Part shown: positions 1 through 64,000 of the stretch, piece after piece
Numbering within the stretch: position 1 is the stretch's first letter
Layout of the letters: each line of letters begins with the position of its first letter
Assembly: GCA_965261085.1 (NCBI GenBank)
Contig: OZ253442.1
Span: 1,632,001-1,696,000 of the forward strand
DNA from: a bacterium
GTDB taxonomy: Bacteria; UBA8248
DNA length: 64,000 bases
Direction: 5' to 3'
Translations under genes and position numbers: made by a program
The notes under the pieces: model-generated
Told to the model about the DNA's origin: nothing
The model's input: the letters and a program-made list of their open reading frames with translations, nothing else
The model's database searches: none

Positions 1-1
1 C

Positions 2-109
2 GAGTGGAAACACATGAACGCCTCCGAATGGACGGCGCGCGTAAGGAGCTATTATCGCCAGGAGCCCGGCTCCCCCGGCGTCTACAAGCGCAGGGGCTAC
101 GCCCGCTAG
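2..109 (+). CDS. 3' end of a CDS entering from the left edge (partial, unknown product)
   Basis: Open frame EWKHMNASEWTARVRSYYRQEPGSPGVYKRRGYAR* whose stop overlaps the stop of the convergent S24 gene (CTAG 106-109). Confidence 0.45.
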   Translation, partial: EWKHMNASEWTARVRSYYRQEPGSPGVYKRRGYAR

Positions 110-561
110 CCGCCCGGCGGCTTTCCGCCTGCGTTCTTCTTCAAGTGAAGGGCGCGCCAGACCACCCTGCCGATGATTCTGTCCTCGGGTTTTTCACCCG
201 CTGCCAACTCGCATATGTCCACGCGAAACTCCGCGCGATTCGCCGGGATGAGGGCGATGCGCCTCGCGTCGATAATCTCGACGTGTTTGACTGCGCACCG
301 CCCGTCCGCCGTGCGCAAGGCGTATATGCCGTCTTTTCGGGGCGTCTTGTCGTTCGTGTCGATGAGGACGAGGCAGCCTTCCGGAAGCAGCGGCTCCATG
401 CTGTTCCCGAGAATCTCGGCCCCGGCGTAATTTTCCGTCTCGAAGCCGAACTGATCCCGAGGCAGCAACAGCCAGTCCAGGGCCTCCGCATCCACGAATC
501 GCGCATTTACGCCCGAATCGTTCCACGCGCGTCCCGGATGCCGCCCGGCCTCCTCGCGCAT
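106..561 (-). CDS. S24 family peptidase (LexA/CI-like C-terminal domain, no HTH)
   Basis: GNSMEP serine motif, AVKH lysine, IIGRVVW terminus; GGAGGAAAAGG SD before ATG. Confidence 0.8.
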   Translation of the reverse strand: MREEAGRHPGRAWNDSGVNARFVDAEALDWLLLPRDQFGFETENYAGAEILGNSMEPLLPEGCLVLIDTNDKTPRKDGIYALRTADGRCAVKHVEIIDARRIALIPANRAEFRVDICELAAGEKPEDRIIGRVVWRALHLKKNAGGKPPGG

Positions 562-684
562 CTTTCCTTTTCCTCCGATCGGACATCGGATGAGGCGGCG
601 GCATGATGCGTGAACCGGCAGGCGCGCAGGGTGCGCGCCCGCCGGGTCGTGGAAAGCTCTCCAAGCCTGATTACTCCGCCGTCC

Positions 685-1467
685 CTAGCGCGGGAAGCGG
701 CTGAAGTCAGGTGGCCTTTTCTCCTTGAACGCGTTCATTCCCTCGGCGGATTGCTCGTTGTTCCACACGGCGTTCAGTAGTTCGCTGCCGTGCGTCCAGG
801 AGGGATAATGGAGGTCGCCCAGGAAGTTCAGGTTCGTCTTCATGTAGCGCAGCGTGGCCGGAGCGTGGGAGTTGATGGTGGCGCACCACTCTTCGGTCGT
901 TTTTTCGAGTTCATCGTCGGGCATGACCTCGTTGATCAGGCCGACTTCCTTGGCCTCCTGCGCGGAATAGCGCTTGGCCAGGAACAGCATCTGGCGCGCC
1001 CTGCGATCACCCATGAGCAGGGGAAGGTACTGCGTGGCGCCCACCACCGGCAGTGCGCCCACCCGCGCGCCCGATTGCCCGAACGTCGCGTTCTCGCTGG
1101 CGATGCACAAATCGCAATATAACTGCCATTCGTTCCCCCCGCCGATGCACCAGCCGCGCACCATGGCGATGGTGGGTTTGCCCGAGTTTCTGAGCGTCAT
1201 GCACAGCCGGCGCATCTTGTTGTTCCAGATGTGGCCCGTCTGGTAGTTGAGCCCCAGCATCATGTCCATGTCACCGCCCGAGGAGAAGTTCCCGTTCAGG
1301 CCGTACAGGACGCCCACGCCGATGTCGGGGTCCTCATCGAGCCGCGTGAAGGCTTCGATGACTTCGTTGATCATCTGAAAATTCATGGCGTTCAGGGTTT
1401 TGGGGCGATTCAGCCCCACCCAGAGGGTTTTGTCCCTGACCTCTACGACGGTTGCTCTTTCCGACAT
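685..1467 (-). CDS. Crotonase-family enoyl-CoA hydratase/hydrolase (MenB/BadI-like)
   Basis: LNRPKTLNAM, FSSGGD, GWCIGGGNE, EGMNAFKEKRPPDF; start placed at MSERA after a GGAG SD. Confidence 0.88.
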   Translation of the reverse strand: MSERATVVEVRDKTLWVGLNRPKTLNAMNFQMINEVIEAFTRLDEDPDIGVGVLYGLNGNFSSGGDMDMMLGLNYQTGHIWNNKMRRLCMTLRNSGKPTIAMVRGWCIGGGNEWQLYCDLCIASENATFGQSGARVGALPVVGATQYLPLLMGDRRARQMLFLAKRYSAQEAKEVGLINEVMPDDELEKTTEEWCATINSHAPATLRYMKTNLNFLGDLHYPSWTHGSELLNAVWNNEQSAEGMNAFKEKRPPDFSRFPR

Positions 1468-1594
1468 GTTCAAAATCTCCTTCTCGTCCGCCGCTCCGGG
1501 TGGACGCCTTGTTGAATGGAATTGTCCAAGTGGTCTTAAACCAGAGGCCGCATTCTCACACACGACGCGCCGATTTGCCAGACCAGCGCGCCAT

Positions 1595-2431
1595 CTACCA
1601 AAACCACTCGCTAGCGCCCTTATAGAGAAGCTGCAAGGAGACGAGCGTCATCAGCACCGCCAGAATGCGCGTGAGCGTGACGGATTTCACCTTGTTCGAC
1701 ATCGCGGCTCCCACTTGCGCGCCCACGATTATCCCGATCGCGAGGGGGAGAATCACGCTCTTCATCGCATAGAGATTTCCGTGGAAGAAATGAACCACCA
1801 CGGCGAGGGCGGTGGTCAAAAGAAGCTCGCACTGCGAGGTGGCGGTAGCGATGTGGGGAGGAATCCGCAGGATACGTATCATCACCGGCACGTGCATGGG
1901 ACCGCCCCCGATGCCCAGAAAGCTCGCCAGAAAACCCACGATGGAACTGATGCAAACGCCGAGTCGGAAGCGGAAGGCGTATTCATAGACGCGGCCCTGG
2001 TAGTCCACGATGCGCCGATGCGCCAGGGCGGCCAGACCGCCGCCGCTCGCCTGCGTCGCCTCGAGGGGAGGCGGCGGGTTGATGATGGAGATGCACAGGA
2101 TGAGCAGAGCCAGCCCCAGAATGATGTCGAACGGCCCGCGCGCGACCTCGCTCGTGGCGTAGACGCCGACGATCACCCAAGGGGCGCCCGCCAGGGCGAA
2201 TGATGCGCTGGTCTTCAAGTCGATTCGCTTTTGGCGGTAATAGGCGACCGAGCCTGAAAGGGCGTTCAGGCAGACCACGCTGAGCGAAGTGGCGGCGATG
2301 ACCTCGGAGGGTTGCTCGGTGAAGATCAGCAAGAGCAGGGGCGTTAAGATGAAGCCGCCGCCTGCGCCCACCAGCGTGCCGAGGAAGCCGACCACTAAGC
2401 CCATGGTCAGGAATTGAATGAAAAAAAGCAT
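1595..2431 (-). CDS. TauE/SafE family sulfite exporter
   Basis: Two GxGGG repeats (LVGAGGGF, LGIGGGPM), ATATS motif, multiple TM helices. Confidence 0.88.
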   Translation of the reverse strand: MLFFIQFLTMGLVVGFLGTLVGAGGGFILTPLLLLIFTEQPSEVIAATSLSVVCLNALSGSVAYYRQKRIDLKTSASFALAGAPWVIVGVYATSEVARGPFDIILGLALLILCISIINPPPPLEATQASGGGLAALAHRRIVDYQGRVYEYAFRFRLGVCISSIVGFLASFLGIGGGPMHVPVMIRILRIPPHIATATSQCELLLTTALAVVVHFFHGNLYAMKSVILPLAIGIIVGAQVGAAMSNKVKSVTLTRILAVLMTLVSLQLLYKGASEWFW

Positions 2432-2718
2432 GAAAATCTTCCTCAGATGCAAAAAGCGTCTTTGATGCGCTTTGGGAGGTATGGGGAGGCAATATGTCTA
2501 TTGGACTCGCTTGTCCTGCCTTGCGCTGATGGAGGCTGAGTCTAATACAGGATGAAGGCGAAAGACAATTTCATCCGGCCAATATTACCTGCCTCGCTGG
2601 TTTCACTCCCGCATCGCCGGGTAGGGGGAAATAACCGGGGCATGGTTTCGCAAAATCGGCTTTGGAAGTGTAGAATACTTCGAATAATGGAAACCGATAA
2701 TCATCTTCCTCCGGAGGA

Positions 2719-3804
2719 GTGATAATGATAGTTCCACTCGATACGCCCGTGGCGACGCGGGCCGAGAATTTCAGGAAAGCACTTGATTTCGATGAATCAG
2801 CGGCCTATCGGGTGTTGCAGGAGACGAAACAAGAATACCCCGAAGCGCAGGCCCCGCCGCTTCGCGCGCCGCGTCTGAAGAAAGAGGGCAAGAGCCTCGT
2901 GGCCATGGTTCGGGGGGAGACGCGCGATGAGGCCATACGCCTGGCGGTGGAAAAACTGGGCGGCATTCGGCGTATCATCGATTCGCCTGCGCCTGCGCTC
3001 CTGAAACCCAACTTCAACTCGGCCGATCCTTTTCCGGCCTCGACGCATCCCGATACGCTCGAGACCGTCGTTACGCTCTTGAAAGAAGCGGGTTGTGACG
3101 ATTTGGCCGTGGGCGAGATGGGCGGCCTTCTCTCACTGCCCGCGCGCGCCAATTTCGAGCGCTGGGGGATGAACGATTTTCAGGAGAGAACGGGCGTGAG
3201 CCTCCTGCGCTTCGACGAGGAGCCGTGGGTGAAGGCCCGCGCGCCCGAGGCGATCCGCTGGGGCGGGTGGGTGCACTGCATCGAGCGACTCTTAAGGCCC
3301 GGCCAGCACGTCGTCAACCTGCCCACCATGAAGAGCCACGGCGGGGGGCCGCGCTTCAGCCTCTCGCTCAAGAACGTGTACGGGTTCGTACATCCGAGAG
3401 ACCGCGTTCGCGCGCATTTCGTCTCCCAGATGGCGGAGATGATCATGGAGACGAACTTGCTCTATTCGCCCTCCCTCATCGTGCTCGACGGGACGAAGTG
3501 CTGGATATCGGGCGGTCCCTATACCGGGGAGGAGCGCGCGCCGAACGTGATGATAGTAGGGGATGACCGCATCGCCGTGGACGTCGTGGGGGCGTCGGTG
3601 GTGCGCGCCATGGGGTCCGAACTCCTGCGCGACTATCCGATATGGTCGCACCGGCAGATCAGGCGCGCTGTCGAGCTCGGGCTCGGCGCGTGCGGACCCG
3701 GAGAAGTGGAAGTCCTGACCGAGGATACGACCGGCGGCGCCGATTTCGCGGAACTAGCCGATCAAGTGCAAGCGTTCGTTCGCGAATCCGACCCTGGCGA
3801 ATAA
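2719..3804 (+). CDS. DUF362 domain-containing protein
   Basis: [31 protein letters not shown] motifs. Confidence 0.8.
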
Positions 3805-3900
3805 GGATGTTTCGTCCGGCTCGCGCCCGCGTTGACGAGGGCGCGCGGTTTCCGCTACATTCCTTCGCACCCTTCGGGGATGGAAGGTCTCCTTCTGTAA

Positions 3901-3976
3901 GGGGCTGTAGCTCAGCTGGGAGAGCGCATGACTGGCAGTCATGAGGTCAGGGGTTCGATCCCCCTCAGCTCCACCA
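3901..3976 (+). tRNA. tRNA-Ala (anticodon GGC)
   Basis: GGGGCTGTAGCTCAGCTGGGAGAGCG, anticodon arm CATGA-CTGGCAG-TCATG, GGTTCGATC T-loop, encoded CCA. Confidence 0.97.
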
Positions 3977-4190
3977 AAATTCTTCTCCCAATATTCGAAT
4001 TCCAGGCGCGCCGCATCCTGAAGGCTTGATTATTATTCCACAAAGCCGGTGCGTGGCCTCTTCCGTTGCGGTAAACACAAGCGAAAGAATCCCCGACGAA
4101 TCGTCGATTTACCTATTTCTATGCGGTAGAGACCGTGAATGTACTCATAAGTCATTGACATTCGACGCCTTCGCGGTATAAGGATGATCT

Positions 4191-4961
4191 ATGGACATCC
4201 ATATCACCCACGAGTTGCCGAGCGAAGGTCCGGGCTCGGGCCCGGTGAAAATCGGCTGGTTGCTGAACGAAGAGCGCGGCGGAGTCATCTATGACGCGCC
4301 CACGCGCGTGCGCTCGGTGGAGATGAGCAAGAGCCATGCGAAATCGGCTTCGCGGTGCCCGGCGATACTCAATCTCGAGAGTCGCTATTTCGAGGTGAAA
4401 TGTCCTTTCGACCTGCGTCTGGGTTTCGCCCGGGACAAGAACGGCAAACCGACCCTGCGGAACCTCCTGGGCCAGAAATCTCCGGTGCGCTCGAAAAAAC
4501 TCTCTTCTTTTCTTCACCTCACGTCCGAGGCGGAATGGCGTTATCCGGACCGGCCCACGATTCAGATGTCCCTTCCCTACGTGTTCATAGCGGACGAGCC
4601 GGTCTATATGTCCCAGATTGCGCCTTTCATGCACTACCAGGCCGAGCCCTGGCCGGGCACAATCTTCGGTGGCCGCTTTCCGATCGACGTATGGCCGAGA
4701 CCCCTGATGTGGGCATTCGAGTGGCATGACGTCGAGAAAGAGTTGCGCCTCTCCCGCGGCGAGCCCCTCTTTTATTGTCAGTTCGAAACGACGCCCCAGG
4801 ATCGACCCGTCCAACTGGTCGAAGCTGCGCGCACGCCGGAACTCGACGCCTATCTCGAACACATTTCCGGGGTCGTGAATTTCGTGAACCAGACTTTCTC
4901 GCTATTCAAGACGGCGCAAGAACGCCGCCCCGAAACTTTGCTGGTTCCGAAGTCGCGTTGA
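4191..4961 (+). CDS. Conserved hypothetical protein (possibly DUF6065/dUTPase-like fold)
   Basis: 256-aa ORF with GGA SD and host-like codon usage; RCPA...CPFD and GEPLFY segments. Confidence 0.65.
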   Translation: MDIHITHELPSEGPGSGPVKIGWLLNEERGGVIYDAPTRVRSVEMSKSHAKSASRCPAILNLESRYFEVKCPFDLRLGFARDKNGKPTLRNLLGQKSPVRSKKLSSFLHLTSEAEWRYPDRPTIQMSLPYVFIADEPVYMSQIAPFMHYQAEPWPGTIFGGRFPIDVWPRPLMWAFEWHDVEKELRLSRGEPLFYCQFETTPQDRPVQLVEAARTPELDAYLEHISGVVNFVNQTFSLFKTAQERRPETLLVPKSR

Positions 4962-5111
4962 CGCTAGCCCAGGAAAATATTCCTAACCCTTTGTTTATCA
5001 GATATTTAAGCTTATCGTTATTTATCGATAAACCTCGTGAATTTATCTAATTTTATGGGAATTATATACTTAAATCCGCAAGAATATTTGCACTTAAAAA
5101 AGGAAACTAAA

Positions 5112-5291
5112 ATGGATGATGAAAAATATATACCAATAGAGTATTTAGAAAAAATAAAACAATCTTTTCGTGATCATAAAAAGACTGGAAATATGCTAAT
5201 TGAGGAAATGTACAGAATGATAGATCGTATAGGGTACTTAGAAGAAAAATTTAAGGACTTACCCATGCATCAGACTGTTGATCCCCGTTAA
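5112..5291 (+). CDS. Small hypothetical passenger protein (59 aa)
   Basis: AAGGA SD then ATG MDDEKYIPIE; inside the TIR cassette. Confidence 0.45.
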   Translation: MDDEKYIPIEYLEKIKQSFRDHKKTGNMLIEEMYRMIDRIGYLEEKFKDLPMHQTVDPR

Positions 5292-5604
5292 TCTCAGTTT
5301 CAGCGTCTTCATGTAGTTTTTTAATTTCAGAATTATCCGGGTGTTTTTTCTTCAAAGAGTACAGCCACATTAAATGAAAATGTCCAGCAGATATTGATTC
5401 TATCGCTTTTATTTTGGCATCTTCTAATGTCGGAAATTCATCGCCTCGGATATATGAATTTTTAGTACCGAAAACATTACAGGTGTCTTTTAACCATAAG
5501 ACATGAGTATTAGAGTTAGGGTTGAATTCCATGTGCCCCAATTCTTCTTCATTGTTTCCAACTCGTTGAACTATGTGGCCATTTTGCCAATGGATAGAAC
5601 TCAT
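5251..5604 (-). CDS. Hypothetical passenger protein (about 117 aa)
   Basis: AAGGA SD before MSSIHWQNG; long open frame in AT-rich DNA. Confidence 0.55.
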   Translation of the reverse strand: MSSIHWQNGHIVQRVGNNEEELGHMEFNPNSNTHVLWLKDTCNVFGTKNSYIRGDEFPTLEDAKIKAIESISAGHFHLMWLYSLKKKHPDNSEIKKLHEDAETEINGDQQSDAWVSP

Positions 5605-6035
5605 TTTTGAAATCCTTAAATGGTGGAAGATAGATAAGAGCGGGGGCAGACTACGAATTATGAGAAAAGGAGTCAAGAATAAAGAAAGAATTGCTGGAAG
5701 ACGTATGCCGACTTGTAAAGAACTTGAGCAGAAGTGAAAACTTGAAAAGAAGTAAGTTTCTTGCGGATTTAAGTATATAATTCCCTATTTTATCGATATT
5801 TTCAGAAATTCCCGCTTGTGCGACCCTGAGTCTCCGGCCGGTCGCCGTCGCGCCACACGCAGGGGTCCGCGCGTTCCTCGCCGGGTGAGGCGAAACTCCG
5901 CCGATTGGTCTTTCGTAGGCCCGCGTTTTTGCGGGGAAACGCTAAAAGTGTTACTAATGTAATCCAACCTGACATTCTTGTTTGCCCCTTGATGAGGGCA
6001 TCTTTCCTTTGATGACGAGATAGGGATTCGATTCG

Positions 6036-7004
6036 ATGAATGAGACGGGAAACTTTCATTTCGGCTATCTGCTGCCCACGCGCGGCGTCGTCGTGGCGGC
6101 GGGGGGTGAGGCGCCGGACACCGAACCCATATTTACTTTGGCGAAAAAGGCCGAGAACCTTGGCCTCGATTCCGTGTGGCTCGGCGACAGCGTGCTGGCC
6201 AAGCCGCGCATGGAGAGCTTCACGACCTGGGCGGCGGTTCTCGCGTCCACCGAGCGCGTTCAGGTGGGCACGGCGGTCATGCTCGCGGCGCTCAGGCACC
6301 CGGTGATGCTCGCCCAATCGATGAGCACGCTCGACTGCATGTTCCCCGGGCGCGTCCTCCCCGGCCTGGGCGTGGGTCGCACGGACCTCAAGTTCGAGTT
6401 CGAGACGATCGGCGTTCCGCTGGGCGAGCGCGCGCGCCGGTTTTCTGAGACGGTGGAGATACTCAAGCTGCTCATGCGCGAATCCCGGGCGGATTACGCG
6501 GGCAAACATTTCTCCTTCGAGGGTGTGGCGCTCGAACCTCGGCCCAAAACCCCCGGCGGCCCTCCGGTCTGGCTCTCGAGCAATCTGGTGGATTCTGGCC
6601 TTAAGCGCGTGGCGCGCCTGGCCGACGGCTGGATTACGAATTCGATTACCCCGGACCTCTACCGGCAGTGCTGGGAGAAGATACTCGTCTATGCGGATGA
6701 GTTCGGCAGGACAGATGAGATTCAAAGCATTCCCCAGTGCCTCTACGTCACCATGAACGTGAATCCCGACGGAGAAAAAGCGGAGGCGCAGTGCGGGGAA
6801 TTTCTCTCCAAGTACTACCACAAGACCTTCGATGAGGTGCGCAAGCAACTGCTCGTCATCGCCGGAGACGGAGATCGCGTGGAGGAGCAGCTCAGAGAAT
6901 ATGCGGGGGAGGGCGCGCGCGTTTTCGTCGTTCGCTTTGCGGGCGGCAGCCAGGAAGAACAACTGGAGAATTTTGTCTCGGAACTTTTGCCGAGGTTCAA
7001 GTAG
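6036..7004 (+). CDS. LLM class flavin-dependent oxidoreductase
   Basis: GLDSVWLGDS, GTAV, LRHP, GLGVG, ADGW motifs. Confidence 0.92.
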   Translation: MNETGNFHFGYLLPTRGVVVAAGGEAPDTEPIFTLAKKAENLGLDSVWLGDSVLAKPRMESFTTWAAVLASTERVQVGTAVMLAALRHPVMLAQSMSTLDCMFPGRVLPGLGVGRTDLKFEFETIGVPLGERARRFSETVEILKLLMRESRADYAGKHFSFEGVALEPRPKTPGGPPVWLSSNLVDSGLKRVARLADGWITNSITPDLYRQCWEKILVYADEFGRTDEIQSIPQCLYVTMNVNPDGEKAEAQCGEFLSKYYHKTFDEVRKQLLVIAGDGDRVEEQLREYAGEGARVFVVRFAGGSQEEQLENFVSELLPRFK

Positions 7005-8189
7005 ATGGTTTTAGAAAACGGAACGGGCGCTTCCAAAGAAGAGATCAAGAAGAGGGTATCGGATTCGCGCGACCTCATGCGCGCAGGAGAACTCGATGTT
7101 CTGCTCGTCATCGGACGCTCTTTTTATGACCGCATGGGAAGCCTGACCTACCTCACCAACCACTTTCCGCCGTTTCCGCCGGGAGCGTTCAGCGAGACCG
7201 TTCGCGGCATGGGCCACGGGGTGCTCGTCCTGCCGCTCGAGGAGGAGCCGCTGCTCTTCGTGGACCACCGGAACTATCGCCGCGAAATGGTGCACGTCGA
7301 GAAGGTCCAGGTGGAGGCGAACATCTCCGCGGGCCTGGTCAATCAACTCGAGCGCTTGGGAGCGCAGGGCGCGCGGGTGGGCATCGCCGGAGAGGACATC
7401 ATGCCGGCCACGATGTACATCGACTTGACCACGGCGTTGCCCGATGCGCAGTTCTCGAACGCGAACGCCCTGGTGGAGCAACTCCGCGCTAGGAAGAGTG
7501 AAACCGAGGTCGCCTATCTCAAACGCGCGGCGGAGATCGTCGAGACGGGCTACACCGCTATTTTCGACGCGATTCGCCCCGGCGTGAGCGAGAGCGATTT
7601 GTGCGCAGAGGGCCACGCGGCGGGAATGCGCGCGGGCGCCGACTTCGTGCGCTACGTCCGCGTTCACAGCGGCCCGTGGGCGAGTTGGGGTTCGCGCTGG
7701 CCGCAGGCGACCCAGAGAAAACTGGAGGCGGGCGACCTGATCCGCTTCGACTACGTGGGCGCGGTGGAAGGCTATGGATTCGACGTCAACCGCACCGCCG
7801 TGGTTCCCGGCAAGAAACTCGAGAAGAGCGTGGAGGAGATGCTGGAGTTGACCATCGCGACTTCCGAGGCGGCGATGGGCGCGGTTCAAGCGGGCGCCAG
7901 GGCTTCGGACGTTCACGAGGCGGCGAGCCGGTTCCTGGATGATAACGCGAACGGGGCGGGGCAGTACCTCTTCCCCATGGCGGGGCACGGCATCGGCCTG
8001 GAAACCGTGGAAGCGCCCATCATCAGGCCGGACAACGCGATGGTCCTGGAGCGGAACATGGTGCTCTGCGTGGAGCCGCAGTTCGTGCTGCCTGAAGTGG
8101 GGGGCACGAACATCGAGCAGATGGTGCTCGTGACCGATGATGGATGCGAACTCCTCACGACGACCACCACGCGCCCGTGGGCGGAATGA
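7005..8189 (+). CDS. M24 family Xaa-Pro peptidase/creatinase-like
   Basis: LRARKSETE, DVNRT, GHGIGL, CVEP, NIEQ metal-binding motifs. Confidence 0.9.
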   Translation: MVLENGTGASKEEIKKRVSDSRDLMRAGELDVLLVIGRSFYDRMGSLTYLTNHFPPFPPGAFSETVRGMGHGVLVLPLEEEPLLFVDHRNYRREMVHVEKVQVEANISAGLVNQLERLGAQGARVGIAGEDIMPATMYIDLTTALPDAQFSNANALVEQLRARKSETEVAYLKRAAEIVETGYTAIFDAIRPGVSESDLCAEGHAAGMRAGADFVRYVRVHSGPWASWGSRWPQATQRKLEAGDLIRFDYVGAVEGYGFDVNRTAVVPGKKLEKSVEEMLELTIATSEAAMGAVQAGARASDVHEAASRFLDDNANGAGQYLFPMAGHGIGLETVEAPIIRPDNAMVLERNMVLCVEPQFVLPEVGGTNIEQMVLVTDDGCELLTTTTTRPWAE

Positions 8190-8344
8190 GGCGAGCGTCC
8201 GCTCATGACAGGCGGATGAAATCGCCCGATAAGTAAGAATCGATACCCATGCGCTCGTGATGCGCTGGTAATTTTGTGTGAGACGCTTTTGGGTGCGTCT
8301 GGCGTTTGTTTGTGAAAACGCCTCACCAAGGGGACGGAATTTCC

Positions 8345-10216
8345 ATGAAGCGGTTCCTGAACCCGGTCGCCATGCTGGCTATCGTCTGGTCGGTCATCCA
8401 GCTCTACTGGGCCTTTTTCGGGATGTTGCACGTCTTTACCTCCAGGCCGCTTCATCTGAGCTTCGCGCTGGGCATCGTCTTTCTCACAAAACCGTTTCGC
8501 AAGGAAGGCCGCGTCGGCGCCGTCGATTACGTCCTGACCGTCATCGCCATGTGTATCGCGCTGCTCTATCTGTTTGAGTGGAATTTCCTGAACGAACGCA
8601 TCCGCGACGTGGATTACGTTCCCGTGCGCTATATCTACTTAGGGTTAGCCTACATCCTCCTGACCGTAGAGGCCTCGCGGCGTTATCTCGGCTGGGGCGT
8701 CACCTCGGTCGCCGTCGTGGCGCTGGCTTATAATTTCCTGGGTCATTTTATTCCTGGCCCCCTGGGGCACCGCTTCATCGAGTTGCCCGAGTTTATCGAG
8801 TTCCAGATCCTGGGCATCGAGGGCCTGCTGGGCGTTCCGCTGGGCGTGAGCGTGGAGGTGGTGTTCTATTTCGTGCTCTTCTCGGCTGCGCTAGAGGTTT
8901 CGGGCGGCGGACGCATGTTCATCGACCTGGCCATCCGGCTCACCGGTTCGTTCCGGGGCGGTCCGGCCAAGGCGGCTATCGTGAGCAGCAGCCTCATGGG
9001 AACCATCAGCGGCAGCGCGACGGCGAACGTCGTGGGAACCGGCATCTTCACCATCCCGCTGATGAAGCGCTTGGGCTTCGCCCCCCATTACGCCGGCGCG
9101 GTGGAAGCGGTGGCCTCAACGGGCGGGCAGCTCATGCCGCCCATCATGGGAGCGGGAGCTTTCATTCTGGCCGACATGACGGGAACCCCCTACCTGCGGG
9201 TGGCGGGCGCTGCGGCCATTCCGGCCGTCATCTACTACGTCTCGCTGTTCTTCATGGTCGATCTCGAGGCGAAAAAGCTGAATCTCAAGGGATTGAGCAA
9301 AGACGAGATGCCCGTACTCAAGAGCATCATCCTGGAGCGCGGTCTTCTGCTCCTGCCGATCATCCTGCTCTTGGGCTACATGGTCGCCGGTTTTACGCTG
9401 ATGTGGTCGGCCACCTCGGCGGCCATCGGCGTGGTGGTGCTCAGCTGGGTGCGCAGGTCGACGCGTATGGGGCCCGAGAAGATAATCGAAGCGCTCGAGA
9501 AGGCCGGGCGCATGACGGTCCCCGTCGCCGTTCCCTGCGCGATCGCGGGCGTCGTGGTCGGCGTGGTGGACGATACGGGCCTCGGACTCAAATTCTCCGG
9601 CCTCATCGTGAACATTTCGGGCGGCATGATTCTGCCCGCGCTGGTGCTGACGCTCATCGGCTGCGTCATCATGGGCATGGGGATGCCCACGGCCGCCGCC
9701 TACATCATGGCGGGCACGCTTCTGGGGCCCGCGCTCGCTAAGCTCGGGCTTCCCGTTCTGGCGGCGCATATGTTCATCTACTATTTCGCCATACTCTCGA
9801 TGCTGACGCCGCCGGTGGCGCTATCGGCCTACGTCGCCTCGGGCGTGGCCAATTCGGACCTGACCGCTACGGGCTGGAAGGCGTTTCAGCTCTCTTTGGC
9901 GGGATTTCTCATTCCCTTCGCGTTCGTATATAATCCTGCCATGCTGTTCATCGGTCCGCTCGGTGAGACGCTCTGGGTATCGATCACCTGCATCATCGGT
10001 GTGGCGGCCCTGGCGGCGGCGATCACCGGGCACATATCGATCCCCCTGGTGGCTTGGGAGCGGGCGGTTTTCTTTATCTGTTGCCTGGGGCTGATCGTTC
10101 CCGAGAAGTTGACGGACGTCATCGGCTTCGTTTTGGTGGTCATTGTTTTCTGGCGCCATCTGGCGCGCGCCAAGAAAAGCGCCCTCGCTGTAGAATCGGC
10201 GGGTCCGGTCTCTTAG
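8345..10216 (+). CDS. TRAP transporter fused 4TM/12TM permease
   Basis: GGPAKAAI, GSATANV, ASTGGQLMPPIMGA, GMGMPT, TPPVA. Confidence 0.95.
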   Translation: MKRFLNPVAMLAIVWSVIQLYWAFFGMLHVFTSRPLHLSFALGIVFLTKPFRKEGRVGAVDYVLTVIAMCIALLYLFEWNFLNERIRDVDYVPVRYIYLGLAYILLTVEASRRYLGWGVTSVAVVALAYNFLGHFIPGPLGHRFIELPEFIEFQILGIEGLLGVPLGVSVEVVFYFVLFSAALEVSGGGRMFIDLAIRLTGSFRGGPAKAAIVSSSLMGTISGSATANVVGTGIFTIPLMKRLGFAPHYAGAVEAVASTGGQLMPPIMGAGAFILADMTGTPYLRVAGAAAIPAVIYYVSLFFMVDLEAKKLNLKGLSKDEMPVLKSIILERGLLLLPIILLLGYMVAGFTLMWSATSAAIGVVVLSWVRRSTRMGPEKIIEALEKAGRMTVPVAVPCAIAGVVVGVVDDTGLGLKFSGLIVNISGGMILPALVLTLIGCVIMGMGMPTAAAYIMAGTLLGPALAKLGLPVLAAHMFIYYFAILSMLTPPVALSAYVASGVANSDLTATGWKAFQLSLAGFLIPFAFVYNPAMLFIGPLGETLWVSITCIIGVAALAAAITGHISIPLVAWERAVFFICCLGLIVPEKLTDVIGFVLVVIVFWRHLARAKKSALAVESAGPVS

Positions 10217-10274
10217 CGAAAAACGCATTATAGGCGGAACAATTCGTGTTATTTCCAACAGAGGAGTTTTCGAC

Positions 10275-11252
10275 ATGAAGCGCACATCCTGGAAAATGGG
10301 TTTCGTTCTCGCGGTGGCCATCGGGGTTTTCCTGGCCGTTCAGGCCGAGGCGGCCGGCCGCCTCACGATGGGCAGTTGGAAAAAAGGCAGCGGCTGGCAC
10401 GTATACTCGGCCACCATGGCGAACATCGTGAACAACGCGAAAGTGGGCGTTCAGATAGACGCCCTCTCCAAAGGCGGCGGCGTGGGCAACCCCAAGCTCG
10501 TCGGCACCGGCAAGTTCAACATGGGGCTTACTTTCAGCGTGGCGGCGGCTTGGGCGTATCAGGGCAAGGTGGCCTACGAGAAGCCCTACACGAACCTGCG
10601 GGGGCTGATCGGCGGCCTGGACCAATACTACCTGGGCATCGTCACCACGAACCCCAAGGTGAACGGCATCCTGGACTTGAAGAAAGTGCCCGTGAACTAC
10701 GTGACGGTTCCGCGCGGAGGGCTGGGCCAGTGGGCCACGCGCGCCATGCTCGGAGCGCACGGCATCACCTATGAGGGCATCAAGAAGATGGGCGGGTCGG
10801 CCACGCACACCGGCTTCGGCGCGATCAAGAGCCGAATGAAGGACGGTCAGGCCGACATGCTGAGCCACACCGTGAACGCGGGCCACCCGGCGCTCACTTC
10901 GATCGCGATCCAGAAGAAGCTGAAATTTTTAGGAGTAGCCGATGAGTTCCGCAACAAGCTTCTGGGCATCGGTTTCCTGAAAGCCACCATGCCGGCCAAT
11001 ACGTTCCCGGGGCAGAAGAAGCCCAAGAACACGTTCGGCTTCACCACCGCGGTCCTCGCCTCCACCGCCCTGAGCAACGACGATGCGTACAAGATCGTGA
11101 AGGCGCTGCTCGACAACGTGAAAGACCTGCGGGCGGGGCATAAGGGCCTCAGGGGCTTCGACCCGGCGAAAACCGGCTGCAAGGAATCGCAAATGGGCAT
11201 ACCGTTTCACGCCGGCGCGGCCCGCTACTGCAAGGAGAAGGGCTGGAATTAG
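10275..11252 (+). CDS. TAXI family TRAP solute-binding subunit
   Basis: Signal peptide; GGGVGNP; C-terminal IPFHAGAARY; adjacent to the fused permease. Confidence 0.9.
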   Translation: MKRTSWKMGFVLAVAIGVFLAVQAEAAGRLTMGSWKKGSGWHVYSATMANIVNNAKVGVQIDALSKGGGVGNPKLVGTGKFNMGLTFSVAAAWAYQGKVAYEKPYTNLRGLIGGLDQYYLGIVTTNPKVNGILDLKKVPVNYVTVPRGGLGQWATRAMLGAHGITYEGIKKMGGSATHTGFGAIKSRMKDGQADMLSHTVNAGHPALTSIAIQKKLKFLGVADEFRNKLLGIGFLKATMPANTFPGQKKPKNTFGFTTAVLASTALSNDDAYKIVKALLDNVKDLRAGHKGLRGFDPAKTGCKESQMGIPFHAGAARYCKEKGWN

Positions 11253-11414
11253 TTGATGATTCAAGCGGCGGAAAGAGGATTTTCGTCGGGTGAAGTAACA
11301 AGCAAGAAATAGAATCGAAACTGGTTGATGAAGGTTTCACTCCCGCCGTTCGTCTTTGATGGTCGGCGGGAGCCTTCTATTTCAGAATCTGTTTGCTCCA
11401 ACAGGGGGAATGCC

Positions 11415-12206
11415 ATGCCGTACCGCTTCGTCGATCTCACGCTCACCGTCGACCCGGAGGACACCTACGTTCAGTTTCCGCGCGATGAGATTTACGACAA
11501 ACCGGCTCCGGGCACGACCATCACCCCCATTGCGACGCTGGACGTGGACCACATCTGCAACTTCGGCTTCACCACGACCACGCAGAGCTACACGCACTAC
11601 GACGCGCCCTATCACTTTTTTCACGACGGGCTGAAGAACGACGAGCTGCCGCTCGATCACGTATGCGGCGACGCCTGCGTGCTCAAGGTGCCGGGCAAGG
11701 GCAATTCCGAGACCGTAACGGCTGCGGATTTGGAAGCCACGGGGGTGGAAGTGCGCCCCGGCGACATCGCCATCGTGAGCACGGAATGGACCGACCGCAT
11801 GTGGGGATCGCGCGATTTCTGGGAGCACATGGTCTATCTCTCGACCGACGCGGCAGATTGGCTCATCGGGAAGGGAATCAAGGCGCTCGTTCAGGATTTC
11901 ATGACGTGCGACTCGCCGCTTTATCCTCCCGGGGAGCGCAAATGGCCCGCCCCGAACTGGAGTCCCAACCACATCAAGTTCCTGGAGCGCGGCATATGCC
12001 TCATCGAGTGGTGCACGAACATGGGCGCCATCCAGAAAGAGCGCGTCCTGCTCGTGACGGGCGCGGTGAAGCTCAAGGACACCGAAGGCGCGCCCGCGCG
12101 CGTCATCGCCATTGAATTCTGGGATGAGGAACCGCCCCGCGATGGCGCTCCCCCACTGCCGCCCCTCGAGAATCCTTATACGGATCGCGGCTCCTGGGCC
12201 AAATAA
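11415..12206 (+). CDS. Cyclase/kynurenine formamidase family protein
   Basis: VDLT start, THYDAPYHF motif, GAPARVIA end. Confidence 0.85.
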   Translation: MPYRFVDLTLTVDPEDTYVQFPRDEIYDKPAPGTTITPIATLDVDHICNFGFTTTTQSYTHYDAPYHFFHDGLKNDELPLDHVCGDACVLKVPGKGNSETVTAADLEATGVEVRPGDIAIVSTEWTDRMWGSRDFWEHMVYLSTDAADWLIGKGIKALVQDFMTCDSPLYPPGERKWPAPNWSPNHIKFLERGICLIEWCTNMGAIQKERVLLVTGAVKLKDTEGAPARVIAIEFWDEEPPRDGAPPLPPLENPYTDRGSWAK

Positions 12207-12217
12207 AGAGGCGCAAT

Positions 12218-13600
12218 ATGGTCGACCAAAGCCTGCGCGGCTTCCTGGAGATGGTGGAGAAGAACCACCCCGAAGAACTGGTGCGCATCAAGGAGCCCGT
12301 CGGCAGGGAGGACATCACGGCGGCGGTATTCGAATTCGAGCGCGCGGGCAGATACCCCGTCATCATCTTCGAGCGCGTGGAGGGTTTCGAGGGTTCGGTC
12401 GTCACCAACATCGCGGCCAACCGGGATCTCCTGGCGGCGTGTCTCGACGTGGAGCCGGGCGAATTGCCCACGGCGTACAAGGATCGCTGCCAGAATTACC
12501 GGCCCGTGGAGGTGGTGGAGGACGCTCCCTGGCAAGAAATCGTACTGGAAGAAGACGAGGTGGACCTGAACAAACTGCCCATTCCCTTCCATTTTCCCGT
12601 GGATGCGGCCCCCTACATCACGGCGGGGCAAATCGTGGCGCGAGACCCCGAAACAGGCGTGGACACGACGGGCTTTCACCGCTTACAGCTCAAGGGAAGA
12701 AACAGGCTTGGGCTTTCCCTGCACTCGAGACGGCGCATGTACCATTTCCACAAAAAGGCCGAAGACGCGGGCGAGGCCCTGCCCGCGGCGGTCGTCATCG
12801 GGGTTCACCCGGTTCACTACATGGGTTCGATGGCCTATCACTACCCGCCGGGGGTGCGGAAGTACGAGATTATCGGCGCCTTGTTCGGCGAGCCGTATCG
12901 CGTCGCCAGATGCGGCACGGCGGACTTGGAAGCGCCTGAGGGGGCGGAAATCGTTCTGGAAGGGGAGATTCTGGCCGAGGTGCGCGAACCCGAAGGTCCT
13001 TTCGGCGAGTTCACGGGCTATGCGTCCTACCGCAGCACGCAGAACGTATTCGTCGTGAAGCGCGTACAGATGCGGGGCGACGCGATGCTCCACAGCGTGG
13101 CCTCGGGCATGTCGGCGGATCATATACTCATCTCCTGCGTCAGCCGTGAGGCGGAAATCTTGAACACGCTCAGGCGCAACCTGCCGGGGGTATCGGCCGT
13201 GCACGTTCCCTCGAATACGGCGGGCGCGCTGCTGGCGATCGTGCAGATGAAAAAAACGGCCGAGGGCCAGCCGCAACAAGCCATCATGGCGGCGCTCGGC
13301 ACCGAGTTTTATTGCAAATGCGTGGTGGTCGTCGATGAGGACGTGGACATCTTCAATCTCTCGGACGTCGCCTGGGCGGTCATCACGAGAACGCGGGCGG
13401 ATAAGGACATCAACTTCATCCACGGGGCGATGGGCGCCATTCTGGACCCGACCTCTGACCCCGTGGACCACACCCTCACGAAAATGGGCATCGACGCCAC
13501 CAAGCCCGCCGGGCGTGATTTTGCGGAACGACTCTATATACCCGACGCGCAGCGAGAGCGTGTGCGCGGGATCCTCGCAAGCGCGGGCATTCACCTCTAG
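12218..13600 (+). CDS. UbiD family (de)carboxylase
   Basis: EGPFGEFTGY, VVVDEDVD, KMGIDAT. Confidence 0.93.
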   Translation: MVDQSLRGFLEMVEKNHPEELVRIKEPVGREDITAAVFEFERAGRYPVIIFERVEGFEGSVVTNIAANRDLLAACLDVEPGELPTAYKDRCQNYRPVEVVEDAPWQEIVLEEDEVDLNKLPIPFHFPVDAAPYITAGQIVARDPETGVDTTGFHRLQLKGRNRLGLSLHSRRRMYHFHKKAEDAGEALPAAVVIGVHPVHYMGSMAYHYPPGVRKYEIIGALFGEPYRVARCGTADLEAPEGAEIVLEGEILAEVREPEGPFGEFTGYASYRSTQNVFVVKRVQMRGDAMLHSVASGMSADHILISCVSREAEILNTLRRNLPGVSAVHVPSNTAGALLAIVQMKKTAEGQPQQAIMAALGTEFYCKCVVVVDEDVDIFNLSDVAWAVITRTRADKDINFIHGAMGAILDPTSDPVDHTLTKMGIDATKPAGRDFAERLYIPDAQRERVRGILASAGIHL

Positions 13601-13608
13601 TTTTTCGA

Positions 13609-14571
13609 ATGAGCGAGAGAAAAGTAAAACTCGGCGTGCTTCTTCCCACGCGCGGGGTGTTGCTCTGGAACGAGGGTGCGCCGGAGGTGGGCCCCATCAT
13701 CGACTTGGCCGTGCGCGCGGAGGAACTCGGCTACGATTCGGTGTTCGTGGGTGATTCGGTCCTCGCCAAGCCGAGGCTCGAGGCGCTCAGCGTGCTCTCC
13801 GCCGTCGCCGTGAAGACGAAGCGCGTAAAGCTCGGCACCGCCGTCTTTCTGCCCTGCCTCAGGGACCCCGTTTTTCTCGCCTATCAGGTGGCGACGCTCG
13901 ACGTCATCTCGGGCGGCCGCGTGGTTCTCGGCGTCGGCATCGGCCCGCCGAAGCCCCAGGAATGCGAACACGAGTTCGAGACTCTGGGCGTTCCGTTCCG
14001 AAAGCGCATGTTCTACATGCAGGAACACATGACGCTCATGCGAAGGCTCTGGACGGAGGAGAACGTGACCTTCGAGGGCAGGTATTATCAGGTCGAAAAC
14101 GTGACGCTGGCGCACAAGCCCATCCAGAAAACCGTGCCCATGTGGATCGCCTCAGCCACAGTGGACACCGCATGGCGGCGTGTGGCGAAGTATGGGGATG
14201 GCTGGTTCCCCAACCGCGTGACGCCCGAGGAGTTCCGCGAAACCTGGGGTAAAATCGTCGGGCTCGCCGAGGAGAATAAGCGCGATCCCGGCACGCCCGC
14301 GTGGTACATGACCACCTGCATCGACGATGATAAGGAATCGGCCATGAAAAACGGCGAGGCGTTCCTGCTCGATTATTACTACACCCCCTTTTGGGGTGAT
14401 TCCATCGAGAAATGGGGAACGTACGGCCCCGCCGAAGACCTGATAGAGCGCATTAACGCCTTTATCGAAGCGGGAGCCGAGCACATCTCCTTGCGCTTCA
14501 CGCACCGGGATCAGATGGGCCAACTGGAGCGATTCACCCAAGAGGTGCTGCCGCACCTGAATTTGGAGTAA
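13609..14571 (+). CDS. LLM class flavin-dependent oxidoreductase
   Basis: GYDSVFVGDS, LGTAV, GRVVLGVGIG, GDGW; paralog of 6036-7004. Confidence 0.92.
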   Translation: MSERKVKLGVLLPTRGVLLWNEGAPEVGPIIDLAVRAEELGYDSVFVGDSVLAKPRLEALSVLSAVAVKTKRVKLGTAVFLPCLRDPVFLAYQVATLDVISGGRVVLGVGIGPPKPQECEHEFETLGVPFRKRMFYMQEHMTLMRRLWTEENVTFEGRYYQVENVTLAHKPIQKTVPMWIASATVDTAWRRVAKYGDGWFPNRVTPEEFRETWGKIVGLAEENKRDPGTPAWYMTTCIDDDKESAMKNGEAFLLDYYYTPFWGDSIEKWGTYGPAEDLIERINAFIEAGAEHISLRFTHRDQMGQLERFTQEVLPHLNLE

Positions 14572-14640
14572 CGTGGTTTCTCTCCGACCCCGCCGTCCAT
14601 CCCCAAAGAAAGAACAGGTGCAGTCAAACTCGAGTGAAGA

Positions 14641-16162
14641 GGGGTTGTTGAAAAACCCCTGACTCTATGCTTGGATGTATGGATATTACGCGCCCGAGAA
14701 GGGAATATCCGCGATGTTGGGACGCAAGAACCGCGCCCAGATGGATTTGTTCATCACCGGTTCGCTGGAGAGGTTGATTCCCGAGGATCACATATTGGCC
14801 CGCGTGAACCGCGTTCTGGACCTGAGTTGGCTGCGCGAGGAAGTGGCGGATTGTTATTGCGCGGACAACGGCCGTCCTGGGATCGACCCCGAAGTGGCGG
14901 TTCGGTTGATGTTGGCGGGCCTTCTGCTGGGGTTCGTGCACGACCGTCGGTTGATGCGCGAGGCGCAGGTGAACATCGCGATCCGGTGGTTCATCGGTTA
15001 CGGGCTGGAGGATCGGCTGCCGGATCATTCGAGCCTGACGCGGATACGGCAGCGCTGGGGGGAGGCCCGGTTCCGGGAGATATTCCGCCGCACGGTCCGT
15101 GCGTGCCTGGATGCGAAGGTGGCCAAGGCCGAAGTCGTGCACGTGGACGCCTCATTGATCCGCGCGGACGTGAGTTGGGAGAGTCTGGTGGAGCGTCACG
15201 TGGACGAGGTGATAGCGGAGAACCCCGTCGAGGAGGAGGCCGGGAAGAAGGGTGGAGGAGGCCGCCGTGGCGGGGGTTCCGGGAAGGTGAGCCGGACGGA
15301 CCCGGACGCGCGGCTGGCGAGAACGGGCGGGGGATTCGAGCCGAGCTACAAGCAGCACGCTGTGGTGGACGACACGCGCGGGGTGGTGCTCGACGTATCG
15401 GTGACGGAGGGTACGGTGAACGAGCGTGAGGTGCTCGAATCGCAGGTGGAAGCGGTATGCGAGGTATCGGGGCGCGCGCCCGCGATGGTGACGGCGGACT
15501 CTGGCTACGCCTACTCGAAGGTCTACGCGGCCCTGGAGCGCCGGGGTGTGGCCGCGCTCATTCCGGCGAAGAGGGAACCCTCGCAGAGCCGTGTTCCGTT
15601 GCGCCTGTTCCGCTACGACGCGCGGCACGACATCGTGAAGTGTCCGCGCGGCAAGATACTGAGCCCCCGTCGGCCCGCAAAGGGGGGGCGTTATTATCGT
15701 TCGAAGACCCGTGATTGCGCGGGCTGCGCGCTTCGCGAGGATTGCCTGCCGAAGGCGTGGTCGAGCAAGGTGGTGTTGGTTCCGCATGCGTATCCGGCGC
15801 TGTTGCGCGCGCGCCGGCGCCATGCGCGATGGAGGGAGGAGGAGCGGCGGATGTACCGGCGTCATATGTGGCGCTCGGAGGGCTACCACGGCGAGGCGAA
15901 GACCTGGCACGGGCTTGCGCGCGCGGTGCGGCGCGGTCTTGAGAACATGAAGATACAGTCCTACCTGACGGCGGCGGCGATCAACCTCAAGCGGCTCTCC
16001 GCCGCACTTGCTGCAAGGTTATTCGCCCTCTGGAGGGCCTGGTCGGCCCGGGAAGAGCCTCTGTGCGTCCATCGCGGCCTCGCAAGCTGCGTGGGCTTCC
16101 TGTCCGCCGCCGCGTGACCCTCCATACCGCCCGCTCCCGAAACCGGGTTATTCAACAACCCC
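14641..16162 (+). mobile_element. IS1182-family insertion sequence (1522 bp)
   Basis: TIRs GGGGTTGTTGAAAAACCC / GGGTTATTCAACAACCCC; 5-bp TSD GAAGA (14636-14640, 16163-16167). Confidence 0.93.
14675..16117 (+). CDS. IS1182 family DDE transposase
   Basis: GRPGIDP, PDHSSL, VDAS, SRTDPDA, ADSGY, CP...C..C zinc segment, RSEG, NLKRL; start may be 14714. Confidence 0.93.
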   Translation: MYGYYAPEKGISAMLGRKNRAQMDLFITGSLERLIPEDHILARVNRVLDLSWLREEVADCYCADNGRPGIDPEVAVRLMLAGLLLGFVHDRRLMREAQVNIAIRWFIGYGLEDRLPDHSSLTRIRQRWGEARFREIFRRTVRACLDAKVAKAEVVHVDASLIRADVSWESLVERHVDEVIAENPVEEEAGKKGGGGRRGGGSGKVSRTDPDARLARTGGGFEPSYKQHAVVDDTRGVVLDVSVTEGTVNEREVLESQVEAVCEVSGRAPAMVTADSGYAYSKVYAALERRGVAALIPAKREPSQSRVPLRLFRYDARHDIVKCPRGKILSPRRPAKGGRYYRSKTRDCAGCALREDCLPKAWSSKVVLVPHAYPALLRARRRHARWREEERRMYRRHMWRSEGYHGEAKTWHGLARAVRRGLENMKIQSYLTAAAINLKRLSAALAARLFALWRAWSAREEPLCVHRGLASCVGFLSAAA

Positions 16163-16202
16163 GAAGAACGAGGGTTTGCCAACCAACGAGGCGGTTATAA
16201 AA

Positions 16203-16488
16203 CCACTCCCCCCTTGAGGGTCAATCCCGATTGAAGAATGAGGGATTGTCGGTGAGGTAAGGGCGTAAGCCCGCAAGCGAACCGGTGGGGGGTGAATTCC
16301 GACTGAGGAAGGAGGAATTCTTCCGAGCGAAGGGCGAGAAATTAAGGACTGATGTTTTCCTAATCCGCAGTAAACCCTCCTTCATTTGTCGAGGTTGACC
16401 CCCCACCGCATCAGCCTTCGCGCAAAACGCTCGGCTTCTGCGACAATCCTTCCCTCTGCGGTCAGAATTGACCCTCAAGGGGGGAGTG
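16203..16488. repeat. REP/MITE-like element with CACTCCCCCCTTGAGGG...CCCTCAAGGGGGGAGTG ends
   Basis: Inverted termini; internal GGTGAGGTAAGGGCG..AGCCCGCAAGCGAACCGGTGGGGGG and CACCGCATCAGCCTTCGC..CGCTCGGCTTCTGCGAC blocks shared with 41351-41501. Confidence 0.8.
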
Positions 16489-16639
16489 GTTGTATTTAAG
16501 TACAGAGATAGACATTCGCACCTGTTTGCATCATTCCCGATTTCGCGTTCTAAAACGGCGCATCCGCGCCTGAAAATTTTTACTGCCGGGTTATTTGAAG
16601 ATTCGCCTGTCTTGCGTGGTGAGAATTTAGTCGAAGCGT

Positions 16640-17968
16640 CTAGAATTCCGCTTCTTCGGCTCCCGGAATCTTGAGAGAGCGGAAATGGCCGTCCAACTCG
16701 CCCAGGGGGGCCGTGGCGTCCATGCCCATCTTCGCCGTGACGCCGCCTTGGGCGGAGGGGTCGAGGCGGCTGCCCCAGGCGCCTGGGACGATGAATAAAT
16801 CCTTATCCGCCTGGAATCGCGTGGCCAGCGCCCAATCGACCTGCGCCGGGTTGTGGATGTCGATGTCGTGATCCACGCAGATGGCGTGCTTGACGTCGTA
16901 ATGCGCCGCGAGCGCCGCCATGAGCGCGCTTTTCGCTTCTCCCTCGTTTGTTTTTCGTATCTGGACCACGCAGTGAAAGCGGCCTGCGCCGGAGAGGGGG
17001 AGTACGACGTCCGTGACGGCCGGGACCGCTTTCCGGAGGTCTCGCAGAAGTCCTGCCTCCCTCGGCACGGCGCCCATCAGCAGATGATCATACCCAGCCG
17101 CCACGATGGAATAAAAAACGGGCTCCTCGCGCATGGCGATGGATTTCACCCGGAAGACTTCCCGCTCTCCCGCCGGACTGTAGTAGCGCGGAAACTCGCC
17201 GAAAGGACCTTCGCGCCTGCGCTCGTCCGGCGGAATTTCCCCCTCGATCACGATTTCTGCGCCCGCGGGCACGGGAATTCCCGACCAGGGGGCGGGGGCG
17301 ACGTCCACGGCGCGGCCCTTCAGGCCGCCTGCCGTTTCCAGTTCGTCCTCCCCGGGGGCGAGCACGAGCTGGCTCGCCATCAGAAGCAAGGGGTCCAGAC
17401 CAACGCAGACGGCCGCTTTAAGGGGTTCTCCACGCTCGGCGGCGCGCCTTATCATCCCCTTCAAATGGCGCGGCAGGACGAGCAGGCCGAAAAGGTCGGG
17501 CTCCAGGGCGTGCATCCTGTGAATCGAGACGTTGCCGACCCCGGAATCGGGGTCCTGCGCGATGAAGACGCCGGCGGAAATATAGGGGCCGCCGTCGAGT
17601 TCGTGGTAGGTGGGCAGGGGGAGAATTTTCTGAACGTCGATTTCTTTCGTGATGACGTTGTGGAGAAATGGCGCTTCGGCGACCACGTTGGGTTTGATCT
17701 TGATTTCCTGTCTTCGTTGAACTTCACGAAGCAATTCCCCGGGCGCCACTCCCATGGCGTCGGCGTACCATTCTCTCTTACACGCGATGTTGGCGATGAC
17801 GGGCATCGGCGCGCCGTCGGTTTGCTCGAACAGGAGGGCGGTTTCACCGTCCGCTTTTTGTGAAAGGGCGGCGACTTCATAGCGAAGGGAAACGCCGCGC
17901 GATACGCGCTTGAGTGATCCCTTCTGCTCGAGGTGTGCAATCCAGCTTTTCAAGTCGTGAGCATTCAT
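16640..17968 (-). CDS. UbiD family (de)carboxylase
   Basis: DGGPYI, EGPFGEF, VDHDID, KMGMDAT; start at MNAHDL. Confidence 0.92.
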   Translation of the reverse strand: MNAHDLKSWIAHLEQKGSLKRVSRGVSLRYEVAALSQKADGETALLFEQTDGAPMPVIANIACKREWYADAMGVAPGELLREVQRRQEIKIKPNVVAEAPFLHNVITKEIDVQKILPLPTYHELDGGPYISAGVFIAQDPDSGVGNVSIHRMHALEPDLFGLLVLPRHLKGMIRRAAERGEPLKAAVCVGLDPLLLMASQLVLAPGEDELETAGGLKGRAVDVAPAPWSGIPVPAGAEIVIEGEIPPDERRREGPFGEFPRYYSPAGEREVFRVKSIAMREEPVFYSIVAAGYDHLLMGAVPREAGLLRDLRKAVPAVTDVVLPLSGAGRFHCVVQIRKTNEGEAKSALMAALAAHYDVKHAICVDHDIDIHNPAQVDWALATRFQADKDLFIVPGAWGSRLDPSAQGGVTAKMGMDATAPLGELDGHFRSLKIPGAEEAEF

Positions 17969-18027
17969 GCGCGTATCATGGCAAATGGGGGGAGGAGCGT
18001 CAAAAGTGCGCGTGGACCGAGGCCGTG

Positions 18028-18924
18028 TCACATTTCTTGCGTCATCAAAGTTTCTCTCAGCATGGTGAGATAATCGTTGGCGTAAGGGGGGAGGTAGATG
18101 TCGTTTCGCCGGAACAGGCCGATGCGCTTTTTCCCGAAAAAATGGGATATGTTGGAAGTTCGCCACTCATTAGCAGATTCGGGTCGGGGCCAGAGCGCGT
18201 TGACGACTGCGATGCCCGCCCCGTTCAGGACGGCTTCGTTGATCAGGGTGTAGGAGGACGTATCGAAGACGACGTTGATTCGCAAATTTTCCTTCTCGAA
18301 GGTGTGCTCGATGTGCTGGCGATCCGCCGTGCCGCGCTCCAGAAGGATGAGCGGGTGTGTCGCGATGGTTTCTAGGGCGATTGGTTCGCTTTTCGCGATA
18401 GCGTGCCCCTCGGGATAGAAGAGGAGATAGTCCGTCTCCGTCCACTCTTCGAAGGAGAAATTTCCGCGCGCCTCGGGCGCCGAACCGAAAGCGAAATCAA
18501 CTGCTCCCTCCGAAACATGCTCGAGCAGGTTCGTCCAGTTTCGCTCCAGCACGGATATCTGAACGTTCGGGTAGCGTTCGCGAAACTTGAGAAGCGCGGC
18601 CCTATGGCCCTTCAAGATCAGCATGGGCGCGGCTTCCGCTACGACGAGCCGTCCGTGCGTTTCTCCGCGCAGGTGCCGCTCGACCGTCTCGAGGGACTCG
18701 AAAAAAGGTTTCACGGCGTCGTAGAGGTACTCGCCGCTCGGTGTCAGTTGAAACTTGCGGCCGACGATTTGGTAGAGCTTCACCTTGAGGTCTTCTTCGA
18801 GTGCTTTCACCCGGATGCTGAGGGCGGGCTGCTGGATGGAGAATGGCAGTTGCCTCGCCGCGCGGGTGAAGCCGCCGTGTTTCGCCACATAGAAGAAATA
18901 CTCGAGTTGTCGTAGATTCAACAT
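18028..18924 (-). CDS. LysR family transcriptional regulator
   Basis: N-terminal HTH LRQLEYF..FTRAA..QPALS..LEEDL; divergent from the large operon. Confidence 0.93.
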   Translation of the reverse strand: MLNLRQLEYFFYVAKHGGFTRAARQLPFSIQQPALSIRVKALEEDLKVKLYQIVGRKFQLTPSGEYLYDAVKPFFESLETVERHLRGETHGRLVVAEAAPMLILKGHRAALLKFRERYPNVQISVLERNWTNLLEHVSEGAVDFAFGSAPEARGNFSFEEWTETDYLLFYPEGHAIAKSEPIALETIATHPLILLERGTADRQHIEHTFEKENLRINVVFDTSSYTLINEAVLNGAGIAVVNALWPRPESANEWRTSNISHFFGKKRIGLFRRNDIYLPPYANDYLTMLRETLMTQEM

Positions 18925-19234
18925 GAAAACCTCGGGAAACCCTTTGCCGCGGTGTTCGTCATCTCATTATATATTTTGATGGTATGAAACGAACCTCCAC
19001 GGATCTCGTTTCGCCATATTTCCTTCAAAAAAGGGATATAATAAAAATAATCTCCCCAAAAACGAACTAATGATACTGGCAATCCATTAAATTATTCAAT
19101 GGGTTTAATTCTCTTTTTTCTCGTTGCGAATCCGGTGTCTTGCGTTTAATCTACACGAGGGGAAAATCTGTATTTTCAGAAGCCAAGATGAGGATTTCAG
19201 GGCGTTGTGAGCAAGGGAAATCCTCGCCCTCGGC

Positions 19235-20203
19235 ATGATGGAGAAAAACGTGACGCAAGATTATCTTTCGCTCAGGGAGAAAACCCAGTCGCGGGATCGC
19301 AGTTTGAGAGACAAGGTGATGACGCTCGAGGAGGCTTGCGACTTCGTGGGCGATGGCGAGCACGTCAGCCTCGGCGGCTCTACGGCTTCGAGAACACCTT
19401 TCGCGATGATTTGGGCGCTGATCCGCGCGAAGAAGAAAAATCTTTCCTTTTCTCGGAGCATCGTCTCCACCGAGGGCGACCTCATCTTCGCCTCCGGCAT
19501 CGGTGATCACATTCTCACGAGTTGGTTCAGTCAGGGAATCGTGTGGGGCGTCTCGCGCGTAATGCGCCATTTCACCGAAAAAAAACTGGCGCGTTTCGAG
19601 GAATGGAGCCACATGTCCATCGGCCTGCGCTACAGGGCGGGCGCCATGGGTGTTCCGTTCATGCCGATGCGCTCGATGATGGGCTCGGACGTGGCGGGCC
19701 GGCTCGATAATCTGGAGGAAATGACCTGTCCGTTCACGGGCGAGAAAATCCTTCTGGTTCCGGCCTTGAATCCAGACGTCGCTCTGATTCACGTGCAGCG
19801 ATGCGACCCGTTCGGCAACGCGCAGCTCGACGGCCTGACGTTCATGGATATCGACATGGCCATGGCGGCGAATCGCGTCATCATCACCACCGAGCGCATC
19901 ATCTCGAACGATCAGATTCGCAGAAGGCCCGATCAGACGAAAATCCCCTTTTTCACCGTCGAAGCCGTGGTGGAGGCGCCCTATGGTTGCGCGCCGCATG
20001 AATGCTTCGGCGTCTATGAGCCTTTGTTTTCCCATATGGACTATTATGCGGAACTCACGAGGAAAGAACCGATGGACGGCGTGAAGGCGTATCTGGACGA
20101 GTACTTCTACGCGCCGAAGAGTTGGACGGAGTATCTGAATCTCATCGGGTTGGAGAAGCTCTTGGATGCGGCCCGCAGGGGGAGGAGCATTTATGACGAT
20201 TGA
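19235..20203 (+). CDS. CoA-transferase subunit A (glutaconate CoA-transferase-like)
   Basis: AGAMGVPF, PDVALIHVQ, EAPYGCAPH. Confidence 0.9.
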   Translation: MMEKNVTQDYLSLREKTQSRDRSLRDKVMTLEEACDFVGDGEHVSLGGSTASRTPFAMIWALIRAKKKNLSFSRSIVSTEGDLIFASGIGDHILTSWFSQGIVWGVSRVMRHFTEKKLARFEEWSHMSIGLRYRAGAMGVPFMPMRSMMGSDVAGRLDNLEEMTCPFTGEKILLVPALNPDVALIHVQRCDPFGNAQLDGLTFMDIDMAMAANRVIITTERIISNDQIRRRPDQTKIPFFTVEAVVEAPYGCAPHECFGVYEPLFSHMDYYAELTRKEPMDGVKAYLDEYFYAPKSWTEYLNLIGLEKLLDAARRGRSIYDD

Positions 20204-20963
20204 GACGAAAGACTTCACGGCGTCGGAGCTTCTGTGCGTTATGAGCGCGCGCTCGCTCGAGGATGGCCAGGTGGTTTTCGCGGGCGTGGGGATTCCGCTT
20301 TTGGCCGCCACGCTGGCCCAGCGCCTCCATGCCCCGGGCGTGACGATTCTTTTCGAGGGCGGCACCATCGGCCCGCACGTCGTGCCCGGCCAGCTTCCGC
20401 CCACCACGAACGAACAGCGCTGCACGCGCAAGGCGAACATGCTGGTGAGCATCACCGATGTCTTGCTCCTGCTTCAGCGCGGCTACGTGGACGTGGGCTT
20501 CATGGGGGGCGCCCAGATCGATCAGTACGGAAACCTGAACAGCTCCTTCATCGGAAGCGCGGACGATCCGTCCGTGCGGCTGCCCGGCACGGGTGGGGGG
20601 AACGATATTTCGAGCCTCACCAGGATGATCGTGGCGATGCCGCAGGAAAAGCGCCGTTTTGTGGAAAACGTGGATTTCATCACCAGCCCCGGCTACATCA
20701 GAGGCGGGACCTCGAGGCGCGATTCGGGCCTGATAGCCGGGGGCATGTACCGCGTGGTGACCGACCTGGGGATTCTGGGATTCGACGAGACGGGCAGGAT
20801 GCGCGTCGAGGCCTTACACTCGGGCGTGACGCCCGAGCAGGCGCAGGAGAACACGGGCTTCGAGTTGATCATCGACTCCTCCGTTTCGACCACGGAGCCG
20901 CCCACAGAAGAGGAATTGGCCGCGCTTCGCCATCTGGACCCGGAGAAGATCTACACCGCATGA
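20193..20963 (+). CDS. CoA-transferase subunit B
   Basis: FAGVGIP, FEGG, GGAQIDQYGNLNS, LPGTGGGNDI, VDFITSPG. Confidence 0.92.
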   Translation: MTIETKDFTASELLCVMSARSLEDGQVVFAGVGIPLLAATLAQRLHAPGVTILFEGGTIGPHVVPGQLPPTTNEQRCTRKANMLVSITDVLLLLQRGYVDVGFMGGAQIDQYGNLNSSFIGSADDPSVRLPGTGGGNDISSLTRMIVAMPQEKRRFVENVDFITSPGYIRGGTSRRDSGLIAGGMYRVVTDLGILGFDETGRMRVEALHSGVTPEQAQENTGFELIIDSSVSTTEPPTEEELAALRHLDPEKIYTA

Positions 20964-20978
20964 ACACATGGAGTCGCC

Positions 20979-22244
20979 ATGAGCGCTGAGAACAGAGAAA
21001 AAATTCTGACCCAGGTCGACGCCCATCGGGACGAGATCATCTCCCTGCTCACCAAGCTCGTCCAGATACCGAGCGTGACCGGCAACGAGCAAGAGATTCA
21101 AAATTATATCGCGGACTTCGTGCGCGAGATGGATGTCGAGGTGGACGTCTGGGAATCGGACTGGGAGGAGTTGAAAACACACCCCGAATACGTGCCCGTT
21201 ACCAGGGGCTATGAGGGGAGGCCGAACGTGGTCGCCGTGCTCAAGGGTTCGGGCGGAGGTAAATCGCTCCTGCTTAACGGCCACACCGATACCGTCCCGA
21301 ACGGCCCGGATGACGCCTGGGAGCATGGGCCGCTCTCTGCGGACATCGAGGACGGCCGTCTGTACGGGCGAGGCGCTTCGGACATGAAAAGCGGAGTGGC
21401 GGCCATCATGATGGCCGCCAAATGCTTCATGGCGGCGGGGCTTAGACCCAAGGGAAACGTTATTCTCGATTTCGTCGTGGATGAGGAGTTGAGCGGCCAC
21501 GGCACGCTCGACACCATTTTGCGCGGCTATACGGCGGATGCGGGGATTTGCTGCGAGACGAGCGAAAACGCCATCCAGCCCGGCTGCATCGGCAGAATAT
21601 GGTTCGAGATACTCGTGCGCGGAAAGGCGGCGGGCATCCAGCGAAGGTATGAGGGCGTGAACGCCATCGACCTGGGCTACAAGATTGTTCAGGCCGTGGC
21701 CGATCTCGAGAAAAAACGCTTGGAGACGGTATCCCATCCGTTGTATCCTAAAATCATCGACGCGATTCCTTGTATGGTCGGTTCGATGGAGGCCGGGAGC
21801 TTCCCGAGCGCCTTTCCGGATACCTGTGTGCTAAAGGGGAGTCTCGCCACCGTGCCCGGCGAGGATCACGACGCGGCCAAGCAAAGCCTGGTCGATCAGG
21901 TGGCGCAGGCGGCGGAGGAAGATCCGTGGATGAAGGATCATCCGCCGGAGGTGCGTTTCGTGGGGTATTACGCCGAATCGTCCGCCGTAGACGCTGAACA
22001 CCCGATCGTAAAGACGGTGGCGAACGCCTATCAGGAAATATCAGGTAAGACGCCTGAAATATCCGGGCGTCAGGGAGCGGCCGATACACGTTTTTTGAAT
22101 GGCTTCGGAATCCCGACGGTCATCTTCGGCCCCGGCCCCACCACCCAGATGCACGCGAACAACGAGTGGGTGGCGGTGGAGGACGTGATCGACGCGACGA
22201 AAACACTGGCGCTCTCCATCCTGGATTGGTGCGGAGCGGAATAA
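20979..22244 (+). CDS. ArgE/DapE family M20 deacylase
   Basis: NGHTDTVP, GRGASDMKSG, DEE, MHANNE. Confidence 0.92.
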   Translation: MSAENREKILTQVDAHRDEIISLLTKLVQIPSVTGNEQEIQNYIADFVREMDVEVDVWESDWEELKTHPEYVPVTRGYEGRPNVVAVLKGSGGGKSLLLNGHTDTVPNGPDDAWEHGPLSADIEDGRLYGRGASDMKSGVAAIMMAAKCFMAAGLRPKGNVILDFVVDEELSGHGTLDTILRGYTADAGICCETSENAIQPGCIGRIWFEILVRGKAAGIQRRYEGVNAIDLGYKIVQAVADLEKKRLETVSHPLYPKIIDAIPCMVGSMEAGSFPSAFPDTCVLKGSLATVPGEDHDAAKQSLVDQVAQAAEEDPWMKDHPPEVRFVGYYAESSAVDAEHPIVKTVANAYQEISGKTPEISGRQGAADTRFLNGFGIPTVIFGPGPTTQMHANNEWVAVEDVIDATKTLALSILDWCGAE

Positions 22245-22260
22245 GACCGAGGGAATCGAT

Positions 22261-23217
22261 ATGTCAGGACAAGACGTCAACTACGGAATCGCCATGCGGA
22301 ATTTCACCGCGTATCCCGAACTCCCCGACCCGGCGGCGCTCATCGAATATGGCGTCGCCATGGAGGAGTTGGGTTTCGAGTCCCTCTGGGTGTGGGATCA
22401 TATTCTGCTGGGCGTGGAGCCGCACTTCCCCATCATCGAGGCGTTGACGCTTCTGACGGCGGTGGCCGCGCGGACGAGCAGAATCAAACTCGGCACGGGC
22501 GTGCTCGTCTTGCCGCTGAGGAATCCGCTCGTACTGGCGAAGCAGCTTTCGAGCATCGACCAGATATCGAATGGCCGCCTCATCGTCGGTATGGCGTCGG
22601 GTTGGTACAAGCGCGAATTCGATGCCGTGGGCGTTCCCTTCGAAAAACGCGGCAACATCATGGATCAGAATATCGAAATCATCACAAGGCTTTGGACCGA
22701 GGATATGGTGCGCGCGGAATACGGGCAGTACAATCTTAGGAATTCCGTCATGTTCCCAAAGCCCGTGCAGCGGCCAAGGCCGAGCATTCTCATCGGGGGC
22801 TACGTCGACCGCGTACTCAAGCGCGCAGGTACGAAGGGCGATGGCTGGCTCACATATTTTTATACGCCGGAGAGCTTTACGCAGTCCTGGGAGAAGGTGC
22901 GCCGATTCGCCGAGGAAGCCGGACGCGACCCAGCCGAGCTTGAGAGCACGAACCAGCTTCCCATCATGGTGGGCGATTCGCGCGCTGAAATCGAGGGTCC
23001 GATGAACGAGTGGCTCCACACGGAGTGGGACTATGCCTCCTGGAGCGAGTCCACGGCTTCAAGCGCCGTCATGGGAAACGTCGATGAGTGCGTGGCGCAG
23101 CTACAGGCCCATATCGACACCGGGGTGAACCGGCTCATTTTCGTTCCCTACAAATACGAGATGGAGCAGGTGGAAATCGTGGCGAAGGAAATCATCCCTC
23201 GTCTGAGAGCGGGGTAG
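22261..23217 (+). CDS. LLM class (possibly F420-dependent) oxidoreductase
   Basis: GFESLWVWDH, LGTGVLVLPLRNP, FPKPVQRP, GDGW. Confidence 0.92.
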   Translation: MSGQDVNYGIAMRNFTAYPELPDPAALIEYGVAMEELGFESLWVWDHILLGVEPHFPIIEALTLLTAVAARTSRIKLGTGVLVLPLRNPLVLAKQLSSIDQISNGRLIVGMASGWYKREFDAVGVPFEKRGNIMDQNIEIITRLWTEDMVRAEYGQYNLRNSVMFPKPVQRPRPSILIGGYVDRVLKRAGTKGDGWLTYFYTPESFTQSWEKVRRFAEEAGRDPAELESTNQLPIMVGDSRAEIEGPMNEWLHTEWDYASWSESTASSAVMGNVDECVAQLQAHIDTGVNRLIFVPYKYEMEQVEIVAKEIIPRLRAG

Positions 23218-23255
23218 GCCAATAAAGTGATACGCCGCCTCACGGGAGCAGAACG

Positions 23256-23360
23256 ATGCAAACGACATCGAGAACGTGGGATAGTCTGGCTTCGGCTTCG
23301 GAGACGATCTTCGACGCCGTGGGCTTCACTCCGCTGGTGAAGCTCGGACGAATCGGGTAT
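23256..23360 (+). pseudogene. Truncated cysteine-synthase-like N-terminal fragment
   Basis: RTWDSLASASETIFDAVGFTPLVKL matches RAWDSYRRYSENIFDAIGGTPLVRL of the next gene; similarity then stops. Confidence 0.7.
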
Positions 23361-23475
23361 GGAGGCGGCGCTACAGGAAGTCGTCGAGGGGGACAGGGAG
23401 ATGATGCTCCAAAAGTTCAGGTCCTCATGGGAGATCATCGAATAAGGTATTTCCCTTCTTATTAAGGCGCAAGAA

Positions 23476-24531
23476 ATGGGTATTCGGAAACGAGCTTGGG
23501 ATTCTTACAGACGCTATTCTGAAAACATTTTCGACGCCATCGGGGGCACGCCTCTGGTGCGTTTGAACAAGGTGGCGGTGGATGTTCAACCCGAGGTTTA
23601 CGCGAAACTCGAGTGGTACTCGCCCTCGGGGAGCCTCAAGGATCGCATCTACTACAACATGCTCTTGAAAGCGGAGGAGCGCGGCGACCTGAGAGCCGGA
23701 ATGACGGTGCTCGAATGCTCCACCGGCAACGCAGGCATCGCCTGCTCGTTCGTCTCTGCGGTCAAGGGTTACTCCTGCATCGTCGTCATGCCCGAGGGCA
23801 TGAGCGATGAGCGCAAAAAGCTTATGCGCGCCTATGGGGCCGATTTGGTATTTACGCCGGGCGGGGAGAGCGACGTCGACCTCGCGCTTGAGAAACTCGA
23901 AGAAATCCGCACGGCTTCGCCTGAGAAATACTGGGTTCCCGCCCAATTCGACAATTTAGACAACAACGAGGCGCATTACCTCACGACGGGGCCCGAGATT
24001 TTCGAGCAGTTGGACGGGCGCGTAGACGCCGTCGTGGCGTCGCAGGGAACGGGTGGCTGGGTGAGTGGCGTAGGGAAATTCCTGCGTGAGGACAACCCGG
24101 ATGTGAGGCTCTACGCGGTGGAGCCTCAGGAATGTCCGCTCCTGAGCCAGCGGGGCTGGGGGCCGCACGGCATCGAGGGTATCGGGGACGGCTTCGTGCC
24201 CAAGGCGCTCGACCTGTCGCAGCTTTCAGGCATCGTGACGACGACGACGGATGAGTCGGTCGAAATGGCGCAACGCCTGGCGCGCGAGGAGGGAATTTTC
24301 TGCGGCATCTCCTCGGGCTGCAACGTGGCGGCCGCCATCAAGCTGGCCCGCAGGCATCCTGAGTTGCTCAACATTGTCACGAACATCAACGATACGGGAC
24401 AGCGTTATTTCACCACCGCCTTATGCGGGGAGGAAAAACACGTCGAGATTCCCGAACGAGACCACCACGTGGACCCATACAGCGCGGCGCAACTCGATCG
24501 GTATTCGAGCGAATGGGAAATCATTACCTAG
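23476..24531 (+). CDS. PLP-dependent cysteine synthase family protein
   Basis: AKLEWYSPSGSLKDR, STGNAG, GTGG, HGIEGIG, GISSG, DTGQRY. Confidence 0.92.
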   Translation: MGIRKRAWDSYRRYSENIFDAIGGTPLVRLNKVAVDVQPEVYAKLEWYSPSGSLKDRIYYNMLLKAEERGDLRAGMTVLECSTGNAGIACSFVSAVKGYSCIVVMPEGMSDERKKLMRAYGADLVFTPGGESDVDLALEKLEEIRTASPEKYWVPAQFDNLDNNEAHYLTTGPEIFEQLDGRVDAVVASQGTGGWVSGVGKFLREDNPDVRLYAVEPQECPLLSQRGWGPHGIEGIGDGFVPKALDLSQLSGIVTTTTDESVEMAQRLAREEGIFCGISSGCNVAAAIKLARRHPELLNIVTNINDTGQRYFTTALCGEEKHVEIPERDHHVDPYSAAQLDRYSSEWEIIT

Positions 24532-24552
24532 CATCAACTGTGGGTAGAACAT

Positions 24553-25419
24553 ATGCTTTATGCCCAGATTCTGATTAACAGCATTCTCTTAGGCGGCATA
24601 TACGCCTGCATCGCGGTCGGCTTCTCGCTCGTCTGGGGCGTGATGAACATCTTGAACGTCCTGCACGGCACGTTTTTGATGCTGGGCGGCTACGTTACGT
24701 TCTGGATGTTCAAGCTCTATGGCGTGGACCCGTTTTTGTCCCTTCCTGTTTCCGCCGCCGTCATGTTCTGCGCCGGTTATGTGGTGCAGCGCGGATTGAT
24801 CAACAAAATCGTACGCGCGCCCATGTTCATGTCCCTGATTCTCACCTTTGGTCTTCAGTTAATCGTCGTGAGGCTGGCGATATTTTTCTTCACCGGTGAT
24901 TACAGGTCGGTTCAGCCCTCCTATGCTGGTTTCTCCATTACCGTCATGGGTCTTTCCATACCATTCGTCCGGATTTCCATATTCGTGCTAGGCGTCATTC
25001 TCACGAGCATTCTCTTCTGGTTCATGGGGCGTACACGCACGGGTCGGGCCATACGCGCGACGAGGATGGATTTGGATTCCGCCCAGTTGATGGGCGTCGA
25101 CATCGGAAAAATATACGCCATCACATATGGAATCGGCGCGGCCGTCGCCGCCACGGCGGGTTCCCTTGTGAGCGTGGGTTTCGCCATCTCGCCGGTGAGT
25201 GACGTGGAATTTCTCTCGAAGTCCTTCATCATCTGCACCATCGGAGGCCTCGGGAACATCACGGGTGCGCTTGCCGGGGGGCTGATACTGGGACTCGCCG
25301 AGAATTTCGGGGCCCTGTATTTCGGCCCGGGGCTGCAAAACGCCATCGGCTACGTGCTCTTGATTCTGGTGCTCTTCATCAAACCATCGGGCCTGCTGGG
25401 CAGAAAGGGTTTTGAATAA
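24553..25419 (+). CDS. Branched-chain amino acid type ABC permease (LivH-like)
   Basis: GFSLVWGVMNILN, TRTGRAIRA, IGGLGNI, KPSGLLG. Confidence 0.92.
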   Translation: MLYAQILINSILLGGIYACIAVGFSLVWGVMNILNVLHGTFLMLGGYVTFWMFKLYGVDPFLSLPVSAAVMFCAGYVVQRGLINKIVRAPMFMSLILTFGLQLIVVRLAIFFFTGDYRSVQPSYAGFSITVMGLSIPFVRISIFVLGVILTSILFWFMGRTRTGRAIRATRMDLDSAQLMGVDIGKIYAITYGIGAAVAATAGSLVSVGFAISPVSDVEFLSKSFIICTIGGLGNITGALAGGLILGLAENFGALYFGPGLQNAIGYVLLILVLFIKPSGLLGRKGFE

Positions 25420-25420
25420 C

Positions 25421-26404
25421 ATGTTCAAGCCTTGGGCCCACATTCAATGGCTCGGCATGGGAGCGGGCGTGCTCGCCCTCATCCTTTTGCCTTCTTTCGT
25501 GGAGAACGACGAGATTCGCAAGTGGATGGATATCCTGATGGTGGCCATACTGGCGACGAGCTGGAATTTCATCGGCGGCTTGACGGGCTATCCTTCCTTC
25601 GCGCCGGCCGCCTTTTTCGGGCTGGGTGCCTACACGACGGCCGTCCTGATGAACGCGGGGTTCAATTTCTTTATCACCTTAGGGATTGGGGCTAGCTTCG
25701 GCGCTCTCGTGGCGCTCGCCCTGGGCGTTCCCATATTGCGGCTGAAAGGCCACTACTTCGCCATCGCCACGTTCGGTGTGGCGGAATTTTTCCGTGAACT
25801 GGCGGATAATCTGCGCATCACCGGCGGGGGGGACGGGATCAACCTTCCCCAGATTACGGGCGGGCCGGATTATTTCACGCGCTTTTTTTACTTCTCCATG
25901 CTCGGGGTGGCCGTGCTCGCGGTCTTGACGCAGTACTTCGTCACGCGTCACCGCCTGGGTTACGGGCTTGTCGCGATTCGGGAGAATGAGGACGCGGCCG
26001 CCATGACGGGCGTGGATACGACAAAATACAAGATCATCGCTTTTGTTCTCTCATCCATTTTCCCCGCGATGGGCGGCGGCGTGTATGCCTATCGCGCCGC
26101 ATTTTTAGAACCCATCGATGTGTTCGACATCATGTTCTCCATCAAGGCGATCGTGATGTCTATGCTCGGCGGGGTGGGGACGGTGATGGGTCCGGTCATG
26201 GGCGCGTTGATGATGGAATACCTGGCGGATTACCTGTGGGGGGCGTTCACGGAATTCCACAGCGTGTTTTTGGGAATCATCATCGTGCTGGTCGTTTTAT
26301 TCCTCCCGCGTGGCCTGATGGCCGTCTCCCAAGAAGTGAAAAGCCGCGGGTGGGGGTCTTTGGGGGTTATCCTTAAGAGCAACATACAGAGGTTCAAGGT
26401 GTGA
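25421..26404 (+). CDS. Branched-chain amino acid type ABC permease (LivM-like)
   Basis: LRLKGHYFAIAT, TGGGDG, AIRENEDAA, LGGVGT, LPRG. Confidence 0.92.
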   Translation: MFKPWAHIQWLGMGAGVLALILLPSFVENDEIRKWMDILMVAILATSWNFIGGLTGYPSFAPAAFFGLGAYTTAVLMNAGFNFFITLGIGASFGALVALALGVPILRLKGHYFAIATFGVAEFFRELADNLRITGGGDGINLPQITGGPDYFTRFFYFSMLGVAVLAVLTQYFVTRHRLGYGLVAIRENEDAAAMTGVDTTKYKIIAFVLSSIFPAMGGGVYAYRAAFLEPIDVFDIMFSIKAIVMSMLGGVGTVMGPVMGALMMEYLADYLWGAFTEFHSVFLGIIIVLVVLFLPRGLMAVSQEVKSRGWGSLGVILKSNIQRFKV

Positions 26405-27168
26405 GCGAAACACTGTTAGAAGGGAGGGGCGTCACAAAGCGTTTCGGCGGACTCACCGCCGTCTCGGCGGTGGATTTCACCGTGCGGAAAGGAGAGATCC
26501 TGGGCGTCATCGGTCCCAACGGTGCGGGGAAGACGACGCTCCTCAACTGCATTACGGGTCTTGATCCGTTGAATGAGGGGGAGATTCTGTTTCGCGGCGA
26601 ACGCATCGAAACCTTCAAGCCCCATACCATCACGAGAAGGGGGATTGCCCGGACGTTTCAGATTGTTCAGCCCTTTCCGGGTCTCGCGGTGCGCGAGAAC
26701 GTCGTGATGGGCGCGCTGTTCGGCTCCCAGAAGTCGAGAAAAGAAGTGAAGCGCGCCCAAGGCCTCGCGGATGAAATGCTGGCGTTCGTGGGGCTAAGCG
26801 CTAAGGCCACGCAACTCGCCTCCCAACTCACGCTCGCCGAGAGAAAGCGCCTCGAATTCGCCAAGTCTCTCGCCACCGATCCGGAGGTGCTTCTTCTCGA
26901 TGAGGTGAATGCCGGCCTGAACACGACGGAAATCGAGAACGCCATTTCCCTCATCCACAAGGTGAGGGATCAGGGCGTGACCATCCTGGTGATCGAACAT
27001 TTGATGAAGGTGATTACGGGTCTCTCGGATCGCGTCATCGTTTTACACCATGGGGAGAAGATAGCGGAAGGTTTGCCCGGCGAGGTGACGAGCGATGAGC
27101 AGGTCATCAAGGCGTATCTGGGCGAGAAGTATGTGGCGATGATGAAAAAACTGGAAGAGGAGTCCTAG
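26401..27168 (+). CDS. ABC ATP-binding protein (LivG-like)
   Basis: GPNGAGKTT, IARTFQ, LLLDE, VIKAYLG. Confidence 0.94.
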   Translation: MSETLLEGRGVTKRFGGLTAVSAVDFTVRKGEILGVIGPNGAGKTTLLNCITGLDPLNEGEILFRGERIETFKPHTITRRGIARTFQIVQPFPGLAVRENVVMGALFGSQKSRKEVKRAQGLADEMLAFVGLSAKATQLASQLTLAERKRLEFAKSLATDPEVLLLDEVNAGLNTTEIENAISLIHKVRDQGVTILVIEHLMKVITGLSDRVIVLHHGEKIAEGLPGEVTSDEQVIKAYLGEKYVAMMKKLEEES

Positions 27169-27170
27169 GT

Positions 27171-27911
27171 GTGGCGACGAGTGAATCGCACGGCGGGGCG
27201 AACCTCCTGGAAGTGCGCGGCCTGGCGGGTGGTTATGACGACGTGCAGGTTCTGTGGGGCGTCGACCTGAGCGTGCGCGAAGGCGAGATTGTCGCCATCG
27301 TCGGCAGCAACGGCGTCGGAAAATCCACGTTCCTGCGAATGCTCTCGGGCGTGCTCCCTCATCGGGCGGGCACGGTAACGCTGGATGGCGAGCCCCTTGG
27401 AGGAATGTCGCCGGAGGGCATCGTCGCCAAGGGGATTTCCCATGTGCCCGAGGGCCGGAGGCTCTTCGCCGCGATGAGCGTGGAGGAGAATCTCTTGATG
27501 GGCGCCTATGCCCGGAAGATGGCCGATCAGGAATTGGCGGCGGATTTAGAGAGGGTGTACGGGTTTTTCCCGAGATTGGCGGAACGTAAATCCCAGCTTG
27601 CGGGAAGCATGTCCGGCGGCGAGCAACAGATGTGCGCGATTGCCCGGGGGTTGATGGCGCGTCCCAGACTCCTCTTGATCGATGAGCTTTCCCTGGGTCT
27701 TGCTCCCAGGCTGGTGGAGGAGTTGTGTGGTTTCGTCCAGCAGATAAACGAGGAGGGCGTCGCCATCATTCTCGTGGAACAGGATGTTCTTACCGCGTTC
27801 GAGCTCGCAGGCCGGGCCTATGTTTTCGAGACGGGGCGTGTAACGATTTCCGGTACGTCGGATGAACTGCTGGCGAATCCGCAGGTGAAAAAAGCATATC
27901 TGGGCATGTAG
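27171..27911 (+). CDS. ABC ATP-binding protein (LivF-like)
   Basis: GSNGVGKST, VPEGRRLF, MSGGEQQM, LVEQ. Confidence 0.94.
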   Translation: MATSESHGGANLLEVRGLAGGYDDVQVLWGVDLSVREGEIVAIVGSNGVGKSTFLRMLSGVLPHRAGTVTLDGEPLGGMSPEGIVAKGISHVPEGRRLFAAMSVEENLLMGAYARKMADQELAADLERVYGFFPRLAERKSQLAGSMSGGEQQMCAIARGLMARPRLLLIDELSLGLAPRLVEELCGFVQQINEEGVAIILVEQDVLTAFELAGRAYVFETGRVTISGTSDELLANPQVKKAYLGM

Positions 27912-28008
27912 CCTGTTTTCATATACTCTGTCTGGAATCAGGTTATGTGAGAATTGTGGAGAAATCGAGAACGGAAGAGGTAGCGCTCACTTAATGAGGA
28001 GGCGAATC

Positions 28009-29217
28009 ATGAGATATCGGAGTTTGTTGTTTCTCATCGCAGTGGTTTTGTTTTTTGCTTTCGGCGTAACAGGACTTCAAGGCCTGGACGGCGCCCAGGC
28101 GGCGGAGGTCAAGTTCGGCGCCGCCTTGCCGCTCACGGGTCCGCTCGCCACGGAGGGGAAAAAGCAGCAGGCGGGTTATGAAATCTGGCGAGAGCGTGTG
28201 AACAAGGCGGGCGGCATCAACGTAGGCGGCAAGAAGATGAAAGTGAAAATCGTCTACTACGACTATGAGAGCAAGACGCCGACGGCCACCAAGCTCGCCG
28301 AACGACTCATCACCAAGGAAAAGGTGGACCTCCTTCTTGGCCCGTTTGGAAGCGGGGCGACGAAATCCGTCGCCGCGATTACCGAGCGTTATCAGGTTCC
28401 CCTCATCGCGCCCGTGGCGAGTTCCGAGCCGATTTTCGACCAGGGCTACAAATACCTCTTCGGTCTTTTAGCGCCGAATGCGTATTTGCCGAACAACTTC
28501 CTTACGCTCTTGAAAGAGCAAAAGCCGATGCCGAAGACCATAGCGTTCGTGACGCGCAACGACTTCTTCCCGCGCGCCGTCACGAGGATGGTCAGAGCAG
28601 CGGCGAAAAAGCAAGGTTTCACGGATGTTTACTACGCCGAATTCCCGAAAGATTCCAAGGACATGTCCACCTGGCTCACGATCGTGAAGGGCAAGAATCC
28701 CGACGTGCTCATGGTGGCCGGCTATCTTCCCGACACCCTTCTCGCCACCAAGCAGGCGAACGAGTTGGGAGTGAAGCCCAAAATCCTGTTCACCATGGTG
28801 GGTCCGGTTTATGCCCAGTTCACGGAATCTCTCGGAGGCACGGCCAACAACATCCTGACCGCCGCCTGGTGGGGCGAGGCGCTCGATTATAAGGGTGACT
28901 TCATCGGCACGGCGCGGGATTTTGGAAAAATCTGGCGTGACAAGTTCAAGCAGGAGCCGGACTACGTCGCCGCGGCATCGACCGCCGCGGGCATCGTCGC
29001 CCAGAAGGCCATCGAGACGGCGGGAACGCTGGATAAGAAGAAGGTTCGCGACGCGATTGCGAACATCAACTTGCAGACTTTCTTCGGCCCCGTGAAATTC
29101 GACAAGCGCAACATGAACGCGGCGAGCGCCATCGTTTTGTTCCAGGTGCAGGACGGAAAACGCAAAACGGTGGGACCGAAGAGTGTGGCGAACGCGAAGT
29201 TCAGATATCCGAGATAG
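28009..29217 (+). CDS. Amino acid ABC transporter substrate-binding protein
   Basis: Signal peptide; LPLTGPLA, VNKAGGI, LLGPFGS; GAGGAGG SD. Confidence 0.92.
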   Translation: MRYRSLLFLIAVVLFFAFGVTGLQGLDGAQAAEVKFGAALPLTGPLATEGKKQQAGYEIWRERVNKAGGINVGGKKMKVKIVYYDYESKTPTATKLAERLITKEKVDLLLGPFGSGATKSVAAITERYQVPLIAPVASSEPIFDQGYKYLFGLLAPNAYLPNNFLTLLKEQKPMPKTIAFVTRNDFFPRAVTRMVRAAAKKQGFTDVYYAEFPKDSKDMSTWLTIVKGKNPDVLMVAGYLPDTLLATKQANELGVKPKILFTMVGPVYAQFTESLGGTANNILTAAWWGEALDYKGDFIGTARDFGKIWRDKFKQEPDYVAAASTAAGIVAQKAIETAGTLDKKKVRDAIANINLQTFFGPVKFDKRNMNAASAIVLFQVQDGKRKTVGPKSVANAKFRYPR

Positions 29218-29288
29218 TTTTCAGGCCGGGTTCAGGAGCGCCGCCGAGGTTGAGGCGGCGTTCTTGAACTTGGCGTTTGAGGGTTTTG

Positions 29289-30092
29289 ATGCCGACGATT
29301 CGTCAGTTGGCCGATGATGAGGTGCCCGAAGCGGCGCGCGAGCTCGTCGAGCGCATCAAGACGCGTGAAAAACGCGTTTTCGGCATCGATACGCTCTCGA
29401 ACGTCTGGCGCGCCATGACCCATCATCCCGAATACATGAAGGCGAGTTGGGAACGCTCGCGGGCCACGATGCAGCGCGGGGATGTGCCGCCTTTGGTGAA
29501 AGAGATGGTCGCCTCGGCGGTCTCCATCGTCAACGCGTGTGAATACTGAATCGACTCCCATATCGCCGCGGTCATGCGGATGGGGGTCGATGAGGTGGGG
29601 ATCACGGAATTGGTTGGGTTGACGGATCATGTCTCGGGGATGAACAAGGTCGCTTTCGGGCTACTATTGGAAGATGAGGACGCGAGTGCATCGCCCCTTC
29701 TGCCTTATGCGGAAGAAGAGGAATTCGATCCGGTTGTCCGGGAATTGATGAGTGAAGTGGCGGAGATGGAATCGGCGCGCCTGGGCAGAGATGGCGTTCC
29801 GCGCTATTGGCGTTGTTTGGCGCGAAACCGGCATTATTTCGAATCGACGTGGAACAAGCACAAACTCTTGCTCGATGGGGGCGTTCTCGAAAAACAGGCC
29901 AAGGCGGCGGTGGGTTTGGGGGTGAGCGCCACGAACGGATCCAAATATTTCATACGGTATTTTCACGCGAATTTGGTGAACATGGGCTGGGACCCGGGGC
30001 GGATCCTCGAGATTCTCGGGGTGGTGGACCATTACAACAGCTTTAACTCCCTGGCGACGGGGATGCAGATTGAATCCGACATCAGGCCATGA
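29289..30092 (+). CDS. AhpD/carboxymuconolactone decarboxylase-like selenoprotein (Sec at TGA 29547-29549)
   Basis: ORFs 29277-29549 and 29574-30092 share one frame; readthrough gives VSIVNACEY-U-IDSH, the AhpD CxxC..H motif; SECIS-like hairpin directly follows. Confidence 0.88.
29550..29591 (+). promoter_or_regulatory. Putative bacterial SECIS element
   Basis: ATCGACTCCCAT...ATGGGGGTCGAT lower stem, CCGC-GGTCAT-GCGG upper stem-loop with G-first loop, immediately 3' of the in-frame UGA. Confidence 0.8.
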
Positions 30093-30163
30093 TTCGCGGG
30101 ATCTTTCGCATTAGCGCCGCATGAGCTTGGTGCTTGCCTAAATGGAAATTTTTGGGGCAGAGA

Positions 30164-31018
30164 ATGGAATTTTTACGCGCTACATCGGTGAATGAGGCGC
30201 TGGCGGCTGCGCGAGATGGCGCCGCTTTTGTGGCGGGCGGCACGAACCTGGTACCGGATGTTCTTTTCGGGCGAAAGCAAATTGCGCGCGCTGTGGATAT
30301 CAGCCGTCTTGATGAGCTCCGTTTTATCGAGGAGGAAGACGGGAAAATAAGAATCGGTGCGCTGGCGACGGTCACGGATTTGCTGGATTCTGAATTGATA
30401 CGCGTCGCCGCCCCGCCTTTGTATGAGAGCGCTCTTGAATTCGCAGGTCCCTTGGTGAGAAACCGCGCGAGCGTAGCGGGTAACCTGATGGATGCCTCGC
30501 CCGCCGCGGATTTGGCGCCACCTCTGTTGGCGCAAGATGGCGTCGTTGAATTGGCTTCGGTGGATGGTGAACGCTCCCTGCCGCTTTCCGAATTTTTCCT
30601 GGATTATCGAAAGACGGCTGTGCGACCAGAAGAACTCATGACGGCAATTGTGATTGAACCACTGCAGAGAGAAGATCGTTGCGCCTACTACAAACTCCAA
30701 CTCAGGCGTGCGATGGCGATAGCCGTTGTAAGTGTGGCGATCTCTCTTCGGATGAGAGGAAACGTTTGTGCGGAGGCCGCCATCGCTCTCGGAGCAGTGG
30801 CCGCGATCCCGTGCCGCGCGCACGACGCCGAGGCGCATCTGCGCGGCAAGGAAATCGGGGAGGCGGAAATCGAGGCGGCGGCGACAGCCGCAGCAGATAG
30901 CGCGCAACCCATTGACGACGTGCGGGCGGGTGCGGGGTATCGGAAAAAAATGTGCGGCGTGCTGGTTCGCCGCTTGTTGAAAAAGGCGTTGGGCATGTCC
31001 CAAGCCGTGGTCGTGTGA
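30164..31018 (+). CDS. Xanthine dehydrogenase family FAD-binding subunit
   Basis: AGGTNL, RIGALAT, VRNRASVAGN, ASPAAD, PIDDVRA. Confidence 0.93.
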   Translation: MEFLRATSVNEALAAARDGAAFVAGGTNLVPDVLFGRKQIARAVDISRLDELRFIEEEDGKIRIGALATVTDLLDSELIRVAAPPLYESALEFAGPLVRNRASVAGNLMDASPAADLAPPLLAQDGVVELASVDGERSLPLSEFFLDYRKTAVRPEELMTAIVIEPLQREDRCAYYKLQLRRAMAIAVVSVAISLRMRGNVCAEAAIALGAVAAIPCRAHDAEAHLRGKEIGEAEIEAAATAAADSAQPIDDVRAGAGYRKKMCGVLVRRLLKKALGMSQAVVV

Positions 31019-31034
31019 TGAAATCCTTTGGATT

Positions 31035-31532
31035 ATGGATGACGAGACGATGAGTGCGTATGAAATAAAATTGCAGGTGAACGGAAAGGATGAAACCCTC
31101 GCCGTAAAAGGGAATGAGACGCTCCTGCGCGCGCTCAGGCGGATTGGGTATGTGGAAGTCAAGCTCAGTTGCGAGGGCGGCGACTGTGGTGCGTGCGCTA
31201 TTTTACTTGATGGTGTGGCGGTGAACGCTTGCCTCATGTTCGCTGCTCAGGCGGATGGCTCCGAGATCACCACCGTACGCGGCATCGGAACCGAAAATGA
31301 CCTCCACCCGGTTCAGGAGCAGATTATCGAAAAAGGAGGTGTGCAGTGCGGTTTTTGCACACCCGGGATAGTTGTATCGGCAAAAGCGCTCCTGGATGAG
31401 AATCCCGCGCCTACGCGCGAGGATATACAGCGCGGTCTCGCTGGAAATCTTTGCCGATGCACGGGGTACAAAAAGATTTTCGAAGCCGTCGCGGCCGCTG
31501 CTCGGCAGATGAATGAGGGAGACGACTCATGA
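31035..31532 (+). CDS. Xanthine dehydrogenase family 2Fe-2S subunit
   Basis: CEGGDCGAC, QCGFCTPG, GNLCRCTGY. Confidence 0.95.
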   Translation: MDDETMSAYEIKLQVNGKDETLAVKGNETLLRALRRIGYVEVKLSCEGGDCGACAILLDGVAVNACLMFAAQADGSEITTVRGIGTENDLHPVQEQIIEKGGVQCGFCTPGIVVSAKALLDENPAPTREDIQRGLAGNLCRCTGYKKIFEAVAAAARQMNEGDDS

Positions 31533-33799
31533 ACACGCGCGTCGTCGGCCGGCCTCATCCCATCATCGATGCCGTGGAGAAAGTCTCCGGCGCCACGATA
31601 TTCATCAATGATTTGGAGCTTCCGGGCGCTCTTGTCGGCATGGCCCTGCGAAGTCCTCATCCCCATGCGAAGATATTGTATCTCGATACCTCGGACGCGG
31701 AGCGCCTGCCGGGAGTCGCCGTCGTTCTTTCGAGGAACAATACGCCAAACGCACCTTTCGGCATCAATCACAAGGATGAAGCCGCGTTTTGCCGCGAGAA
31801 GGTGCGCTACGTGGGAGACGAAGTCGCCGCCGTTGCGGCCGTGGATGAGGAGGCGGCGCGCGAGGCGCTCTCGCTCATTCGCGTGGAATATGAGGTTTTG
31901 CCCACGGTCGCGGATCCTTTCGTGGCGCAAGCGCCGGATGCGCTTCTTGTCCATGATTCCGTTGCCGGCAACATCGCGAACGAGTTTCATATCAAGCGCG
32001 GCGAGATAGACGAGGCGTTTCATACGGCTGATGCTACGTTCTCGGATGATTTCCACACCCATCTCGCGCACCAGGCGTATATCGAACCCACGGGTTGCGC
32101 GGCAAAGTGGCATCCGGACGGGAAAATCTCCCTCTGGGGTTGTTTGCAGTCGGTGTTTTTGATTCGAACGTTTATGCTGGCGCCCGTCATGGGCATGTCC
32201 CCCGATGATTTTCGCGTGACGCAAACAAAACCGGGCGGCGCGTTCGGAGGCAAGCTGGACGTGAAAGCGGCTCTTATGGCTGCGATGTTGAGCCGCGCGG
32301 CGGAAAAGCCCGTCCGGTTCATCATGAGCCTGGAGGAAGATTTAACCGCCATGCGCCCGAGGATGCCGGTGCACATATCCCTGGAATCCGCCTGGATGAG
32401 CGATGGCGCGCTCGCGGGCAAGCGCGTCAAAATCGTGGCGGAAAACGGCGCTTACAGCTCGCTGTCCCCGGCCATTATGAGTTCCATCGCGCTGCGGACG
32501 GATAATCTCTACAAAACGCCTGCCGCGGAGATTCAGGGAAAACTCGTCTATACGAACGTGATTCCCTCGGGCCAGATGCGGGGGTTTGGCAACGTGCAGG
32601 CGACTTACGCCTGGGAGAGTCACCTTGACAACGTGGCCGATGGCTTAGGCGTGGACCCGGCCGAACTTCGCCTCAAGAACTATACCGAAAAGGGAGATGT
32701 CTCGCTCCACGGCTGGAAAATCGCCAGTTGCGCCGTGGCCGACGCCACGAGATACGTGGTGGACAAAATAGACTGGAAAGCCAAGCGCGCCCGGGGAGGA
32801 AAAGGCCGTGGCGTAGGTCTTGCGAGTTGCATCCATGTTTCGGGAAACAAAGGATTTTCCGTCGAACTGGGGCCCGATGGCACCGATCCCTCGAGCGGTG
32901 TGGTTCGCGTGGATGAGGAGGGAAAAGTCGAAATATGGTCGGGCGAGTCGGATTTGGGCCAGGGCGCCACGAGCGTGATGGCCTATATCGCCTCTGAGGT
33001 CTTGGGTATTCCGGTCGACCGGTTCAAGGTGCCTCCCACGGATACGGGCTACATGCCCTTCGGTATGGGGGCGTTCGCGAGCCGTATTACTTTGATTGGC
33101 GGAAACGCCGTAAAAATCGCTGCGGAAGACGCGCGTAGAAATTTATTGGATGCGGCGGCGGATTTCATGGAAATTCCAGCGGATGAAATCGAAATTATCG
33201 AGGGAGAAGTCCGGGCGAAAGCCCTCCCCGAGCGGAAGATGACGGTGGGCGAAGTCGTCAGGCGGGCGGGAAGCGTGATTGAAGGCAACGGAAAATGGCT
33301 GGCCGGGGGAGACGTGCTCGATAAGGAGAAATACGGGAATCCCTCGACCACGTATTCTTTCAGCACCCATGCCGCCGAGGTGGAAGTGGATATGGAGACG
33401 GGGCTCGTCACCGTTTTGCAGATTTGCTGTGGGCATGACCCGGGCCGGGTGATCAATAGGCTGGGCGCCGAGGGCCAGGTCGAGGGCGGTGCGGTTCAGG
33501 GGATGAGCTTCGCGATGATGGAAGGCCTGGCGCCGCTGGAGGGGCATATACGCGGCAGGAATTTTCACGACTATTTGATCGCCACCTCGATGGATGCCCC
33601 GCCGATAGAGCATGATTTCTTTGAATCGATGGATCCTTACGGCCCCTATGGCGCCAAGGGTTTGGCCGAAGTGGCGATAAACCCGATTACGGCGGCGATT
33701 TGCAACGCCGTCTATCATGCGACGGGCGGCGCGCGGATTCACAGCCTGCCCATCAGCCCCGAACGCGTTCTCGAGGCGATCGAAGAAGCAAGGAAATAA
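31529..33799 (+). CDS. Xanthine dehydrogenase family molybdopterin-binding subunit
   Basis: LRSPHPHA, GGAFGGK, QMRGFG, DLGQG, FASR, GQVEGG, GAKGLAE. Confidence 0.95.
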   Translation: MNTRVVGRPHPIIDAVEKVSGATIFINDLELPGALVGMALRSPHPHAKILYLDTSDAERLPGVAVVLSRNNTPNAPFGINHKDEAAFCREKVRYVGDEVAAVAAVDEEAAREALSLIRVEYEVLPTVADPFVAQAPDALLVHDSVAGNIANEFHIKRGEIDEAFHTADATFSDDFHTHLAHQAYIEPTGCAAKWHPDGKISLWGCLQSVFLIRTFMLAPVMGMSPDDFRVTQTKPGGAFGGKLDVKAALMAAMLSRAAEKPVRFIMSLEEDLTAMRPRMPVHISLESAWMSDGALAGKRVKIVAENGAYSSLSPAIMSSIALRTDNLYKTPAAEIQGKLVYTNVIPSGQMRGFGNVQATYAWESHLDNVADGLGVDPAELRLKNYTEKGDVSLHGWKIASCAVADATRYVVDKIDWKAKRARGGKGRGVGLASCIHVSGNKGFSVELGPDGTDPSSGVVRVDEEGKVEIWSGESDLGQGATSVMAYIASEVLGIPVDRFKVPPTDTGYMPFGMGAFASRITLIGGNAVKIAAEDARRNLLDAAADFMEIPADEIEIIEGEVRAKALPERKMTVGEVVRRAGSVIEGNGKWLAGGDVLDKEKYGNPSTTYSFSTHAAEVEVDMETGLVTVLQICCGHDPGRVINRLGAEGQVEGGAVQGMSFAMMEGLAPLEGHIRGRNFHDYLIATSMDAPPIEHDFFESMDPYGPYGAKGLAEVAINPITAAICNAVYHATGGARIHSLPISPERVLEAIEEARK

Positions 33800-33847
33800 A
33801 ATACCTCTTGAATTCGCTCAAATTCGCTCAATTTCCCGGGTGACCCC

Positions 33848-35479
33848 GTGCAAAATCTCTCCTGCGGCGTATTGATCCTGGGCGGCGGACCCGCCGCGAT
33901 GACGGCGGCCATCGCCGCCATGGATAGCGGTGCGGACGCGCTTTTGGTCTGCAAGCAGTCTCCAGGCAGTTCGGGCAACATCGTCATGGCCCGGGCGGGG
34001 CATTCGGCGAATTTCGCGCCCGATGACAGCGCGGCCCTGTTCCTGGAGGATACCCTGGAGGGCGGCGCGCACCTCAATCACCCCGCCGTCGCCGACGCCA
34101 TGTGCGCGGATTCCGCCGCGCGGATTCGCGACCTCTACGACTGGGGAATCCCTTTCATCACGCGCGAGGACGGCTCTTTCGACTTACACCCCCAGGGCGG
34201 CCACAAGAGGGACCGCGGCATTTACCCGCTCAGGAACTGGGGCGTGGAGGTGGCGAGGCCGCTGCGCAAAAAGCTGGACGCCGACGCCGCCCGGATTCTC
34301 GAAAACGTCATGGCCGTGGATTTACTCGTGGATGAGGGGGTGTGCCGGGGCGTCATCGGCTTTCATACGAGAAGCGGGGAGATTTACGCCATATCCGCCG
34401 CAGCCACCATATTGGCCACGGGCGGGGCGGGCCAGATATTTTCGGAGAACACGAACGCGGGCGGCATCACGGGAGACGGCTTCGGGGTGGCGCTGCGGGC
34501 GGGTCTCGCCCTCTCCGATATGGAGTTCGTCCAGTTCTACCCGGCCGTCATCAAGCGCCCCGAGAGCAATATGGTGGTGGCGCCCACGCTGTTCCCCCTC
34601 GGCGCGCGGTTCCTGAACCGGGATGGTGAGGACGTCCTGCGCGATGTGCCCGGCGGCGGCGGCGCCACGCGAGATTTGATGTCGCGGGCGGTCTATCTCG
34701 AACTCATGCGGGGCGGCGGGGTGGACGGCGCGGTGCGGATGGATTTGTCCGGCATATCGATGGCCGATCTGGAGCATTTCGCCCCCGACAACTTGAAACT
34801 CTTCGCCAGGAGGGGCGTTTCGCCCCACGGCGGCGATATCTACGTCTCGCCCAAGGCCCATTTCTTCATGGGCGGGGTGCCGATCGATGGAAACGGCGCG
34901 ACGGCCATGCCGGGCCTCTACGCGGCCGGTGAGGTGAGCGCGGGCGCGCACGGGGCGAACCGCCTCTCGAACAACGCCTTCACCGAGGCCCATACGCTGG
35001 GCTGGCGAGCGGCCAAAGCCGCCGCCGACTGTGCGGCTGGCATGAACGGGGCGGCGATAAACCCTGCGCTCGTGAAGGCTCATGCCGATGCGCTCACGGC
35101 GCGCGCGGGCAGGGTGAACCGCGCGGTGGAGTTCACCCGCGAGATCAAGCGCCTCTGCTGGGAGAAGGCCGGCATCGTGCGCGAGAGGGGCCTGCTGGAG
35201 GAGGCGAGGGACGAACTAGACGAGGCCCGGCGCGGCCTGGCCGCGTGCGGGGGGAGCGAGCCCGCGCGGCTAATAGAGGCCATCGAGGCGGAGAACATGT
35301 GCCTGAGCGCGCGGGCGGTCGTGGAGTCCGCGCTCATGCGGACGGAGAGCCGGGGCGCGCACTACCGGACCGATTATCCCGAGCCGGACGATGCGCGGTG
35401 GCGGGTGAACATTTTCGTGAAAAAAGATGAAAACTCATTTTTGGCTTGCACCCGCCCCGTCGGCGCCCATGCGTGGTGA
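33848..35479 (+). CDS. Succinate dehydrogenase/fumarate reductase/L-aspartate oxidase family flavoprotein
   Basis: GGGPAA, LATGG, MEFVQFYP, HFFMGG, HGANRL, ESRGAHYR. Confidence 0.9.
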   Translation: MQNLSCGVLILGGGPAAMTAAIAAMDSGADALLVCKQSPGSSGNIVMARAGHSANFAPDDSAALFLEDTLEGGAHLNHPAVADAMCADSAARIRDLYDWGIPFITREDGSFDLHPQGGHKRDRGIYPLRNWGVEVARPLRKKLDADAARILENVMAVDLLVDEGVCRGVIGFHTRSGEIYAISAAATILATGGAGQIFSENTNAGGITGDGFGVALRAGLALSDMEFVQFYPAVIKRPESNMVVAPTLFPLGARFLNRDGEDVLRDVPGGGGATRDLMSRAVYLELMRGGGVDGAVRMDLSGISMADLEHFAPDNLKLFARRGVSPHGGDIYVSPKAHFFMGGVPIDGNGATAMPGLYAAGEVSAGAHGANRLSNNAFTEAHTLGWRAAKAAADCAAGMNGAAINPALVKAHADALTARAGRVNRAVEFTREIKRLCWEKAGIVRERGLLEEARDELDEARRGLAACGGSEPARLIEAIEAENMCLSARAVVESALMRTESRGAHYRTDYPEPDDARWRVNIFVKKDENSFLACTRPVGAHAW

Positions 35480-35749
35480 AACCCCGTAACACATTATATA
35501 TCAATGAGATATTCCTTCATTTATTTACCGGAAAACCCCGTGAATTTATCGATATTTTCAGGTATTCATCCCTTTTTGAAAAAACAGCATCCTAGGGTAT
35601 CGCACGGACATCCTGCCGTGCGCCCGCCCCCCAGCCATGACGCCAATTGCAGGCAAATGCGCGCGCGGTTTTTCATCGGTGATTTCTGCGGGAGCGTTTG
35701 ACCCGATTGACGAGGGAGGGCGAGCGGGGCGAGTGAAGCATGATTCTCT

Positions 35750-36190
35750 CCAACCCCCCAACCCCCCTTGTCAGGGGGGCTTTGTTTCTTACCCCCCTGT
35801 CAAGGGGGGGTAGGGGGGGTTGCTCCTGCGGGATTATGCCGACCAACGCGGGGGGTCAGTTCCTCCCTTCCCGGTCGGAGCCGCCCTTCGATACGCCGTC
35901 TTCGTCGGCTACTCAGGGTGAAGTCGATACAGTGGCGATGCAAGACGAGGGGAGGGAGTGTTCATGGCAAGGAAGGATGGGGGGGAGTCGGAGGGAATAG
36001 TGCTTTACCCGTCCCGCTCGCCCTCTTTCGGCTGGTAAAAGCAACCCCCCTGTCCCCCCTTGTCAGGGGGGTAAAGGCCATGCGCCCCGTCGAGGGGGTA
36101 AAGGCCATGCCACCCGACGAGGGGGTAAAGGCCATGCCACCCGACGAGGGGGTGTTGAAAAAGCCCCCCTGACAAGGGGGGACAGGGGGG
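35750..36190. repeat. Mosaic of palindromic repeats (CCCCCCTTGTCAGGGGGG family) with a 27-bp tandem triplet
   Basis: Several CCCCCC-TTGTCA/TGACAA-GGGGGG hairpins; GGGGGTAAAGGCCATGC unit x3 at about 36067-36147; 35950-36095 is the reverse complement of about 47150-47293. Confidence 0.8.
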
Positions 36191-36202
36191 TTTATGACAA
36201 GA

Positions 36203-36538
36203 GGGGTTGTTGAAAAACCCCTGATTCCGTGAATTGGTGAATGAAACCAACCGGGGAGGAGAGTCCGTAGGGACAATCCCTCCTCGGGGTCGTCCCACAG
36301 GTCGCGACCTGTCCTTACAGGGCGGTGCGGTTTTGTTCGTCATTCCGGCGAAAGCTGGTGGCAACCGCGAGGTTGACCATTTGTTTTGCCTTTGTTTTTT
36401 ATTTTCTGATTGGTTCCCGTCGATGACGAGGAGATGAAAAGCCGGAGTTTTGTCCTTTTGCATCAGAATGGATTCCGGCTTTCGCCGGAATGACGACGGT
36501 GGTTAACTCCGAGCGCGGAGGGCTTTTTCAACAGCCCT
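36203..36538 (+). mobile_element. MITE with IS1182-type ends (copy 1)
   Basis: Starts GGGGTTGTTGAAAAACCCCTGA like the IS1182; ends GGGCTTTTTCAACAGCCC; body nearly identical to 46741-47037. Confidence 0.85.
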
Positions 36539-36833
36539 TCATCAGTCGCGTTTCACCCCCAGCATCCAAGCAAAAAAAAAGGAACCGCCCACCCTCCCGT
36601 ATCCAGGTCGGTTGCCTGGGAGAGGGGGGCAGTCCCTTTTTCCGGTGTTACGGTGTTGCCAAGCGTCCTGATGCTGCGTATAAAAGAGAGCGGGGGTTGC
36701 CCCTTGTTCCCAATCCCGGCCCGAGGACTCAAACTCTAAGCAAGGAGTGGTACAGTTTGCCCTATCACGAGGGAAGCAACCAACGGGCAACCCCCATTTC
36801 GCTCTCCTTCAAAGCATCGTGCTCTTTCGGTTT

Positions 36834-38551
36834 CTACCTGTTCGCCCCGAATGCCCCGATGAAGGCGGCGCTTCCCACCGGAGCGCTTTGCTGGGTAGCA
36901 CATAAAAGGTTCCCGCCACCGAGCCGGGATGCTGAGACGAATACGTCGTTGTTATTGTTCTTGTTGTAACACCATCAGTCGGAGTATCCGCCGCAGTCAC
37001 TGTTGTCGGCGATTCTTTTTTGTATCTCAGTCCGAAAAACTGGCCCTTCCATGCGCCGCTGAAGGATTTCCCATCAACCACGCCGATGGCCACACCAGCT
37101 TCAAATGCGGCATTTATAGTATCGTTGTCAAAGGTCTGTTTCTGTAATTCGATGCTGCCCGCCATGGATTGTCCACCGGCGGTGATGTTGGTGACCGCGC
37201 CTTCGATGCTGCCCTCGCCATCCGTACCTGTGCCTGTCGGATTCTGGAACTCGGCGGTGAGTTCAACTGTCGCCCGGAAATAGCCCGTCTCTCCTCCCGC
37301 GAGGTAGGCGCCGTTCGCATCCCCCTTGTAGGTGGCCGTTACATCTTCGCCGTCTTTCACAAATCCGCTGATGCGGTCGAATCCAGTAGTATCCCCGCAT
37401 AATCTGTTCGTTATGGTTGTTCCGGATGTAGATGTAGTTTGACCACTATTTTCATTACCACTACAGAAGTTTGAAGTGGCGATGATGGGTTGGCCACCAT
37501 ACGTGAAAGCCGTTATTCTGGAATCGCTCAGATTTCCGTTGTCCACCGTAAGCCAGATTCCGGCGAGCAGATAATCGGTGTCGGGTTTATAGTCATACCG
37601 GTCGTCGTGAAGCGTATCGGTTTCATCAGCCGCGACTTTATTTCTTACCCTTCTCTCTTTACTGATGTCCGTGTAGGCGTTGACGAAGGTGGTGCCGCCT
37701 TCGTTTTTCAGATCGAAGCCATTGGAAAGGCGGCCCGTTCCACTGAGTTTAGGCGTCTTGCTGTTCGATGTAAGACCCTGTACCAAAACCGTCCGCTGTC
37801 CAATTTTTCTGTTTGCGCCGGTCCCGATATCCGCAGGGTATTCAGCGCATGGCGCAACGCAAGGAGTACGAGGGTTGCCGCTGGACGGGCCTGAGTTACC
37901 AGCCGGGCCTACGACAATGCTTCCGGCTGTCAGGGCGGCCGTGTCCAACACGGCGTCAGAGAGGAGTTTGTTGTCTCTCATGTGCTTGATGAGGGAGGAG
38001 TTGTTCGTCAGAGCGGCCTCGCTCGCTTGCCGTTGTCTGCGAGCGGACGCAACCGCATTTGCGGCGCTCAGGATGGACCCAACCGACGATTGCGCGCTTA
38101 TCAGGTCACCACGCGCCGCCTGCGCCTCCGCCAGCGCGCTTTCCGCATCCTCCGGCATGGTGGCCGCATCCGCCGTGTCTTTCGCGTCTTCAATCTCCGT
38201 CAAGAGGTCTTGCGCTTCGACTGCAAGAGCGAGAGCTCTTGTTATCTGATCGGGCGTGGCGTCGTCGTGGGCCTGCACCGCCGCCGCTGCAGATCGCGCC
38301 GCCAGTGCTCGATCAATAGCGTCGTCGACGATGTCGTCGAGATCATCCTGCGCGTCTGCTATCCTTTTCTCGTCCGTCGGCCCCGGAGCCATGCAGTCCG
38401 GGTACGTCCCGACTTGACCCTCCGTACACATCATCACCGCGCCGTCGTCGTCCATGGCGGAACCGCCGCCTCCGCCACCGCAACCGGAGGCAAATGCCGT
38501 AATGAACACCACAAAAACCATCAAGCCCAAATATCTGAGCATTTTCATCAT
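36834..38551 (-). CDS. Surface lipoprotein with transferrin-binding-protein-like C-terminal barrel; +2 frameshift near 3' end
   Basis: Lipobox FASGC-GGGGGG; DYLLAGIWL, ATYKGDANG, GAWKGQFFG, VAGTF; natural end ATQQSAPVGSAAFIGAFGANR* lies in another frame after an extra GT at about 36900. Confidence 0.75.
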
Positions 38552-38735
38552 TTGCCCCCTAAGGCTACGCCCCCCTTCCAGGAAATCAGAAGGGGGCGGG
38601 CGGAAAAACTGAATTCAATTTATTACGCTTATGTGCGCCGAAGCGCCGGTAATTCCCGTTCTTTCATCCCCCGGCCCCGGGCGTCATGCCGACGCCCGGG
38701 GCCAAAGGGGCGTCATGTCTATCCTCTTATTACTA

Positions 38736-40512
38736 TTACTCCGCCTTCCAAGAGCCGAACGCGCCCAGAATGCTCACCGGGGCAGTGCCACCACTCGTAC
38801 CGCTGAAAGTGCCTGCGGCGGTCGTGGGGAATTCGGATTCAATCGCCTTGCCGGTCGCCTTGTTGGGGCCGTAGAACTGGCCGCCCCACGCGCCCTTCAA
38901 CAAGGCGCTTCCCAAGGTGCCCTCAGTGACGCCGATGAAGCCGCCGTCGCTGGCGCCATTTGCTGCACCCGCGATGACTTTCGCCCTCTTCAACGTCAGC
39001 GAACCTTCCATGTCCATGCCGCCGGCCCTGATGTTGGAGACGGTTCCGGTGACGGCGCCTATGAGCAGCCCGTCATTGTCGGTAACAGCCGCCTCACTAC
39101 CAGGTGTGTTATCAGCCCCGGCGTTGCCGCCGAAGTTGGCTTCCAGGCTGACGTCCGCGTCGAAGTACTCGACCCATGCCGGCCGCCGAGTACAGGCCGT
39201 TTGCGACACCGTTATACGTCGCGCTGCCCTTGAGTACGGCCATGACGTTGAACCGGTCGTTGCCGTAAGCGAATGCGCCTGCCTGGGCGTCTGGACCGGT
39301 TTTATCCGGGTTGGAGTCTCTGATGGAAGCTTGTACCCAGAAACCCCAGGCGAGGTAGTCGGTATCGGCCTTTTTGGTGCCCGTTGCGTTCGCCACGGGC
39401 TGAAACACGTAGCCCACAGTTGTGATGATTTCGCCCTTGGCGTTGGCGCTTATGGAGCAGTCTGTGGCTGGAGCGCAGTAGAACCGCCCTTCCTGCGCCG
39501 GTATATTGTCGATAGCGGACACATCATGTGTTCCCTCGAAGCTCTTTCCGTCTCCCGGAATAACGCCGGTGATTACATGGTCGTCTGCCAGAGTGACATC
39601 GGCTCCATAGCTCGGCGTCGCCACATCCCCTTGAATGTCCGTGCTGACGACGAGATGAGTTTTCAGCATAGTAGTCTCTTCGGTGGTGGTGTCCGGCAAC
39701 AGCAGATCCTGGGCTTCCCAGTTTCCTTTGGTATTGAAACGTGAAGCAGTTTCACCCGCCAGCAGACGATTACCCTCACCAATTTCAAGCGCAAATGCTG
39801 ATCCACTCGCCTTATGCGCCGCTACTGCCGTGGCCGCTACTGTAGCTACCACAATCTGAGTGCCTTCGTCGGCATCGCTTTTTCCGCCCTGGTTAGTCAA
39901 ACTACCAGCTACAGTTACTGCTGGCTCTCCAATTTGTAAATCAGCATCAGCAGTAGGAGCATCTCCGGCAGCCCCTATTGCGGCGCCCACGTTTTTCGCA
40001 TTGTTAACAGCCTTGGGCGCTTCCGAACCACTCAACTCGGCATTTTCGATATCGTCGCCGTTAAGGGGCTTGTTCGACAGCATAATTATTCCCAGACCGG
40101 TCGCGCCGCCCGCCATCATCGCGCTGTCGCGAGCCGCCTCGGCTGCCGTCTGATACTCCCCGGCCATTGCGGAAGTCGTGGCCATCGCCGCCGAGTCGGA
40201 CGCGCTTTTGGCCATGGCCGCGTACTTATACGCATTGCCTGACGCCACGGGGTCCACCGCGCTGCCCACGGCGGCCATCGCCGCTACCGCCGCCGCCATG
40301 GCGCCTTCCTGCGCGTCACTCAGGGCCTTCGCTTCGATTTGATCAGGCGTCGGGCCTGGATCCACCGGATCCACCGGATCCACCACAGGCGGCATTTCCT
40401 CATCCATATCCATCATGGCGCTGCCGCCGCCGCAGCCGGCGAGCGTCAGCGCAAACACGGCCGCCAGTGCAAAAGCGTAGAACTTGCTTATTGATTTCTC
40501 TCTGAACATCAT
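38736..40512 (-). CDS. Surface lipoprotein, TbpB-like paralog; +1 frameshift at about 39174
   Basis: Lipobox LAGC-GGGS; DYLAWGFW, ATYNGVANG; removing one G in ATGGGTCGAG joins GLYSAAGM to VEYFDAD...GAWGGQFYG...AGTF...ILGAFGSWKAE*. Confidence 0.8.
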
Positions 40513-41001
40513 TTAGTGAGTCCTCCTGATTACAGTAGAAAAAGGGATTTTCAGTGTATTTCCGGCTTTCTCCGATTAACCTCCTTTCCTCGCGTATCTT
40601 TCGGGCCGTAAAACCTGGTTCTGTGTTTTTTTAGTTGACCGGAGAGCAACGACGTTTCGGACGGGCCGTCCGGTCCGTATGGGACAAAATTCAGGAGGCA
40701 TGGGTGTAGCGGGATGGTCCCTGCCTTCGGCAGGGAGGGTCTTTTTGTTTTCCGCCGTCATCCCGAAGGTGACCGCGCCTCGTGAATCGTGTCGCAAACT
40801 TAGGTCAAAAAAGGTTTCTCAACGTATTTCCGCTTTGTCCGGTGAGCCTCCTTCTTCTCGTGTATACATGCGGGCTGTTAATAAGCCGATTGAGATCTTT
40901 TTTCGTCGGCGCCGGAGTGCGAAGAACGGCATGTCGCAGTCCGGGCCGGTTGCGACACAATCCACGAGGTATAGGATCTTGAGGTGGGTTCCCGCCTATT
41001 C

Positions 41002-41241
41002 CGGCCTTCAGGAGAAGGTCGTCTTGTATTCAGCGGGCAGCCCGAAGTCGACTGCACCTCATGGAATGTGTCGCAACATTCATCTTGCTACAGCTATTTC
41101 CGTTTTGTCAAGGTGATTAATCGCCTAATTCGGCCTTCTGTGAGAAGACCGCCTCGTGTCGGCGGGCAGCCGAAGCCTCGTCACCTCGCGGATTGTGTCG
41201 CACAATTTTCATCTTGCGGGAATTTTTCCGGTTTTGTCAAG
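41002..41241 (-). promoter_or_regulatory. Duplicated promoter/leader module upstream of the lipoprotein genes
   Basis: Diverged direct repeats 41002-41112 and 41131-41241; each reads TTGACA-N18-CAAGAT...TGCGACACA on the minus strand. Confidence 0.55.
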
Positions 41242-41350
41242 AGAAAGTTTTTGCTCAATTTCGAGCGGGGGGGGGGGTGGGCTTTGCCGGGGAGGGAAAG
41301 CCTGCGCCTTTGAGGAGTGGGGAGCGATTGTGGTTCCCCTCCTTTATATT

Positions 41351-42552
41351 CACTCCCCCCTTGAGGGGGAGTCGGTGAGGTAAGGGCGCAAGCCCGCAAG
41401 CGAACCGGTGGGGGGTGCTTTTATTTTAGAATCGTCCCCTCACCGCATCAGCCTTCGCACAAACCGCTCGGCTTCTGCGACTCCCCCTCAAGGGGGGAGT
41501 GATTCCCGTCCTTCTTCAGTTGGCAATACCCTCAAGGGGGGAGTGTTCCCGTCTGCTCGGCTTCTGCGACATCCCCTCCCTCATCACTCGCGTTTGTTAC
41601 CCAACACTTCGTGTATTTTCTCCAGAACGCCGTGGAGATTCTCAAAAACCTCCGTGTTCCAGAAGCGCAGCACGCGGTAGCCTCTGCGCCGCAGAAATTC
41701 ATCGCGCTCTCGATCGCGGGCTTTCCGCTCGGCGTGGCCGCCGCCGTCGAGTTCGATCACGAGTTTTTCGGACATGCACGCGAAATCCGCGATGTAGGGG
41801 CCGATGGGCTGTTGGCGGCGGAATTTGCGGGCGCCGAGCCCTTTGTCGCGCAGGCGAGCCCACAGCAATCCCTCCGCGTCCGTGTGTTCGCGGCGGAGGG
41901 TTTGGGCGTTTTGCAGGGTATTTCGGGCGTATCGACGGTTGGGGTCGGTTTGCTTGCGCGGTGGAGGGTTTTTCATGCGGTCTCCTCGGTGGCGGCTTTG
42001 GTATTACTCCTTCTTGGCCTTCATAATCACTCCCCCCTTGAGCAACGCCCTCGAACTAGCATTGTATCCAATCACTCCCCCCTTGAGGGTCATTTCCGAC
42101 CGATAAGGGAGGGAATGTCCCCTGCCTAGCGAGATATGTGGTCACTCCCCCCTTGAGGGGGAGTCGCAGAAGCCGAGCGTTTTGTGCGAAGGCTGATGCT
42201 GTGGGGGGTATGATTCTAAATAAAGGCTCCCCACAAAATAGAAGCACCCCCCACCGGCGCGACTTCGGGCTTCGCCCTCGTCTTGCCGACTCCCCCTCAA
42301 GGGGGGAGTGATTCCCGTCCTTCTTCAGTTGGCAATACCCTCAAGGGGGGAGTGTTCCCGTCTGCTCGGCTTCTGCGACATCTCCTCCTTCATCAGTCGA
42401 AGTTGACCCTCAAGGGGGGAGTAATTTTATAATGTGTAAGTCTAATGAGAAATCCAATCCTCCATTTTTCCCATGGACTTTTTTCACTCCCCCCTTGAGG
42501 GGGAGTCGGCAAGACGAGGGCGAAGCCCGAAGTCACGCCGGTGGGGGGAGTG
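41351..42552. repeat. Cluster of CACTCCCCCCTTGAGGGGGAGT repeats/MITE-like units surrounding the DUF559 gene
   Basis: About ten full or half motif copies; units 41351-41501 and inverted 42143-42310; about 90-bp direct repeat 41480-41573 / 42289-42382. Confidence 0.85.
41584..41976 (-). CDS. DUF559 (Vsr-like) endonuclease domain protein
   Basis: LRREHTDAEGLLW, KFRRQQPIGPYIADF, VIELDGGGH, RDRERD, VLRFWN. Confidence 0.92.
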   Translation of the reverse strand: MKNPPPRKQTDPNRRYARNTLQNAQTLRREHTDAEGLLWARLRDKGLGARKFRRQQPIGPYIADFACMSEKLVIELDGGGHAERKARDRERDEFLRRRGYRVLRFWNTEVFENLHGVLEKIHEVLGNKRE

Positions 42553-42581
42553 GTTTTGAAGACCAGGGAGAAGACCGACTC

Positions 42582-43610
42582 TCACACCGCCTCATACGCC
42601 CGGTGCACCGCGCGGCTTGCGCCGTTCCACCCCGGCATCACCGCGCCAAGCGGCCCGTTGCCGCCCGCCACGATGAGGTGCAGGTCTTCCGGTTCGTTCA
42701 CGGCGCGGATGAAGAAATCATCATCATCCCTGTCCACGGGATACTCCCACCGCCCGTTCGGCTTATCCTCCCGCCAGGGGCCGCCGCGCTTGAGCTCGCC
42801 CACCGTTCTGCCCGCGTTCGCTGAGACGTATGCGTGCACGTCCGCGCGGGAAAACCCCGCCTTGGCGCACAGGCGGGCGTGTTCGGGGGAGAGGATGAGC
42901 ACGGTGTCCGACCTCACCCAGATGGGCCACGAACCCATCGCCGCCATGTTGTCCATGTGGGAGACGAGCAGGCGCTTGGGGTCGCGGTCCACGTCGTTGA
43001 AGATGATGTGGGGGTTTTCCACCATCACGGCGGTGATGACGTCTTCATCCGCCCCGTAGCCGCGCGATGCGGCCAGCGATTCCCAGGGGCTGTCCTCTTC
43101 GTTCTCCGCTATGCAGAACGTGAAGCGAGACGGCTGGCTGTAGATGCTCATGCACGCCACGCGCGCGACGCCGCCCCCCAGGTTGAGCAAAAGGAGCCTC
43201 ACCGCGCGGCCGATGGTGGCGTTCGCCCGAAAGCCGGGGCCGAAGCATCCCTGGCCCCCCGTGACGCCGATTCGCTTCGCATAGGGGCCGTTTAAGATAA
43301 GAAGGGGCGCCACGCTGTGCATGGTGGCCTGCACGCCGCGCAGGTTGAGCGGTTCCTCGACGATGAGTTCCAGCGCCGCGATGACGACGGGCAGGTATTC
43401 GGGCTTGCAACCCGCCATCACGGCGTGCGTGGCGACGCTCCGCACGGTGGCGACCTCATCCAAAGGCGGGACGGGCGTCACCACCTCATCGGGGGCTCTG
43501 GACGTTCCCGCGAGCATGCGCTCGATTCTTTCTTCTGTTGGCGTGACCACGGGGAGGCCGTCCGACCAGGGTTTTTCCAAAAAAAATTCGAATTCATCCA
43601 TCTCGTTCAT
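42582..43610 (-). CDS. Conserved protein of the family usually found with UGSC/thioredoxin-like (seleno)proteins
   Basis: WSDGLPVVTPT, AVMAGCKPEY, RANATIGRA, AENEEDSPW, LIVAGG. Confidence 0.7.
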   Translation of the reverse strand: MNEMDEFEFFLEKPWSDGLPVVTPTEERIERMLAGTSRAPDEVVTPVPPLDEVATVRSVATHAVMAGCKPEYLPVVIAALELIVEEPLNLRGVQATMHSVAPLLILNGPYAKRIGVTGGQGCFGPGFRANATIGRAVRLLLLNLGGGVARVACMSIYSQPSRFTFCIAENEEDSPWESLAASRGYGADEDVITAVMVENPHIIFNDVDRDPKRLLVSHMDNMAAMGSWPIWVRSDTVLILSPEHARLCAKAGFSRADVHAYVSANAGRTVGELKRGGPWREDKPNGRWEYPVDRDDDDFFIRAVNEPEDLHLIVAGGNGPLGAVMPGWNGASRAVHRAYEAV

Positions 43611-43738
43611 GGGTTGTTCTCCGGTTGGTGTTTTTAGAGTGTATGTTTCCTCACACTATCACGCATGGCTTTGTTTTGGCTCGTCATTCCGGCATACACC
43701 CCGAATGACGGGCGTTGTGATTTCTCCAGAATGACGGC

Positions 43739-43839
43739 GTAGGGGCGGACCTGTGTGTCCGCCCGTTTTATGTCTCCTCCATATAAGGGGGTGATGTGAT
43801 AGGTGATCGCATAGGGCGGACACACAGGTCCGCCCCTAC
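43739..43839. repeat. Inverted GTAG-type REP doublet (REPIN-like)
   Basis: GTAGGGGCGGACCTGTGTGTCCGCCC ... GGGCGGACACACAGGTCCGCCCCTAC. Confidence 0.8.
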
Positions 43840-43886
43840 AAACCCTCCCTCCCCGCACAGCAACCCCTCATCAATCGGGTTTGACC

Positions 43887-44276
43887 TCACCCCCCGGCCT
43901 TGTTTTTCTCTATCGCGCGCTTCGCCGCCGCAAGCGCGTGGTTCGTTTTAGGAAAGCCGATATAGGGCGTAAGCGAAATGATGGCCTCTATCAACTCCTC
44001 GGGCGAGAGGCCCTGGTTCAGCACGCCGCGCGAGTGGATTTCCACCTCGCCCGATAAATCCTGCGCCGCCGCCGCCGCGACGATGAGCATCTCGCGCGTC
44101 TTGTTGTCGAGCAGGGGCTGGCTCCAGCAGGTGCCGAAACAGTATTCCACGATGGCGCGCGTGTGGGTGGGGGCGAGTTCGCCCATCTCGGTGAACGTGC
44201 CCGCGAGGCCGTCCTCACCATAGATGCCGAGAGATTTTCGTACCTCGATACCGCGCTCGTATCGCTCCTCGTTCAT
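43887..44276 (-). CDS. Carboxymuconolactone decarboxylase family protein
   Basis: ERYERG, FGTCW, LDNKTREM, YIGFP. Confidence 0.85.
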   Translation of the reverse strand: MNEERYERGIEVRKSLGIYGEDGLAGTFTEMGELAPTHTRAIVEYCFGTCWSQPLLDNKTREMLIVAAAAAQDLSGEVEIHSRGVLNQGLSPEELIEAIISLTPYIGFPKTNHALAAAKRAIEKNKAGG

Positions 44277-44471
44277 GTGCGTCTCCTTGTGTGTGAAGGA
44301 TGATGGGCCGTAGGGACAGGTCGCGACCTGTCCTTGTCTTTTATATTGGACGGATGGTGATGGGCCGTAGGGGTGTCGAACTTCCCGAAGAGGGGAGCTC
44401 TAGTGTAGCCGCCCGCCTTTGTTTTGATCGTCATTCCTTGTCGGCGGTTCCTCCCCCCTCATCCGTTGCTC

Positions 44472-44861
44472 TCACTCGCTCTCCTCGGGAATCACGCCGG
44501 GCCGCGTGGTGATGAAGCACACCACGCACGCGCATATCGCAAAGAGCAGGACTCTCGCGTAGGCCGGCGCGCTTAAGAGATAAATCGAGGGCCCCGCCAG
44601 GATGACGATGAGCGAGACGGAGGTCCACTTGGCCCGGGGCCTGATGACGCCGTGGCGCTGCCAGTTCGTGATGAGCGGCCCGTAGAGCCTGTGGTTCAGC
44701 AGCCACCCGTGGAGTTTCTCAGAGCTTTTCGAGAACGCGAACGCCGCCAGCAGGATGAACGGGGTGGTGGGCAGGACGGGCAGCAGCAGGCCGATTATTC
44801 CCAAGCCCAGAGAAACGTAGCCCAGCGTCAGAAACAATGGACGGGATATTTTTCCCCACAT
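44472..44861 (-). CDS. YbaN (DUF454) family membrane protein
   Basis: LPVLPTTPFILLAAFAFSKSS, WLLNH..YGP, RAK. Confidence 0.9.
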   Translation of the reverse strand: MWGKISRPLFLTLGYVSLGLGIIGLLLPVLPTTPFILLAAFAFSKSSEKLHGWLLNHRLYGPLITNWQRHGVIRPRAKWTSVSLIVILAGPSIYLLSAPAYARVLLFAICACVVCFITTRPGVIPEESE

Positions 44862-45015
44862 GATTTCGCCACCCCCGCATGGACTGCGTATCTGTTTTGT
44901 TTCAGGAATTCTCCCCCGAAGCGGCGTTTTCCACAACGCGCGCGCTTGGGCTTTCTCCGGGCCGATGTATTAGAATGGGCGGACGCTACCTCTTATATAT
45001 ATCTCAGGAGACGAC

Positions 45016-46770
45016 ATGGCCGTTCAGGACAAAGTGAGCGCGGATTCTTTGTGGAAAGACTTGGAGGGCATCTGCCGGTGGGAGCGGTACACGGGCACGG
45101 AGGGCGAGAATGCGGCGGTGCGCTACATCGAGGCGGAGCTTTCGAGCTTGGGGATAGACGTCACCGTCCATGCGTTCGAATCGCTCATCAGCATACCCGG
45201 CGCGGCGACGCTCCACATACTGGGAGAAGGCGGAGAGCGGATTTCCGCCATCACGGCCGTTTTCGGCGCCTCCACCGGGGCGGCCGGCGTGATCGGGCAG
45301 GCCGTCTACGTCGGCGAGGCCGGCCCGCCGGCTACGCCCTTCACCCATCCTTATTATCAGGGCGCATCGGGGGAGCACCCCGTGGCGGGGCGCATCGTCG
45401 TGGCCGAGGGGATGCTGAGCCCGGGGCGCTTTTATTTCTTTGAGCAAAGGGGCGCCATCGCCCAGGTCTATGTGAACAAGGGCAACGCGCATGAGCTCAC
45501 CGTCTCCACCATCTGGGGCGCGCCGACGCCCGAGAGCATCGCGCGGCTGCCGGCGACGCCCGTCATCACCTTATCTCGCGAACAGGGCGCGGGGCTGATG
45601 GAGCGGCTCAAGGCGAAAGAAGAGGTGAGGCTCCTCGTCCATGCCAAGACGGATACCGCCTGGCGCGAGACCCTCATGCCCGTGGCCACCATCACGCCCG
45701 ATAACGGGAGCGATGAATACGCCCTCGTGGGCGGGCACGTCGACTCGTGGCACATCGGCGCGAACGACAACGCGGCGGGCGACGCCACGCTCATGGAGCT
45801 TGCGCGCATCGCCCACGCAACGCGGGGAGAGCTTAAGCGCGGCCTCAAGGTGGCCTGGTGGAACGGGCACTCGCACGGGCGCTTCTCGGGCTCCACCTGG
45901 TATGCGGACCACATGTTTCACGAGTTGCGCCGAAACTGCGCCGCTTATCTTAATATCGATCAGCCCGGCTGCCGGGGGGCGACGCTCTATCGTCCGTTCT
46001 GCACGGCGGACATACGAGACTGGGTGCAAGACGCCGTGGCGCGCATCGGCGGCCAGAGTACGCAGCCCGATCATCCCCGCAAAATGGCCGACCAATCCCT
46101 CTGGGGGGTGGGCGTTCCCTCGTTCTCCTTCCTGCCCGTGCTCCCGCCGGGTCATCCGGAGTTGCGAAAGGATCACCCATCAGACGGCTTTCCCGAATAC
46201 TGGCATCACCCCGCCGACACGCTGGACAAGATGGATAAGGACTTGTTGGCGGAGCATTGCCGCCTCTACGCGGCGTCGCTGCACGAGCTTTGCTCTCTCG
46301 AGCGGGTGCCCCTGAACCCGGCTGCGACCGCAGCCGTCGTGAACGAGGAGATCGGCAGGCTTGAAGAACAAGGGGGCGGCGCGGTGGACCTGGGCGATCT
46401 GCGCGAGGCGGGCGCGCGCTTCTCCCGTGCGTGCGAGGCGTTGGGCGCGAAGCTTAAGAGCATCGACACCGCCCGTGCCAACCGCGCGCTTCTCGATATG
46501 AGCCACGCGGTCAATCCCGTTCTCTACACCCTCGCGGGGCCGTTCGATCACGATCCGGCGAGCGGCGCGTTCAGAATGCCGGGGCTTCAGTGCGTGAAGC
46601 ATTACGCCGAACGAGGCCCAGAGAGCGACGGGGGGAAAGTCATCTACACGCGCATCCTGCGCGAGAAAAACCGCGTCGTCTCAGGCCTCGATGCCGCAAG
46701 CGCGCTGGCGGAGTCGGTGGAGGTCAATTCCGAGCGAGGAGGGGTTGTTGAAAAACCCCTGATTCCGTGA
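45016..46770 (+). CDS. M28 family peptidase with PA domain
   Basis: GGHVDSW, GANDNAAG, GRFSGSTWYAD, YLNID, WHHPADT; last codons and stop lie within a MITE. Confidence 0.88.
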   Translation: MAVQDKVSADSLWKDLEGICRWERYTGTEGENAAVRYIEAELSSLGIDVTVHAFESLISIPGAATLHILGEGGERISAITAVFGASTGAAGVIGQAVYVGEAGPPATPFTHPYYQGASGEHPVAGRIVVAEGMLSPGRFYFFEQRGAIAQVYVNKGNAHELTVSTIWGAPTPESIARLPATPVITLSREQGAGLMERLKAKEEVRLLVHAKTDTAWRETLMPVATITPDNGSDEYALVGGHVDSWHIGANDNAAGDATLMELARIAHATRGELKRGLKVAWWNGHSHGRFSGSTWYADHMFHELRRNCAAYLNIDQPGCRGATLYRPFCTADIRDWVQDAVARIGGQSTQPDHPRKMADQSLWGVGVPSFSFLPVLPPGHPELRKDHPSDGFPEYWHHPADTLDKMDKDLLAEHCRLYAASLHELCSLERVPLNPAATAAVVNEEIGRLEEQGGGAVDLGDLREAGARFSRACEALGAKLKSIDTARANRALLDMSHAVNPVLYTLAGPFDHDPASGAFRMPGLQCVKHYAERGPESDGGKVIYTRILREKNRVVSGLDAASALAESVEVNSERGGVVEKPLIP

Positions 46771-47037
46771 ATTGGTGAATGAAACCAACCGGGGAGGAGA
46801 GGCCGTAGGGACAGGTCGCGACCTGTCCTTACAGGGCGGTGCGGTTTTGTTCGTCATTCCGGCGAAAGCCGGAATCCATTTGTTTTGCCTTTGTTTTTTA
46901 TTTTCTGATTGGTTCCCGTCGATGACGAGGAGATGAAAAGCCGGAGTTTTGTCCTTTTGCATCAGAATGGATTCCGGCTTTCGCCGGAATGACGACGGTG
47001 GTTAACTCCGAGCGCGGAGGGGTTTTTCAACAACCCC
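46741..47037 (+). mobile_element. MITE with IS1182-type ends (copy 2, 297 bp)
   Basis: TIRs GGGGTTGTTGAAAAACCCC / GGGGTTTTTCAACAACCCC; 5-bp TSD GAGGA (46736-46740, 47038-47042); contains REP hairpins. Confidence 0.9.
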
Positions 47038-47132
47038 GAGGAGCGAGGAATTGCGTACCAAGGCGGGAGGGTTTGACGCGACGGTGGAGGAATGGAATCA
47101 CTCCCCACTTGAATGTCAAACGCGAGCGATGA

Positions 47133-47346
47133 GGGGCTGTTGAAAAACCCCTCGTCGGGCGCATGGCCTTTACCCCCCTGACAAGGGGGGCCAGGGGGGT
47201 TGGTTTCCAGCCGAGGGAGGGCGAGCGGGACGGGTAAAGTACTATTCCCTCCGACTCCCCCCCATCCTTCCTTGCCATGAACGCTCCCTCCCCGGTCGCG
47301 TTCGACCCCCAACCCCCCTTGTCAGGGGGGCTTTTTCAACAACCCC
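47133..47346. mobile_element. Second MITE type with IS1182-like ends
   Basis: GGGGCTGTTGAAAAACCC ... GGGCTTTTTCAACAACCCC; interior homologous to 35950-36095; flanks inverted (GATGA/TCATC), not direct. Confidence 0.65.
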
Positions 47347-47367
47347 TCATCGGTCAGGTATGACCCC

Positions 47368-48297
47368 CTACCGCACCCTCAGGATAATCTTTCCGCGCAC
47401 GTGGCCGGTTTTGCTGATCTCGTGCGCCGCCGCCGCTTCGGCCAGCGGCATCTCTTGTATCTCGGGCGGGCGCACCGCTCCCGATGCGGCGAGTTTGATG
47501 ATTCTCCCCAAATGCGCGCGGTCCCGCCGCACGTCCGGGCGGATGACGCGCACGTCCTCTCTAGGCGGCGAAAAGCCCGGCGGACTCGCCACGATGTGCA
47601 CCAGCCGTCCCCCCGGTTTCAGGACCGAGAAGCTCCTCGCTTGCACCTCCCCGCCGATGGTGTCGAACACCACGTCGCAAGGAGGCGCCGCCTCGGCGAA
47701 GTCCTCCTTTTTATAGTCGATGGCGAAATCGGCCCCCAGGCTTTTCACGTATTCGTGGTTGGCCGCACTCGCCGTCGTGTAGACGGTGGCGCCGACGTGT
47801 TTCGCGTACTGCACGGCGAAACCGCCCACGCCTCCCGCGCCCGCGTGGATCAGGACTGTTTCACCGGCTTTCAGCCTGGCTTCGTCTTCAAGGGCTCTCA
47901 GGGCCGTGAGACCCGTGATGGCGAGCGCCGCGGCTTCTGAGTGTGAGAGGAAATCCGGTTTCGGGGCCGCAAGGGCTGCGGGTATGGCGATAGCCTCCGC
48001 GTATCCCCCTTCGCAACCCTGTTCATTGATGGCGAACACGGGGTCTTTGGGCTGAAAATCGGTTACGCCTGCCCCCGTTTCGCGGACGACGCCCGAGAAA
48101 TCCCTCCCCAGGATGTGGGGGAAGTGGGCGCGCACGTCTTCTTTGCGGAGTCCCTCGCGCACCTTCCAGTCGGCGGGGTTCACGCTCACCGCGTGGATAT
48201 CGACCACGATCTCCCCCGGCCCCGCCACGGGGTCGCGAGTATCTGCGTATTCGAGCACTTCCGGGCCGCCGTAGCCCCGCATCAAAATGGCTTTCAC
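47368..48297 (-). CDS. NADP-dependent oxidoreductase (MDR/quinone reductase-like)
   Basis: YGGPEVL, VNPADWK, LGRDFSG, AGAGGVG, GHVRGKI. Confidence 0.92.
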   Translation of the reverse strand: MKAILMRGYGGPEVLEYADTRDPVAGPGEIVVDIHAVSVNPADWKVREGLRKEDVRAHFPHILGRDFSGVVRETGAGVTDFQPKDPVFAINEQGCEGGYAEAIAIPAALAAPKPDFLSHSEAAALAITGLTALRALEDEARLKAGETVLIHAGAGGVGGFAVQYAKHVGATVYTTASAANHEYVKSLGADFAIDYKKEDFAEAAPPCDVVFDTIGGEVQARSFSVLKPGGRLVHIVASPPGFSPPREDVRVIRPDVRRDRAHLGRIIKLAASGAVRPPEIQEMPLAEAAAAHEISKTGHVRGKIILRVR

Positions 48298-49792
48298 CGC
48301 GTTCTCCTTGGCTGTCTCATTCTTTTACTTAAGGTCCGCGAAGGGCCCTGTGTCCTCGATCAATCCCAGGTAGTTCGTGCGTATGTGGTACCACAGGGCG
48401 AACTTCGCCTCGGGGGACCGTCAGAATGGTTATTGGGAATCTTATACATCATTTAACGAATTCCCGAGAAGGTGAGGTGTTTGAACGCTCTCGTTTTTTC
48501 TTCCGAAAATTTTGTTATGATTCTGGTGCAAGAATGTTGCGACACAGACTGTCAAAGCAAGTATAGGGAAAAATCCAGCGACCCTACAGAGCCGTACAAT
48601 GGAGATGGGTATCCGAGTGCATCAATCTCCTGTCCAGGAATTGAGAATTCGGGATTTCTCGGAGTGACGAACGGCTTGTCAATTTTTTGATGGCTCCCAT
48701 GTCATAAGGAGTTGGGCATATTAAACGGTTTCTCAAAGTAGAATGCCTTTTCGGATTGTTAATCAGCATCTTCGCTTTTGGTGCTTTCGGAGAAACCGCT
48801 TGGGCCTGCTCGAACGATATGAAGACGACCGTATCCGGGGGTGAGGCGTGCTGGGCGATCCATGTGATCAATGACGGCGGAATCGAACCCGGACGGCCTC
48901 TCGTCGTCTTTCTGCATGGTGATGCCGAACCCGTCGGAAAAAGCGGAAGATATGGAAAAAGTATTAGAAGAATGCTGCGAAAGCTCAAAAGTAAGAATAT
49001 AAATACCATACTCTTAGCGCGTCCAGGTTGTGAAAGAGAATTGCCCACCGGTTTGATTACCACCGGAATCGACGTGTCATGCAGAGGCAATAATTATACG
49101 CCTGAGGTTCTCGATGGGCTGGCCGCTGCGCTGAAGGCGCTCAAAGCCCACTACAAACCCTCGAAGCTCATTTTGCTGGGACACTCCGGTGGAGCGATGA
49201 TTTCGGGCATTTTGCTGGGGAGGACCCCGGGTCTCGCGCAAGGCGCCGTGCTAGTGGGCTGGGGGTGCGACACTGCGGAATGGAGGGACTGGCGCAACTA
49301 TTCCGCCGGGAAAAGGGGCGAGTGGGATGAGAGTCTTTCCGCTATAGACTTTGTTGGCAAGGTGCCGGTGAAAACCAAAATCGTCGCGCTGACGGGAAGC
49401 AAAGATCAGAATACGCTTCCCAAGTTCGGCAAAATGTGCACGGATAAATTGATCGCCCGGGGCGTCACCGCGCGCTTTGAGGTTCTGGAAGGCTGGGGCC
49501 ATGGCTCCGCTCTAAGGACCGGTGACGTGACAGAGGCGGTTCTGGAGGTTTCTCGTTGATTTTGGGGCGTTTCTTCCCGAGATAAAGCTGCGAGGGGTCG
49601 AATTCCAGTTGTTTGCGTCCGCTACTTCAAGCGCATTGGCCTTTATTAGTTGTGCCTGATCGATCCGAACACCCTGCGTCTCACCGTGTTCTCCTTGGCT
49701 GTCTCATTCTCTCATGCGAGGTCCGCGAAGGGCCCTGTGTCCGCCTCCAGCCCCAGATAGTTCGTGCGTATGTGGTTCCACAGGGCGAGCTT
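48294..49792. other. About 1.4-kb islet bounded by 112-bp diverged direct repeats
   Basis: 48294-48405 aligns without gaps to 49681-49792 (16 mismatches by hand count). Confidence 0.8.
48756..49559 (+). CDS. Secreted alpha/beta hydrolase
   Basis: Signal-like N-terminus, FLHGD, GHSGG nucleophile elbow, GSKD, GH; start uncertain. Confidence 0.8.
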   Translation: MLISIFAFGAFGETAWACSNDMKTTVSGGEACWAIHVINDGGIEPGRPLVVFLHGDAEPVGKSGRYGKSIRRMLRKLKSKNINTILLARPGCERELPTGLITTGIDVSCRGNNYTPEVLDGLAAALKALKAHYKPSKLILLGHSGGAMISGILLGRTPGLAQGAVLVGWGCDTAEWRDWRNYSAGKRGEWDESLSAIDFVGKVPVKTKIVALTGSKDQNTLPKFGKMCTDKLIARGVTARFEVLEGWGHGSALRTGDVTEAVLEVSR

Positions 49793-50287
49793 TGTCCAGT
49801 CGGCGGTTTCGAGGACCCGGTAGTTTTGGTCGAAAAACGGGTTGGGGAGATAGAAGGTCACCATCTGCTCGTCGCGCCCGTTTAGCAGCGCCACCGAATA
49901 GCTCACGGGGGCGTGGCCCGCGATGGGGGGATTCTGGTAAATCCGCAGGAGCATCGCCCGCGCGCACTTTCGCCACCGCGCCAGTTCGGGCGGGCAGGGG
50001 TGTTGCGCGTCGCCCCGGTGCTCGCCGATGCACAGGTGAAAATGCCAATCGCCCAAATCGACGGTCAGGTAGCCGTCCAGATAGCTGATCCGGCGGGGAG
50101 GTGATTTCACGCGGCACTCGAACACGGCTCCTTGGATGCAGGGGCCGAAGACGAGCGATTCGTAGTGGTTCTCGAACAAGTCGCGCAGCATGGTTTCCAA
50201 CGGCTCGCGCTCGGGCCGGAATTCCCAGACGCACTGCCGGCTCCCGTCCGCGCCTGTTTCTTGTCGATACAGCACGTCTACCTTCAT
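49712..50287 (-). CDS. Conserved hypothetical protein at the end of the B12 uptake operon
   Basis: 191-aa ORF, host codon usage; FGPCIQGAVFE, HFHLCIG, LPNPF. Confidence 0.7.
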   Translation of the reverse strand: MKVDVLYRQETGADGSRQCVWEFRPEREPLETMLRDLFENHYESLVFGPCIQGAVFECRVKSPPRRISYLDGYLTVDLGDWHFHLCIGEHRGDAQHPCPPELARWRKCARAMLLRIYQNPPIAGHAPVSYSVALLNGRDEQMVTFYLPNPFFDQNYRVLETADWTKLALWNHIRTNYLGLEADTGPFADLA

Positions 50288-50351
50288 GCGAGACCCCGTT
50301 TGCGAACCGCGCCGCTTGTCTCGGCGGGACCCGGGCGGCGTGATTCTTAGG

Positions 50352-50810
50352 TTATTCAGTTGTTCGCAAAAGAGTATAGCGTATGGTCAGCACGAGTGTC
50401 TTATCCAGGTAGGGCAGGGGAGCCGATTTTCGCACCGCCTCCAAAGAGGCGTCATCCAGAAAGGCGTTGCCCGAGGTATTCTTGACTCTCAAGTCATGCA
50501 GCCGCCCATCCGGTAGAATCTGAAAACTCACCGTGGCCGCGCCCTGGGCCCCTGATTCCCGTGCGATGCCCGGGTAGTGCTGGTAGCGCCTGATGCGCTC
50601 GATGATGGCCTGAAGGCGCGCGTCCGCATCGACCCGCACCCGTCTTTTCCTGAAAGTGAAAGAGGGCGTTTCGGACGATGCGGGACGACTTGTCTTGAGC
50701 GATGGCGCGTCCACGGAGGTTTCGATCTCCTGGGCGAGAAGCGGTGCGGGCATCGCGAGAAGAAAGAAGGTGAGGATTCTCGCGCATACGAGGGTTTTGC
50801 CGGTTCTCAT
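50352..50810 (-). CDS. tonB: Energy transducer TonB (C-terminal domain)
   Basis: YPGIARESGAQG, VSFQILPDG, TSGNAFLDDASLEAV; overlaps the ATPase stop. Confidence 0.8.
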   Translation of the reverse strand: MRTGKTLVCARILTFFLLAMPAPLLAQEIETSVDAPSLKTSRPASSETPSFTFRKRRVRVDADARLQAIIERIRRYQHYPGIARESGAQGAATVSFQILPDGRLHDLRVKNTSGNAFLDDASLEAVRKSAPLPYLDKTLVLTIRYTLLRTTE

Positions 50811-51592
50811 TCTCTCTCCTCCAGCGTGCGCATGATGAAGTATCGCTCTTCCTCGCCGTTCACCGGAAGAATCTGGGCGCATACGTGAAAAGCCTTTTCG
50901 ATGAGCCGGGGCGTCAGGACGCTGCCTGCGTTTCCTTGGGCCAGGATTTCTCCTTCATACAGCAAAAGCAGTTCATCGCAGTAGCGGAGCGCGAGGTTCA
51001 AATCGTGCACGGAGACGACCACGGTGCGTCCCTCACGGGCCTGGGCGCGCAGGATTTCCAGGATGGCGAGGCAGTGCCTGACGTCGAGATTCGCAAAAGG
51101 CTCATCGAGCAGCAGGACGGGCGTTTGCGCGGCGAGCGTTCTCGCGATCAGGACGCGCTGCAACTCTCCGCCCGAGAGTTCGTTGAGCGTACGGCTTGCA
51201 AGGTCGGTAGCGTCCACGTCGCGAAGCGCCGTGTCCACCGCCTCGCGATCGGCCCCGGTCTCGGGCGCGAGTCTCCCGAGATGGGGGTATCTCCCCATCA
51301 TCACCGTCTCCTCGACGCGGAAGGGAAACGTCGGCTCCTGCTTTTGGCCGAGATAGCCCACGCGGCGGGCGGTTTCTTTTCTGTCGAACGAATCGATGGG
51401 TTGGCCCTCCAGCGAGATACTCCCCGCCTTTACGGGCAGCAGACCCGCGAGCGCGCGCAGGAGCGTCGTCTTGCCCGCTCCGTTCGGGCCGATGACGCCC
51501 GTGAGCGCGCCCGGATGAAAATCGGCCGACACGTCTTTGATCACGTCCCGCTCGCCGAGTTCGAGGTATGCGTTTTCCACTTTGAGCAGCAT
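50807..51592 (-). CDS. btuD: Cobalamin/iron-complex ABC ATP-binding protein
   Basis: GPNGAGKTT, MGRYPH, LSGGELQRV, LLDEP, HDLN; riboswitch context. Confidence 0.85.
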   Translation of the reverse strand: MLLKVENAYLELGERDVIKDVSADFHPGALTGVIGPNGAGKTTLLRALAGLLPVKAGSISLEGQPIDSFDRKETARRVGYLGQKQEPTFPFRVEETVMMGRYPHLGRLAPETGADREAVDTALRDVDATDLASRTLNELSGGELQRVLIARTLAAQTPVLLLDEPFANLDVRHCLAILEILRAQAREGRTVVVSVHDLNLALRYCDELLLLYEGEILAQGNAGSVLTPRLIEKAFHVCAQILPVNGEEERYFIMRTLEERE

Positions 51593-52626
51593 CAGAACAT
51601 CTCCGCTCGCGCGCGATTACTGACGATTAAGTAGAGGAAAAACGGCCCGCCGATGCTCGCCGATAGAACGCCCAAGCGTATTTCGCCTGCGGGCGAGAGC
51701 GTTCGCGCCAGCAAGTCCATACCCATCACGAATATGGCGCCCGCCATCATGCTGAGCGGCAGAAGGCGGCGGTGGTCCGGCCCGGCCAGCATGCGCACGA
51801 TGTGTGGAACGAGCAGGCCAACGAAGCCGACCACGCCAGATACGGCGACGGACGCCCCGGCGGCTGCGGCGGCGATGACGAGAATCCACGCCTTCGTCCG
51901 CGCCGTGTTCACGCCGAGCGCCATCGCGGATTCCTCCCCAGACATCATGAGGTTCAGTTCGCGCCCGAAGAAGGCGGCGGCGACCGCCGAGGCGGCGAAG
52001 AAGGGCGCCACGAGGAACACGTGCTCCCACGTGCGGTTCGTGAGACTCCCCATGAGCCAGAAGAGAATCTGGCGGGCGATCTCGAAATCGCTCACGCTGT
52101 AGCTGAGCACGAGCGTCGTCAAAGCGCCCGCGATGGAGTTCATCGCCATCCCGCAGAGGATGAGCGCGCCCAGCGGGGTGTGTCCTTTGTGGGAGGCCAC
52201 CAGGGAGACGAGAACCACCGTCGCAAGCGCGCCCCCGAAGGCGCTCAGGGGAACGGCCCAGATCGAGGCGGCTCCTAATCCCAAAGCGATGGCGCTCGTA
52301 GCGCCCAGCGCGCCGCCCGTGCTGACGCCGATGACGACGGGGCTCGCCATCGGGTTCCTGAAAAGACCCTGGAGCATCACGCCCGAAAGCGCGAGCGAGG
52401 CGCCGACGAAAGCGCCCGTGAGCGTCCTGGGGAGGCGGATGTGCCAGATGATGGCGCGCTCGTGCGCGGAGACGCCCGCCCCCTCAGCGGAGAGAAAGCC
52501 CAGTTCGCTCAGGATGACCTCGATAATTTTCTCAGACGCGATGTCCGTGACGCCCAGGCGGACGCTGAGGGCGGCGAGGAGCAAGGCGAGGGCGATCAGC
52601 ATAGCCGTGAGGGCGTATTTCCTCAT
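51592..52626 (-). CDS. btuC: FecCD/BtuC family ABC permease
   Basis: IRLPR, QGLFRNPMA, FWLMGSL, GFVGLLVPH, GGPFF. Confidence 0.88.
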   Translation of the reverse strand: MRKYALTAMLIALALLLAALSVRLGVTDIASEKIIEVILSELGFLSAEGAGVSAHERAIIWHIRLPRTLTGAFVGASLALSGVMLQGLFRNPMASPVVIGVSTGGALGATSAIALGLGAASIWAVPLSAFGGALATVVLVSLVASHKGHTPLGALILCGMAMNSIAGALTTLVLSYSVSDFEIARQILFWLMGSLTNRTWEHVFLVAPFFAASAVAAAFFGRELNLMMSGEESAMALGVNTARTKAWILVIAAAAAGASVAVSGVVGFVGLLVPHIVRMLAGPDHRRLLPLSMMAGAIFVMGMDLLARTLSPAGEIRLGVLSASIGGPFFLYLIVSNRARAEMF

Positions 52627-53489
52627 CGGTACAATCCTCTCACCAGATCGCCCAGTCCATCGACGATGTATTGGGATACGCTCGAAAAACGCGGATAGGG
52701 AATCTCGACGATCTTCTTATCCCGCAAGGGGGCGTATACCCCGTTCGCGTGGATGGCGGCTTTCATGCTTTCTCCCGATTCGGGGTTAACGCCCACCATG
52801 ATGACGTCGGGATTCCAGGCGATGGCCCGCTCCGCCGATATCCTGCGCGCTCCCCGGATTCCGCGTTCGGCGGCCACGTTCTCACCGCCCGCCAGGCGGA
52901 TGAGCGCGTCGTGCGAGGTATGGCTTCCCGTCACCCAGCCGCCCCGCACGAGGGTCAGGATGCGCGGGGGTTTCATATTGGGCGGAATGCGTGCGCGGAT
53001 GGCGCGAATTTTCTCTCTCGCGCCTGTAATGAGTCTTTTCGCCTTCTCTTGTTCTCCGATCAGGCGGCCCATCTTCTCGATGTTCTTGAAGACATCCTCC
53101 ACGCTCGAAAAAGAGGAGAATTTGGAGACGGGAACCCCGGCGGCGCGCAGGTGGTCCAGGAATTCCGCGCTGGAGTATGAGGCGACGAACACCATGTCCG
53201 GCCTGAGAGCGATGATGCGCTCGGGCGTGCTTTCGATGAGCGGGATGCCCCCCACCTTATCCGCGACGTTGGAATACCCCGGGTGTCCGGCCAGCTTGTG
53301 AAGGCCGACGATTTTTTCCCGAGGCGCAAGGGCCATGAGCATCTCGGCGGTGGCGAGCGTCATGGCGATCAGGCGCGCGGGTTTCCTGGCGGCGCGGGCG
53401 AGTACGGGTCCCTCCGGAATCGAGGAGACCGCAGCTCCCAAAAGAGCCGCCGCCAGGAAAAAGATTTTGAGCTTGCCGCTCGCTCTCAT
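52623..53489 (-). CDS. btuF: Cobalamin ABC substrate-binding protein
   Basis: ERIIALRPD, LAGGENVA, AWNPDVI; operon context. Confidence 0.82.
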   Translation of the reverse strand: MRASGKLKIFFLAAALLGAAVSSIPEGPVLARAARKPARLIAMTLATAEMLMALAPREKIVGLHKLAGHPGYSNVADKVGGIPLIESTPERIIALRPDMVFVASYSSAEFLDHLRAAGVPVSKFSSFSSVEDVFKNIEKMGRLIGEQEKAKRLITGAREKIRAIRARIPPNMKPPRILTLVRGGWVTGSHTSHDALIRLAGGENVAAERGIRGARRISAERAIAWNPDVIMVGVNPESGESMKAAIHANGVYAPLRDKKIVEIPYPRFSSVSQYIVDGLGDLVRGLYR

Positions 53490-53567
53490 CTGCCGCCCTT
53501 TGCGCGAAGCCCCTCTTCTGTGGAGGGGGTTTTCCTAAAAGATCGCCCTTCAGTGGAGGGGGTTTTC

Positions 53568-55646
53568 CTAAAAGATCGCCCTTACGCCCGCGAACCACTG
53601 GATGCCGGGCGCGCCGAAGCCGTATATGGCGTCGTATTCCTCATCGAGCGCGTTGTTCACCTTGAGTTCGACCGTCAAATCCTTGACCTTCGATTTCCTC
53701 GTCTTGTCGAACATTGAAATACGGTCCTTCACGACGTCCAAAGAGAGCGCTAAATCCACCCGCGTGTAGCCGGGGTTGACCACCCGCACGGGGGGCGAGG
53801 GCAAAGGCGCCGAATCGTCGCGGTCCCACCGATCGCTTACCGTGTTCACCCTTAAAGTGGCTCGCAGGCGATCCGGGTGGTAGCTGATCGAGGCGCTCCA
53901 CCACCAGTCCGGGCGTCTTAAGAGCGCTTCTCCTTCCGCGTAGTTCAGTGAGGAGACGCCTCCGTCGTCCAGCGTGATGGTGTCCATGGTGTTGAAGCTC
54001 GCATGGGCCGAGAAATCATGAAAATCGAGGAGCGACAAGGAAAGTTCCGCGCCCTTGATCCGCGCCTTTCGGATGTTCTCGTAGTTCGTACCGTTGGCGA
54101 ATGGGGGGGGAGACCCGGGGGGCGTGGTGGGCGTGGGGGCCCACGCGATTAAGTCGTCTATTTCGTTTTCATAATAGGTGGCGCTGAACTTGAGCTTTTT
54201 GTTCGCGAGAAACTGATCGAAGCCCGCCTCCCAGCTCTTCTGCCTTTCGCTCTTCAGGTTCGGATTTCCGATTTGGCCGTAGAGGTCGAGTGTCTCACCG
54301 AAGGTGGGACGCTTGGTTCCCTCGCCCACCGCCCCGCGGATTCGCGCGCCGGTTCCGGGGATTTTATAGGAAGCGGAAATTTTTCCGGTCGTCTCGTCTT
54401 CGGCGCCGTCGAAACTATCCACCCGCACCCCGCCCGCGAGTGTGAGGCCTTCCCGGAACTGGAACTGCTGCTGCGCGTAGAAGGAGACGGCTCGCCTATC
54501 GCTTTCGTATTCGGTTTTCCCGAACCCGGAATCGCTTGCTGCGGAGATGTCCTCGTTCTCCCATTCGACGCCCAGCGTGGATATGGACCGGCGAAGGGCG
54601 CTGAACCCCAGTTGCTCTCCCGAGAGTCTGACGTTGACCTGATTGTCGAAATGGAGCCTCGTTCCTTCCGTCTCGCCTGTGGAGGAAGATGGATTCGCAT
54701 CCGGCTTGTTTTCATGCAGTGTATCCCGCAGATACAGGGAAAGGCGCGGGATGTACTCGAGCCACGGGAGGGGCTTGAGATGAGCGCGCGCGCCGATGAT
54801 TTGTTCGGTAAATTTCGAGTAGTTGTTGGGGTCTGCATAGCCTTGGTAGGCCGGTCCCGGGATGTCGTAGCGGTTCTGGTTGACGTGGTGGAGAAAACGC
54901 AGTTTGGCGTTATCCGAGAAGAAATGGTCCAGCCCCACCGTCCCCACTGTGCGCTGATACCCGTCGTTGGGCAGGTGACCCTCGGTGTCGAGACGGCTCA
55001 GGGTGGCTGCGTATCCGCTTCTGGTCGTTCCACCCTTGAGTTTGAAGGACTCCTCAAACGTGTCGTGGCTGCCGCCTCTTGCGCGCATGGTGAAGGAGGG
55101 CGCTTCTCCGGGTTTTCCGATGTCGGGCAGGAAATTCATTACCCCGGACGCCGCGTCCGATCCGTACAGCGGACTTTGCGGACCCTTGAGCACCTCGGCT
55201 GCGCCGACCCATTCCGGGGAGAGATGCCCGAAGTCATACGCGCTCCCGTCCGGGAAGGTGAGCTTGAAGCCGTCTATCATGACGCTGGTGAAGTTGCTCT
55301 CACTGCCTCTTAGGAAAAGGCTTGCCTGACCGCCCCTGCCGCTCGTCTGCGGGAGGATGACGCCCGCCCCCTCGATGAGGAAGTCGATCGCGTCGCCGGG
55401 CAGGAGGCTCTCGATTCTGTCGCGGCCGAACACCTCCACCGAGTCGGCCACGTCGCTGAGCCGCTCGGGCGTGCGCGTGGCGGTGACGGTGATGGGGTCG
55501 AGATAAAGCTCCTCCTCGGCGACAGCGCTTTGCGCGTCGGCAATGCCTGCCCCGCCCAAGAGGATGAGTGCTGCGGCCCCCAGGATGATGAGGCCTCGTT
55601 TTAAGCGGATAGGGAATTTCGTGGTTTTTCCTGCGGGATGCTGCAT
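53568..55646 (-). CDS. btuB: TonB-dependent cobalamin receptor
   Basis: TonB box ITVTATR, plug LRG..IDG, VLKGPQSPLYGSDA, GNPNLKSE, C-terminal Phe; directly downstream of B12 riboswitches. Confidence 0.88.
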   Translation of the reverse strand: MQHPAGKTTKFPIRLKRGLIILGAAALILLGGAGIADAQSAVAEEELYLDPITVTATRTPERLSDVADSVEVFGRDRIESLLPGDAIDFLIEGAGVILPQTSGRGGQASLFLRGSESNFTSVMIDGFKLTFPDGSAYDFGHLSPEWVGAAEVLKGPQSPLYGSDAASGVMNFLPDIGKPGEAPSFTMRARGGSHDTFEESFKLKGGTTRSGYAATLSRLDTEGHLPNDGYQRTVGTVGLDHFFSDNAKLRFLHHVNQNRYDIPGPAYQGYADPNNYSKFTEQIIGARAHLKPLPWLEYIPRLSLYLRDTLHENKPDANPSSSTGETEGTRLHFDNQVNVRLSGEQLGFSALRRSISTLGVEWENEDISAASDSGFGKTEYESDRRAVSFYAQQQFQFREGLTLAGGVRVDSFDGAEDETTGKISASYKIPGTGARIRGAVGEGTKRPTFGETLDLYGQIGNPNLKSERQKSWEAGFDQFLANKKLKFSATYYENEIDDLIAWAPTPTTPPGSPPPFANGTNYENIRKARIKGAELSLSLLDFHDFSAHASFNTMDTITLDDGGVSSLNYAEGEALLRRPDWWWSASISYHPDRLRATLRVNTVSDRWDRDDSAPLPSPPVRVVNPGYTRVDLALSLDVVKDRISMFDKTRKSKVKDLTVELKVNNALDEEYDAIYGFGAPGIQWFAGVRAIF

Positions 55647-55712
55647 GAGAGTACGCCTCCTTGAGCGGCCCAAGCGCTCAGAACCGACCCCTGGCGGGGT
55701 CGCGTGGGAGAT

Positions 55713-55855
55713 GCCGACAGGCCGGTATTCTGGCTCGCGCCGATGGCCGCTCTTCATTCCTTCCCGGGGTGTATCCCAGTGGTTGCATGAAAAGCGCGTC
55801 GCTTACAGCTGCTGGGCAGCTCCGGTCTTACACCGGATTCCCGAACACCTGCGGC
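55713..55855 (-). ncRNA. Cobalamin riboswitch (downstream copy)
   Basis: GGGAATCCGGTGTAAGACCGGAGCTGCCCAGCAGCTGTAA, CCACTGGG, GGGAAG, GAGCCAGAATACCGGCC B12-box on the minus strand. Confidence 0.85.
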
Positions 55856-56015
55856 TGTTTAGGCGGCGGATGGGTCCACCGCTCCTATGACGAAAACTTT
55901 AACGCAGCGCGTGCGTGATGCCCGCGCGTGCGGTGATGCCGTCGAGTTTGGGTTCAGTGATCAAAAAGATACCACCCACCTCCCGTTCCGCGAGGACGTG
56001 ACGGGTCATCGGCAG

Positions 56016-56175
56016 TTGCAGGTCGGTCTCCTGGCTCCCGGAAACACCTACTCACGGCCCCTTCCCGGCGGCATCCGCCAGTGGTTACAGCCGCTTTCGT
56101 CCCCGGTCACAGTGGCGGGTCCGCGCCGGATTCTCACCGGCTTCCCGGGCTTTCATGAGGAAAGCCCCCCTGCAA
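56016..56175 (-). ncRNA. Cobalamin riboswitch (upstream copy)
   Basis: GGGAAGCCGGTGAGAATCCGGCGCGGACCCGCCACTGTGA, CCACTGG, GGGAAG, AGCCAGGAGACC B12-box; closing TTGCAGG/CCTGCAA. Confidence 0.9.
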
Positions 56176-56232
56176 CAAGTCAGAAAAAACTACTCTATTC
56201 GAACAATCAGCACGCTACATATTGGAGCGGTA

Positions 56233-56736
56233 TCAGACCGCCTCGTACTTGTCGCGCGTGATGGTGTCCAGATCGATGCCTTCGATTCGGATGAGGCGCG
56301 TCTCTCCCTCGCGCTTGGGCGAGTGGAATTCCCCCACGTCGTAGGCTTTCGAGAGTCCCGGCGAGAGGTCGTAGCTGCGCACGGGCTTCACCTTGCCGGG
56401 CGCGGCTCCGTTGGGCCTTTCCACGAGTTCGTAGTCCGTCATCGTGGTGGTGCCGACCGCCTGGCCGTAGATGGCCCACGAGTCGCCGTGATCGTGCGGG
56501 GTGCTTCCGCTCGCGCCCTTGTGCACGTGGGCGAAGATGCAAAAGCCGAGTTCCGGGTCCTGATACAGGAGTTCTCGGGGGGAGTCGTTGTCCGGCCCGA
56601 GGTGCTCTTGTACGAACTCTTGTTCCACCAGCACCTTCTCCAGGCCGTCGCTCACTTTCTGAAGGCCCGCCTTGCTCGAATCCGCTTTCAGTATGTCGTG
56701 GCACTCGGCCGCGAATCCATCGAGAATTTCACCCAT
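56233..56736 (-). CDS. Cupin-fold metal-dependent protein (cysteine dioxygenase-like)
   Basis: PHDHGDSWAIYG and FHSP His triad pattern. Confidence 0.75.
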   Translation of the reverse strand: MGEILDGFAAECHDILKADSSKAGLQKVSDGLEKVLVEQEFVQEHLGPDNDSPRELLYQDPELGFCIFAHVHKGASGSTPHDHGDSWAIYGQAVGTTTMTDYELVERPNGAAPGKVKPVRSYDLSPGLSKAYDVGEFHSPKREGETRLIRIEGIDLDTITRDKYEAV

Positions 56737-56895
56737 AATGCGCTCTCCTTATTTTTGAGAGATTGATTTTAATTCATTCTACAGGTAGTCCGCGTATTTT
56801 GTAAATCCAGGGAGCGGTTTTCCCGAATCGGGTGTATGATTCGCTTATACCTCATTTGACAAGCGCGCATCTAAACTCCCACGAGGAGGTTTTTG

Positions 56896-57672
56896 ATGGA
56901 TACGGCGAAGCAGCGAAACATCGAGACTTTCACGCGAATGGCGGAGAGCTACGCTGGCTATTACAGCGATGCGGAACAGGCGCGCCTGGGAGCGATGGCC
57001 GAGCGCATCGGCTTCGGCGCAGGCTCTTGGCTGGTCGATTTCGGGATGGGCACGGGCACTTCCGCGCGGCCTTTTTTGGTGGCGGGCGGGAACGTCGTGG
57101 GGCTGGATCTCACCCCCGCGATGGCCAAAAACGGACGCGAGCGCCTGCGCGAATGGGGTCTGGATGCGAACGCCCGCTACGTCATGGCGAACGCGCACGA
57201 CGCGCCCGTGGCGGAGGGGACCGCCGACGCCGTCATCTGCCGCCACACGTTTCATCATCTCGAAAACCCCAGACAAGTTTTTGGGGAGATGGCGCGCGCG
57301 GTGCGACCGGGCGGCCACGTCTTCTTAATCGACTATCACTATCCCGACGAGGCGGATGAGCGCGAAAAAATTGAAGAACTCGACCGGGTGCGGGAGCCGA
57401 CCATCACGCGGCATCTATCCGGAAATGAGATGGAGGGCTATTTTCAAGAAGAAGGAATCCGCATCAAGGAGACCTTGGTCGACAGGAACGACACGCCCTT
57501 TGATGAGTGGATGGACGTCGCCAAGACCTCGCCAGACGTGTTCCCCCGGCTTAGGGCCGCGTTCGAGTCCCTGCGCGATCGAGGAGGAAGCTGGTATGAG
57601 GAAAAAGGCGAGGGCGCGGAATTCACCGTCGTCAGAAAACGGCTGACCATCCTGGGCCAGAAACCGGCCTGA
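56896..57672 (+). CDS. Class I SAM-dependent methyltransferase
   Basis: VDFGMGTG, GLDLT, FHH, RAVRPGG; GAGGAGG SD. Confidence 0.88.
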   Translation: MDTAKQRNIETFTRMAESYAGYYSDAEQARLGAMAERIGFGAGSWLVDFGMGTGTSARPFLVAGGNVVGLDLTPAMAKNGRERLREWGLDANARYVMANAHDAPVAEGTADAVICRHTFHHLENPRQVFGEMARAVRPGGHVFLIDYHYPDEADEREKIEELDRVREPTITRHLSGNEMEGYFQEEGIRIKETLVDRNDTPFDEWMDVAKTSPDVFPRLRAAFESLRDRGGSWYEEKGEGAEFTVVRKRLTILGQKPA

Positions 57673-57780
57673 GTTTCTTTTCGAGGAATTATGTCCTTAA
57701 GACTGCAAAACCATAGTAACATCTGTCTTACAGCGTCGTTGGATTCATCAAATGTTGTTTCTTCATAATTATTTTATTGT

Positions 57781-59103
57781 TCATCTTGAATCCACCATAA
57801 ATTCGAGTTTTTTGTTTTGACGACGAAGGCCCGCTAAAGTGTAGATATTACTCTTTAACTTATTGCATGGGCCACAAAGAAGAACTCGATTTGAGATATG
57901 ATTTAAGCCACCATCGGAACGAGGCGTATTATGATCTAATTCCAGATATCTAGGATCATCAAATTCTCGATCACATCCTTGGCATTTTTGTCCATATTGG
58001 TCCAATAAAAATTCGTACATTTCTGCACGAGTCCTTTTTTCACCTTTAGGCTCATCTACTTTTAATTTAGTTTTCAGAAAAGGAACAGCCTCTTCTCCAT
58101 CGTCCGTACGAACAGGAAGTTCTCTAGTATAGGTTATCGTTCCTTGAGTAATGAGCCATTCACCCCACTCTTCGTCGGGCGTTACTAACTGCTCTTGCTT
58201 GAATCTATGAAGCACTGCATCGTGCGCTCCGGCCCAGATATCCGCCCCCACCCATTGGCGTTTAAGCCGTTCAGCCGCAACTAATGTTGTGGCACAACCG
58301 CAAAACGGATCAAGAACAATGTCATTAGGGTTAGACCCAACCTTAACGATGCGGTCAAAAAGCTGAATTGGTTTCTGTGTAGGGTAACCATACCGCTCTT
58401 TTGACATTGGGGGTATAGCGGGTATATCCCACCAATCTTCAGGTATCTTGCCATCTTTATGGGGCATATATGTTTTACCTGTATCCTTACGGGTAACCCC
58501 CCTCCCCGAAGTTTGATAACCGCCTGTCCCCCTATATGGCACCCGCGTTCTGTCGGCATTAAAAACCCAATTCTTGCCCTTAGAATACCAAAATATAATG
58601 TCGTGTTTACGTGCAAACTCCTTAGATGAACGCCCTCCCTGCCTATAACACCATATAATTTCATTCCGAAAATTCTTGTGTCCAAAAACAGCATCCATAA
58701 TGGCTTTGAGATAGTGGCTCGCCGTTGGATCACAATGGAGATAAATACTTCCATCTTCTCGTAGTATTCGCTTCATTTCTAACAACCGTACAGCCATAAA
58801 GCACATATAGGCACCCATACCATCCGAATGAGCATATCGAGCGCTCTCTATTGCTTCCATTAGTTTCGGGAAATCGTCTGTAATCTTATCAACCCATTCC
58901 TGATGAACATCCCTATCCCAAGACCACCTATCCTGAAAAGAAGCACCATCGGCTAGGCTATCTGGCGTAGCATGAAAATCTCGATTCTTGTTGAAGGGCG
59001 GATCAGTAGCAATCAGATGAATAGAATTACTATTGATCTCACGAAGAAAATCTAGGTTATCGCCATGATAAAGAGTTCGATTTTCGACATTTAATTTCGA
59101 CAT
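57781..59103 (-). CDS. Amino-DNA methyltransferase (beta order) fused to HNH endonuclease
   Basis: DPPF motif IV, YPTQKP, LDPFCGCATT motif I; C-terminal CQGC...DHNTP..GG.NHISN...CGPCN; low GC. Confidence 0.9.
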   Translation of the reverse strand: MSKLNVENRTLYHGDNLDFLREINSNSIHLIATDPPFNKNRDFHATPDSLADGASFQDRWSWDRDVHQEWVDKITDDFPKLMEAIESARYAHSDGMGAYMCFMAVRLLEMKRILREDGSIYLHCDPTASHYLKAIMDAVFGHKNFRNEIIWCYRQGGRSSKEFARKHDIIFWYSKGKNWVFNADRTRVPYRGTGGYQTSGRGVTRKDTGKTYMPHKDGKIPEDWWDIPAIPPMSKERYGYPTQKPIQLFDRIVKVGSNPNDIVLDPFCGCATTLVAAERLKRQWVGADIWAGAHDAVLHRFKQEQLVTPDEEWGEWLITQGTITYTRELPVRTDDGEEAVPFLKTKLKVDEPKGEKRTRAEMYEFLLDQYGQKCQGCDREFDDPRYLELDHNTPRSDGGLNHISNRVLLCGPCNKLKSNIYTLAGLRRQNKKLEFMVDSR

Positions 59104-59318
59104 TTATCCTATTCGCTCCTTCCGGTTACTTTCCAATGACGCAATCAAATCTTAGAATTTAAGTCTTTTATTAAAGTTGTTGTAGTTCAATGGTAGAGCA
59201 GTTGTTAAGCAAATGACAGATATTGGGCTGAGTCCCGCCAAAGATTCCATGCTCGGAGTCCCCTGAACAAATTCAATCTCATAATTTGTAGATTGAAGTA
59301 TCCGACCCCCTTGCCCCC

Positions 59319-61010
59319 TCAAAGCACCTGTGGCGCGCCGCCCAAAGGGGTGGGCTTGACGACCGCGTCGATGAGGAAGGGTTTCTCGCTTCGGGCGGCC
59401 TCTGCAAGACACGCTTCCAGTTCATCGGGCGTATGGACGCGGGCGGCTTCCACGCCCATCGATTCCGCCAGCTTGATGAAGTCCAGGTTCGGTTCGGTCA
59501 GGTCCATGCCGACGAAGCGGTGAAATTCCTTCGCTTTTCCCTCCAGGGCCAGCACGCGCCCTTTCAGGATGTGGTAGGCCCCGTTGTTCGCGATGAGGAA
59601 GACCACGCCGACCTTGTACCTCGCCGCCGTCCAAAGGGTCTGGTTGGAATACATGGCCGAGCCGTCTCCCGAGAGACAGATGACGGGTCGATCGGGCGTC
59701 GCTATCTTGGCGCCCAGCGCCATGGGCAGGCCGTTTCCGATGCCGCCGCCCTTTCTGCCGAAAATCTGTGAAGCGTTGCGCCCCACCGCGCGCCGGAAGT
59801 TAGGCCCGGCGGAGGTGAGCGCCTCATCCACCCACACGGCGCCCTCGGGCGCCACTGCGCCGAGCGCCCGGTGGAAAGCGGGGAGGGACATGCCTCCCGA
59901 AAAATCACTCTCCTCTTTTGGAGATGAGGCGGCCTCGCGGGCGCTTTGGTTCTCTTTCGCAATCCGCTCCGCGCGCGATTTCGCTCCCGCTGCCTGCTCG
60001 CTCGTCTGCGCTTTTTTGACCGCCTCACGCAAGACGGGGAGCGTGGTTTTCGGGTCTCCGTAGAGCGAGGCGTCGAGTCCGAAATTCTTGCCCATCTCCC
60101 ATGTGTTCAAATCCAGATGCACGACCCGGCAGCTTTCGGGCAGGGGCCGCACGTCGGGGGGGTATGAGAACAGGAATACTTCCGTGCCGACGAGGAATAC
60201 CAGATCCGACTCCGCAAGGCGCTCCCTGAGGGGCCTGGCCAGATTGGGGAGCTTCCCGGCGTAGAGCGGGTGCGCGAGGGGATAGGTGATCATGTTGGCG
60301 AAATTTTCTTCATAGACTCTGGCGCCGATTTGTTCGGCGAACTGCGCCAGTTCGCCCAGCGCGCTCGATTTTGCGACGCCTGAGCCCGAGACGACCACGG
60401 GCCGCTCCGCTTTCGCGATGAGCTCGGCTGCCGCTTCGATGGACTCGGCAGATGCGGCGAAGCGCGTGTGAATGCGCGTGGGCTTTTCCATCAGACCCGA
60501 GGCGGCGCTAAGCATGACGTCTCCGGGGAGAGAGAGGAATACGGGCCCAGTCGGCGGCGTGAGGCACACCTTGATAGCGCGCCGCACGGCCTGTTCCAGG
60601 TCCTCGACGCGGCGTACTTCATACGACCACTTCACCAGGGGTTCCGCCATGCGCGCGAGATCGTCATAGAGGATGATTTCCTGAAAATGCCCGCTTTGGG
60701 GCTGGTTCCCGGCGGTGACGAGCATGGGCGCTCCAGAGCGCTTGGCGTTGTAGAGAAGCCCCATCGCGTTGCCGAGGCCGGGCGCAACGTGAAGGTTGAC
60801 GGCGGCGGGCTTACCCGTACTCAGGCCGTATCCTTCCGCCGCCGAGATGGCCACACCCTCATGCAGCGTGAGAATGAACTTGAGCCTTTCTTCGTTCACG
60901 AGCGCGTCCATCAAGGGAAGCTCCGTCGTGCCGGGATTCCCGAACAGGTGCGTCACTCCCTCATCGAGCAGGGTTTCCAGGAACAAGGATGCGCCGTTTT
61001 TGTTTCTCAT
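59319..61010 (-). CDS. Thiamine pyrophosphate enzyme (benzoylformate decarboxylase-like)
   Basis: FGNPGTTE, LHE, NLHVAPGLGN, GDGSAMY...NNG. Confidence 0.9.
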   Translation of the reverse strand: MRNKNGASLFLETLLDEGVTHLFGNPGTTELPLMDALVNEERLKFILTLHEGVAISAAEGYGLSTGKPAAVNLHVAPGLGNAMGLLYNAKRSGAPMLVTAGNQPQSGHFQEIILYDDLARMAEPLVKWSYEVRRVEDLEQAVRRAIKVCLTPPTGPVFLSLPGDVMLSAASGLMEKPTRIHTRFAASAESIEAAAELIAKAERPVVVSGSGVAKSSALGELAQFAEQIGARVYEENFANMITYPLAHPLYAGKLPNLARPLRERLAESDLVFLVGTEVFLFSYPPDVRPLPESCRVVHLDLNTWEMGKNFGLDASLYGDPKTTLPVLREAVKKAQTSEQAAGAKSRAERIAKENQSAREAASSPKEESDFSGGMSLPAFHRALGAVAPEGAVWVDEALTSAGPNFRRAVGRNASQIFGRKGGGIGNGLPMALGAKIATPDRPVICLSGDGSAMYSNQTLWTAARYKVGVVFLIANNGAYHILKGRVLALEGKAKEFHRFVGMDLTEPNLDFIKLAESMGVEAARVHTPDELEACLAEAARSEKPFLIDAVVKPTPLGGAPQVL

Positions 61011-61028
61011 CGATGAAACCTCTAAAAA

Positions 61029-61763
61029 TTAGTGGAAATGAATGCCGCCGTTCAGAAGGAGGGTCTGGCCCGTAATGTAGCCGTTTCTAATCATCATCAT
61101 AATGGCGTCGACCGTCTCCTCCACCGTGCCGAACCGCTCCATCGGGTTATGGGGGGTGGAGACTTGTAAGTCTTGCGTCATCATGTCGGTTTTTATTACG
61201 GCGGGCGCCACGCTGTTCATCGTGATGCCTTCTTTCACCAGGGCGGCGGCGTAGGCGTGGGTGAGCCCGTGCATGCCCGCCTTGGAAGCCGCGTAGTGCG
61301 GCCCGACCCGCCCTCCGGTGAAGGCGGCGTTCGATGAGACGTTGACGATTCTTCCCCACCGCGCTTGTTTCATGTCGGGCAGAACGGCCTGTGTGAGTAA
61401 AAACGCGGACTTGAGATTCACGTCGAGCGTGGCGTCCCAATCGGATTCGGTGAGTTCCTCAAATGGCTTCTTGATGGCGACGCCTGCGTTGTTCACGAGA
61501 ATCGAGACGGGGCCGAAGCGCGCTCTCGTCTCATCCACGAGGCGGCGGACTTGCGCCTCGTCCGATACGTCGGCTTTCACGGGATGCGCCTCTCCGCCCG
61601 CTTCATCTATCAGGCGGCAGGCTTCTCCCGCTTCGTCCGCGCGCTCGCGGTAGTTCACCGCCACGCGGCAGCCCGCGCCCCCTAATGCCAGCGCGCATCC
61701 GCGCCCGATGCCCCGGCTCGCGCCGGTGACGATGCAGGTTTTCCCCTTCAAATCCGGTGGCAA
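61029..61763 (-). CDS. SDR family oxidoreductase (FabG-like)
   Basis: TGASRGIG, NNAG, YAASK. Confidence 0.92.
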   Translation of the reverse strand: MPPDLKGKTCIVTGASRGIGRGCALALGGAGCRVAVNYRERADEAGEACRLIDEAGGEAHPVKADVSDEAQVRRLVDETRARFGPVSILVNNAGVAIKKPFEELTESDWDATLDVNLKSAFLLTQAVLPDMKQARWGRIVNVSSNAAFTGGRVGPHYAASKAGMHGLTHAYAAALVKEGITMNSVAPAVIKTDMMTQDLQVSTPHNPMERFGTVEETVDAIMMMIRNGYITGQTLLLNGGIHFH

Positions 61764-61873
61764 CTCGGGGCCCTCACAGAATGAGAATATGAACGCCCAT
61801 CCTAATCCATACGCCGCGAGATGGGCAGTCGAGATGGGGATTTTTGTTATGGTTTGAGAAATCTACAAGAAGA

Positions 61874-61902
61874 TTGACAGTGAGAAACGAGAAGTATATT
61901 TT
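61874..61902 (+). promoter_or_regulatory. Putative sigma70 promoter for the repeat/RT locus
   Basis: TTGACA (61874-61879), 17 bp, TATTTT (61897-61902), 18 bp before repeat 1. Confidence 0.55.
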
Positions 61903-61920
61903 CAAATTGCGTATCCGTGA

Positions 61921-62447
61921 TCGTCGCCGGGCATATATTGTGCGCCGGAAAGACGGGAAGCGGGCCACCATTTGTCGGTAACGTTCCGATGAAGGGTGGA
62001 CGGGTTGCCGACGGATGTGTCTTATCAGACCCATTCGCAGGTCCCGTGAAGCAACAGGTTAGCCTTGCCTCAGGAATGACCGTTGCCCTCGATGTGGAGG
62101 TCCAGATCGAGTGTCGGGCGGTCAATGGGGCAAATTATAGGCTGCGCCTGTCCGGGGCGGTCGATTTGGACTTGCTTTCCTCGCGAAAAAGGTACAATGC
62201 TTTAAGGAGGAACGCACGATGAAATCGCACCCATGCAAAAACGTGCCAACTTCCGAGTTGGACATGTAGCTATCAGATTTGTTCACGTGATAGCGCTTGC
62301 AGTTACGTTGCTCGTCGCCGGGCATATATTGTGCGCCGGAAAGACGGGAAGCGGGCCACCATTTGTCGGTAACGTTCCGATGAAGGGTGGACGGGTTGCC
62401 GACGGATGGGTCTTATCAGACCCATTCGCAGGTCCCGTGAAGCAACA
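61921..62447 (+). repeat. Two 136-bp structured direct repeats (61921-62056, 62312-62447) with a 255-bp spacer; candidate RT-associated ncRNA
   Basis: Copies differ at one base (62018 T vs 62409 G); internal pairings ACGGGA/TCCCGT and CATTTGTCGGTAAC/GTTGCCGACGGATG. Confidence 0.9.
62219..62269 (+). CDS. Putative 16-aa peptide MKSHPCKNVPTSELDM
   Basis: TAAGGAGG SD 8 nt upstream of ATG; TACAAT just upstream. Confidence 0.35.
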   Translation: MKSHPCKNVPTSELDM

Positions 62448-62506
62448 ATGCTTCCAGAGGCAAGGCGAGGCAATCCGACGTCGCCTGCCCCAGAGATCCT
62501 TTAGTG

Positions 62507-64000
62507 GTGAACTTATTTATTGAAGCAACAAAACAGTCTTCTCTTCGCCATGCATGGTACAGGATCCGTGCAAATGGTATCCGATCACCGCAACAAGAGA
62601 CCCGTGATGCCATTAATGAATTTGAACGCGCTGCTGAGAACTATATTGTCCGTGTTCAGAGAAGATTACGTAATGGCAGCTTTTTGTTTGAACCACAAAC
62701 AGGTGTTAGGAAGAAAAAGCGAAGTGGCGGAAAAAGGGGCATCGTCATGGCCCCTATTCAAAACCGAATCGTCGAGCGTGCTTGGCTGAACTGTCTGCAA
62801 AAACATGTGCCCTTTGTCCGCAATGTGATTCAGACGCCGACGAGCGTAGGCGGCGTTCCTGATCGAAGCGTTCCGCATGGACTACTTCTCATCCGTGGTT
62901 CTATGCGCGAAGGAAAAAAGTGTTTCATTCGGGCGGATATTTCGGGATTTTTTGACGGAATCCCGCGTCGCGATGTCATCTGCACATTGGGGCAGCATAT
63001 TGATGATGGCAATTTCCTGAAGACTTTGGAAGCTGCAACCGAAGTAACCTTGGAGAATGAAAAAGCGCTCGGTGAAGATCGGAAGCTTTTTCCGACTGAT
63101 AGAGAAGGTGTAGCACAAGGATCACCTCTCTCCGCCTTGTTCGGCAATATTCTACTTCATAAATTTGACAAGCAGTTTAATGAACGAGGGATTGTATGCG
63201 TTCGCTTCATAGATGATTTCATCATGCTTGGCGAACGACAAAGTGATGTACGCAAGGCGTTTGAGAATGCAAATGTGCATCTGGAGGATCTTGGTCTCAA
63301 ATGCCATGACCCTTTCAAGAGTGAAACGTCCCAAGGCAAGGCGCAGTATGGCCTTGTTGAAAGTGGTTTTATCTTTCTTGGTTACGATATTCGGCCTGGC
63401 CTTATGCAACCGTCAAAGCAAGCACGGAAGACGTTCTTAAATACGCTGGATCGTCATCTTAGATATGGTCGAGAAGCGATTTTAGATGTTTTGAGCGCGC
63501 AGGACAGCTTCGCGCATCGGCAACGTTATGTGCAGACTTTGGCTCTGCTAGATCGAGTTGTCCGTGGCTGGGGAAACTCGTTCGCTTATTCAAATGCGAC
63601 AGCTACAACGAATGACCTTGACAAACAAATCGAGCTTAAGATTGAGCAGTTTCGTGATTGGTATCGGCGCAAATTGCGCGATGCTGATTGGAAGGCAAAA
63701 CGCCGGGCTGGCGGCGTGTGCCTCCTGGCTGATATCGAGTCGAAAAGCCTTGATGAGCTTCCATTTCGCTTAGGAGAAAGAAAACGATATCGGCGAACAA
63801 AAGGTATGATCGTTGTTTCGACCGACGGTTCGGTGATCGGTGCTGGTCCTCGTGCTGGACGCGATAAGGGCCCAGGTGGCTGGGGAGTCGTTTTTCATAG
63901 TAGTGGTAAAGAGGCGAGTGGGAACGCTTCTGATGTGACGAATAACGAAATGGAGTTGGTGGCTGTCATTGAGGCGCTAAAGCTAACGCCTCCAGGAAGC
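62507..64000 (+). CDS. Group II intron-like (G2L4-type) reverse transcriptase fused to RNase H (runs off the window)
   Basis: Hand translation of 498 stop-free codons from GTG: KRGIVMAPIQNRIVERA, ADISGFFD, GVAQGSPLS, RFIDDF (FIDD 63206-63217), FLGY, RGWGNSF; then STDGS, GPGGWG, TNNEMELVAVIEAL. Confidence 0.92.
   Translation, partial: MNLFIEATKQSSLRHAWYRIRANGIRSPQQETRDAINEFERAAENYIVRVQRRLRNGSFLFEPQTGVRKKKRSGGKRGIVMAPIQNRIVERAWLNCLQKHVPFVRNVIQTPTSVGGVPDRSVPHGLLLIRGSMREGKKCFIRADISGFFDGIPRRDVICTLGQHIDDGNFLKTLEAATEVTLENEKALGEDRKLFPTDREGVAQGSPLSALFGNILLHKFDKQFNERGIVCVRFIDDFIMLGERQSDVRKAFENANVHLEDLGLKCHDPFKSETSQGKAQYGLVESGFIFLGYDIRPGLMQPSKQARKTFLNTLDRHLRYGREAILDVLSAQDSFAHRQRYVQTLALLDRVVRGWGNSFAYSNATATTNDLDKQIELKIEQFRDWYRRKLRDADWKAKRRAGGVCLLADIESKSLDELPFRLGERKRYRRTKGMIVVSTDGSVIGAGPRAGRDKGPGGWGVVFHSSGKEASGNASDVTNNEMELVAVIEALKLTPPGS

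What the first reader, a model, noticed from the sequence alone, without database searches (positions are those of the whole stretch)
61874..64000. RT-RNase H fusion preceded by twin 136-bp structured direct repeats: candidate RT/ncRNA system
Seen: an ORF absent from the ORF track because it has no stop in the window. It encodes an RT with FIDD in place of YADD, a thumb region, and from about 63806 an RNase HI domain (STDGS, GPGGWG, TNNEMEL). Upstream are a sigma70-like promoter and two repeats identical at 135 of 136 bp, each folding into a long hairpin. GC content is below that of flanking genes. Known, from memory and to be verified: (Y/F)IDD and upstream twin palindromic repeats characterise G2L4 group II intron-like RTs, which were linked to DNA repair, with the repeats left unexplained. 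Inference: one transcript with two direct repeats plus RT-RNase H is the toolkit for LTR-like strand transfer. It could make circular or concatemeric cDNA of the 391-bp repeat+spacer unit for defence, repair or mobility.
Basis: partly seen in the sequence, partly recalled or inferred. Interest (0 to 1): 0.9.

Follow-up and report, generated by a model that had tools for sequence, protein, structure and literature searches.

The report
G2L4 RT–RNase H repair cassette
A small horizontally acquired cassette encodes a known kind of bacterial DNA-repair reverse transcriptase, here naturally fused to an RNase H domain and preceded by that family's unexplained twin repeats, which prove to be parts of one large, conserved, folded leader RNA.

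Summary
Window 62504-64000 opens a 582-aa ORF that ends at 64252 in the genome. It holds an RT with FIDD, a thumb and a C-terminal RNase HI. Upstream lie a sigma70-like promoter and two 139-nt repeats (137/139 identical, 391 nt apart).

The RT part matches solved G2L4 RT structures (E 1.9e-75). The twin ~140-bp repeats with a ~240-bp spacer are already published for G2L4 (Park et al. 2022), so the core is known.

What I did not find in print:
- The RNase H fusion is a large clade on one branch inside G2L4.
- The ~600-nt leader is a covarying structured RNA: 91% of cells paired versus 79% in shuffles, and 68 of 112 pairs compensated.
- The repeats evolve in concert: 94-100% identical within a locus, about 50% between loci.
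- Nine of 36 fused-clade loci are single-repeat deletion forms.
- An SD-led micro-ORF and a stop-free frame cross repeat 2, but without peptide-level selection (dN/dS about 1).
- The cassette (~2.36 kb) replaced a host oxidoreductase gene.

Unfused relatives carry the same repeats, and no extra DNA copies or joints were seen. Verdict: a new variant of a known kind, of moderate interest.

The parts
61846..64000 (+). Horizontally acquired cassette (~2356 nt). It continues past the window end to window-equivalent 64201.
   Evidence: Relatives G008 and G006 match the window's flanks up to L001 1845 and again from 4201/4202. Relative G004 has the two flanks about 60 nt apart, i.e. an empty site. 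Low GC over the cassette.
61874..61902 (+). Sigma70-like promoter P1 (TTGACA-17-TATTTT).
   Evidence: The TTG and TA columns are conserved in position in 18-20 aligned loci. Function not shown.
61907..62060 (+). LDR1 domain, with repeat core 61918-62056. It forms three hairpins: H2 61927-61948, H3/H4 61965-61999 and H5/H6 62001-62046.
   Evidence: Repeat. Covariance model R1 hit at 120 bits. Pairs and covariation. Coordinates.
62066..62075 (+). 5' strand of long-range helix H7, which pairs with 62453-62462.
   Evidence: 8 of 10 pairs show compensatory changes and 92% of cells are paired. Seen as inverted repeat I1. Coordinates.
62078..62123 (+). Conserved spacer hairpin (H8/H9).
   Evidence: 99% and 90% of cells paired. 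Columns 255:274 read CG in 8 and UA in 7 loci; columns 256:273 read CG in 8 and GC in 7.
62171..62198 (+). Conserved box CTTGCT-N16-TACAAT, a possible internal promoter P2.
   Evidence: The TTG and TAxxxT columns are invariant or nearly so in A2. The P. aeruginosa locus has TTGACG-N16-TAGCAT at the matching place (read). The consensus scan did not call it. Inference only.
62204..62269 (+). AAGGAGG box plus a 16-codon micro-ORF (ATG at 62219, MKSHPCKNVPTSELDM*).
   Evidence: An SD-proximal start codon is in frame with TGC-AAA-AAC in 24 of 27 loci that carry the exact motif. Start-to-motif distances differ by multiples of 3.
62232..62248 (+). Deeply conserved motif CATGCAAAAACGTGCCA.
   Evidence: Present in the fused clade, in the P. 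aeruginosa unfused locus and in 17 of 24 twin-repeat metagenomic loci, against 0 of 20 loci without twins.
62233..62523 (+). Frame kept stop-free through LDR2 ('ORF-B', the -1 frame relative to the micro-ORF). It overlaps the RT start by 20 nt.
   Evidence: Open to the LDR2 end in 28 of 33 loci as counted, plus 3 that are open from the next codon. The other two frames reach that point in 1 of 33 and 7 of 33. dN/dS is 0.37-2.05, so the peptide is not under selection.
62297..62451 (+). LDR2 domain, with repeat core 62309-62447. It is closed by H13 (62295-62299 with 62439-62443).
   Evidence: (110 bits).
62453..62462 (+). 3' strand of long-range helix H7.
62463..62486 (+). Leader hairpin H19, followed by the purine-rich CCCCAGAGA and the RT start.
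   Evidence: 99% of cells paired and 3 of 6 pairs compensated. Coordinates.
62504..64000 (+). G2L4-type RT-RNase HI fusion gene. It is 582 aa and its stop lies at window-equivalent 64250-64252. The last 17 codons come from the displaced host gene.
63206..63217 (+). RT active-site motif FIDD (aa 235-238).
   Evidence: In 120 fused-length relatives the positions read F 118 / Y 2, I 109 / V 10 / L 1, and DD in 120 of 120.
63524..63703 (+). Thumb / maturase-like domain X (aa 341-400).
   Evidence: Pfam GIIM at 23.0 bits, exactly at the cut-off. Aligned to the thumb of 9d5x.
63806..64000 (+). RNase HI domain (aa ~435-570), cut by the window end.
   Evidence: Catalytic D441, E484 and D506 are kept in 120 of 120 relatives. 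The fourth position is N here, and D in 109, N in 6, H in 4 of 120. The 13-aa basic protrusion of E. coli RNase HI is absent.

Best explanation
This is a ~2.36-kb horizontally acquired G2L4 cassette. A promoter drives a ~600-nt structured leader RNA that holds two near-identical three-hairpin domains, the published 'long direct repeats'. The gene that follows encodes a group II intron-like G2L4 reverse transcriptase with a C-terminal RNase HI fused to it.

Shown here:
- family membership;
- a single origin of the fusion inside G2L4;
- an RNase H active site kept intact;
- RNA-level selection (not peptide-level) on the whole leader, including a long-range helix that ties the segment after repeat 1 to the segment after repeat 2;
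- concerted evolution of the two repeats and natural single-repeat deletion forms;
- the insertion borders.

Inferred:
- The RT works like its studied P. aeruginosa relative, as a Pol-theta-like polymerase in double-strand-break repair by microhomology-mediated end joining.
- The fused RNase H lacks its own substrate-binding handle. It therefore works on hybrids held by the RT, removing RNA strands from R-loops at breaks or from RNA used as template or primer.
- The leader acts in cis as an RT-binding regulatory or cofactor RNA, with two identical domains for the two subunits of the dimeric RT. It gates RT translation, and ribosomes crossing repeat 2 in one frame are part of that control.
- The repeats stay identical by ordinary gene conversion, not by reverse transcription.
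For: Identity:
- PDB G2L4 RT matches at E 1.9e-75 over aa 12-412.
- FIDD is present, and Rfam finds no intron RNA or any other family at E<=1.
- Repeats of 139 nt with a 252-nt spacer match Park et al.'s ~140/~240.

Fusion clade:
- Of the 120 best hits listed, 119 carry RVT_1 plus RNase_H.
- All 12 fused rows lie on one side of one branch (SH-aLRT 93), nested among 63 unfused representatives.
- D-E-D is kept in 120 of 120. The domain is RNase HI-type with the basic protrusion deleted.

Leader RNA:
- 112 consensus pairs, 68 with compensatory change.
- 91.0% of cells paired versus 78.9% in shuffles (0 of 500 as high) and 34-45% when partners are slid.
- G-U pairs fit only the + strand.

Not coding:
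- Entropy by codon position is 0.98/1.18/1.17 in LDR1, against 0.85/0.62/1.59 in the RT gene.
- dN/dS is 0.37-2.05 in the leader versus 0.04-0.10 in the RT.
- Leader pS is 0.10 versus RT pS 0.76 in the same pair, L017-L018.

Concerted evolution: 94-100% identity within a locus versus a median of 50% between loci.

Deletion forms: 9 single-repeat loci lack all spacer motifs.

Family-wide geometry: unfused loci have twins of 125-145 nt with spacing 332-388.

Published context: repeat RNA has about 20-fold higher coverage on what I read as the RT-sense strand, co-expressed repeats 'modulated' survival, and G2L4 RT is a dimer.

Borders.
Against: - Function is carried over from a relative that is only ~34% identical. 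Nothing here shows repair activity, RNA binding or regulation.
- The RT3a stretch that holds the published autoinhibitory arginines aligns to a 3-residue gap here, so regulation of the enzyme may differ.
- This window's RNase H has Asn at the fourth carboxylate.
- The covariation structure was derived from the same alignment on which it was counted.
- The covariance model from the fused clade does not recognise the repeats of unfused loci. Homology of the RNA across the whole family therefore rests on geometry, shared spacer motifs and a moderate duplex test: cognate -29.9 versus non-cognate -24.0 kcal/mol, with the cognate better than its non-cognate mean in 40 of 43 loci.
- Near-identity of the repeats could also reflect a need for exact homology, which would favour the cDNA rival.
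- 9 of 36 fused loci manage with one repeat, though 3 of the 5 checked have broken RT frames.
Confidence: 0.6

Rival explanations
1. The leader is a template. The RT copies it, the fused RNase H frees the nascent cDNA, and the cDNA of one repeat anneals to the other repeat. This LTR-like or DRT2-like template switch would give circular or concatemeric cDNA of the 391-nt unit for repair, defence or mobility.
For: - An RT plus RNase H plus two direct repeats on one predicted transcript.
- The repeats are kept 94-100% identical within each locus while diverging to about 50% between loci. This is what a homology-dependent switch would need.
- The RNase H lacks its own substrate handle, as in retroviral RTs.
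- The repeat RNA is abundant in P. aeruginosa.
Against: - Both repeats lie 5' of the ORF.
- Unfused G2L4 genes have the same twins without RNase H.
- 9 single-repeat forms and 0 three-repeat forms were seen.
- In the four runs (contigs, one sample) the repeat unitig has about twice the spacer and RT depth and there are no joints. This is weak, because ssDNA and rare forms would be missed.
- By eye I saw no tRNA-complementary site or purine tract next to the repeats; this was not tested formally.
- Published G2L4 RT is poor at extending long primers.
Confidence: 0.12
2. It is an anti-phage defence RT (DRT-like). The leader would be a sensor or template ncRNA, and the RNase H would be the effector or a processing activity.
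For: - PADLOC DRT models hit the RT (UG17 E 6.5e-34, UG4 5.6e-28).
- The P. aeruginosa copy sits beside a TIR-domain gene and a recombinase.
- A review reports that 25% of G2L RTs lie near defence genes (PMC8632793, passages).
- A ThsB-TIR/8xMP island lies about 8 kb downstream in this genome.
Against: - The PADLOC hits are generic RT similarity; the best hit is the plain 'RT' model.
- NCBIfam Drt scores fall far below their cut-offs.
- The cassette moves alone, and 0 of 20 nearest long flanking ORFs recur.
- No phage contig carries it.
- The studied homolog acts in repair.
Confidence: 0.1
3. The repeats are coding. Two paralogous small proteins would share a 46-aa segment: ORF-A through repeat 1, and ORF-B ('MQKRA...' plus a hydrophobic stretch) through repeat 2.
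For: - One phase is stop-free through repeat 1 in 18 of 18 loci.
- The matching frame through repeat 2 is open in 28-31 of 33 loci across fused and unfused clades.
- An SD box and start codon are conserved.
- NCBI's annotation calls a 'hypothetical protein' there in P. aeruginosa.
- Indels in the repeat alignment are 3 and 9 nt.
Against: - There is no codon periodicity, while the RT control shows it.
- dN/dS is about 1.
- All three codon positions of the conserved motif are fixed.
- Paired versus unpaired columns explain the conservation.
- Column resampling gives the open phase a 0.59 chance of being stop-free from composition alone.
- The SD-proximal start opens the other frame.
Confidence: 0.07
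4. The cassette is itself a retroelement that spreads by reverse transcription of its own RNA.
For: - It moves as a 2.4-kb unit with no integrase.
- High-identity homology between L025 and L016 starts at the predicted transcript start.
- It encodes both RT and RNase H.
Against: - In this genome the inserted DNA includes 28 nt upstream of the -35 box, so the promoter came with it.
- The insertion replaced about 1 kb of host DNA and lost the native C-terminal tail, which looks like illegitimate recombination.
- There is one copy per genome.
- There is no endonuclease domain.
Confidence: 0.04

Closest known systems
G2L4 RT of Pseudomonas aeruginosa with upstream long direct repeats (Park et al. 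2022, bioRxiv 10.1101/2022.03.14.484287; structures 9d5x/9d4s, bioRxiv 10.1101/2025.01.14.632616)
   Same: - RT fold from the N-terminal extension to the thumb (E 1.9e-75).
- I/V at the second active-site position, (Y/F)IDD.
- A low-GC acquired island.
- Twin ~140-nt repeats, a ~240-nt spacer and about 60 nt to the start codon. The P. aeruginosa plasmid copy has 137 nt, spacing 376 and 63 nt.
- Shared spacer motifs.
   Different: - An RNase HI domain is fused through a conserved basic linker.
- F replaces Y (118 of 120).
- The RT3a stretch is 3 residues shorter.
- The repeat sequence is not recognisable by the clade's covariance model.
- RT identity is only ~34%.
- 'RNase H' occurs 0 times in the main texts of the three G2L4 papers I searched. 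Their supplements were not seen.
Mobile group II intron RT / maturase
   Same: RT with N-terminal extension, RT2a/3a insertions and a thumb (TIGR04416 137 bits; PDB 7uim E 6.9e-15). From my recall, intron RTs bind a stem-loop at the start of their own ORF and so repress their own translation. That is the model for my regulatory inference.
   Different: The score is below the family cut-off of 300. There is no ribozyme: Rfam finds nothing at E<=1, and only 44 nt follow the ORF. There is no DNA-binding or endonuclease domain.
Retroviral / LTR-retrotransposon RT-RNase H
   Same: Domain order is polymerase-thumb-linker-RNase H. The RNase H lacks the basic protrusion, so it probably depends on the polymerase for substrate binding (recalled from work on HIV RNase H).
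   Different: - The RNase H is nearer to bacterial RNase HI (E 3e-16) than to HIV's (E about 2e-4).
- The repeats do not flank the element.
- There is no integrase, protease or gag.
- The fusion arose inside a bacterial RT family, so it is convergent.
DRT2 and retrons (RTs that copy an upstream structured ncRNA)
   Same: A structured non-coding RNA lies directly upstream of the RT on the same strand.
   Different: Drt2 scores 33.6 bits against a cut-off of 390, and retron St85 scores 32.5 against 235. There is no msr/msd-type inverted repeat pair, and no cDNA is known.

Membership tests
G2L4 (group II intron-like 4) RT | Full-length sequence similarity to characterised G2L4 RT, from the N-terminal extension to the thumb | tested here: met
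   9d5x_A E 1.9e-75, aa 12-412 aligned to 12-410. The next non-G2L4 hit, a group II intron RT, is at E 6.9e-15.
G2L4 (group II intron-like 4) RT | (Y/F)IDD instead of YADD at the active site | tested here: met
   FIDD at aa 235-238. Across 120 fused relatives: F 118 / Y 2, I 109 / V 10 / L 1. YIDD as the group's hallmark: PMC4244168 and Park et al. (passages).
G2L4 (group II intron-like 4) RT | Maturase-like thumb kept, but no intron ribozyme | tested here: met
   GIIM at 23.0 bits, at the cut-off. No Rfam family at E<=1 in 61500-64000. The next gene starts 44 nt after the stop.
G2L4 (group II intron-like 4) RT | Two ~140-bp direct repeats with a ~240-bp spacer within 1 kb upstream (in ~70% of members) | tested here: met
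   139 nt with a 252-nt spacer and 57 nt to the start. Twins in 27 of 36 informative fused-clade loci.
G2L4 (group II intron-like 4) RT | Placement inside the G2L4 clade in a tree | tested here: inconclusive
   The fused rows are nested among 63 unfused G2L4-like representatives. The tree has no outgroup of intron or CRISPR RTs, and its root is a midpoint only.
G2L4 (group II intron-like 4) RT | Free-standing protein of ~410-420 aa | tested here: not met
   582 aa with a fused RNase HI. This is the variant feature.
G2L4 (group II intron-like 4) RT | RT3a 'plug' with the paired arginines that block the active site | tested here: inconclusive
   The HMMER alignment puts a 3-residue gap opposite the solved protein's 'rrk'. 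A nearby D-R is nearly invariant in the clade. No structural comparison was made.
G2L4 (group II intron-like 4) RT | Double-strand-break repair / MMEJ activity | not testable with these tools
   Known only for the P. aeruginosa enzyme.
Bacterial RNase HI | DEDD catalytic carboxylates plus the conserved His | tested here: met
   D441, E484 and D506 are kept in 120 of 120, and H547 in 118 of 120. The fourth position is N in this protein, and D 109 / N 6 / H 4 across the clade. From recall, not from a call: only Asn and His substitutions at this position keep E. coli RNase HI active.
Bacterial RNase HI | Basic protrusion (substrate-binding handle) | tested here: not met
   A 13-residue gap lies opposite '...wihnwkkrgwkta...' of E. 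coli RNase HI. The score of 88.8 bits is below the equivalog cut-off of 160.
LTR retroelement | Direct repeats at both ends of the element, with integrase, a primer-binding site and a purine tract | tested here: not met
   Both repeats are 5' of the only ORF. No integrase lies in or beside the cassette. Primer-binding site and purine tract were judged by eye only.
Retron / DRT2 | Family-specific RT signature at the curated score | tested here: not met
   Retron St85 32.5 bits against 235; Drt2 33.6 against 390; Drt3a 43.7 against 200.

The most novel reading that the evidence does not exclude
The twin-repeat leader is not only a regulator but the enzyme's own template. The RT dimer docks on the two identical domains and copies the repeat unit. 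With the fused RNase H clearing the template, it then switches between the repeats to make multicopy or concatemeric cDNA of the 391-nt unit, which would serve in break repair or defence. The requirement for exact homology would then explain why the two repeats are kept identical in every lineage.
Probability: 0.12. Interest if true: 0.85.

Novelty: new variant of a known kind. Interest (0 to 1): 0.55.

Why it matters
G2L4 RTs are the bacterial counterpart of Pol-theta-type end joining, and their twin upstream repeats have stood unexplained since 2022. This locus and its relatives add three things.

1. A large natural clade in which the repair RT has captured an RNase H. Here, RNA-DNA hybrid removal is built into the enzyme, so a role of RNA in bacterial break repair becomes directly testable.

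2. Comparative evidence that the 'repeats' are two domains of one ~600-nt covarying leader RNA. The leader also has a long-range helix, a deeply conserved A-rich motif, an SD-led micro-ORF and a frame kept open across repeat 2. These give precise mutations to make.

3. Natural one-repeat derivatives and exact insertion borders.

RT-RNase H fusions of bacterial origin may also be of use as compact enzymes.

Tried and rejected
- Rfam (E<=1) over 61500-64000 found nothing.
- Protein coding of the repeats was considered seriously. It was rejected as peptide-level selection.
- In one search the line 'observed stop-free loci 7/11/4' is invalid. I had dropped columns absent from L001, which shifts frames.
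- Model R1 from the fused clade does not find the repeats of unfused loci L032, L033 and L046, even with filters off. I did not build a second model for the unfused clades, and I did not run RNAalifold on alignment A5, whose repeat 2 columns are poorly aligned.
- The cognate versus non-cognate duplex test is only moderate, because many loci are close kin.
- Sequencing runs: no RNA holder is listed. The four holders are one sample and contigs only. They show no joints and no excess depth, which cannot exclude rare or single-stranded forms.
- Phage contigs: none encode a relative.
- The plasmid collection gave one hit only.
- Flanking genes show no recurrent partner. Only the longest ORF within 1.3 kb on each side of 10 of the 14 loci listed was scanned.
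- Literature: searches, and term look-ups, found no description of a G2L4-RNase H fusion. Only passages were read, not whole papers. Subscription papers are outside the library, including Kojima & Kanehisa 2008, which I recall but did not see.
- Supplements are closed. Park et al.'s Supplemental File of G2L4 neighbourhoods may list fused members.
- Structure prediction, fold search, complex prediction and the protein atlas were not used. The sequence matches to solved structures already answered the family question, and no coordinates would have been returned to measure active-site spacing.


Full report
OBSERVATION

The window ends inside an ORF that starts at 62504 (GTG). With the genome laid and the next 12 kb fetched, the ORF closes at window-equivalent 64252 and gives 582 aa.
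- Pfam finds RVT_1 (aa 71-269), GIIM (aa 341-400, at the cut-off) and RNase_H.
- NCBIfam finds RNase HI over aa 454-569.
- The active-site motif is FIDD.
- Upstream, two 139-nt direct repeats (61918-62056 and 62309-62447) are 137/139 identical and 391 nt apart.
- The genome has no other copy.
- A TTGACA-17-TATTTT site lies at 61874-61902.
- GC falls to 45-53% against 58.7% genome-wide.

The exception is that each repeat folds as three hairpins, not one long hairpin.

WHAT THE PROTEIN IS

Residues 12-412 align end to end with the solved 'Group II intron-like 4 reverse transcriptase' (9d5x, 9d4s; E 1.9e-75). The next class, group II intron RTs, scores E 6.9e-15.

Park et al. (bioRxiv 10.1101/2022.03.14.484287; passages read) describe exactly this architecture for P. 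aeruginosa G2L4:
- YIDD at the active site;
- a low-GC acquired island;
- 20-fold higher RNA coverage over the repeats, on what I read from the figure legend as the RT-sense strand;
- a modulating effect of the repeats on survival;
- no explanation for the repeats.

THE RNASE H FUSION

'RNase H' occurs 0 times in the main texts of the two Lambowitz-lab preprints and of the 2026 AFM paper. Five literature searches found no description of the fusion. Supplements and subscription papers were not seen.

The fusion is nevertheless common.
- A word-indexed search returned 312 proteins at E<=1e-10. Of the 120 listed, 119 carry RVT_1 plus RNase_H, mostly from Alphaproteobacteria. They are annotated 'ribonuclease HI/retron-type reverse transcriptase' or 'RNase H family protein'.
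- An exhaustive search with the RT part alone found 324 cluster representatives at E<=1e-30. Among the best 150 nearly all are 400-460 aa and unfused (32-44% identical). Only P0056, P0122 and P0131 are of fused length, and P0122 and P0131 are confirmed by Pfam.
- In a tree of 12 fused and 63 unfused rows (RT part only; every second unfused representative of 395-465 aa was used), all fused rows lie on one side of one branch (SH-aLRT 93). That branch is nested among unfused rows. This points to one capture of RNase H inside the family.
- The RNase H is of the bacterial HI type (E 3e-16 to E. coli RNase HI). It lacks the 13-residue basic protrusion.
- D441, E484 and D506 are invariant in 120 of 120 fused proteins. 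The fourth carboxylate is D in 109, N in 6 (this window included) and H in 4.

THE REPEATS ACROSS THE FAMILY

Of 33 related genome loci plus the window's own:
- 20 show twin repeats of 122-154 nt, 97.6-100% identical, with spacing 380-397 (one at 425) and 53-79 nt to the start codon;
- 6 contigs stop within 240 nt of the gene.

A covariance model of the repeat domain gives this picture:
- two hits in each of those 20 loci;
- one RT-proximal hit in L004, L012, L020, L021 and L030, and in L008, whose contig starts in the spacer;
- truncated hits at the very start of L007, L011 and L029;
- nothing in two distant unfused loci.

The single-repeat loci read promoter-repeat-leader-RT, with every spacer motif gone. 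That is the product expected from recombination between the repeats. Three of the five have truncated RT frames.

Nineteen of 80 metagenomic loci fetched with an unfused query proved to be fused. Of these, 7 are twin, 4 single, 7 begin inside repeat 2 and 1 is undetermined. In all, 27 of 36 informative fused-clade loci are twin and 9 are single. L025, L028 and L031 are near-identical copies.

Among unfused metagenomic loci with at least 700 nt upstream, 22 of 38 have twins of 125-145 nt, 95.6-100% identical, with spacing 332-388. Contigs that end soon after the RT could hide an RNase H. A P. aeruginosa plasmid copy has 137-nt twins, spacing 376, and 63 nt to the start.

Within a locus the repeats are 94-100% identical. 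Between loci the median identity is 50%, no better than the spacer at 55%. This is concerted evolution.

RNA, NOT PEPTIDE

The whole unit from the promoter to the start codon aligns across 18 non-redundant loci.
- RNAalifold predicts 112 pairs, 68 of them with compensatory changes.
- Counted on that alignment, 91.0% of cells pair, against 78.9% in shuffles (0 of 500 as high) and 34-45% with partners slid. The covariation score is 0.442 against 0.226.
- Caveat: the structure came from the same alignment.

The fold has these elements:
- three hairpins per repeat;
- a helix that closes repeat 2;
- a strongly covarying spacer hairpin;
- a leader hairpin just before the start codon;
- a long-range helix between the 10 nt after repeat 1 and the 10 nt after repeat 2, with 8 of 10 pairs compensated.

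G-U pairs make sense only on the RT-sense strand.

I noticed that one frame is stop-free through repeat 1 in 18 of 18 loci, so I tested coding.
- Codon-position entropy is flat (0.98/1.18/1.17), while the RT gene gives 0.85/0.62/1.59.
- dN/dS in the open frame is 0.37-2.05, against 0.04-0.10 in the RT.
- 'Synonymous' sites of the leader are far more conserved than those of the RT in the same pairs, for example 0.10 against 0.76.

Selection therefore acts on nucleotides and pairing, not on a peptide.

Something does keep one frame open.
- A GGAG box and start codon open a micro-ORF in frame with TGC-AAA-AAC(G/A)TG-CC in 24 of 27 loci with the exact motif. The start-to-motif distances are 8, 11 or 14 nt.
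- That frame ends before or just inside repeat 2, reaching the repeat's end in only 1 of 33 loci.
- The -1 frame stays open through repeat 2 in 28 of 33 loci, and in 3 more from the next codon on. This holds in fused and unfused clades alike.
- C-AAA-AAC followed by a hairpin resembles a -1 slippery site. This is an idea only.

The 17-nt motif CATGCAAAAACGTGCCA is shared by clades whose RTs are ~34% identical.

CASSETTE AND CONTEXT

Related cassettes in unrelated surroundings share only the stretch from repeat 1 to just past the stop. L025 versus L016, for example, is 94% identical over 2414 nt.

In the window's own genus:
- G004 has the SDR and EamA flanks about 60 nt apart.
- G008 and G006 carry a 341-aa GFO/IDH/MocA oxidoreductase gene at that site.
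- The last 17 residues of that gene are identical to the tail of the window's RT-RNase H.

The cassette (window ~61846-64201) therefore replaced about 1 kb of that gene, and the fusion ORF now reads out into its 3' end. P0002, at 87% identity, has the same tail, while more distant relatives end differently.

The nearest long ORFs beside 10 other cassettes are unrelated to each other, and none is an integrase or transposase (0 of 20). No phage contig encodes a relative.

READS

Four runs of one sample hold the locus, as contigs only and with no RNA on record.
- Unitigs break at the repeat edges.
- The 136-nt repeat unitig has about twice the depth of the spacer and RT unitigs: 9.7 against 5.7-6.2, 18.1 against 10.4-10.6, 20.1 against 11.5-12, and 17.9 against about 9-10.
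- No joints were reported.
- The flank unitig that ends at 61779 is 2-3.5 times deeper than the cassette. This hints that part of the population lacks the cassette.

MECHANISM

What is shown is listed above. What follows is inference. By homology, the RT is a Pol-theta-like repair polymerase.

The RNase H lacks its own substrate handle. It has kept its catalytic residues across a large clade. It probably works on hybrids held by the polymerase, clearing RNA from break-proximal R-loops or from RNA used as primer or template.

The leader is most simply a cis-acting RNA that binds the dimeric RT through its two identical domains and gates RT translation. This echoes the way intron RTs bind a stem-loop at their own start codon (recalled, not from a call). 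Ribosome passage across repeat 2 would be part of the control.

Gene conversion, for which the single-repeat deletion forms are circumstantial evidence, is enough to keep the repeats identical.

It gains nothing from the data, and it does not explain why unfused enzymes have the same repeats. I give it about 0.12.

VERDICT

This is a member of the G2L4 family with its published repeat architecture, in a fused RT-RNase H form that I could not find described: a new variant of a known kind. The comparative results on the leader RNA turn an unexplained feature into testable predictions. Interest is moderate (0.55).

Noticed in passing
window 62204-62269 and 62233-62523: An SD-led micro-ORF (M-x(1-4)-CKN(V/M)P...) stops before repeat 2. 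The -1 frame stays open through repeat 2 up to about the RT start. C-AAA-AAC plus a downstream hairpin looks like a -1 slippery site, so programmed frameshifting or translation-through control of the RT is possible. dN/dS is about 1, so the peptide itself is not selected.
   Followed up: partly
window 64202-64252 (beyond the window; L001 4202-4252) and L043 1524-2549: The last 17 codons of the RT-RNase H ORF are the 3' end of a displaced GFO/IDH/MocA oxidoreductase gene. That gene is intact at the same site in two relatives of the same genus. A third relative has neither the gene nor the cassette.
   Followed up: yes
window 61500-61950 (runs X1-X4): The flank unitig that ends at 61779 has 2-3.5 times the depth of the cassette unitigs. 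Two single-base variants appear at 61605 and 61651. The sample seems to hold related strains with and without the cassette.
   Followed up: no
window 57781-59103 (-): A 440-aa fusion of an N6/N4 DNA methylase with a C-terminal HNH endonuclease domain (Pfam).
   Followed up: partly
L001 11996-13481 (window-equivalent 71996-73481, outside the window): A low-GC (40-45%) three-gene block on the minus strand: ThsB-type TIR, an 8xMP membrane protein, and a second ThsB/TIR. It is a likely Thoeris-like defence island about 8 kb downstream of the cassette.
   Followed up: partly
L025 and L028 (whole loci): The 9.55 kb around the cassette is 99.99% identical in two MAGs labelled Roseibium and Paracoccaceae. 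A T4SS coupling protein gene lies next to the cassette. This is either carriage on a conjugative element or a binning artefact.
   Followed up: no
L003 253-3288: In Tardiphaga sp. the cassette lies directly downstream of uvrB. This is a single case; the other flanks are unrelated.
   Followed up: no
L019 3596-5710: In this locus the frame that crosses repeat 2 runs without a stop into the RT-RNase H frame, giving 704 open codons.
   Followed up: no
L014 3745-3823: A 33-nt partial extra copy of the repeat's 5' end, with an N, sits just before repeat 2 and gives the odd spacing of 425. It is either a small duplication or an assembly artefact.
   Followed up: no
L046 2741-2935 (P. aeruginosa plasmid NZ_CP131792.1): NCBI's annotation calls a 64-aa 'hypothetical protein' that is the open frame through repeat 2. 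A recombinase and a TIR-domain gene follow the RT.
   Followed up: partly
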